Origin: Candidatus Electrothrix sp. GW3-4
GTDB lineage: Bacteria > Desulfobacterota > Desulfobulbia > Desulfobulbales > Desulfobulbaceae
Reading direction: 5' to 3'
Length of the DNA: 32,000 nt
NCBI RefSeq assembly: GCF_037902255.1
Contig: NZ_CP147990.1
Span: 60,001 to 92,000, forward strand
The translations under genes and the position numbers were made by a program. The notes beneath the pieces are model-generated. The model had not been told where the DNA came from, did not search any database, and saw nothing but the letters and a program-made list of their open reading frames with translations. This document shows, in pieces, positions 1-32,000 of this stretch; the first letter of the stretch is position 1, and each line of letters begins with the position of its first letter.

Positions 1-135
1 GGGATTGCCTTCCACCCCTTGGGAATCATCATACGTCACAAGGGGATTGCCTTGCGCCTCTTGGTAATCATCGTTCGTCACAAGGGGATTATCTTCCTTC
101 CCTTGGGGATCATCATGCGTCACAAGGGGATTGCT
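1..135. repeat. 42-bp tandem repeat, 3 full copies (1-42, 43-84, 85-126) plus a partial fourth, truncated by the window edge
   Basis: Copies share a conserved core ATCATCnnnCGTCACAAGGGGATT. The period is a multiple of 3. Both the + frame (ORF 19-252) and the - frame are open across the array. Confidence 0.9.
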
Positions 136-198
136 CTTCAGTCCAAAAAAGATATCCCGGAGGGACGCAACGTTAACAGTGGAACGAATCGCAACACC

Positions 199-921
199 TC
201 AACGATTTGCAAACCAGATCGCATAATCTTTTACTGGCTGATAGTTGTCTGAGGATTTATCCAGGACTTCTAAATCACATAAGGGAAACTCATACTTCTC
301 GCGTCCATGCCGTAACGACACCAGTATTCCATAGATATCCTCAATATCATCATCAAAAACATCATATTCTTCATCATCATCTTCATAAATACCCACTACC
401 GTTACCTGATCTCCTTCTTGTAACGGCCCCTCCTCTTGACACTCAAAGATCTCTGCCTCAAAGGGAAATTCCAACTCATCCTCAAGATACTCCTGCCATA
501 CCTCAAAGGCCGCCTCTTCACTCTCATCTTCAGCGTTGTCTAAGACGGCCTGTATTCTCCTGTCTATTTCCTCTGATTCTTCAGGATCTTCATCTGTCCA
601 AGTAAAATCATGCTTGCTTTCAATATCTTCAATTGCTTTTACGACATCGTCCACACTATCTCTGGCCGTTGTCTGTTCAACATCTTCTGGTGCAAGATAC
701 ACTCTGGCCCAGTCCAACCCTTCTACTTCACAGTAGACAATCGTCTTATCAGATAGCTGCTTGAGACTCAGGCTATCCCAATCTATGCCAATCAAACCGT
801 CTTCTTCCTCAATTTCAGCGACCCGTCCCTGCCATCCGCCGATGTTGATATTTAAATCAAGTTCTTCAACATTCGGTTTTACAATGACAGAATCACCGAG
901 CTGGAGTTTGCCTTGTGCCAT
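199..921 (-). CDS. Hyper-acidic hypothetical protein (240 aa from the ATG at 921)
   Basis: The ORF track gives 199..933. I prefer the internal ATG at 921 (MAQGKLQLGD), which follows GAGGA. By hand count about 71 of 240 residues are D/E, with runs such as EIEEED, DEDPEESEE and YEDDDEEYDVFDDDIED. I recognise no catalytic motif. Confidence 0.6.
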   Translation of the reverse strand: MAQGKLQLGDSVIVKPNVEELDLNINIGGWQGRVAEIEEEDGLIGIDWDSLSLKQLSDKTIVYCEVEGLDWARVYLAPEDVEQTTARDSVDDVVKAIEDIESKHDFTWTDEDPEESEEIDRRIQAVLDNAEDESEEAAFEVWQEYLEDELEFPFEAEIFECQEEGPLQEGDQVTVVGIYEDDDEEYDVFDDDIEDIYGILVSLRHGREKYEFPLCDLEVLDKSSDNYQPVKDYAIWFANR

Positions 922-1040
922 AATAATCCTCAATAAATACTATTTCCAAGCTGATACAATCTTCGATTGATGTTACCTCCCTACCCGGCTGTTCCTTCAG
1001 GACAAGGAATACATCCCAGAGGCACGGGGTGCCAAACATA

Positions 1041-1069
1041 TTGACATCACCATGAAGCTACACCATAAT
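1041..1069 (+). promoter_or_regulatory. Putative sigma70 promoter for the ATPase/DUF4276 pair
   Basis: TTGACA (1041-1046), a 17-nt spacer, then CATAAT (1064-1069), about 60 nt upstream of the ATG at 1129. Confidence 0.45.
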
Positions 1070-1128
1070 AAGGCGCAATCTTAATAAAATATCAGCGGGA
1101 AAGAAAGGCTGTTTTGCCGGAGAGCGTC

Positions 1129-2247
1129 ATGAAACTAAAAGAAGTGCATATAAAGGGATACAAATCTATTGACGGGCGGGTCGGTCAACGCATCCCCTTC
1201 GGCGACCTGACAGTCTTGCTCGGAGCCAACGGTTCTGGCAAAAGCAATCTGGTTTCATTCTTCAAGATGCTCAACTTCATGACAAGCGGAGCCTTGCAGC
1301 AATACGTGGGTAAATACGGGGTAAGCCATCTGCTTTTTTACGGCCCAAAACACACCGAATCCATCTCCTTTGAGCTTGCCCTTGCATCTGAATCCTCCCA
1401 TGATACCTATGAGGTGAGACTCGCGCACGGCTTGCCGGATCGCTTATTCATCAGCGGCGAAAAGATTACCTATCAGAAGATCAGCCCTCCTTCTCCACGA
1501 CCACAGGAGTATTTTCTTGACGCAGGTGGAAGTGAATCAGGGTTGGCAAGCGACCAAAGGAAAACCAGTGCAGTCTTGTGTCGCCTTTTGTCGGGGGTAC
1601 GGAGTTATCAGTTTCATGACACCTCAGACACAGCCAAGATGAAAGATCGCGGCTATATTGATGATGCCAAATATCTCCGCAGCGATGCAGGAAATTTGGC
1701 GGCTTTCCTGAATATGCTTAAACAAACGAAAGCGTATCAAAGGTATTATGATCGAATAGTTCGGCATGTGCAGCGCGTTATGCCGCAATTTCATGACTTC
1801 GACTTGGAACCGATTCCCGGCAATAAAGATTATGTTCGGCTGAACTGGCAAGATGCATCAGACAGTGATTATTTATTCGGTCCCGATCAGATATCAGACG
1901 GTTCCCTCCGTTTTATGGCCCTGGCAACTCTGCTGCTTCAGCCTCCTGAACTCCTGCCGACCTTTATCGTTCTGGATGAACCCGAGCTGGGGCTTCATCC
2001 TGCTGCTATCGGGGAACTGGCCGGGATCGTCCGGGCGGCATCACAAAAAACGCAGGTACTCCTGGCAACCCAGTCTACACGTCTGGTTGATGAGTTTTCA
2101 GCGGAAGATGTGGTGGTGGTTGAGCGGGATGAAAAGGAACGCTGTTCTGTTTTCAGGAAGCTTGCCGCTGAACACTTGCAGGATTGGCTGGAGCGTTACA
2201 GCCTTTCTGAGCTATGGGAGAAAAATGTGCTGGGAGGACAGCCGTGA
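1129..2247 (+). CDS. ABC/AAA-type ATPase of the AAA_15/AAA_21 (OLD/RecF-like) kind
   Basis: Walker A is LGANGSGKSN. SDGSLRFMALATLLL is signature-like. Walker B is FIVLDEPELGLHP, and ATQS follows as a possible H-loop region. Start chosen at ATG 1129 (MKLKEVHIKGYKSI), preceded by GGAGAG. Confidence 0.8.
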   Translation: MKLKEVHIKGYKSIDGRVGQRIPFGDLTVLLGANGSGKSNLVSFFKMLNFMTSGALQQYVGKYGVSHLLFYGPKHTESISFELALASESSHDTYEVRLAHGLPDRLFISGEKITYQKISPPSPRPQEYFLDAGGSESGLASDQRKTSAVLCRLLSGVRSYQFHDTSDTAKMKDRGYIDDAKYLRSDAGNLAAFLNMLKQTKAYQRYYDRIVRHVQRVMPQFHDFDLEPIPGNKDYVRLNWQDASDSDYLFGPDQISDGSLRFMALATLLLQPPELLPTFIVLDEPELGLHPAAIGELAGIVRAASQKTQVLLATQSTRLVDEFSAEDVVVVERDEKERCSVFRKLAAEHLQDWLERYSLSELWEKNVLGGQP

Positions 2248-2924
2248 TTCGTCTGCATATCACTGCCGAAGGACAGACCGAGCAGTCCTTTGCCGGGAAA
2301 GTGCTCGCGCCTCATCTGGCTGGCTTCGGTGTTTTTGTTGATGCACGTTGTGTCTTGACGAGCAGGGATAAAAGGAAGGCTAGGGAATATCGCGGCGGCT
2401 TGCTGAGCTATGAGAAGGCTGAAAAGGATATCCGGGCGTGGTTGAAGGAGGATGATCACGTGGAGTGCCGCTTTACAACTATGTTTGACCTCTACGCATT
2501 GCCGGATGATTTTCCTGGCTATGCCGAGGCCATGAGAAACAGCGATCCTTATGAACGGGTTGCAATCCTGGAGCAGAAAATGGCTGAGAGCGTCGGCGAT
2601 AGCCGTTTTATTCCATACATTCAGTTGCACGAATTCGAGGCCTTGCTTCTTGCCGATCCGAAACAGTTGGATTGGGAATATCTGGAGCATGACGTCCCAA
2701 TCGGCAATCTGGTTACTATGGTGGCAAGTCAGAATCCAGAACTCATCAATGATGGACCCGCAACGGCACCTTCAAAGCGCATTCTTAGCGAAATTCCCGA
2801 GTATGACAAGGTCACAGCCGGTGTTGCCGTTGCTGAGAAGATCGGCCTGCTCATGCTGCGGCAGAAGTGTCGGCATTTTAATGACTGGCTTACTCGGCTG
2901 GAACGACTTGCTCAGAAGGGGTAA
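2244..2924 (+). CDS. DUF4276-like protein (predicted Toprim-like partner of the ATPase)
   Basis: The GTG start at 2244 overlaps the ATPase stop codon (GTGA, 4-nt overlap). The N-terminus IRLHITAEGQTEQSF and the later MFDLYALPDDFPG and IQLHEFEALLLADP match my memory of DUF4276. Family assignment is from memory only. Confidence 0.6.
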   Translation: MIRLHITAEGQTEQSFAGKVLAPHLAGFGVFVDARCVLTSRDKRKAREYRGGLLSYEKAEKDIRAWLKEDDHVECRFTTMFDLYALPDDFPGYAEAMRNSDPYERVAILEQKMAESVGDSRFIPYIQLHEFEALLLADPKQLDWEYLEHDVPIGNLVTMVASQNPELINDGPATAPSKRILSEIPEYDKVTAGVAVAEKIGLLMLRQKCRHFNDWLTRLERLAQKG

Positions 2925-3192
2925 GGGCTGGTTTGTCGTATTTTTCTTTTTATTTTTACCTGCTATGGATACTGAAGAGAATAGGCCGAGGGCAATATCT
3001 CCAGAAAAATTTCTCTGCAACCCTTCTTCCTGTTCCGAAAAAAAACTTGCAGTTTACCTGAATCAGTTTCATACTTATTCTACACGCATATCCAGCGATA
3101 CTATTCAATAATGATCGTTTTTGTCAATTCGGAAACACCGTTTCCACCCCTGCCCCTACCGGGCAGGTCAACCTGATATAGCGAGGTTATCT

Positions 3193-4362
3193 ATGAAACA
3201 GCCGGAAGCCGCCTACTGGGTCGCGTCCATGTTAGGCCAAAAGAAAGGGGTGTCCGACCTGAACGTCACCGTGGGCAAGAGCCTCCAGGTGGAGATTGAC
3301 GGCGAGCTTACCCCGGTGAAAGTGGAACCGCCAGTAGACAAGCTCACGCCCTTTCAGACCGAGGTCTTTGCCCTTAATCTCATCAATAGCAATCAGCGCC
3401 TTCTCAATGATTTGGTGCGAACAGGCTCCTGCGATCTCTCGTATGTGCTGGGGGAGGGGGCTCGTTTCAGGGTCAATGTTTTTACCCAAAAGGGCTGTTA
3501 TTCGACCGTGATGAGGAAGTTGGAAACCAAGATCCCCACCATTGAAGACTTCGGATTTCCTCATTGTTTTTATGATATGGCCGAAGAACGCAACGGGCTT
3601 ATTCTTTTTACCGGAGGAACCGGAACCGGCAAGACCACCTCGCTGGCCTCTATTCTGAATCAGATCAATAAGAGCCGATCTGTTCATATTGTTACCCTGG
3701 AAGATCCGATCGAGTATGTCCATCCTCATAAAAAGGCGACCTTTAACCAGCGGGAGCAGGGCGATGACTTTGACAGCTTTGCCAACGGCCTGCGGGCGGC
3801 CCTGCGTCAGGCCCCAAAGGTGATTCTGGTCGGTGAGATCCGGGACCGGGAGACCCTGGAGATCGCCCTTACCGCCGCAGAAACCGGCCATGTGGTCTTT
3901 TCCTCCCTCCATACCATTGATGCGGGTCAGACCTTGAACCGTATTATTGGTATGTTTGACCATGATGAACAGGACCAAATTCGGGTTCGACTGGCCGATA
4001 CGCTTCGCTGGGTCGTCAGTCAGCGCCTTCTCCCCAAGGTCGGAGGTGGCCGGGTTGCATCCCAGGAGATTCTTCGCACCAGCCTGCGCGTCACCGATAT
4101 CCTGCTCAATGGCGAGGACGCTGCCACAGAAAAAACCTTTTATAATGTGATCCAGGAGGGCTCTACCCTGAGCATGAAGACCTTTGATCAGGATTTATTA
4201 GATCTTTTTACTCGGGGGCTGATTGATGAAAAGGCCGCCATGACCTATTGCACCAACCGGAGTGTCATTAAACGAGGTATGGATAATATTAAGGCCGCCC
4301 GTGGGGAAAGCACGACCAGTATCTCCGGCCTGGCCATGGAAGAGGAGGAAGGAGATGTATAA
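3193..4362 (+). CDS. pilT: PilT/PilU-family type IV pilus retraction-type ATPase
   Basis: Motifs seen: Walker A GGTGTGKTTS, TLEDPIEY, VILVGEIRDRETLEIALTAAETGHVVFSSLHT and SQRLLP. Start taken at ATG 3193 after GAGG; the ORF-track start at 3121 is less likely. Confidence 0.8.
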   Translation: MKQPEAAYWVASMLGQKKGVSDLNVTVGKSLQVEIDGELTPVKVEPPVDKLTPFQTEVFALNLINSNQRLLNDLVRTGSCDLSYVLGEGARFRVNVFTQKGCYSTVMRKLETKIPTIEDFGFPHCFYDMAEERNGLILFTGGTGTGKTTSLASILNQINKSRSVHIVTLEDPIEYVHPHKKATFNQREQGDDFDSFANGLRAALRQAPKVILVGEIRDRETLEIALTAAETGHVVFSSLHTIDAGQTLNRIIGMFDHDEQDQIRVRLADTLRWVVSQRLLPKVGGGRVASQEILRTSLRVTDILLNGEDAATEKTFYNVIQEGSTLSMKTFDQDLLDLFTRGLIDEKAAMTYCTNRSVIKRGMDNIKAARGESTTSISGLAMEEEEGDV

Positions 4363-4424
4363 GGGATTTCCGGTAGGACACGGTTTGCTGCTGCCTGAGA
4401 TGTTGCATAAGCAAGGAGAAGAGA

Positions 4425-5165
4425 ATGATCAGTAACTGTCCCCATTGCCAGGGCACGTTGAAGTTTAATGCTGCCCAGCTGGAAAAGATTGAGCAGGCCC
4501 TCAAGGCATTAAAGCCGGGCAAGCGCCTGCCCTTGAAATGTCCGCATTGCAAGAAGCCCATGCAGCTTGATGCTGCTGGCGAAGTTGAAGGTGCTGCCGC
4601 CCCGAAGAAGGGCCCTGAAAAGGCCGCAGCAAAAGCCGCAGAGACCAAGAGCACAGCCATTAAGCCCCCACCCCCGCCTCCCTTGGATTTTCTGGAGGAA
4701 AAACAGGGGGGTATTATGGAAGACCATGTGCGGGATGTCCCTATGGCCTTGGTCCTCCATTCTGATGACGGCATCAGGCATCAGCTGGGGGCGGCTATGG
4801 AGGCCCTTGGATACCAGGTGATGACCTTGACGTCAGCTGAAGAGGCCATAGCCCAGGTTGGCTCTGTCAATTTTGCCAGCATTGTTTTTCATGCTGGCTT
4901 TGAGGGAGGCCCCTTGGCAGAATCAATCTTCCATAATTTCATGCGCGATATGCCCATGTCAAGAAGGCGGATGATTTTTTATATCCTTATGGGGCCGCAG
5001 TTCACCACCCTTTATGATATCCAGGCCCTTGCCAACAGTGCGAATCTGGTGGTCTCAGATGATGACTTTAAGAATTTTCAGCTGGTCCTGCATAAGGCTA
5101 TTCCGTATTATGAGCAACTTTTTGGACCGCTTCTTGAGGAGTTAAGTTCTTACGGGAAAGGATAA
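4425..5165 (+). CDS. Zinc-ribbon protein with a Pro-rich linker and a degenerate receiver-like C-terminal domain
   Basis: The N-terminus has CPHC...x26...CPHC (MJ0042-type zinc-ribbon pattern), followed by KPPPPPP. The C-terminal ~130 aa (MALVLHSDDG...IVFHAGFEGG) resembles CheY-like topology but has His where the phospho-acceptor Asp would be. Confidence 0.5.
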   Translation: MISNCPHCQGTLKFNAAQLEKIEQALKALKPGKRLPLKCPHCKKPMQLDAAGEVEGAAAPKKGPEKAAAKAAETKSTAIKPPPPPPLDFLEEKQGGIMEDHVRDVPMALVLHSDDGIRHQLGAAMEALGYQVMTLTSAEEAIAQVGSVNFASIVFHAGFEGGPLAESIFHNFMRDMPMSRRRMIFYILMGPQFTTLYDIQALANSANLVVSDDDFKNFQLVLHKAIPYYEQLFGPLLEELSSYGKG

Positions 5166-5405
5166 CAACTGTATTTTAGGAGGGATTTAGCGTTTTTTTG
5201 TCTTGTGGGAGGGGGCGCTCGAAAAAGGAGAACCTGGGGTAATAAAAAAAAAGTCAGTCTTTCAGTAGGAAACAGTTGTTTTTCAGGAATATCTTTGGTA
5301 AAAGTTTTGGTTTTATATCCTCGCCCATGGGGGGCGTGGGAAAAATGAAATAATTACCTCATACTGATGACCGGTATGGACCGGTGGACAGGGGAAAAAA
5401 CACCC

Positions 5406-7175
5406 ATGACTGACAGTGGAACTCAGCCCGCGACTGCGGCAGAAGAAAATGGCATGGAAGATATCAGCTTTGCTGAACTCTTCGAACAGGAAGACAACAA
5501 CACAGTGATCAATGTTCAGGAGGTGGCGATCGGAACCGTCGTTGACCTGAACAGCGATGCGGTCCTCATTGATGTTGGTGATAAAGCGGAAAGCTATATC
5601 GCTATTGGAGAATTCCGCAGGGAAGATCCTGATCGTGAGATCAAAATCGGTGATCAGTTTGAAGTCTTCATCGAAAAGAGGAAAGAAGAGGGCGGTCTGC
5701 TGCTCTCTCGGGAAAAGGCCATTGCCATTAAAGTCTGGGAACAGATTGCCACTATCCAGGAAGAAGACGGCACTATTGAAGGACGCATCGACAACAGAGT
5801 GAAAGGTGGTATGTCTGTTGATATTGGTGTTCCTGCCTTCCTGCCCTATTCTCAGATAGACCTGCGCCCGGTCAAAGATCTGGATGCCCTTATCGGCGAG
5901 ACCTTTGAATTTAAGATCCTCAAGTTTAACCGCAAGCGGAATAACGTGGTTATTTCCCGTCGAGCTATTCTGGAGGAGCAGCGCTCACAGCTCCGTGAGC
6001 AGATGCGGGCTACTCTGGAAGAGGGACAGACCATTCGCGGTGCTATTACCAATATCACCGATTACGGTCTGTTTATCGATCTGGGCGGCATGGACGGACT
6101 CTGTCACATCACCGATCTGTCCTGGGGCCGGGTTTCTCATCCCTCCAAACTCTACACCGTGGGCGAGGAAATCGAGGTCAAGGTCCTGAAATACGACCAG
6201 GATTCCGATCGCGTTTCTCTCGGTGTCAAGCAGCTCAAGTCTGATCCATGGGAGATGGTGCCGGAAACCTACCCGGTTGGCGCAAGAGTCAGCGGCAAGG
6301 TTGTTTCCATCACCGACTACGGCGCCTTTGTTGAGCTGGAAGAAGGCGTAGAAGGGCTTGTCCATATCTCTGAGATGAGCTGGTCCAAGAAGCCGCGTCA
6401 TCCCTCCAAGATTGTCAGCGTTGGTTCTGAAATCGATGTCCAGGTCCTGAAGGTAGAGGCAGAGACCAAGCGTATCTCTCTGGGCATGAAACAGCTGCAG
6501 CCTAACCCCTGGGATTTGGTGGAAGAGAGCTACCCCATCGGCGCGGTTATTGAAGGAAAGATTAAGAACATTACTGACTTTGGTGTGTTTATCGGTATCG
6601 AAGAGGGAATAGACGGTCTGATTCACGTTTCTGACCTCTCCTGGACCGAGCGGATTAAGCATCCTTCTGAGAAGTACGCAAAAGGGGAAGCTATCCAGGC
6701 CGTTGTCCTGAAGATTGATAAAGAGAACGAACGATTCTCCCTTGGGGTGAAACAGCTGGAGCCAGATCCTTGGCAGGCAGCGGTGAGCAATTATCCTACC
6801 GGGAGTCTGGTTGAAGGAAAGATCACCAATATAACTGACTTCGGCGTTTTTGTTCAGCTTGAAGAGGGTATTGAGGGATTGGTCCATGTTTCTGAAATCA
6901 GCCGGGAGAAGATCAAAACCCCTGTTGGCATGTTCAATGTAGGGGATATGCTGAAAACAGCAGTTATTAATGTCTCTGCTGCTGACCGTAAAATCGGTCT
7001 TTCCCTCAAGGCTTTGGAAGGGGACGATGCTGAAGAGGGTGGAGAGAACGCAGGCGCTGAGGACACTGCCCAGAAGCAGCAGGCAGCGACCAAGGCCAGC
7101 TCAGGGCCTTCAACCTTTGGCGACCTGTTGAAGGCCGCTGCCAGCGCAGAGGAAGAGGAGTCTTCTGACAAATAG
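5406..7175 (+). CDS. rpsA: 30S ribosomal protein S1
   Basis: Six S1 repeats are present, with recurring GxV..ItdfGaFV.l..GveGLvHiSe motifs. The start is uncertain; candidate ATGs lie at 5367, 5376, 5406 and 5451. Confidence 0.95.
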   Translation: MTDSGTQPATAAEENGMEDISFAELFEQEDNNTVINVQEVAIGTVVDLNSDAVLIDVGDKAESYIAIGEFRREDPDREIKIGDQFEVFIEKRKEEGGLLLSREKAIAIKVWEQIATIQEEDGTIEGRIDNRVKGGMSVDIGVPAFLPYSQIDLRPVKDLDALIGETFEFKILKFNRKRNNVVISRRAILEEQRSQLREQMRATLEEGQTIRGAITNITDYGLFIDLGGMDGLCHITDLSWGRVSHPSKLYTVGEEIEVKVLKYDQDSDRVSLGVKQLKSDPWEMVPETYPVGARVSGKVVSITDYGAFVELEEGVEGLVHISEMSWSKKPRHPSKIVSVGSEIDVQVLKVEAETKRISLGMKQLQPNPWDLVEESYPIGAVIEGKIKNITDFGVFIGIEEGIDGLIHVSDLSWTERIKHPSEKYAKGEAIQAVVLKIDKENERFSLGVKQLEPDPWQAAVSNYPTGSLVEGKITNITDFGVFVQLEEGIEGLVHVSEISREKIKTPVGMFNVGDMLKTAVINVSAADRKIGLSLKALEGDDAEEGGENAGAEDTAQKQQAATKASSGPSTFGDLLKAAASAEEEESSDK

Positions 7176-7334
7176 CTCTTTCTTTGTGAGCGGCCCAACC
7201 TTAAGGGTATGATTTCTTGTCGCTGTATTTCGCAGGAGGTCGTACCCTTTCCTGTTGGTGCAACAGAGGCACTGTTTGGAACAGTGCGATGACGAATTAT
7301 GATCAATTACAGATTTATTTAAAAGGGACTCAAC

Positions 7335-7616
7335 ATGCTCAAGCGTGAATTGGTAAGTGAAGTTACTGAGCAGTTAGGCGGCTACTATAAACAGGATGTA
7401 GCGCAGGCTGTCGATATTATATTAGAAAATATAACACAAGCCCTGACGGAAGGACGGCGGGTTGAAATTCGGGGATTCGGCAGTTTTTCAGTGAGAACGC
7501 GTAAGCCGCGCACAACGAAAAATCCAAAGACCGGCAAGATGATGGATATTCCGGCGAGAAAAACGCTGCATTTCACGATGAGTAAGTCACTCAAGGAAGT
7601 TCTTATTGAGGAGTAA
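7335..7616 (+). CDS. ihfB: Integration host factor subunit beta (HU/IHF family)
   Basis: VEIRGFGSFSVRTRKPRTTKNPKTG closely matches the E. coli IHF-beta arm. The rpsA-ihfB synteny is classical. Confidence 0.85.
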   Translation: MLKRELVSEVTEQLGGYYKQDVAQAVDIILENITQALTEGRRVEIRGFGSFSVRTRKPRTTKNPKTGKMMDIPARKTLHFTMSKSLKEVLIEE

Positions 7617-7662
7617 GAAGAAAGCGCCCTTGCAATATCCTGTAATCGCGTTTGCTTTGTAA

Positions 7663-7706
7663 AGCCGATCAATCTTGGCAGAGGTCAAGATTGATCGGCT
7701 TTTTTT
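7663..7706 (+). terminator. Rho-independent terminator after ihfB
   Basis: A perfect 14-bp stem AGCCGATCAATCTT/AAGATTGATCGGCT is followed by a T7 run. Confidence 0.85.
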
Positions 7707-7795
7707 ATGCTTCTAGGAGGAGCGTTATTGGAAGAACCCCCTTTTGCCTCAGCTTGAGATCGTGTTGAGCAGTCTTGAAAAGCCCTTTCCTGTTT

Positions 7796-8326
7796 TCATC
7801 CTTGCAGAAGGAGATTCCTGCCGCCGAGAAAAAGAACCCAAATCACGACAGTCAGCCAGTGGATTATGATCGGTACCCAAAGAGATTGGGAAGAGATGTA
7901 TGACAGGCTACATGCCATGCCCAGGCAGAAGACGATAACAAGAAAATATGGGTCGCAAAAGAATACCTGGGCTCCAGGATTGATCGTCAAGGCGTTGAGG
8001 GGATGCCAGAGGGTGAACAGGGTCGCGCTGAGCAGGGTGAACAGTAGGATAGTCTGTTTCCCCCTTTGCCGGGTATTGAGCGGGATAATAAGACCACGGA
8101 AAAAAGATTCTTCCAAGAGGGCAGGGAAGAGGAAGAGGGAAAACAAAGCGATACAGGCCGTCTTCCCGTCGACTATCTGAAAGGAGAAGAGGTTACCAGC
8201 ATTGCCAACGGCCAAGGCGATGAGAGCAAAGAGGAGTATGAGCGCGAAGGACGTCTTTACTTCTTTGCGTGGAGAGATCCTGTACCCTTTCGTGAGATTG
8301 TTCTTGAGGTAGTTGAGCATAGTCAT
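7796..8326 (-). CDS. CPBP-family (CAAX/Abi) intramembrane metalloprotease
   Basis: Multi-pass hydrophobic protein with motif 1 EESFFRG, motif 2 FTLWHP and a later IIIHW. Confidence 0.75.
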   Translation of the reverse strand: MTMLNYLKNNLTKGYRISPRKEVKTSFALILLFALIALAVGNAGNLFSFQIVDGKTACIALFSLFLFPALLEESFFRGLIIPLNTRQRGKQTILLFTLLSATLFTLWHPLNALTINPGAQVFFCDPYFLVIVFCLGMACSLSYISSQSLWVPIIIHWLTVVIWVLFLGGRNLLLQG

Positions 8327-8356
8327 CGTCCCCAGCCGTTTCCCAGGAAAAGGGGG

Positions 8357-9346
8357 TTAAAAATGAAGGAACCAACGCAGGTAGCAGCGATTCCCGGCCT
8401 CAGGGAATGCCGCGCTCTCATCGCCAGTGGCAATGAATCCGCCCGCACTGAGGGTCATCTCATCACTGAGGCTGTAGGAAACAGAGGGCGCAATAAGGAC
8501 GGAGTTGTCCTCAAGGTCGGTGAGGAGCAGGAGCTGGTAGGTCCAGAGCATGCCAGATTGAAAGCTCCATTGGATGGCCAGCTGGTCAGTCATATTTTGA
8601 TCAGAAAAGCGATACTCACCAAGCAGGGTAAGAGAATGAGCAAAACCATATTCTGCCCCGAGGATAAACTCGGTAAAGACCTCTCCTGTCTCCTGGTTAT
8701 GCAGTCGTCCGCCTTCGCTACGCAGTTCAATGTCAGTTCCAGGCAGACGTCCTTCCAGTTCCCAGCCGATAATATCCAGTGAGGTATCGGCCCCCCAGGA
8801 CCAGTTTCGGTCATTGCCGTTATCTTGAAGGACGATGAGTCCTATATCTGCATATTCCAGATATCCTTTGAGGCGGATCGCTGCCTTGCCGTCTGCGATG
8901 GTGAGGTCCAGGTTGGACAGCTCGCTTAAGGCGTACTCATAACGGATTGCATCGGTGCCGCTTCGCTCGTCGGTCTCGACCGCTTGGACATCAACAGGGT
9001 TAAAGACATCAATGGGATTCCAGATACGTCCCACGCCTAGAGGAATGCGTTGTTTACCAATGGACCAGAAATGGCGTTCGCCCTGGTATTGGCCATAGGC
9101 CCGATAGAGCGAGAGCTCGTTGTCCAGCTCGTTCGGAGAGGTCGTGTAGCTGGTTTCATTATCCACGATCAGGGTGGCCGCGAGGTTGCTGTACTGTTCA
9201 TGACTCAGGGAAAGCTCTGCGCGGATGCGGTTATAGTCTGTGCTCAGATGGGCGCGATCATAGCCTGCGATGTTGGTGTTTTCCAGGGCCAGTTCCGGGC
9301 TGATACTCAGGACCCCGGCCAGCAGGAGTTCAGGAATTCCGCTCAT
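8357..9346 (-). CDS. Putative outer-membrane beta-barrel protein with an atypical N-terminus
   Basis: Alternating amphipathic strand pattern, aromatic girdle residues and a C-terminal ...RWFLHF, whose terminal Phe is typical of OMPs. No canonical signal peptide is present. An in-frame TGA two codons upstream prevents N-terminal extension. Confidence 0.5.
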   Translation of the reverse strand: MSGIPELLLAGVLSISPELALENTNIAGYDRAHLSTDYNRIRAELSLSHEQYSNLAATLIVDNETSYTTSPNELDNELSLYRAYGQYQGERHFWSIGKQRIPLGVGRIWNPIDVFNPVDVQAVETDERSGTDAIRYEYALSELSNLDLTIADGKAAIRLKGYLEYADIGLIVLQDNGNDRNWSWGADTSLDIIGWELEGRLPGTDIELRSEGGRLHNQETGEVFTEFILGAEYGFAHSLTLLGEYRFSDQNMTDQLAIQWSFQSGMLWTYQLLLLTDLEDNSVLIAPSVSYSLSDEMTLSAGGFIATGDESAAFPEAGNRCYLRWFLHF

Positions 9347-10022
9347 TGGCGATCACCTTGCCGTCCTGGAGAATCACAGAGTGCCTGGCCTTGTCAATCA
9401 CCAGGGGGTCATGGGAGGAAAAGATGATGGTCACGCCTTCGTCTTCGTTGAGTCGCTGCATCATTTCCATCAGTGAGGTGGCAGTGGTGGAATCTAAGTT
9501 GGCAGTGGGTTCGTCGGCCAGGATTAATTTGGGCGTTGCGGCCACAGCCCTGGCCACGGCAACCCGCTGTTGCTGTCCCCCGCTCATCTGCGATGGCAGT
9601 TTGTCGAGCAGGCTGTCAATGGCCAGTTTTTCTGCAACCTCAATGGTGCGCCGGTCGCATTCTTCCTGTTTACGCCCTTGGAGTTTCATGACGTATTCAA
9701 TATTTTCCCGGGCAGTTAAAACCGGAATCAGGTTGTAGGCCTGGAAGACAAAGCCGATCTGGTCCCGCCGTACCTGCGAAAGATCGGCCTGGGACAGACC
9801 TGTAATGTGTTGGCCGTCAAGGGTTACCTTGCCACTGGTCGGGCTATCTAGGCCGCCGATGATATTGAGGAGGGTTGTTTTGCCACTGCCCGACGGCCCG
9901 GAGAGGACCGCGAGGTCGCCCTGTTCAACGGTAAGGTTAATATCATGAAGGGCCTGGACGCGTATCTCTTTGCTGGGGTGAAAGGTCTTATTAATCCTCA
10001 TTATGCGGAGAAAGTCGGTCAT
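9330..10022 (-). CDS. ABC transporter ATP-binding protein (LolD/MacB/FtsE-like)
   Basis: Walker A GPSGSGKTT, Q-loop, signature LSGGQQQRVAVARA, Walker B LILADEPT and H-loop SSHD. Its 3' end overlaps the downstream ORF by 17 nt. Confidence 0.9.
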   Translation of the reverse strand: MTDFLRIMRINKTFHPSKEIRVQALHDINLTVEQGDLAVLSGPSGSGKTTLLNIIGGLDSPTSGKVTLDGQHITGLSQADLSQVRRDQIGFVFQAYNLIPVLTARENIEYVMKLQGRKQEECDRRTIEVAEKLAIDSLLDKLPSQMSGGQQQRVAVARAVAATPKLILADEPTANLDSTTATSLMEMMQRLNEDEGVTIIFSSHDPLVIDKARHSVILQDGKVIANERNS

Positions 10023-10319
10023 TGTGGATTGAGAAGGTTATGGTGGCTGTCTGGAAAGGAAGCTTGTTTCGTTCTCCCTTTCTGGCTCGAATATGCGGAG
10101 TCGATCTCCGAATTGTTTATGGGCGTATTACGGAAGAGTTGTTGCGACACAGAGTAGCATACCCCTCTTGTGGAGGGATTTCAATATTTGCGGGAGGCGG
10201 TGGCAAGAAGTTTGTCAGGACTCAGCTGGAGAAGGCTTTGTTGTTTGATTTGCTCTTGCATTGGACGGCGCCACATTGTACTTTTAAGGCATTGTCTATA
10301 CAATATAAAGGAGGTTCCT

Positions 10320-10517
10320 GTGGAAAAAGAGTCTGTTCGTCGTCAGCAAGAAGACGATGATAATAATAACTTAGTTGCAAGACATATTCGTTTTCAGCCG
10401 GTGTATGCAGAATTGATTGATCGAGCCTGTGCTGATTTAAAGTTGACCCAAAGAGAGTTGCTTGAGGAATGCCTGAAAAGATCCTTGGGGGATCCAAGTG
10501 GCATTTTTGATGATTAA
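10320..10517 (+). CDS. Small (65 aa) ribbon-helix-helix-like protein
   Basis: A GTG start lies 5 nt after a strong AGGAGG (10309-10314). ARHIRFQP (strand), VYAELIDRACADL (helix) and TQRELLEECLKRSL (helix) fit a CopG/Arc-like RHH layout. The long ORF-track N-terminal extension from 10170 is unlikely. Confidence 0.5.
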   Translation: MEKESVRRQQEDDDNNNLVARHIRFQPVYAELIDRACADLKLTQRELLEECLKRSLGDPSGIFDD

Positions 10518-10922
10518 TCAGCTCGCCTGATTCGGTCTCTCCTGTTTTTTTATTTTTACCTTCCAAATAGCGTGTTGTTCGTTGGTAAGAAAAGACCTTG
10601 GTTTGTTGCATGCCCGGATGCCTGGGGGATCTTCCCTGGCAAATGAGTTCGTTGCCTTATTGTGTAGACGGTATGGGATATGGTAACCTTTACAAATATG
10701 CACTCAGGGTACAAGTATTTTCACCTTGACGGTTATGGTTAAGTTTTTTATACTTCCTGTGAAGAGACAAGAGGAAACATTGGGTGCCAATGCGTTCCAA
10801 GGCTCTTGAAAAGTACAATAGCCGTGTTGTTCTGATCGACTCATATGATATAGAGTAGCAGGTTGAAAGCATGGCGATAAAGTTTATTTTACTTATCAGG
10901 CTATTCTTGAGGTTGATTTGTT

Positions 10923-11102
10923 ATGGATAATGAAAAAGCAAGGCATGAGCGTATCAGTGAATTGAAAAATAAAATTTACTATGCAGAGAGCGCACGAGAT
11001 ATCTATAAGGAAAAACACCCTATTCTTTACAATACAAACGCCTTTTATGTTGATGCGTTAAAGCTAGAGTTGCGCGGTTTAGAGTGCTCTAAGCGGGTGT
11101 GA
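10923..11102 (+). CDS. Hypothetical 59-aa protein, below the ORF-track cutoff
   Basis: The ORF runs from ATG to TGA and reads MDNEKARHERISELKNKIYYAESARDIYKEKHPILYNTNAFYVDALKLELRGLECSKRV. GAGG lies 10 nt upstream, and a terminator-like hairpin follows at 11183-11219. Confidence 0.3.
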   Translation: MDNEKARHERISELKNKIYYAESARDIYKEKHPILYNTNAFYVDALKLELRGLECSKRV

Positions 11103-11182
11103 CCCCACATTTCTCGTAATATAAAGAGAAAACCCTGTTTGGTCCTTCCTCCTTTTTTCGTAGACACATTCAGTGTACCCTG

Positions 11183-11219
11183 CCGGGTGCGTGCTCTGCA
11201 CGTGACCCGGTTTTTCTTT
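11183..11219 (+). terminator. Rho-independent terminator-like hairpin
   Basis: CCGGGTGCGTGC-tct-GCACGTGACCCGG followed by TTTTTCTTT. Confidence 0.5.
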
Positions 11220-11448
11220 GCCCTGCCGTCTGGATGCCTTTTTTTGATGTTGGAAAGTAGCTTTTCTATGACGAGGAGAGGTCGTTTTCTATTTATTTCA
11301 AATTGTTGCGACGTTGTGTAGAGCCCATATATCGATATGTAAAAATTTGTACTTCTGGTGGGGGATGTTATACTTTAACCGCCTTGAGAGTGTGAGGCGT
11401 GCTGTTGAAGTATTTGGCTGAAAGGAAAAACCCAGCACGAAGCCCGGC

Positions 11449-11486
11449 AAATAAAAAAGGAGTTAGCAAAAGCTTGCTAACTCCTT
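11449..11486 (-). terminator. Rho-independent terminator of the tRNA operon
   Basis: On the - strand a 13-bp stem AAGGAGTTAGCAA/TTGCTAACTCCTT is followed by TTTTTTATTT, immediately 3' of tRNA-Glu. Confidence 0.8.
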
Positions 11487-11494
11487 GATATGAA

Positions 11495-11572
11495 TGGCGT
11501 CCCCAACCGGATTTGAACCGGTGTTGCCGGCGTGAAAGGCCGGTGTCCTGGACCAGACTAGACGATGGGGAC
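11495..11572 (-). tRNA. tRNA-Glu (anticodon UUC), CCA encoded
   Basis: The reverse complement is GTCCCCATCGTCTAGTCTGGTCCAGGACACCGGCCTTTCACGCCGGCAACACCGGTTCAAATCCGGTTGGGGACGCCA. Acceptor stem GTCCCCA/TGGGGAC, anticodon loop CTTTCAC and a GGTTCAAATCC T-loop are all present. Confidence 0.95.
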
Positions 11573-11580
11573 ATATATGT

Positions 11581-11656
11581 TGGTGGGTCGTGCGCGGCTC
11601 GAACGCGCGACTCTCTGCTTAAAAGGCAGATACTCTACCAGCTGAGTTAACGACCC
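11581..11656 (-). tRNA. tRNA-Lys (anticodon UUU), CCA encoded
   Basis: The reverse complement is GGGTCGTTAACTCAGCTGGTAGAGTATCTGCCTTTTAAGCAGAGAGTCGCGCGTTCGAGCCGCGCACGACCCACCA. Acceptor stem GGGTCGT/ACGACCC, anticodon stem TCTGC/GCAGA and loop CTTTTAA are all present. Confidence 0.95.
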
Positions 11657-11676
11657 TTATTGCTGAGAGCGAGGCA

Positions 11677-11706
11677 TTTATACCATCTTTTTCTGGTCTG
11701 TGTCAA
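11677..11706 (-). promoter_or_regulatory. Putative sigma70 promoter of the tRNA-Lys/tRNA-Glu operon
   Basis: On the - strand: TTGACA (11706-11701), an 18-nt spacer, then TATAAA (11682-11677), about 20 nt upstream of tRNA-Lys. Confidence 0.55.
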
Positions 11707-11933
11707 CTGAAAAAAGCATTCTCTGTTTGTTTTTTTTAGTTGAGCTCCTTTCTTGCCCTATAGTGCTTGTTGCTTCGTGCTATCTTTGTTATAAGAATTT
11801 GGTGTAGTTTGCATCCTTTTGGGCCTGTCTTGATTCTGTACATTTTTTGAATGAAAAAAGAGGGGCAGGAGGACGTCGCATCAGAGACAGCAGATAGCCC
11901 GTGCAGGGCTTTTTTCTTTTACCAGGATGATCT

Positions 11934-12539
11934 ATGGGATTATTATCAGGGACGGCCTCCTTCACCCGTTTTATGGTGGAAGGTGAGGTGCCGGAGGATT
12001 TTTGGGATTTTGTTGCCCGGCGGGTGGCAGAGCACTCTTTTCAGGATATCGACGATACCATTGATGAGTACTCCATTGGTTGGGTCTCGGTCGCAGACAT
12101 GTTTGATAGTGATTTTGCTTTCAGTTCCTATGCTGCCGGAGATTATGTGATTCTGTCCATGCGTATTGATGAGCGTAAGGTCTCGTCAGCAGTGCTGAAG
12201 AAATTTACTGCCAAGGAAGAGGCACGTATTCGCCAAGAACAAGAGGTGCAGCGTTTGAGCCGTAATGTTCGCCTGGAGATCAAGGAGCGGATTCGGGCGG
12301 AGTTGGTGCGCAAGTCCCCCCCCATCCCAGCGGTTTATGACCTCTGCTGGAACCTCTCCAGCAATACCCTGCTTTTTTTCTCCAACAGCCGTAAGGCCAT
12401 TGCCCTGCTGGAAGACCTGTTTAAGGAGACCTTTGAACTCTCCTTGATCATGCAGATCCCGTGGAATACTGCGCTGCAGCTGACAGATCAGGCTACTGCG
12501 GAAAAACTTGGCGACCTGCAACCCGCATTACTCATTTAA
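11934..12539 (+). CDS. rdgC: RdgC-like recombination-associated protein (short, 201 aa)
   Basis: The N-terminus TASFTRFMVEG, then IGWVSV, ILSMRIDERKVSSAVLKK and the later LLFFSNSRKAIALLEDLF follow the order of E. coli RdgC landmarks (WFKN..Y, MGWVPP, RKEEKILP, SAKKAEDTLALLRKSL). Confidence 0.55.
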   Translation: MGLLSGTASFTRFMVEGEVPEDFWDFVARRVAEHSFQDIDDTIDEYSIGWVSVADMFDSDFAFSSYAAGDYVILSMRIDERKVSSAVLKKFTAKEEARIRQEQEVQRLSRNVRLEIKERIRAELVRKSPPIPAVYDLCWNLSSNTLLFFSNSRKAIALLEDLFKETFELSLIMQIPWNTALQLTDQATAEKLGDLQPALLI

Positions 12540-12611
12540 CTGAGAGGAAAACAGGAAACGAGAGGATCGGGTGTTTTGTGTAACTCAATCTCGTTCACCT
12601 TTGAGGACTTT

Positions 12612-13166
12612 ATGGATTTAGTCGATCTTATAGAAGAAAAACGTTTTCTTGGTCAGGAATTTCTTGCCTGGCTCTGGTTCAAGAGCGAAGAACGGGGCGG
12701 AAGTATTGAGCTTCCTGAACGGGGTGATATCCTGGTTGCCTTTGAAAAGCATATGTTGCTGGAGTACGGTGAGGGGCCAGAGAGTGAAAAATTGATCTGC
12801 CGAGGGCTGCAAACTGAATTGCGAGAAGCCCGGACCGGATTGACCTTGGGGAAAAAACCAGAACAGGCCAGGGTCAAGGTCGGCAGCGGTGATTATGAGT
12901 TCAGTATCACCCTGACGGCGGCCACTATGGAGTTTCGTAGTGTCCGCTTGCCCAAGACTGCCGGGGCCGGTGATGGTGATGGCGATGACCCGGAGAGTTT
13001 TGAGGGGCAGGTGCTGGAGCGAATTTCTTTGTTTGAGGAGGGAATTGAGCTGGTCAACGAACTGTTTCGCCTTTTTATCAGTATCAGGACATCAGGTGAC
13101 TGGTCCGATGAACTGGTGAAGCTTCGTGCGTGGATCTACACCAGTGCGGATCAGCTTGCCCGGTAA
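12612..13166 (+). CDS. Hypothetical protein, partner of the RdgC-like gene
   Basis: ATG 12612 is preceded by GAGGA. FLGQEFLAWLWFKSE marks the N-terminal region, and an acidic Gly/Asp linker (GAGDGDGDD) follows. I recognise no family with confidence. Confidence 0.5.
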   Translation: MDLVDLIEEKRFLGQEFLAWLWFKSEERGGSIELPERGDILVAFEKHMLLEYGEGPESEKLICRGLQTELREARTGLTLGKKPEQARVKVGSGDYEFSITLTAATMEFRSVRLPKTAGAGDGDGDDPESFEGQVLERISLFEEGIELVNELFRLFISIRTSGDWSDELVKLRAWIYTSADQLAR

Positions 13167-13232
13167 AGGGCGATGGGTTGGGTGGAGTTTTTTTTGTAGA
13201 TACCGAAAAAAATAGAAATAGAAGAAAAGCAG

Positions 13233-14654
13233 ATGGAATTTGAAACCGTGATCGGGCTGGAAGTGCATGCCCAGATGAAGACAAAGAGTAAGATATTCTG
13301 CGGCTGTTCCACCGAGTTTGGTGCACCGCCCAACACTCATACCTGTCCGATCTGTTTGGGCATGCCAGGTTCGCTGCCCGTGTTGAATAAGCAGGTGGTG
13401 GAAAACGGTATTAAGCTGGCCTTGGTCACGGATTCTGCAATTAATCGGGAAAATCGTTTTGCCCGCAAGAATTATTTCTACCCTGATTTACCCAAGGGGT
13501 ACCAGATTTCGCAATTTGAGCTGCCCATTGCCGAGCACGGTCAGTTGGAGATTGAGGTTAGCGGCCAGAAAAAGGTCATTGGTATTACCCGGGCCCATAT
13601 GGAAGAGGATGCCGGTAAGCTGGTCCATGATGATCTGGAGCCGAACAGCTATGTGGATCTGAACCGGACCGGTACCCCGTTGCTGGAGATCGTTAGTGAG
13701 CCGGACCTGCGCTCGCCTGAAGAGGCCGTGGCCTATCTGAAAAAATTGCACGGCATTGTTCGTTATCTGGATATCTGCGACGGCAATATGCAGGAGGGGA
13801 GTTTCCGCTGTGATGCCAATATTTCGCTGCGTCCTAAGGGGCAGGAGGAATTTGGCACGCGTACGGAGCTCAAGAATATGAACTCATTCCGCAATGTGCA
13901 ACTGGCCCTGGAGTATGAGGAGCGCAGGCAGCGGGATGTCCTACTGGATGGAGGTAAGGTTATTCAATCCACCCTGCTCTGGAACCCGGACACCGGTCGA
14001 ACCGAGTCCATGCGCGGCAAGGAGGAGGCCCATGATTATCGCTATTTTCCAGATCCAGACCTGGTGCCGGTCCTTATTGACGAGGAATGGATTGAGCGGG
14101 TACGGGGTGAATTACCCGAGTTGGCCGGAGAACGACAGCAGCGCTTTATGGATGATCTGAGCTTGCCGGAAGACGTGGCGGCTATCCTGACCTCATCCCG
14201 AGATCTGGCTGATTTTTTTGAACAGGTCTGTGTAGAATACGATAATCCGAAAAAGGCGAGCAATTTTATTACCACGGAGCTGCTCAGAGAATATAGTCCT
14301 GAACAGATTAACGAATGCCCAGTGTCGGCACCGAACATGGCTGCTCTGCTCCAGATGGTGGAGAAAAATATTATCTCCGGTAAGATAGCCAAGACCGTGT
14401 TTGCCGATATGCTGGAATCTGGTGATGATCCGGAAAAAATCGTCAAGGAAAAAGGGCTGGTCCAGATGAGTGACGAGGGCGAGCTGGTCGCCATTGTCCG
14501 CGAGATCATCGAGGCCAATCCTGAGCAGGTCCAACAGTTCCGGGAGGGCAAGACCAAGGTCATGGGCTTCTTTGTCGGTCAGTTGATGCAGAAGACCAAG
14601 GGCAAGGCCAATCCGCAGCTGGCGAATAAATTATTTGCGGAGGAGCTGAAGTAA
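13233..14654 (+). CDS. gatB: Asp-tRNA(Asn)/Glu-tRNA(Gln) amidotransferase subunit B
   Basis: Canonical N-terminus [21 protein letters not shown], then [30 protein letters not shown] and HMEEDAGK, with a YqeY-like C-terminal tail. Confidence 0.95.
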
Positions 14655-14678
14655 TTTGAAGCGATTATCAAAATCGGT

Positions 14679-15338
14679 ATGTGTATGAACTGGATGTTCT
14701 GGAAAAAGAAAAGGGCCCGCGTGGATTGTTGCGGTCTGAGTTGCCCTCAGCCGGTTCTTGCGACTAAGGACGCCTTGGAGGCGGGCAATCGTCTTGTTGA
14801 GGTGGTGGTGGATAATGAGGCCGCTCAGAATAATGTCACCCGCTTTGCCCAGGAGCGAAACTGTACAGTCACCAGCTCCGGGCCGGAGGACGGCTGCTGG
14901 ACGCTCATGGTGAAAGCGGGCCGGGTCTGTCGTCGGAAACAAGCTGCTCCAGAGAACTACAGTTGCGCTTCCGCCACCTCTGCCGCATCAAGAGGAAACG
15001 GCGGGCTGGTGTATGTCATCTCCTCGGCCTCAATGGGGCGGGGAAGCGATGACCTGGGTTGGGCACTGCTCCAGACCTATGTGCAGACCATTCATAAGAT
15101 CAGCCCTCTGCCTGAGAAGATTGTATTGTATAATGAAGGGGTGAGGTTGGTGGCTGAAGACACTGGCGCCTTAAAGGCCTTGGAGCAGCTCCAGGACCAG
15201 GGCGTGGAGATTCTTGCCTGCGGCACCTGCCTGAACTTTTACGAGCTGACATCAGCACTCAGGGTCGGGAAGATTACTGATATGTATGCAATCATGAGCA
15301 CTGTCAATAATGCCGCCAAGGTGGTTAGCCCGTATTGA
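14679..15338 (+). CDS. yedF: YedF-like sulfurtransferase-type selenium-metabolism protein (TusA/SirA-like N-domain + DsrE-like C-domain)
   Basis: The CPxP motif is embedded in VDCCGLSCPQPVLATKDAL. The C-terminal half (LVYVISSASMGRGSDDLG...ILACGTCLNFY) is DsrE/YedF-like. Start codon is uncertain. Confidence 0.65.
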   Translation: MCMNWMFWKKKRARVDCCGLSCPQPVLATKDALEAGNRLVEVVVDNEAAQNNVTRFAQERNCTVTSSGPEDGCWTLMVKAGRVCRRKQAAPENYSCASATSAASRGNGGLVYVISSASMGRGSDDLGWALLQTYVQTIHKISPLPEKIVLYNEGVRLVAEDTGALKALEQLQDQGVEILACGTCLNFYELTSALRVGKITDMYAIMSTVNNAAKVVSPY

Positions 15339-15581
15339 TCCCTTTGGTCTGCCTGTTTTTTACAGCCGGTTGGCAAAAAGTGTATGGTATGGTATTCTAT
15401 GTTACGGTAGTTTTCAATTTTTTGTCAGTTCGCTAAAAGGACCTTTCCGTTATCGCCATAAGTTCATTGCTTGATCCCGTCCTTTGAGACGGACCTTCTA
15501 TTTTTGCATTTTCGACAGAATCGTTCGAGAACAGGTCGCCTTGCCTGACGATTCCGTCTGTATCTTTATTGGGAGTGGGTT

Positions 15582-17723
15582 ATGCGTATCCATCGTTTTG
15601 TTTCCAGTCTGTTACTTGCCTTTTTGCTGACAAGCTCGTCAGTGTACGGCAAGGTAATGCCGGTGGAATTCGACCTCGGTCGTAACCGCCTTATTGCTGC
15701 GATGCTGAGGAGTCAACTTTCTGCCCAGCATTTTGATCATAAGCCGTTTGATGAGCAGATGTCCAAGGAGGCCTACAAACTTTATATCAGCCAATTGGAC
15801 CCGAAGAAACAGTTTTTGCTGGCCTCAGATGTTGCGCAGCTGGATCAATTTGCCGATCGGATTGATGACGAGATCAGTAATGGCCATATCTCCCTGCCCG
15901 ATGTGGGGATGAAACTGCTCAATAAGCGAGTAGAAAAGGTGGGCGCATTGATTGACGAGGTCATGGCTGCGGGCTTTTCTCCCAACAAAAAGGACTCGCT
16001 CCAGACGGACCCAGATAAACTGACTGCCCCTGCCGACCGTGCGGAGCTGAAAGACCGCTGGCGGCGTTCCTTAAAGTTAGAAGTGCTGGACAGCTATCTT
16101 GAGGCTGTGGATAAGGAAAATAAAAAGCGCGAAAAAGAGGAGAAGGCTCTGCTGGATGCTGAAAGCACGCAGATTGATCAGGGGCTTTGGGCAGAGGCAA
16201 TGAAGAAGGTGCGCAAAAAAACAGATGCCTATCTGGAAAGGCTGCTCAAAGTGAGCCGTCAGGAGCATTATAACCGCTATTTTGATGCGGTGGCCCGCTC
16301 CTTTGATCCGCATACCAATTATATGGCCCCCACCTCGAAAGAGGATTTTGATATCCATATGAGCGGTTCTCTGGAAGGTATTGGTGCCCTATTGCGGGAG
16401 GACGATGGGCATATCAAGGTGGTTCGTATTATACCCGGCAGCGCGGCAGAGGCCCAAGGGCAGCTCCAGGCCGAGGATGTCATTATGTCGGTCTCTGAAA
16501 AGGACGGCGAACCAGTGGATATTTCCTCAATGAGTATCCGGGAGGCGGTCTCTTATATACGGGGACCCAAGGGCACAGAGGTTCGCCTGACCGTGACCAG
16601 GGCTGACGGCACCCGTCTGGTTATTCCTATTGTTCGGGATGTGGTCAAGCTGGAGGAAACCTATGTCAAATCCACTGTGATTAAGGAAGAAAAAGAGGGA
16701 AAGGTGGGATATATAAAGATCCCCAGCTTTTATCGTGATTTTTCAGCAGGACGTTTGGGCAAAGAGGGGCGCAATGTCACTGATGATACCCGCGCTGAGT
16801 TGCATAAGCTGAAAAAAGAAGGCATTAACGGGCTTATCCTGGATCTACGCAATAACGGTGGTGGCTCTCTGAGCGATGCTGTCAATGTCTCTGGTCTGTT
16901 TCTGCCCGGTGGCCCGATGGTCCAGGTCAAAAATTCACAAGGCGTGATTCGCGTTCTTGAGGATAAGGATCAGGACGTTGTCTATGATGGGCCGATGATT
17001 GTGCTGATTAACCAGTTTGCTGCCTCTGCCTCAGAGATCTTTGCCGCTGCCATGCAGGATTACGGGCGTGCCTTGGTTGTTGGTGGTGCCCATACCCATG
17101 GGAAGGGCACTGTTCAGGCCCTGCTGGATATGAATCGCAATCTCCCCCTGCTCCATCTCAAGAAATATGACGATTTGGGCGCCTTGAAGGTCACTATCCA
17201 GAAATTTTACCGGGTGAACGGGAGCTCAACCCAATATAAGGGCGTTGTGCCGGATGTGGTCCTGCCCAGCATGCTGGATTATCTGGAAACCGGCGAGCAG
17301 TACATGGACAACTCACTGCCGTGGGATACGGTTGAGGAGGTTGCCCATCCACTCTGGCACGGATCTCGTTTTGATTTGAAAAGGGTGCAGGAGCAGAGTC
17401 GCAACTATGTGGCGCACAGCAAGCGTTTTCAGAAGATCAAAGAGGAAAGCCTGAAGGCAAAGAAACGCAAAAAAGAAACAGAGGTCCCTGTGTATTTAGC
17501 CGGGGTTATCAAAGAGCGAAAAGAGCTTGAGCAGGCGAGAAAAGAGGCCAGAGAGGCAGGTGTCCTTGCTGATGAGGAAGATGAGGCAGACGAGGACGCG
17601 GTGGCAAAAGAAGGTGAAAAGACCTTAGATGAAAAACTTTCCCATGATCTCTATGTGGACTTTGCGGTTTTTCTGATGGAGAACTCCAAGACAGTGGAGT
17701 TGGCTGCTGATACGAAAAAATAA
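15582..17723 (+). CDS. prc: Carboxy-terminal (tail-specific) processing protease, S41 family
   Basis: Signal peptide MRIHRFVSSLLLAFLLTSSSVYG, a PDZ region (GIGALL...IPGSAAEAQGQLQAEDVI), LDLRNNGGGSL and SASASEIFAAAMQDYGRA. Confidence 0.9.
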   Translation: MRIHRFVSSLLLAFLLTSSSVYGKVMPVEFDLGRNRLIAAMLRSQLSAQHFDHKPFDEQMSKEAYKLYISQLDPKKQFLLASDVAQLDQFADRIDDEISNGHISLPDVGMKLLNKRVEKVGALIDEVMAAGFSPNKKDSLQTDPDKLTAPADRAELKDRWRRSLKLEVLDSYLEAVDKENKKREKEEKALLDAESTQIDQGLWAEAMKKVRKKTDAYLERLLKVSRQEHYNRYFDAVARSFDPHTNYMAPTSKEDFDIHMSGSLEGIGALLREDDGHIKVVRIIPGSAAEAQGQLQAEDVIMSVSEKDGEPVDISSMSIREAVSYIRGPKGTEVRLTVTRADGTRLVIPIVRDVVKLEETYVKSTVIKEEKEGKVGYIKIPSFYRDFSAGRLGKEGRNVTDDTRAELHKLKKEGINGLILDLRNNGGGSLSDAVNVSGLFLPGGPMVQVKNSQGVIRVLEDKDQDVVYDGPMIVLINQFAASASEIFAAAMQDYGRALVVGGAHTHGKGTVQALLDMNRNLPLLHLKKYDDLGALKVTIQKFYRVNGSSTQYKGVVPDVVLPSMLDYLETGEQYMDNSLPWDTVEEVAHPLWHGSRFDLKRVQEQSRNYVAHSKRFQKIKEESLKAKKRKKETEVPVYLAGVIKERKELEQARKEAREAGVLADEEDEADEDAVAKEGEKTLDEKLSHDLYVDFAVFLMENSKTVELAADTKK

Positions 17724-17771
17724 CCGCCTCGCATAGTTCTCCCTCACTGGAGGGGGAGAAAAGTACCTTTC

Positions 17772-17810
17772 AAGGCCTCAGGGATGTGATTCTCTGGGGC
17801 CTTTTCTGTT
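17772..17810 (+). terminator. Rho-independent terminator after prc
   Basis: AAGGCCTCAGGG...CTCTGGGGCCTT stem (one G-U pair) followed by a TTTTCTGTTT tail. Confidence 0.55.
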
Positions 17811-17822
17811 TGCCCTGAACGT

Positions 17823-17899
17823 AAAAGGGGACAGATTTATTTTTAATGAGCACCTGGCGGAAAATTGGATGCCTTGGAAAAATAAATCTGTCCCCTTTT
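17823..17899. repeat. Perfect 22-bp inverted repeat separated by 33 nt
   Basis: AAAAGGGGACAGATTTATTTTT (17823-17844) is the exact reverse complement of AAAAATAAATCTGTCCCCTTTT (17878-17899). Confidence 0.9.
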
Positions 17900-18018
17900 T
17901 GCTCTTTTCCAAGGAGTATTAAAATTTTGCTTGAAATCAACCCATAATCATGCTAGAGCAATTTGCACTGAACAGACTTCACTGTCAACGGTGGAGAAAA
18001 AGGTGTCTAGGGAAAATT

Positions 18019-18558
18019 ATGAATATATCTGAAGCGTTTAAAAATAAAGAGAAAAAAATAATCGACACCTGGGTGGAAAGGGCGCTGGATTCTTATACCT
18101 CAGCGGATTTTTTCAAACAGAGCAAGGATCAGTTTGCCAATCCTGTGGGGGCAAATATTCGAGTAGGGTTGACCAAAATTTTTCACCTGATCCTGGCAGA
18201 GGCTGATGCGCAGGATTTTGCCGAGCCCCTTGATCAGGTTGTTCGTATTCGAGCGGTGCAGGAATTCACCCCTGCCCAGGCCGTTGCACCGCTGCTTGAG
18301 CTCAAATGGGTGGTGAAGCAGGTCTTTTCCGCAGATGAAAAATGCCGTTCGTTGTTGCCTGAGCTCAATCCCTTTGACCGTGATGTGGACAGGATTGCCC
18401 TGATGGCCTTTGATATGTATATGAACTGCCGGGACAGGCTGTATCAGGCCCGCATTCGTGAGTTGAAAAGCGGCAGTTATATTTTAACGGACTCTTCCTG
18501 CGCCTCTGCGGCGGTTCAGGAAAATCTGCAGGACATAGCCTCACTGTCCAATGAATAG
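18019..18558 (+). CDS. RsbRD_N-like small helical protein upstream of dsrM
   Basis: IIDTWVERALDSY...SKDQFANPVGANI resembles my memory of RsbRD N-terminal-domain proteins. Start at ATG 18019 is preferred over 17950. Confidence 0.45.
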   Translation: MNISEAFKNKEKKIIDTWVERALDSYTSADFFKQSKDQFANPVGANIRVGLTKIFHLILAEADAQDFAEPLDQVVRIRAVQEFTPAQAVAPLLELKWVVKQVFSADEKCRSLLPELNPFDRDVDRIALMAFDMYMNCRDRLYQARIRELKSGSYILTDSSCASAAVQENLQDIASLSNE

Positions 18559-18670
18559 GGGAGGCTCCAACACTGTGGTGAAGTGTCGGGACATTTACGC
18601 TATTATCCTTTGTCCTGATACTTAAAGATATAGTTGTATTATTTTTTAACCTGAAGAGAAGGAGCGATCA

Positions 18671-19696
18671 ATGAAGTACCTCTTCCCCTTGGTTGCCGTC
18701 ATTGTCCTGGCACGAATTGCATGGGTAGGGTCCACGATTCCCGGTATGCAAAACGTGTTCGGCATTGACGTGCCCTATGCAGCCCTGATTTTATTTATCG
18801 GTGGCTTCTGCTGGCGGGTCGTTTATTGGGCCAAATCGCCGGTCCCCTTTAAAATCCCAACGACCTGTGGGCAGGGCTACTCCATGCCCTGGATAAAGCG
18901 GAATAAACTGGAAGCCCCGAAGAACACAACCGAGGTCATCGGCCGGCTGTTCATGGAGATTGTTTTTTTCCGTTCCTTATGGCGGAATACCAAGGCGAGC
19001 ATGCAACCGGGCCCGGTCTTGACCTATAGGTCCACCCGCTGGCTCTGGCTTTTCGGTATTGTTTTTCATTACAGCATGCTGATCATCCTGCTTCGTCATC
19101 TGCGCCTCTTTGTCGAGCCCGTACCTTTTCTGATCAGCGCCCTGGATGCCTTTGACGGGCTGGCGCTCAACCCTACCCCGGAGCTTTCGCTCTATGTAAC
19201 GGACGGACTCATCCTTCTCGGTCTGCTGGCCCTTCTCCTTCGGCGTTTTCTCCTTCGCCCGGTACGCTATATCTCTTTAGTTAATGATTATTTTCCGCTT
19301 TTTCTCCTGATTGGTATTGCAGTGAGTGGTATTTCCATGCGCTATTTCCTGCGCAGCGGGGTGGATATCATCGCTATCAAGCAGCTGCTTGTGGGGCTGG
19401 CTACCTTTAAGCCGGAAATCACCACTGAGATCGCCCCTATCTTCTACACCCATCTGTTCCTGGTTTCCTGCCTGCTCGCCTATTTCCCCTTTTCCAAGCT
19501 GATGCATATGGGCGGGGTTTTCATGAGCCCGACCCGGGATATGGCCAACGACAGCAGAATGAAGCGTCATATCAATCCTTGGAACCCTGACATCAAACCG
19601 CACTCCTATGCCTCCTATGAAGATGAATTCCGTGAGGATATGGTTGAGCAGGGAATCCCGGTTGACAAGGAACTGCCTGAGAAGGCTGAAGACTGA
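18671..19696 (+). CDS. dsrM: DsrM, membrane dihaem-b subunit (NarI-like) of the Dsr complex
   Basis: Multi-pass membrane protein with conserved His residues. RBS GAAGGAG. It lies directly upstream of a DsrK-type HdrD-like protein and a trihaem cytochrome. Confidence 0.85.
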   Translation: MKYLFPLVAVIVLARIAWVGSTIPGMQNVFGIDVPYAALILFIGGFCWRVVYWAKSPVPFKIPTTCGQGYSMPWIKRNKLEAPKNTTEVIGRLFMEIVFFRSLWRNTKASMQPGPVLTYRSTRWLWLFGIVFHYSMLIILLRHLRLFVEPVPFLISALDAFDGLALNPTPELSLYVTDGLILLGLLALLLRRFLLRPVRYISLVNDYFPLFLLIGIAVSGISMRYFLRSGVDIIAIKQLLVGLATFKPEITTEIAPIFYTHLFLVSCLLAYFPFSKLMHMGGVFMSPTRDMANDSRMKRHINPWNPDIKPHSYASYEDEFREDMVEQGIPVDKELPEKAED

Positions 19697-19726
19697 CGAC
19701 TAACTCTAATATATAAGGATTGAACA

Positions 19727-21358
19727 ATGGCAGTTATAACAAAAGATGAGTTGTCAAAGAATGTGGCTGAAGAGCCTTCGATGATGACCGGTTCCACCCC
19801 GCCTAAGGGGTGGCTGGAGACGCCGGTAAAATTCAAGCCGGGAAACTATGCCTATCCCACCAAAGCGGAAAAACTGGAATACCTGAACAGCCAGCAGGGC
19901 GTCAGCTTCCCCAATGCCCGGGTTTGGAATCCCGAGGACGAAGACTGGAAGCTGCCCGCAAACTGGAAAGAGATTATCATCAACGGTCTGGCGGACCGCC
20001 TGGATCGCTTTCGTTCCCTGAAGATCTTTATGGATTGCTGCGTTCGTTGCGGGGCCTGTGCAGATAAATGTCATTTCTTTCTCGGTACCGGTGATCCCAA
20101 GAACATGCCGGTCCTGCGGGCCGAGCTGTTGCGCTCCGTGTATCGCAAGGAATTCACCTTAGCAGGTAAGATTCTCGGCAAGATGGCAGGTGCTCGCGAA
20201 ATGACCGCAGGGGTGCTGAAAGAGTGGTTCATGTACGCCTACCAGTGTACGGAATGTCGTCGCTGCTCGGTCTTCTGCCCTTACGGTATTGACACCGCTG
20301 AGATAACCATGATGCTGCGTGAGCTCCTTCATATGGTGGGTTGCGGTATTAACTGGGCCATGGAGCCAGTGTCCAACTCCAATCGGACCGGTAACCATAT
20401 GGGTTTGACTCCCCAGGCCTTTAAAGGGAATGTTGATTTTCTCTGTGAAGATGTTGAAAGTCTCACCGGCGTGAAGGTCAACCCCACCTTTAACCGCAAG
20501 GGCGCTGAGGTTCTCTTTATTACCCCGTCTGCTGATGTCTTTGCCGAGCCAGGTCTCTTCACCTGTATGGGCTATCTGCTCCTGTTCGAGGCCATTGGCC
20601 TGGATTATACCTGGTCAACCTATGCCTCTGAAGGTGGTAACTTCGGCCTCTTCACCTCCAACGAGATGATGAAGAAGCTGAACGGTAAGATGTACGCCGA
20701 GGCTGAGCGTCTGGGTGTGAAGTGGATCCTCGGTGGTGAGTGCGGCCATATGTGGCGTGTTATCCATCAGTACATGGACACCATGAACGGACCAGCCGAT
20801 TTCCTTGAAGTGCCGAAATCACCGGTCACTGGCACGGTGTTTGATAATGCGGCCTCCACCAAGATGGTCCACATCAGCGAGTTCACCGCTGACCTGATCA
20901 AGCATGGTAAGATCAAGCTGGATAAGAGCCGTAATGCGCATGTGAAGGCGACCTTCCATGATTCCTGCAACACGGCCCGGGCTATGGGTATGCTGGAGGA
21001 GCCTCGCTACATCCTTAATCACGTCTTGGAAGAATGGCATGAGATGCCTGCAAATACCATCCGCGAAAAGACCTTCTGTTGCGGTTCCGGTACAGCGTTG
21101 AACACAGACGAGATCATGGAGCTGCGCATGCGCTCTGGCCTGCCTCGTGCCAATGCAGTCAAGCATGTCTATGACCAGCATGCCATTAACACCTTGGCCT
21201 GTGTTTGCGCCATTGACCGGGCTACCCTGACGACCTTGATGAACTACTGGGTTCCTGAAGTGGAAGTAGCCGGTGTGAGCGAATTGGTCGGTAATGCCTT
21301 GGTGATTGAGGGTGAAGATCGACAGGAACTTACTGAGGGTCTGCGGACTCTGGTGTAA
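19727..21358 (+). CDS. dsrK: DsrK, HdrD-like Fe-S subunit with CCG domains
   Basis: Two ferredoxin-type clusters, CVRCGACADKC and CTECRRCSVFCPYG. CCG-domain cysteines occur in FHDSCNTARA and TFCCGSG. Confidence 0.9.
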   Translation: MAVITKDELSKNVAEEPSMMTGSTPPKGWLETPVKFKPGNYAYPTKAEKLEYLNSQQGVSFPNARVWNPEDEDWKLPANWKEIIINGLADRLDRFRSLKIFMDCCVRCGACADKCHFFLGTGDPKNMPVLRAELLRSVYRKEFTLAGKILGKMAGAREMTAGVLKEWFMYAYQCTECRRCSVFCPYGIDTAEITMMLRELLHMVGCGINWAMEPVSNSNRTGNHMGLTPQAFKGNVDFLCEDVESLTGVKVNPTFNRKGAEVLFITPSADVFAEPGLFTCMGYLLLFEAIGLDYTWSTYASEGGNFGLFTSNEMMKKLNGKMYAEAERLGVKWILGGECGHMWRVIHQYMDTMNGPADFLEVPKSPVTGTVFDNAASTKMVHISEFTADLIKHGKIKLDKSRNAHVKATFHDSCNTARAMGMLEEPRYILNHVLEEWHEMPANTIREKTFCCGSGTALNTDEIMELRMRSGLPRANAVKHVYDQHAINTLACVCAIDRATLTTLMNYWVPEVEVAGVSELVGNALVIEGEDRQELTEGLRTLV

Positions 21359-21387
21359 ACAGCCCGACATGAGAGCGGAGGAAAAAT

Positions 21388-21780
21388 ATGTATGATAAAG
21401 GACAAACCATAACGCTACTGGTGATCTTTGTTTTATTGATCACCTTTCCCATATGGTACAATAATTTTCTTGGTGATGTCGAGGCAATGCAGCCGGTTTC
21501 GGACAATAAGCTGGATGGAGCCATGTTCCAGAGCATGTCCTTTCCCAATGACGCGAAGCACGCGCTGTCTACCCCGGAGATGCGCAGTACCCATATGGAT
21601 ATGCTGCAGGATATCCATGCAAAGGCTATGGCAGATGGTTATGCGCCGGAAAAAGATGGCAAGAAGAACCAGATGCAGTGCCTGATGTGTCATGGAACCA
21701 AAGAGGCCTTCTGTGATAGCTGCCATGCCCACGCAGCGGTAGAGACACCGGATTGCTGGTCCTGTCATAACAAGCAGTAA
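21388..21780 (+). CDS. dsrJ: DsrJ-like membrane-anchored trihaem cytochrome c
   Basis: An N-terminal hydrophobic anchor and three CXXCH motifs (CLMCH, CDSCH, CWSCH) clustered in the last ~35 residues. RBS GGAGGA. Position is immediately after dsrK. Confidence 0.8.
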   Translation: MYDKGQTITLLVIFVLLITFPIWYNNFLGDVEAMQPVSDNKLDGAMFQSMSFPNDAKHALSTPEMRSTHMDMLQDIHAKAMADGYAPEKDGKKNQMQCLMCHGTKEAFCDSCHAHAAVETPDCWSCHNKQ

Positions 21781-21819
21781 GGCGAGGACTAACAGCCTTT
21801 CAGCTTTCTGCTGAAGATG

Positions 21820-21857
21820 AAGCCTCCTGATTAGAAATGATCAGGAGGCTTTTTTTG
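21820..21857 (+). terminator. Strong rho-independent terminator ending dsrMKJ
   Basis: AGCCTCCTGAT-loop-ATCAGGAGGCT followed by a T7 run. Confidence 0.85.
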
Positions 21858-21956
21858 TTTCAGATTTTATGGTATATTTCTTCTTTCACTTTTGCTCATC
21901 AATAAAAGTGATTAAACTGATTCATCCCTATTATCCTTTACCAGCAAAGGTATCCC

Positions 21957-22691
21957 ATGTCGGTCAATGCGGCACCTTCTCAACGTATCCTTGTTCTGCA
22001 GTATTCCTTTAGCGCGCAGACGAAAAAACTCGTCCGTTCAATGGTTGAAGGGCTGGAGGAGTATCCTGTTTCTGTGTTTCGAGAATGTCTTGTCCCGGTC
22101 GATGAGCAGCATTTTCCCATCGGTACCGTCCCCAAGACGGTGATAAAGATGATCGTAACTCTTTTTCGCCAACGGGTTCCTATACAGCCCTTGTCCTCGC
22201 GCTGCTTTGAGGCGTATGACCTGGTTATTCTGGCCGGACCGACCTGGTCTTATAATCCCAGCGGACCAGTGCTCTCCTTGCTGGATCGGGACGGGAAGCG
22301 GCTCTTCCGTGATCAGGTGGTGTTGCCCGTGATCTCCTGCCGGGGGTTCTGGCGGACCCATTGGTGGGGGATCCGCTCGCTGCTCAGGAAACTTGGGGCC
22401 AGGGTGCCCAACGGGATTATCTTCAGTCATCCCAGCAAGGAACCCTGGTGTACCATCGGGGTCTTTCTTAAACTGGCTGGTAAGGTGCCGGAGCGGATGT
22501 CCTGGATGCAACCTCATTATAAAAAATATGGGCATAGTCAGCAGCAGCTGGCTGAGGCCCGTCGCTTTGGGGAGATGATCGGGCGGGCGCTGACCCAGGG
22601 GAGGAGTTGGAGGGGTTGGAGTTTAGGACCAAGGTGGCGATTTATGAGGGGTAGGGGAGGAGACGGACTGATTACCGTCCCGTCTGCATAG
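21957..22691 (+). CDS. Flavodoxin-fold-like hypothetical protein, possibly frameshifted at the 3' end
   Basis: ILVLQYSFSAQTKKLV at the N-terminus and LVILAGPTWSYNPSGPV fit a flavodoxin-like beta-alpha pattern. The last ~30 aa (RSWRGWSLGPRWRFMRGRGG) look non-native. Confidence 0.4.
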   Translation: MSVNAAPSQRILVLQYSFSAQTKKLVRSMVEGLEEYPVSVFRECLVPVDEQHFPIGTVPKTVIKMIVTLFRQRVPIQPLSSRCFEAYDLVILAGPTWSYNPSGPVLSLLDRDGKRLFRDQVVLPVISCRGFWRTHWWGIRSLLRKLGARVPNGIIFSHPSKEPWCTIGVFLKLAGKVPERMSWMQPHYKKYGHSQQQLAEARRFGEMIGRALTQGRSWRGWSLGPRWRFMRGRGGDGLITVPSA

Positions 22692-22863
22692 CCGGACATT
22701 GCCATGATATCTCGGGTTGTGCAGGGTGAGCTTGCTCCCTAAGGCGTCTTTCGTGTTTGTCAAATATATGGTTTCGATCTGATCGATTGCGTGCTTGCGG
22801 TCCAACCAAACGCATGTAGTTGTATGTTACGAATGCGTGGTTTCGTGTGAAAGGAAACTGGTG

Positions 22864-22901
22864 GCTCGGGGGGAGCTTTGCTCTCCCCGAGCTGCTTTTT
22901 T
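22864..22901 (+). terminator. Rho-independent terminator-like hairpin
   Basis: GCTCGGGGGGAG-ctttg-CTCTCCCCGAGC followed by TGCTTTTTTG. It is probably the terminator of the flavodoxin-like gene (~170 nt 3' UTR) or of an unannotated small transcript. Confidence 0.6.
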
Positions 22902-22958
22902 GATTTTCAATGTTAAGCGCTATATAGTATGATGAATCTATTGCTGTCAATAGTATGA

Positions 22959-23887
22959 AAGTTTCCTGTTTATAACGGATTCTATTGATACCCGGAATTT
23001 CCGTTCATAGAAACAGATATGAGTAAGTTGTTTAGCCACATATCATCGTATCGTTTTCCGTTCAGACGTTCCGCCTGACAGATTTTCCCGCTGAGTAGGA
23101 AACCACCTGTCCGTATTCACCGATTCGGGAGCATAAGCAGGGTTGACCGACCGAGCCTCATCGGCAAAAACTCCGTAGGCTTTCTTTAAACTGAATTCAG
23201 AGGCTGAATCCGCAAGTTCTGCACCGAGAATGCATTCTTTCGCAACGGTCATGGCGAGATAGTGTTTTTTTCCCCGGCACGAAGTATGCTTTTCGTCGAT
23301 CAAAAGATATCGAGGAAGTTTTTCGGGAGATTTTACTGTTGTTCCGACGATATTAAATCGTCCGAGAGCCTGCTCCTGTCTGTACCAAAACATATTGTTG
23401 CGCCCGAACACATAGGTCAAGCCCCAGTACGGAACATTGAAACGGCGCAGAAAAAGAGCTTTCTCAACATCTTCGCTCAATGCTGTCATGTACGGCATAA
23501 GAAAGGCTGGTACTCTGGTGGACGTAACTTTTCTCCTATTAACCCTGATCCTTCTATGTCAGTATCCCTGTTTTAGCAAAAGCGGAGTCAAATCGTTCAG
23601 GACATAACCGCAGTCAAAGTGAACAGGAAACAGTTCAGGACACTCCCTGTATTAACGATCTATTTCCTTTTTTGCAAAGAAACGATCAGTTATGAATTTA
23701 ATGTCTTCTTTCTGCAGCAGTGGTAGCCTTATGATTCTATCGCCTCCTGGGCGTTTATCTTTTGTTTTCAAGAGCTGTCGATCTGTGTATGTTAACGGAG
23801 GTTGCTTCTCAGTGTAACTTTACACGATCAATAGTTTTTTTGCATATTTTACCGCGATCAACTAAATCCGTTATAAACAGGAATCTT
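22959..23887 (-). mobile_element. Decayed insertion sequence (~0.93 kb) with imperfect terminal inverted repeats
   Basis: IRL 22959-22989 (AAGTTTCCTGTTTATAACGGATTCTATTGAT) and the reverse complement of IRR 23857-23887 (AAGATTCCTGTTTATAACGGATTTAGTTGAT) match at 27 of 31 positions. They bracket a truncated transposase-like ORF. I found no target-site duplication. Confidence 0.65.
23043..23558 (-). pseudogene. Transposase remnant (truncated or frameshifted)
   Basis: The 151-aa ORF is open a further 20 codons upstream without a start, up to a TGA at 23559-23561. YLLIDEKHTSCRGKKHYLAMTV resembles the first-Asp region of DDE transposases. It is too short to carry a full DDE triad. Family not identified. 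Confidence 0.45.
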
Positions 23888-23962
23888 GTACTCACCCTTA
23901 TTAGATACCAACGAACAGTGGCCAGACACGCAGCTCTGCCGCTCTCATACTACAGAAAAGAG

Positions 23963-24538
23963 ATGCTCACAGATTTGCAAAAAAAGACCCTGCTTCGGCT
24001 GGCCCGGCAGACCATAGAGGAAGAACTCGGCCAGCGGGCGACAGACCCCGTGACAGAGGAGGAACTGGACGACCCAGAACTCCGGCAACATCGAGGGGTC
24101 TTTGTCACCCTGAACCTCGAGGGGATGCTCCGGGGCTGCATTGGCAGCCTGCTGGGCCTGGAGCCCCTCATAGCTGGAGTACGCCGACATGCCGTCAATG
24201 CGGCCCTACGCGATAATCGTTTCCCCCTGTTGACTGTAGATGAACTTGCCGAGGTGGTCATTGAAATTTCCGTCCTGACCCCACCCCAAAACCTGGAGTA
24301 CACAGACAGCATTGACCTCGTCAGCCGCTTACGGCCCGGCATTGATGGTGTTATCCTCAAAATACCGGGCGGCGCCGGAGCGACCTTTCTTCCGCAGGTC
24401 TGGGAGCAACTCCCGGACCCGGAGACCTTTCTCCGCCACCTCAGCCTCAAGGCAGGCCTCCCTGCTGACAACTGGCAATACGGGGATCTCACAGTACAGA
24501 CCTATCAGGCGTATCATTTTGACGAACAATTATTATAA
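23963..24538 (+). CDS. AMMECR1-domain protein (AmmeMemoRadiSam system protein A type)
   Basis: HRGVFVTLNLEGMLRGCIGSL, AALRDNRFPLLTVDEL, IEISVLTPP and GATFLPQVWEQLPDPETFL are present. The ORF-track start at 23762 would read through the IS right end, so ATG 23963 is preferred. Confidence 0.8.
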   Translation: MLTDLQKKTLLRLARQTIEEELGQRATDPVTEEELDDPELRQHRGVFVTLNLEGMLRGCIGSLLGLEPLIAGVRRHAVNAALRDNRFPLLTVDELAEVVIEISVLTPPQNLEYTDSIDLVSRLRPGIDGVILKIPGGAGATFLPQVWEQLPDPETFLRHLSLKAGLPADNWQYGDLTVQTYQAYHFDEQLL

Positions 24539-24625
24539 CCCTCTATTCCAGCATGGCAGGCCTGGGCAATAAACAATAAAGATTGACCGGGTGACTCGGA
24601 TGAGTCATACGATACATATACAAAA

Positions 24626-25258
24626 ATGACTATGAAGGAAGTAACCCTCTCCCCAGAGCTCACGCAGGAAATTACAGCAATCTATCAGGCCATGCAGGAA
24701 GGCTACGACAAGGTAATAAGCGAGATAAATCTCACCTGTGAGAGCTGCCCAGACAACTGTTGTGATTCCTATTTTCTCCATCATACTTATAGCGAATGGG
24801 CCTTTCTCTGGCTGGGGCTCCGCCAGCTCGACAAAGAGATTCTCAATGGGGTCATCAAGCGAGCCAAGGAGTACATTGCGCTCAGTGCGGAACCCTTGGC
24901 CGCGGGCAGGCATCCCCAGATCATGTGCCCGCTGAACGATAACGGCCTCTGCACTTTATATCAACACCGCCTCCTGGTCTGCCGAATGCACGGCATCCCA
25001 GCCACCCTAACCAGACCGGACGGACAATCCATGCGTTTTCCGGGTTGCTTCCGCTGCCAGGAGATTGTCCAGGAAAAATACGAGGCGGAAACCGATGCCC
25101 CGGCCATGGACCGCAGTCAGCTCTTCCGGCAACTCGCCACCTTGGAATCCCGCCTCCTTGCAGAACGGCGCCATCTCTACCCCAGAGTAAAAAAAACCAT
25201 TGCAGAAATGATTGTCGAGGGACCTCCTGCAGTGCCCCTGCCTCATTGTGAACGGTAA
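24626..25258 (+). CDS. YkgJ/UPF0153-like cysteine-cluster (putative Fe-S/Zn) protein
   Basis: CESCPDNCC cluster, then CPLNDNGLCTLYQHRLLVCRMHG and GCFRC. Confidence 0.6.
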   Translation: MTMKEVTLSPELTQEITAIYQAMQEGYDKVISEINLTCESCPDNCCDSYFLHHTYSEWAFLWLGLRQLDKEILNGVIKRAKEYIALSAEPLAAGRHPQIMCPLNDNGLCTLYQHRLLVCRMHGIPATLTRPDGQSMRFPGCFRCQEIVQEKYEAETDAPAMDRSQLFRQLATLESRLLAERRHLYPRVKKTIAEMIVEGPPAVPLPHCER

Positions 25259-25308
25259 GGACAAGAAGAACAGCGATACCCCGAGACCCCATAAGATGGA
25301 GTAAGCCG

Positions 25309-26292
25309 ATGAAGACAGATGACTCTCCCCAGAAAATCGTAGCGCAGGTAATGGCCGGGGCAAGCGTTGACCATAAAACGGCCAGTGCCCTTGCCCGCTC
25401 TGCTGACCAACAGGGACTCTGGGCTGCGGCTGATGCGCTTCGCCGCTCCTTCATGGGGAATCAATTTCACCTCTGCTCTATCATCAATGCCCGCAGCGGC
25501 AACTGTACCGAGAACTGTCGTTTCTGCGCCCAGTCGGCCCGTTATCAAACCGGCGCAGCGACCTACGATCTGGTCGACCACGAACACGCCATCGCCCTTG
25601 CTCAGGACAACGAGGCCCATGGTGTCCACCGCCTCTCCTTGGTCACCAGTGGCCATTCTGTAGACAAGGAGACCTGGAAAGCACTGTCCAAGCTCTATGC
25701 GGAAATAAACGAACAGACCTCTATGGAGCTCTGCGCCTCTATGGGGTTTCTTGATCAGGAACGGGCCGAACGACTGGAACACGCAGGAATAACCCGTTAT
25801 CACTGCAACTTAGAAACAAACAAAAAACGTTTCCCAGAGATTTGCTCCACCCATAGCTGGCAGGACAAGGTGAGCACCCTGATCATTGCGGCAGAGGCGG
25901 GCATGTCAGTCTGTTCCGGTGGCATCATCGGCATGGGCGAAAGCATGGAGGACCGGATAGAGCTGGCCCTTGAGCTCCAGGAGATCGGGGTCCAATCCAT
26001 CCCCATCAATATCCTAACCCCCATTGCTGGCACCCCTTTTGCCGAACTAGAGCCGCTTCCTGTGGAGGAGATCCTAACCACCATAGCCCTGTTCCGCTTT
26101 ATCAATCCGGATGCGGTGATCCGCATTGCCGGGGGCAGGCAGCAGTTAGGCACGGAACAGTATCGTTGTTTTGCGGCCGGGGCCAATGGGGCCATTGTCG
26201 GCAACTACCTGACCACGACAGGAAGCTCAATTGCTCAAGATCTGGAGATATTGAAGAAAATGGGATTTAGGGTTAAGCGGGCCGAGGACTGA
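25309..26292 (+). CDS. bioB: Biotin synthase (radical SAM)
   Basis: CTENCRFCAQS (CX3CX2C), YHCNLETN, CSGGIIGMGES and NILTPIAGTP. Confidence 0.9.
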   Translation: MKTDDSPQKIVAQVMAGASVDHKTASALARSADQQGLWAAADALRRSFMGNQFHLCSIINARSGNCTENCRFCAQSARYQTGAATYDLVDHEHAIALAQDNEAHGVHRLSLVTSGHSVDKETWKALSKLYAEINEQTSMELCASMGFLDQERAERLEHAGITRYHCNLETNKKRFPEICSTHSWQDKVSTLIIAAEAGMSVCSGGIIGMGESMEDRIELALELQEIGVQSIPINILTPIAGTPFAELEPLPVEEILTTIALFRFINPDAVIRIAGGRQQLGTEQYRCFAAGANGAIVGNYLTTTGSSIAQDLEILKKMGFRVKRAED

Positions 26293-26634
26293 GATTCAAT
26301 TGCTGGCAAGGCCATCCCTCACTCTTTATCATTTTTGGGGGACCGACCTGCTCGTCGGTTTCTTGCCTAAAATTCTCTACAATTGCAGGATATCAGTTGT
26401 GCATGCATAAGGTACAACGAGCTCTCTTCATTCGTATTGAGCGAATTGCCCCCCTCCTAACGAAGGGGGCCCATCATTCCGTAATCCCGTTTTCCCCTGT
26501 GATACCAGGGCGGATATTTTTTTATGCAACCATTGAAATTCTCGTTTACTTTTTTCATGTAGTATGGTTGAAATTTTATTCAGATAAAGTCACAATTCTA
26601 TTTTCCGTGTTTAGCACTTCAGTAGCGGGGACCA

Positions 26635-26820
26635 ATGACATGCGAGGTGGAAATGACGAAGAAATATGTATGCACAGTTTGTGGGTATATTTACGAACCA
26701 GAAGTTGGCGATGAGGAAAATGACATTGTCAGAGGAACAGAATGGGATAATGTTCCAGAAGATTGGACCTGCCCCATATGCGGATGCGAGGCCGACAAGG
26801 ATGCCTTTGAGCTATTCTAA
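26635..26820 (+). CDS. Rubredoxin
   Basis: [12 protein letters not shown] and WTCPICG form the two CXXCG knuckles. The start may be ATG 26653 rather than 26635. Confidence 0.9.
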
Positions 26821-27075
26821 TCTAATCTTATAATGCCTCAACCTATCTTTGATATTTCTCGGGATGCGCCTGTCTGGTCGAATTGAACAGCTGTAACTCA
26901 TCTTCGTTCAATCGAGCAGATATTTTTCCACTGCAAGCTCTTCCCTCGCACCCACGCCTTCACATCCCCTCAGACAGGTTCCACCCTCCATATTGCTGTT
27001 TACTTTCTTCCTCCAGCATGCTTTAACTGAAACATCATCGTACCAAAGAACCGCAAGAGAAAAGGGAGATACTGC

Positions 27076-27900
27076 ATGGAAGACCTGATCGTTAAACTCC
27101 AGGAATGGACCGTACTGTACGGACTGAAAGTAGGCGCAGCCATATTAATCCTTATCCTTGGACGCTTTGCCGCCCTTGCCATCCGATCCTTTGTAGAACG
27201 GATGCTCACCAAGAGCCGGGTTGATGTTACCCTTGTCTCTTTCCTGACCAGCGTGACCTATGTCGCCTTAATGGCCTTTGTCGTCATTGCGGCCTTAAGC
27301 AAACTGGGTATCCAGACCGCCTCCTTTATTGCTGTCCTCGGTGCAGCAGGCCTTGCCATAGGTCTGGCCCTGCAAGGCTCTCTCTCCAACTTTGCCGCAG
27401 GGACCCTCCTGATCATCTTTAAGCCCTTTAAGGTAGGAGATTATATCGAGGCGGCCGGAACAACAGGCACGGTAAAGGAGGTTGGGATCTTCACCACAGA
27501 ACTCAGGACCCCGGACAATAAAAAGGTCATCGTCCCCAACGCAAAGGCCTCAGGGGATAATATCGTTAATTACACTGCCACTGGCCAGCGCCGGATCGAT
27601 ATGATTGCCGGTGTCAGCTACAGTGATGACCTGGACAAGGCCCGAGAGATCCTCAACAGCATCCTTGCCGAAGACAAGCGTATCCTCGAAGAGCCTGCCC
27701 CCTTTGTTGCCGTCCTGCAGCTAGCCGACAGCAGCGTCAACTTTGCTGTTCGCCCCTGGGTGAAGACTTCGGATTATTTTGCTGTTCTCTGCGACATCCA
27801 GGAAAAAATCAAGAAACGCTTTGATGCCGAAGGCATTACCATCCCCTTCCCGCAGCGCGACATGCACCTCCATAGAGGAGAAGATCTGCCTGTCAACTAG
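27076..27900 (+). CDS. mscS: Small-conductance mechanosensitive channel (MscS family)
   Basis: Three N-terminal TM helices, then FKPFKVGDYIEAAGTTGTVKEVGIFTTELRTPDNKKVIVPN. Confidence 0.9.
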   Translation: MEDLIVKLQEWTVLYGLKVGAAILILILGRFAALAIRSFVERMLTKSRVDVTLVSFLTSVTYVALMAFVVIAALSKLGIQTASFIAVLGAAGLAIGLALQGSLSNFAAGTLLIIFKPFKVGDYIEAAGTTGTVKEVGIFTTELRTPDNKKVIVPNAKASGDNIVNYTATGQRRIDMIAGVSYSDDLDKAREILNSILAEDKRILEEPAPFVAVLQLADSSVNFAVRPWVKTSDYFAVLCDIQEKIKKRFDAEGITIPFPQRDMHLHRGEDLPVN

Positions 27901-28193
27901 AGGGTCCCCACACTCCATGCCCGATGGTAAAATATCGGGCCTTCGTCGTCCCCTCTTCGTCGGCCCCTCCGAGGGAGAGCACAAAAAAAAGACCGCCGGT
28001 TGAACGCCAGCAAAAATTTCCTTTCCACGCCCCCTGCCCTCAGCTTCCTCCTTCTGAACCCACAGTACCTCTTTCGAAAAACAAAAAAACACGGTAAAGT
28101 ACCCGGAGCAAGACAGAAAAGAAATCAACATCTCCACCGATCCGCCGATCCTCCCAGAGACAGAACAAAAAATCCTTAACTGCGGCGCCTATT

Positions 28194-30473
28194 ATGTTGC
28201 ATCTTTTTTCAGCTGAGCCAGCTCTGGAAAATACTTTTTCCGATGAACAGATCCGCACCGTCATCCATGCACTTCGTAGAGAGGCCAAGGCACAGGAGGT
28301 CATCTATCATACAGAGAACAAGGAGTCATTTCGGTATGTCATCACCACAGAGATGGCAATCGACAGCGACAAAAAACTGCTCCAAACAACCACCTCTGTG
28401 GAAAAATTCAAACTTCAGGAAGATGAGTTTCTCGAGTTTGTCCAGGACAGCCTGGATGGCGGACTGGTGCGGGAAAAGCAATATACCCTGCCCCTCCAGG
28501 AGGACCATGACGACCAGGCCTGCCAGGAATGCCTCAGCCCGATTGCCATTAAACACCTACGCTGCATCAACAAGATAGAACGACTTCTCTCCACCCCGAG
28601 ATCCCGTCCCGTTGTGCAAGAAAGCGGCAGTCGCACGACCTTGCTCCTGTTTGCCTTACTCATCGCCCTGCTCGGTGGCAGCCTTTTTGCCCTCCGGCCC
28701 CTGTTTACCCCTAAGCAGTCTGCCGACCTGACCCTGCTCTTCAATACCGTGGATGTCCAGGTCTGGCTGGGGACAAAAAAATACCCCTCCACAGGAAACC
28801 GGCTTGACCTTAATTTCCCTCTTGGACGCTACCGTTTGCGGGCAGAAAAGCCTGGTTTCAAGCCCCTCCGCCAGGACATCTTCCTGACCACGGATGAAGA
28901 AATAGAAATCCGATTGGAAGAACTCTACACCCTGACCGTGTATGCAGACATGGAGGGGAGCAGGGTCCTGCTTGACGGCAACATCGTTGGCACGACAGGA
29001 AGCACCACCCCGTTGGAGCTCTCCCTAACCAAGGGAGAGTATGACCTGACCCTGACCAACCCTGCTGTTTCAACCCCCTTGCAGAAAAAAATCATCCTGC
29101 CCGGAGATGAAATCATCAGGGCCGATATGCCGCATCCCCGACTCACCATCCAACTCAATGTTGACGATGCACTCATCACAGTCGGGGAAAAGGAGTATCA
29201 GGTTCAAGGCAGGGAACTCGCCCTGAAGCTCCCCCTTGGCACCCACCAGCTTCTTGTCCACAAACCCGATTATGCCCCGGTGGAAAAGGAGGTTGTCATT
29301 GAGGATCAGGATCAGGACCTGCCGATAAACCTGGAAAGGATCCATTACCAGCTCTCTCTCACCCCCAATGTGGCCAACAGCTCCATCTCGGTGTCCTGTC
29401 AGAACGGGCAAAAATACTTTGGCATTGCCTCACCAGACAATCCATTCCACGCCGAGACCTCTGCGGGCTCATGCAGGATCCTTGCAGAACGCCAAGGCTA
29501 CCAGCATGTCAGCCAGGAGGTCACCCTGACAGCAAATCTGGAGCTGGCCATCACCTTGAAACAGCTCTTTCTGGTTACTGTCTATACAAATCTGGACCTC
29601 AGCACGGTTCTCCTGGACGGCAAAGAGACGGGAAAGGCTGGCACCAGAACGCCTGCTGTCCTCTCCATCACCCGTGGCACCTACACGCTCAAGATCTCCA
29701 ACCCACAGGCCGTTGCCCCTGTCCAGCAAACACTTCAGGTCAACAAGGATCAGCGCCTGAAGATCGATCTCCCCCTTCCGCAGCTGACGGTTAAAGTCAA
29801 TGTGGCAGGCGCAACAGTACTGGTCGACCAAGAAGAACACCAGGTCGATGGCAACCAGCTCACCCTGAAACTAACACAGGGAACCCATCAGATTACCGCG
29901 CAAAAGCAAGGATATCTCGCCATCCAACGAGAGGTCCTTGTCCGGGATGGGGTACGAACCTTTTTTGAACTGGTACCACCGGTCTCTCCCCTTTCTATCA
30001 GATCAAATATTGACAAGACTGGCATATATGTTAAGTGCAAAGATGGAAAAGAATATGCTGGCCTTGCTTCGCCCAAAACCCCTTTTTACCTTGAGGCAGT
30101 TGCCGGGGACTGTACGATATCTGCAAGCCGGGAGGGGTATAAGGACGTGACCCAAACAGCCACCCTGCCCGGCGAAAAAGATATTTCCGTTCACCTGGTC
30201 GCTGACCTACAAGAACACACGCTGAAACCAACAAAAAAGAAACAACAGGCCAAGAGACTTCAGACGGAACTTGAAACGGAATCGGAAACAAAATCTGCTC
30301 CGAAAATTGTTCCGAGGCCTCTACCGACAAGGTCTACACCCAAGCCCGCATCAAAGTCAAAAAAGCAGCTTACTCGGGCAGCAAAGCCGAAACCGGACCC
30401 GCTCCCGATAAAGACTGAGAAGAAAGGCTGTCAGGATGAACTCAGTGTCGGCATGCCGGAGTTATGCGATTGA
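28194..30473 (+). CDS. Single-pass membrane protein with about seven PEGA-like domains and a Lys/Pro-rich C-terminal tail
   Basis: A cytoplasmic N-domain of about 155 aa is followed by the TM helix TTLLLFALLIALLGGSLFAL. PEGA-type strands then recur (KPGFKPLRQDIFL, KPDYAPVEKEVVI, RQGYQHVSQEVTL, KQGYLAIQREVLV, REGYKDVTQTATL). There is no obvious RBS, so the start is uncertain. Confidence 0.7.
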   Translation: MLHLFSAEPALENTFSDEQIRTVIHALRREAKAQEVIYHTENKESFRYVITTEMAIDSDKKLLQTTTSVEKFKLQEDEFLEFVQDSLDGGLVREKQYTLPLQEDHDDQACQECLSPIAIKHLRCINKIERLLSTPRSRPVVQESGSRTTLLLFALLIALLGGSLFALRPLFTPKQSADLTLLFNTVDVQVWLGTKKYPSTGNRLDLNFPLGRYRLRAEKPGFKPLRQDIFLTTDEEIEIRLEELYTLTVYADMEGSRVLLDGNIVGTTGSTTPLELSLTKGEYDLTLTNPAVSTPLQKKIILPGDEIIRADMPHPRLTIQLNVDDALITVGEKEYQVQGRELALKLPLGTHQLLVHKPDYAPVEKEVVIEDQDQDLPINLERIHYQLSLTPNVANSSISVSCQNGQKYFGIASPDNPFHAETSAGSCRILAERQGYQHVSQEVTLTANLELAITLKQLFLVTVYTNLDLSTVLLDGKETGKAGTRTPAVLSITRGTYTLKISNPQAVAPVQQTLQVNKDQRLKIDLPLPQLTVKVNVAGATVLVDQEEHQVDGNQLTLKLTQGTHQITAQKQGYLAIQREVLVRDGVRTFFELVPPVSPLSIRSNIDKTGIYVKCKDGKEYAGLASPKTPFYLEAVAGDCTISASREGYKDVTQTATLPGEKDISVHLVADLQEHTLKPTKKKQQAKRLQTELETESETKSAPKIVPRPLPTRSTPKPASKSKKQLTRAAKPKPDPLPIKTEKKGCQDELSVGMPELCD

Positions 30474-30534
30474 TGAATAACCTACTCTGCCCCCTTCAGG
30501 TCATGCAGAGACAATGTTTTTAAGGAGAAACCTC

Positions 30535-31704
30535 ATGTTGTCCACAGGAAAGACCACTCTCTTCACCCTGCTCCTCCTCCTTGCTGTCGCTCTGTCTGCC
30601 TGTGCATTCAAGACAGGGCCTGGCAAGCGCCAAAACAAAAATCAACCAACCACCTTAAAGAAAGGCATTCCGGTCCTGGGGCGTCGTATCCTGAACAACA
30701 TAGCAGAGAAAAAGGCCCTTATCCTCCTGGAGCCCTTTAAAGAAGCCACCCTCTACGATGAAATCAAGGCCAGTGCAGAAATAGAACGACTACTCCTCGG
30801 GCTTGGCAGCCGAAAAAAATACACAGGTATTCGTTTAATAAGCACTGCTGATGCCTCTGACAGAGAGCTGGAACAGGCTGATTACATCCTGAAAGGTGTT
30901 ATCAGTTACTCCCCCTGGCCCGAGCATCCCACCCAAAAATATTACCGTATCCTGGCTTCCCTGGCGGATCGAAAAACCGGGACATTAACTGCCCGTGCAT
31001 CAATCTGGGTGTACTCGGTGCCTTACGGGAAGCTGGAACTCCCTGTCATAACCGCAGATCCAACAGCAAAGCGTAAGGTGACAGAAATCATCAACAAACA
31101 AAAAATCTCTGTAAAAGATATCAAGACCGATGCCCGAATAGCCAAGGCAAAGGCTGCGTATCGACGCGGACAATATCCAGAGGTTCTCCAGATCCTTGAG
31201 CAACTCATCACGTCTTCCGGCAAGGGGGTCTTAGATGCCTATCGTATGCTCTATCTGGCCTCGCTCAAAATAAATGATTTTTCCGCAGCAGAAACGGCCT
31301 TTTTCAACATGATCAAACTCGGTTTTAAAAACACCTATAAAATGCCGCTGCTCTTTTTGTTTGAATCAAACAGCACCGAGTTTGCCCCAAACCGGGTCCA
31401 GGAATACGATATCTGGATCAGACAGCTGGTTGCCTACCTGCAGGAGAACGAAAAAAAATGTATGCACATCATCGGCCACACAAGCAAGCAGGGGGAATTC
31501 CAATATAATATGGCGCTTTCAGGAGACCGAGCCGCATATATCAAAAACCGGCTGGTTCAGGAATCAGCCGCTCCTGAGCTCGGCGAGCGCATCACGGTGG
31601 AAGGAAAAGGAGAAACAGCCACAAAAGACGGCAGCGAACCGGACAGCGATCAAAATATGATTGATCGACGAGTTGAATTTGAGCTGTTCAACTGTTCCCT
31701 GTGA
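30535..31704 (+). CDS. Lipoprotein with a TPR-like middle region and a C-terminal OmpA-like peptidoglycan-binding domain
   Basis: AGGAG RBS before ATG 30535. Lipobox LSAC in LLLLLAVALSAC. OmpA_C motifs NMALSGDRAAYIKNRLV and MIDRRVEFELF. Confidence 0.75.
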   Translation: MLSTGKTTLFTLLLLLAVALSACAFKTGPGKRQNKNQPTTLKKGIPVLGRRILNNIAEKKALILLEPFKEATLYDEIKASAEIERLLLGLGSRKKYTGIRLISTADASDRELEQADYILKGVISYSPWPEHPTQKYYRILASLADRKTGTLTARASIWVYSVPYGKLELPVITADPTAKRKVTEIINKQKISVKDIKTDARIAKAKAAYRRGQYPEVLQILEQLITSSGKGVLDAYRMLYLASLKINDFSAAETAFFNMIKLGFKNTYKMPLLFLFESNSTEFAPNRVQEYDIWIRQLVAYLQENEKKCMHIIGHTSKQGEFQYNMALSGDRAAYIKNRLVQESAAPELGERITVEGKGETATKDGSEPDSDQNMIDRRVEFELFNCSL

Positions 31705-31875
31705 ATCCTTGAACGAAAAAAAACATTTCCTACAATTCCGGGCTGAAACTCATGCTGAAACAAGGTATAGTATTCCAGGCAAAAAACAAGGGCTTCCCGG
31801 CAAGGACGGGAATTGGCTGCGGAAGAGAGCGCGGAGCAGCGAGAGCGGCGAAAATCATGGCAAAAACAGTGAAGA

Positions 31876-32000
31876 ATGATGCAGCAGCCTTTTGACCTCA
31901 AAGGATCATCCTTTACGATCCCCATGCTTTCCCTGCGGGAGGGCGGCAGCATGGAGACGATAGCAGCCCATCTGAGGATGAAGGTGCAGCAGGCCCCCTC
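31876..32000 (+). CDS. minC: Septum site-determining protein MinC, 5' part (runs off the window)
   Basis: It translates to MMQQPFDLKGSSFTIPMLSLREGGSMETIAAHLRMKVQQAP. This compares well with the E. coli MinC N-terminus IELKGSSFTLSVVHL...IHQALEDKIAQAP. It is missing from the ORF track because it is partial. Confidence 0.75.
   Translation, partial: MMQQPFDLKGSSFTIPMLSLREGGSMETIAAHLRMKVQQAP

Follow-up and report, generated by a model that had tools for sequence, protein, structure and literature searches.

A stretch of 32,000 nucleotides from the genome of Candidatus Electrothrix sp. GW3-4 (positions 60,001 to 92,000 of contig NZ_CP147990.1, assembly GCF_037902255.1; here referred to as the window) carries a pair of overlapping genes which, judged by sequence, is of a catalogued type, HEC-01, and not a new kind of system. 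The first gene encodes an OLD-type ABC ATPase (HEC-01A) and the second a DUF4276 protein, a Toprim-like predicted nuclease (HEC-01B). We consider the pair to be, with good probability, a self-contained, mobile two-gene module of the OLD-ABC and Toprim class directed against phages or other mobile genetic elements. Its likeliest function is defence, as a sensor/nuclease module under the control of ATP; the mechanism is our inference. This reading builds directly on what the two domains are, on their conserved catalytic-type residues, on the mobility and the strict, coupled pairing of the genes, and on the BREX loci and other defence genes with which such pairs are associated.

The core proposal of the first-pass annotation, a split OLD/PARIS/AbiL-style ATPase with a Toprim-like nuclease that is probably defensive, is borne out by the DUF4276 match, the OLD-like model, the motif block and the BREX contexts of relatives. 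Its further statement that pairs of an ATPase and a DUF4276 protein were uncharacterised does not hold, as such pairs are catalogued as HEC-01 in PADLOC, have been the subject of two published tests and are represented by Mad3/Mad4 of MADS.

Layout of the cassette

The cassette occupies 1032..3037 on the plus strand, with limits taken from the comparison to a relative, locus L097. In a blastn search of the window against L097, homology begins at 1032, the matches cover 1032-2257 and 3038-4795, and 2258-3037 is absent; this deleted segment comprises ORF2 and the 3' spacer. A sigma-70-like promoter, TTGACA-17-CATAAT, lies at 1041..1069 (plus strand), matches the consensus at 11 of 12 positions, is the top-scoring site within 850-3250 and has the same sequence in E. 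scaldis, so that the near-consensus promoter announced ahead of the pair is indeed there.

ORF1 (1129..2247, plus strand; 372 aa; assigned from Pfam, PADLOC, AF2 and hhalign) runs from an ATG at 1129 to a TGA stop at 2245-2247. ORF2 (2244..2924, plus strand; 226 aa; assigned from Pfam, PADLOC, AF2 and Foldseek) runs from a GTG at 2244 to a TAA stop at 2922-2924. The stop of the first and the start of the second overlap as GTGA (2244-2247), just as first annotated, and a GGGAGG Shine-Dalgarno sequence lies at 2232-2237, within the final ATPase codons (...LGGQP); together they form a coupling signal at 2232..2247 (plus strand) that is read from the sequence. Because 34 homologues begin with M/V-IRLH exactly at the equivalent residue, the GTG at 2244 is supported as the start of ORF2. 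An ATG at 2214 was also considered as its start and was ruled out, the homologues starting at the GTG-equivalent residue. Since there is a single promoter and translational coupling, both proteins would be made in fixed proportion.

In GW3-4, a cable bacterium, the pair stands alone among housekeeping genes, and the window includes those for RdgC, HU and S1. No BREX or other defence genes were found within 29 kb downstream of the pair, and a tblastn search of the window with BrxA/B/C/L, PglX and PglZ as queries found no match. The next gene downstream, described earlier as pilT-like, encodes a PilT/T2SSE-type ATPase according to Pfam. The hyper-acidic protein and the tandem-repeat locus reported on the upstream side are present, but they are unrelated neighbours. 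The former, encoded on the minus strand at 199-921, matches PF11535 at 6.4e-19 and is a CcbP-like protein that binds calcium; the latter (1-139, 42-bp unit) codes on the minus strand for part of a small protein, an acidic repeat of 14 residues. In other genomes the pair occurs without either of them, and the families that recur at the two upstream neighbour genes of other species' loci do not include CcbP. A link of the pair to the CcbP-like gene or the repeat was ruled out, the upstream neighbour in L097 being a different one.

The OLD-type ABC ATPase

In PADLOC the top-scoring match of ORF1 is the HEC-01A model PDLC04175, which it matches over its full length (1.3e-126, residues 2-372, profile positions 5-362 of 363). 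In Pfam it matches AAA_21 at 9.8e-25 (profile positions 1-304) and also SMC_N and AAA_15; as sequence matches, the AAA_21 hit of ORF1 and the DUF4276 hit of ORF2 are far more than chance would give. The protein carries LLGANGSGKSNLV, QISDGSLRF and TFIVLDEPELGLHP, and sequence and Pfam together confirm the 372-aa ATPase with Walker A, signature-like segment and Walker B that had been described.

All motif coordinates below refer to the plus strand. Walker A, G32-ANGSGKS-N40 (1222..1248), was placed by conservation, with G32, N34, G35, G37, K38, S39 and N40 invariant in 50 homologues of down to 39% identity. The ABC signature-like motif, S256-DGSL-R261 (1894..1911), was placed by conservation, the AF2 model and alignment with P2 Old: S256, D257, G258, L260 and R261 are invariant among ATPase homologues, the motif forms the N-terminus of helix 257-269 directly before the Walker B strand, and it is aligned with HGTQR of P2 Old. 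The invariant Walker B/D-loop, D283-EPELGLH-P291 (1975..2001), is aligned with DEPELYLHP of P2 Old. At the switch (H-loop) position, T314-Q315-S316 (2068..2076), all three residues are invariant in the 50 homologues and aligned with THS of P2 Old. The switch histidine of P2 Old is thus absent from the ATPase and replaced throughout the family by glutamine (Q315), and for this reason the enzyme may hydrolyse ATP poorly. By hhalign this block of signature, Walker B and switch aligns with the P2 Old ATPase at 94.6% probability.

The AF2 model of the ATPase (pLDDT 82.5) has a head like those of SMC, Rad50 and PtuA; it was built from a shallow alignment, and residues 164-188 and 249-255 are of low confidence. 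All invariant residues are kept in both GW3-4 ORFs, and an invariant C-terminal tail within the ATPase/DUF4276 pair reads YSLSELWEKNVLGG.

The DUF4276 protein

ORF2 begins (M)IRLHITAEGQTEQSF and contains LHEFEALLLADP. It matches Pfam DUF4276 at 1.7e-54 over profile positions 1-192 of 192, a full-length match that bears out its description as DUF4276-like, and the PADLOC HEC-01B model PDLC04188 at 2.1e-78 (residues 1-223, profile positions 12-227 of 230). Its matches are restricted to HEC-01B models in PADLOC and to DUF4276 in Pfam. In the literature, DUF4276 has been assigned to Toprim, and HEC-01B is described as having the metal site of OLD in common.

The AF2 model of ORF2 (pLDDT 97.2) has an alpha/beta core fold like that of solved Toprim domains. 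A comparison of ORF2 with OLD and Toprim structures by Foldseek had been suggested, and its top three PDB matches are the C-terminal Toprim region of the Xanthomonas OLD protein (6njw, 6njx and 6njv; probability 0.97-0.99), so this region of class 2 OLD is the nearest solved fold, with a modest structural match (TM 0.43-0.45, E 3.5e-3). At the sequence level the DUF4276 profile gave insignificant matches alone against PDB sequences (RqcH, E 0.2), no solved DUF4276 structure was found, and hhalign of the profile against P2 Old gave no Toprim signal (probability 0.2). Foldseek of the model against viral structures gave nothing meaningful.

Three acidic sites stand out in 148 diverse homologues (plus strand). 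First, E9 (2268..2270), the candidate Toprim glutamate, is invariant and directly follows strand 1 of the model (strand 2-8, then E9, then helix 11-26), in agreement with the early remark on a glutamate after the first strand as in Toprim folds. Second, D82 (2487..2489), placed by conservation and the model at the Toprim DxD position, is invariant and ends strand 75-82; the motif reads D82-L-Y84 and is not a literal DxD. Third, the acidic pair E130-F-E132 of HEFE (2631..2639) follows the last core strand of the model, where E130 is invariant and H129 and E132 are kept in at least 90% of homologues.

Distribution and context of homologous pairs

The ATPase gene lies directly upstream of the DUF4276 gene, in the same order, in all 80 species-level homologous loci, and no DUF4276 gene without its ATPase was found among them. 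The junction is overlapping or abutting in 72 of 77 loci (52 four-nt overlaps, 17 one-nt overlaps and 3 abutting), with GGAGG-like sequence ahead of junctions. Proteins of 70-85% identity occur in Lentisphaerota, Kiritimatiellae, Spirochaetota, Chlorobiaceae, Planctomycetota, Synergistota and Desulfobacterota, and this identity across phyla indicates horizontal transfer. Moreover, distant pairs are found on 13 plasmids. There is no sign of a phage-borne module, since neither viral structures nor a tblastn search of 50,697 phage records gave a meaningful match.

No common neighbour partner was found at the 80 loci, whose flanking genes fall into 195 and 164 different Pfam families. The conserved housekeeping neighbourhood that would count against a defence role was therefore not seen, the neighbours of homologous pairs being otherwise unrelated. 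RecF is an ABC ATPase and RecR a Toprim protein, and RecFR combines both. A housekeeping pair for DNA repair or chromosome maintenance, like RecF with RecR or an SMC-type head with a nuclease, would agree with this combination, with the SMC and Rad50 heads that are the closest PDB structures to the ATPase model, and with the housekeeping genes around the GW3-4 pair. We regard it as very improbable, given the varied neighbourhoods in 80 species, the transfer across phyla, the BREX embedding of relatives and the disruption or deletion of the nuclease in close relatives described below. Besides, the ATPase has no coiled coil in the AF2 model, the curated NCBIfam cut-offs are reached by neither protein, and ORF2 has no NCBIfam family match at all.

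About half of the close relatives lie inside BREX type 1 loci, in the slot between pglX and pglZ and in the same orientation (L004-L006, L008-L012, L016, L019, L023, L024, L029, L040 and L098). The closest non-Electrothrix relatives are embedded in this way (L098, with an ATPase 82% identical, L004, L012, L016, L019, L023, L024 and L029). In the whole set, BREX-embedded loci make up 7-8 of the 80 species-level loci and most are not in BREX. The pair in L013 adjoins NERD/UvrD/MZB genes, and GmrSD/HEC-06, a type I REase, mad2 and DrmMI are among the neighbour genes of homologous loci; most of the 80 loci show no recognised defence gene up to two genes away. The defence context expected of homologous pairs was thus found in part: they recur inside BREX or beside defence genes, but the GW3-4 copy lies outside a defence island.

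Two relatives of Electrothrix type have lost the nuclease gene alone. In E. scaldis an IS block of 6.75 kb interrupts it, and in L097 it is removed by an exact deletion; the ATPase is intact in both. With dN/dS of about 0.06, the ATPase is, by this sequence measure, under strong purifying selection, and the repeated loss of the nuclease gene alone flags the nuclease as the costly component.

These losses, together with the pglX/pglZ slot of the closest non-Electrothrix relatives, could also be read as the mark of a BREX accessory stranded outside its system, that is, a backup or guard effector of BREX or another methylation-based system (firing, for example, on BREX inhibition), the Electrothrix copy being a decaying orphan with little or no function. 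A published survey covers OLD-ABC and TOPRIM dyads located in BREX, for which a role as backup effectors has been proposed, and Mad3/Mad4 work within a methylation-dependent system. We think this reading rather unlikely for GW3-4, as the loci outside BREX, which are the majority, likewise have two intact, coupled genes, the GW3-4 ORFs retain every invariant residue and a strong promoter of their own, and the ATPase is under strong purifying selection.

A selfish, toxin-antitoxin-like addiction module, in which the nuclease is a toxin checked by the ATPase and persistence is by post-segregational killing and not by phage defence, is a further explanation, to which we give a low probability, of the order of that for a stranded accessory and slightly below it. 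It would account for the tight overlapping two-gene unit, the patchy distribution with plasmid-borne cases, the tolerated loss of the nuclease only and the lack of any DUF4276 gene without ATPase, and the Pfam description of AAA_21 reads "putative AbiEii toxin, Type IV TA system". Against it, recurrent BREX embedding in one orientation is unexpected for a pure addiction unit, one report of phage protection exists, and an antitoxin would need less than an ABC ATPase of 372 aa whose nucleotide-binding motifs are all fully conserved. Addiction and defence readings overlap; abortive-infection systems are often TA-like.

Comparison with known systems

HEC-01 (Hma-embedded candidate 01) is an ABC-ATPase and TOPRIM candidate defence system of PADLOC-DB v2 (Payne et al. 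2024, bioRxiv 10.1101/2024.01.29.577857). The GW3-4 pair shows the A model, the B model and same-strand adjacency; both proteins have full-length best matches, and an ABC ATPase gene is followed by a TOPRIM-like gene. The family is found embedded in methylation-based defence loci and also alone. The GW3-4 copy differs from the type in standing alone in a housekeeping region, and its close relatives lie in BREX, whereas the type was first found in Hma. Unlike the dyads embedded in BREX, it is not flanked by pglX/pglZ. One representative gave E. coli no protection against any phage tried (Payne et al. 2024, bioRxiv 10.1101/2024.01.29.577857), and a second is reported, in a text that gives no numbers, to protect E. 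coli B from one or more of the phages T4, T5 and T7. With the GW3-4 pair, this candidate defence family, on which the two published tests disagree, gains an intact cassette with its own promoter from a cable bacterium.

PARIS, consisting of AriA (ABC ATPase) and AriB (DUF4435 Toprim), is likewise a split OLD-ABC sensor with a Toprim effector and also occurs within BREX loci. However, ORF2 is a DUF4276 and not a DUF4435 protein and has no AriB match in PADLOC; the AriA model covers residues 238-321 of ORF1 alone, at 8.1e-24 versus 1.3e-126 for HEC-01A; and the GW3-4 ATPase has about 370 aa, whereas AriA is of 53-55 kDa. In class 1 and class 2 OLD and in GajA of Gabija the ATPase and Toprim parts are fused, whereas they are separate overlapping genes in GW3-4. 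A GajB-type helicase as in Gabija is absent, the next gene here being of the PilT/T2SSE type, and P2 Old differs further in its switch His and in showing no sequence-level Toprim similarity to ORF2.

MADS contains a distant ATPase/DUF4276 pair. Mad3 is a related ATPase (PADLOC mad3, 5.2e-32 for ORF1) and Mad4 has been described as a DUF4276 homologue; MADS defence depends genetically on mad3 and mad4, and deleting mad5 is lethal, an effect that deletion of mad3 relieves. The GW3-4 pair is not MADS: ORF1 scores 88.2 bits against the cut-off of 420 for the NCBIfam MAD3 equivalog NF047739, ORF2 has no mad4 match, and the mandatory Mad6-8 and methyltransferase are absent from the window. Menshen (NsnABC, with DUF4276-effector variants) and AbiL (AbiLi with AbiLii/RloB) also join an OLD-type ABC ATPase to a Toprim-superfamily effector. 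The PADLOC matches of ORF1 to them are weak (NsnB 1.5e-13, AbiLi 4e-17), NsnA and the N-terminal module of NsnC are absent, and ORF2 matches neither NsnC nor RloB/AbiLii.

Proposed mechanism

By analogy, PARIS would be the best mechanistic model for the pair; there an ATPase scaffold senses Ocr and releases a nuclease, and tRNA is cut. For complex formation, trigger, substrate and defence phenotype of the GW3-4 pair, we infer the following. The two proteins probably form a complex, in which the ABC ATPase would act as sensor and regulator, bind ATP, dimerise head to head and hold or license its DUF4276 partner. The latter would be the effector, a metal-dependent Toprim nuclease with E9, D82 and E130/E132 as likely metal ligands. 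When a phage-derived cue is sensed, the nuclease would be let loose on nucleic acid and the infection halted, possibly at some cost to the cell; the cue might be aberrant DNA or a phage protein, for instance a DNA mimic that counters restriction. Candidate targets are DNA, or tRNA as in PARIS and, reportedly, P2 Old.

A more specific version, which we put forward as speculative and unlikely, is that pairs of this subfamily are PARIS-like guards sensing agents that inhibit methylation-based immunity, for instance anti-BREX proteins of the Ocr type. Here the Gln-for-His ATPase would work as a slow clamp, latched by ATP, and keep the DUF4276 nuclease sequestered until triggered, and the released nuclease would cut tRNA and not DNA. 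Such a guard role would explain the preferred pglX/pglZ slot, and would make the stand-alone copy in Electrothrix a sensor that detects phage counter-defence on its own. To our knowledge, phages of the Electrothrix lineage are almost unknown. For the defence module in general, the slot occupied by close relatives suggests where the trigger may be sought, and the invariant E9, D82 and E130 together with the Q315 switch are direct targets for mutagenesis.

Layout of the gene pair and family assignment

The pair consists of two genes on the plus strand of the window. The first (ORF1, 1129–2247, ATG start, TGA stop) encodes a 372-aa ATPase with the motifs LLGANGSGKSNLV, QISDGSLRF and FIVLDEPELGLHP, and the second (ORF2, 2244–2924, GTG start, TAA stop) encodes a 226-aa protein that begins (M)IRLHITAEGQTEQSF and contains the segment LHEFEALLLADP. 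GTGA at 2244–2247 is common to the stop of ORF1 and the start of ORF2; re-reading the sequence confirmed the ORFs, motifs and overlap reported in the first-pass annotation. A Shine-Dalgarno sequence, GGGAGG (2232–2237, plus strand), lies within the final ATPase codons (...LGGQP). GTG is taken as the correct start of ORF2 because 34 aligned homologues open with M/V-IRLH at that residue, and the ATG at 2214 was rejected. The best promoter site of the region, TTGACA-17-CATAAT (1041–1069, plus strand, score 11/12), keeps every base in Candidatus Electrothrix scaldis. Judged at the sequence level, ORF1 and ORF2 form one transcription unit with coupled translation.

In Pfam, ORF1 matches the whole AAA_21 profile (9.8e-25) and also SMC_N and the N-terminus of AAA_15, and ORF2 matches DUF4276 (1.7e-54, profile positions 1–192 of 192), as had been supposed. 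The full-length best matches in PADLOC-DB are HEC-01A for ORF1 (1.3e-126) and HEC-01B for ORF2 (2.1e-78), the ATPase and the TOPRIM-like component of the same candidate anti-phage system, HEC-01 (Hma-embedded candidate 01). ORF1 matches mad3, AriA, AbiLi, Old, GajA and NsnB much more weakly, and ORF2 has no other match in this database. In NCBIfam, ORF1 reaches 88 bits against MAD3, below the cut-off of 420, and ORF2 matches no family. Both proteins have exact database entries from the cable bacterium Candidatus Electrothrix sp. GW3-4.

The pair belongs to HEC-01, a candidate system catalogued earlier, within the well-known class that combines an OLD-ABC ATPase with a Toprim enzyme. The sequence reading and functional inference of the first-pass annotation are sound and both proteins do belong to one candidate defence system, but its claim of novelty falls. 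Nor are such ATPase and DUF4276 pairs experimentally uncharacterised, since HEC-01 has been put to the test: one HEC-01 failed to protect E. coli K-12, and another was reported, in text without numbers, to protect E. coli B from one or more of T4, T5 and T7. The family has little experimental support. The interest of the pair lies in its trigger and substrate and in the small evolutionary observations made here.

Structural models and conserved residues

The model of the ATPase (pLDDT 82.5) shows a compact ABC head with no coiled coil. Among solved folds, the closest are the heads of SMC and Rad50, together with Septu PtuA and retron-associated PtuA. The block of signature, Walker B and switch aligns with P2 Old at 94.6% probability. 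Walker A, S256-DG-LR, D283-EPELGLHP and the C-terminal YSLSELWEKNVLGG tail are invariant down to 39% identity. T314-Q315-S316 (window 2068–2076) is also invariant, with A-T-Q-S in 50 of 50 aligned family members. The switch or H-loop position is Gln in this family, whereas P2 Old has His (S-T-H-S); speculatively, this Gln suggests slow ATP hydrolysis and a latch rather than a motor.

The ORF2 model, built on an alignment of 148 diverse homologues, has a pLDDT of 97.2 and a pTM of 0.92. Its top three matches among solved structures, 6njw, 6njx and 6njv, come from Xanthomonas campestris OLD and cover the C-terminal region that contains its Toprim domain, in agreement with the Toprim-like fold proposed earlier; the probability is 0.97–0.99, but the match is modest by E (3.5e-3) and TM (0.39–0.45), and lower-ranked matches are generic Rossmann-like noise. 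Sequence searches detected no solved structure for ORF2, and comparison of the DUF4276 profile with P2 Old found no Toprim similarity. DUF4276 was placed in the Toprim superfamily by the Menshen study, and Payne et al. described the OLD metal site as common to HEC-01B.

Only E9, G52, D82, E130 and F212 are invariant in the 148 sequences, and E13, H129, E132, E166, C209 and H211 are at least 90% conserved. In the model, E9 directly follows strand 1, the classical position of the Toprim glutamate, D82 closes strand 75–82, and E130/E132 come after the next core strand. Because a literal DxD is absent (D-L-Y instead), we only infer which residues are metal ligands. Judged by domains and motifs, ORF1 is an OLD-type ABC ATPase and ORF2 a Toprim-like enzyme. 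By analogy with PARIS, OLD, Gabija and MADS genetics, the ATPase would sense an infection cue and control the nuclease, which, once permitted, would degrade DNA or tRNA.

Distribution and genomic context of homologous pairs

We surveyed one genome per GTDB species, found at least 578 confirmed relatives and kept 80 loci. An ATPase homologue (39–78% identity) lies immediately upstream of a DUF4276 gene (53–78%) in all 80, and the two genes are never apart in intact loci. Among 77 junctions, the overlap is four bases (NTGA) in 52 and one base in 17, while the genes abut in 3 and are 2–5 nt apart in 5; a GGAGG-like sequence lies upstream, within conserved Gly-Gly codons.

Proteins of 70–85% identity span Lentisphaerota, Kiritimatiellae, Spirochaetota, Chlorobiaceae, Planctomycetota, Synergistota, Gammaproteobacteria and Desulfobacterota, and this spread over unrelated lineages indicates that the pair moves horizontally. 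More distant pairs (32–39%) are on 13 PLSDB plasmids. None of 50,697 phage records carries the pair (tblastn), and a Foldseek comparison of ORF2 with viral structures gave no meaningful match.

Across the 80 loci, the flanking genes (two to either side of the pair) represent 195 Pfam families upstream and 164 downstream, and no housekeeping partner recurs. A housekeeping role like that of RecFR or SMC is contradicted by these variable neighbourhoods, by the patchy, transferred distribution and by losses in relatives. The most frequent neighbour families are defence-related yet rare (PglZ 5 of 122, BrxL 3, ResIII/HSDR 2–3, GmrSD 3 of 112, Eco57I/MmeI-type methylases 3), and PADLOC adds a type I REase, mad2, HEC-06, a second mad3-like ATPase, PglX and DrmMI. 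In a Desulfospira genome the pair adjoins NERD, UvrD-like, MZB and helicase genes.

Several close relatives carry the pair inside a type 1 BREX operon, flanked by its pglX and pglZ genes, namely in Oligosphaera ethanolica (78% identity), in Bilophila wadsworthia on an integrase/relaxase island, in loci L012, L016, L019, L023, L024, L029 and L040, and in L098, whose ATPase is the closest outside Electrothrix (82%). The pair is thus associated with BREX and other defence genes, in the same embedded pattern that defined HEC-01; OLD-ABC/TOPRIM dyads in BREX have since been surveyed. The window itself holds no defence genes and no BREX proteins detectable by tblastn, and the pair might alternatively be a BREX-dependent accessory stranded in GW3-4 as an orphan.

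L098 (GCA_036681025; L098:1239–2935 and 9436–14127) brings several embedded cassettes together in one BREX locus. Upstream of pglX it has another AAA_15/21 ATPase, whose partner is 175 aa long; between pglX and pglZ, the HEC-01 pair is accompanied by a PIF1/HEPN-like helicase and a DUF7017 protein.

Loss of the nuclease gene in relatives and possible exchange between Electrothrix lineages

In E. scaldis the pair occupies the same place and the ATPase is intact, but a 6.75-kb block with three DDE transposase ORFs (L003:3284–10035; DDE_Tnp_1_4 and DDE_Tnp_1) interrupts ORF2 near codon 37. A further DDE transposase is present where this locus begins on the left, and IS activity appears high in this region of the genome. 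In a metagenomic relative (L097) the ATPase is intact and 90% identical at the protein level, and the promoter is kept. Since homology to the window covers 1032–2257 and 3038–4795, ORF2 is exactly deleted there after its fifth codon; the deletion extends through window position 3037, with about 117 bp of unrelated sequence in its place. Upstream of the ATPase there, an LRR-Roc-COR gene takes the place of ccbP. The ATPase dN/dS is 0.054–0.059 in all three comparisons, that is, strong purifying selection, under which L097:5682–7079 stands as an orphan HEC-01A.

The two independent nuclease-only losses fit a costly or dangerous effector in a dispensable module, but may just as well reflect simple decay. 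In an alternative reading, the pair would be a pure addiction (toxin-antitoxin-like) module.

Between GW3-4 and E. scaldis, most 200-bp bins over about 200–3200 (ccbP, the pair and a spacer) are 92–100% identical, with an abrupt fall to 74–86% at the start of the pilT-like gene and likewise in its neighbour (3200–5200). The ORF2 remnant has a dS of 0.08, the ATPase one of 0.39 and the pilT-like gene one of 1.30. This contrast suggests recent recombinational exchange of the block between Electrothrix lineages.

Other genes of the window

To the right of the pair are a PilT/T2SSE ATPase, ribosomal protein S1, HU, an ABC transporter, an RdgC-like gene and gatB, followed by a tusA-domain gene, prc, dsrMK-like genes, bioB and mscS. 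A second AAA_21-matching protein (9330–10022, minus strand) was rejected as a defence ATPase; it is an ordinary ABC-transporter ATPase (ABC_tran 1.6e-36), whose partners are an uncharacterised 329-aa protein and a Rce1-like protease.

To the left, divergently transcribed, is a CcbP-like acidic calcium-binding protein (199–921, minus strand, 240 aa), previously noted as hyper-acidic. Its C-terminal half matches Calci_bind_CcbP (6.4e-19), and in GW3-4 it has an N-terminal extension. The Calci_bind_CcbP family is mainly cyanobacterial. The tandem-repeat locus, formerly seen as context of the pair, proved unrelated to it. It is a coding 42-bp repeat (1–139, minus strand, 3.3 copies, 80% matches; also L003:820–1068, minus strand, in E. 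scaldis), translated as the 14-residue acidic repeat NPLVT-D/N-DD-x-QG-xx-G of a small protein. Its gene lies just downstream of the CcbP-like gene in the same orientation, and the product may be a second acidic, cation-binding protein.
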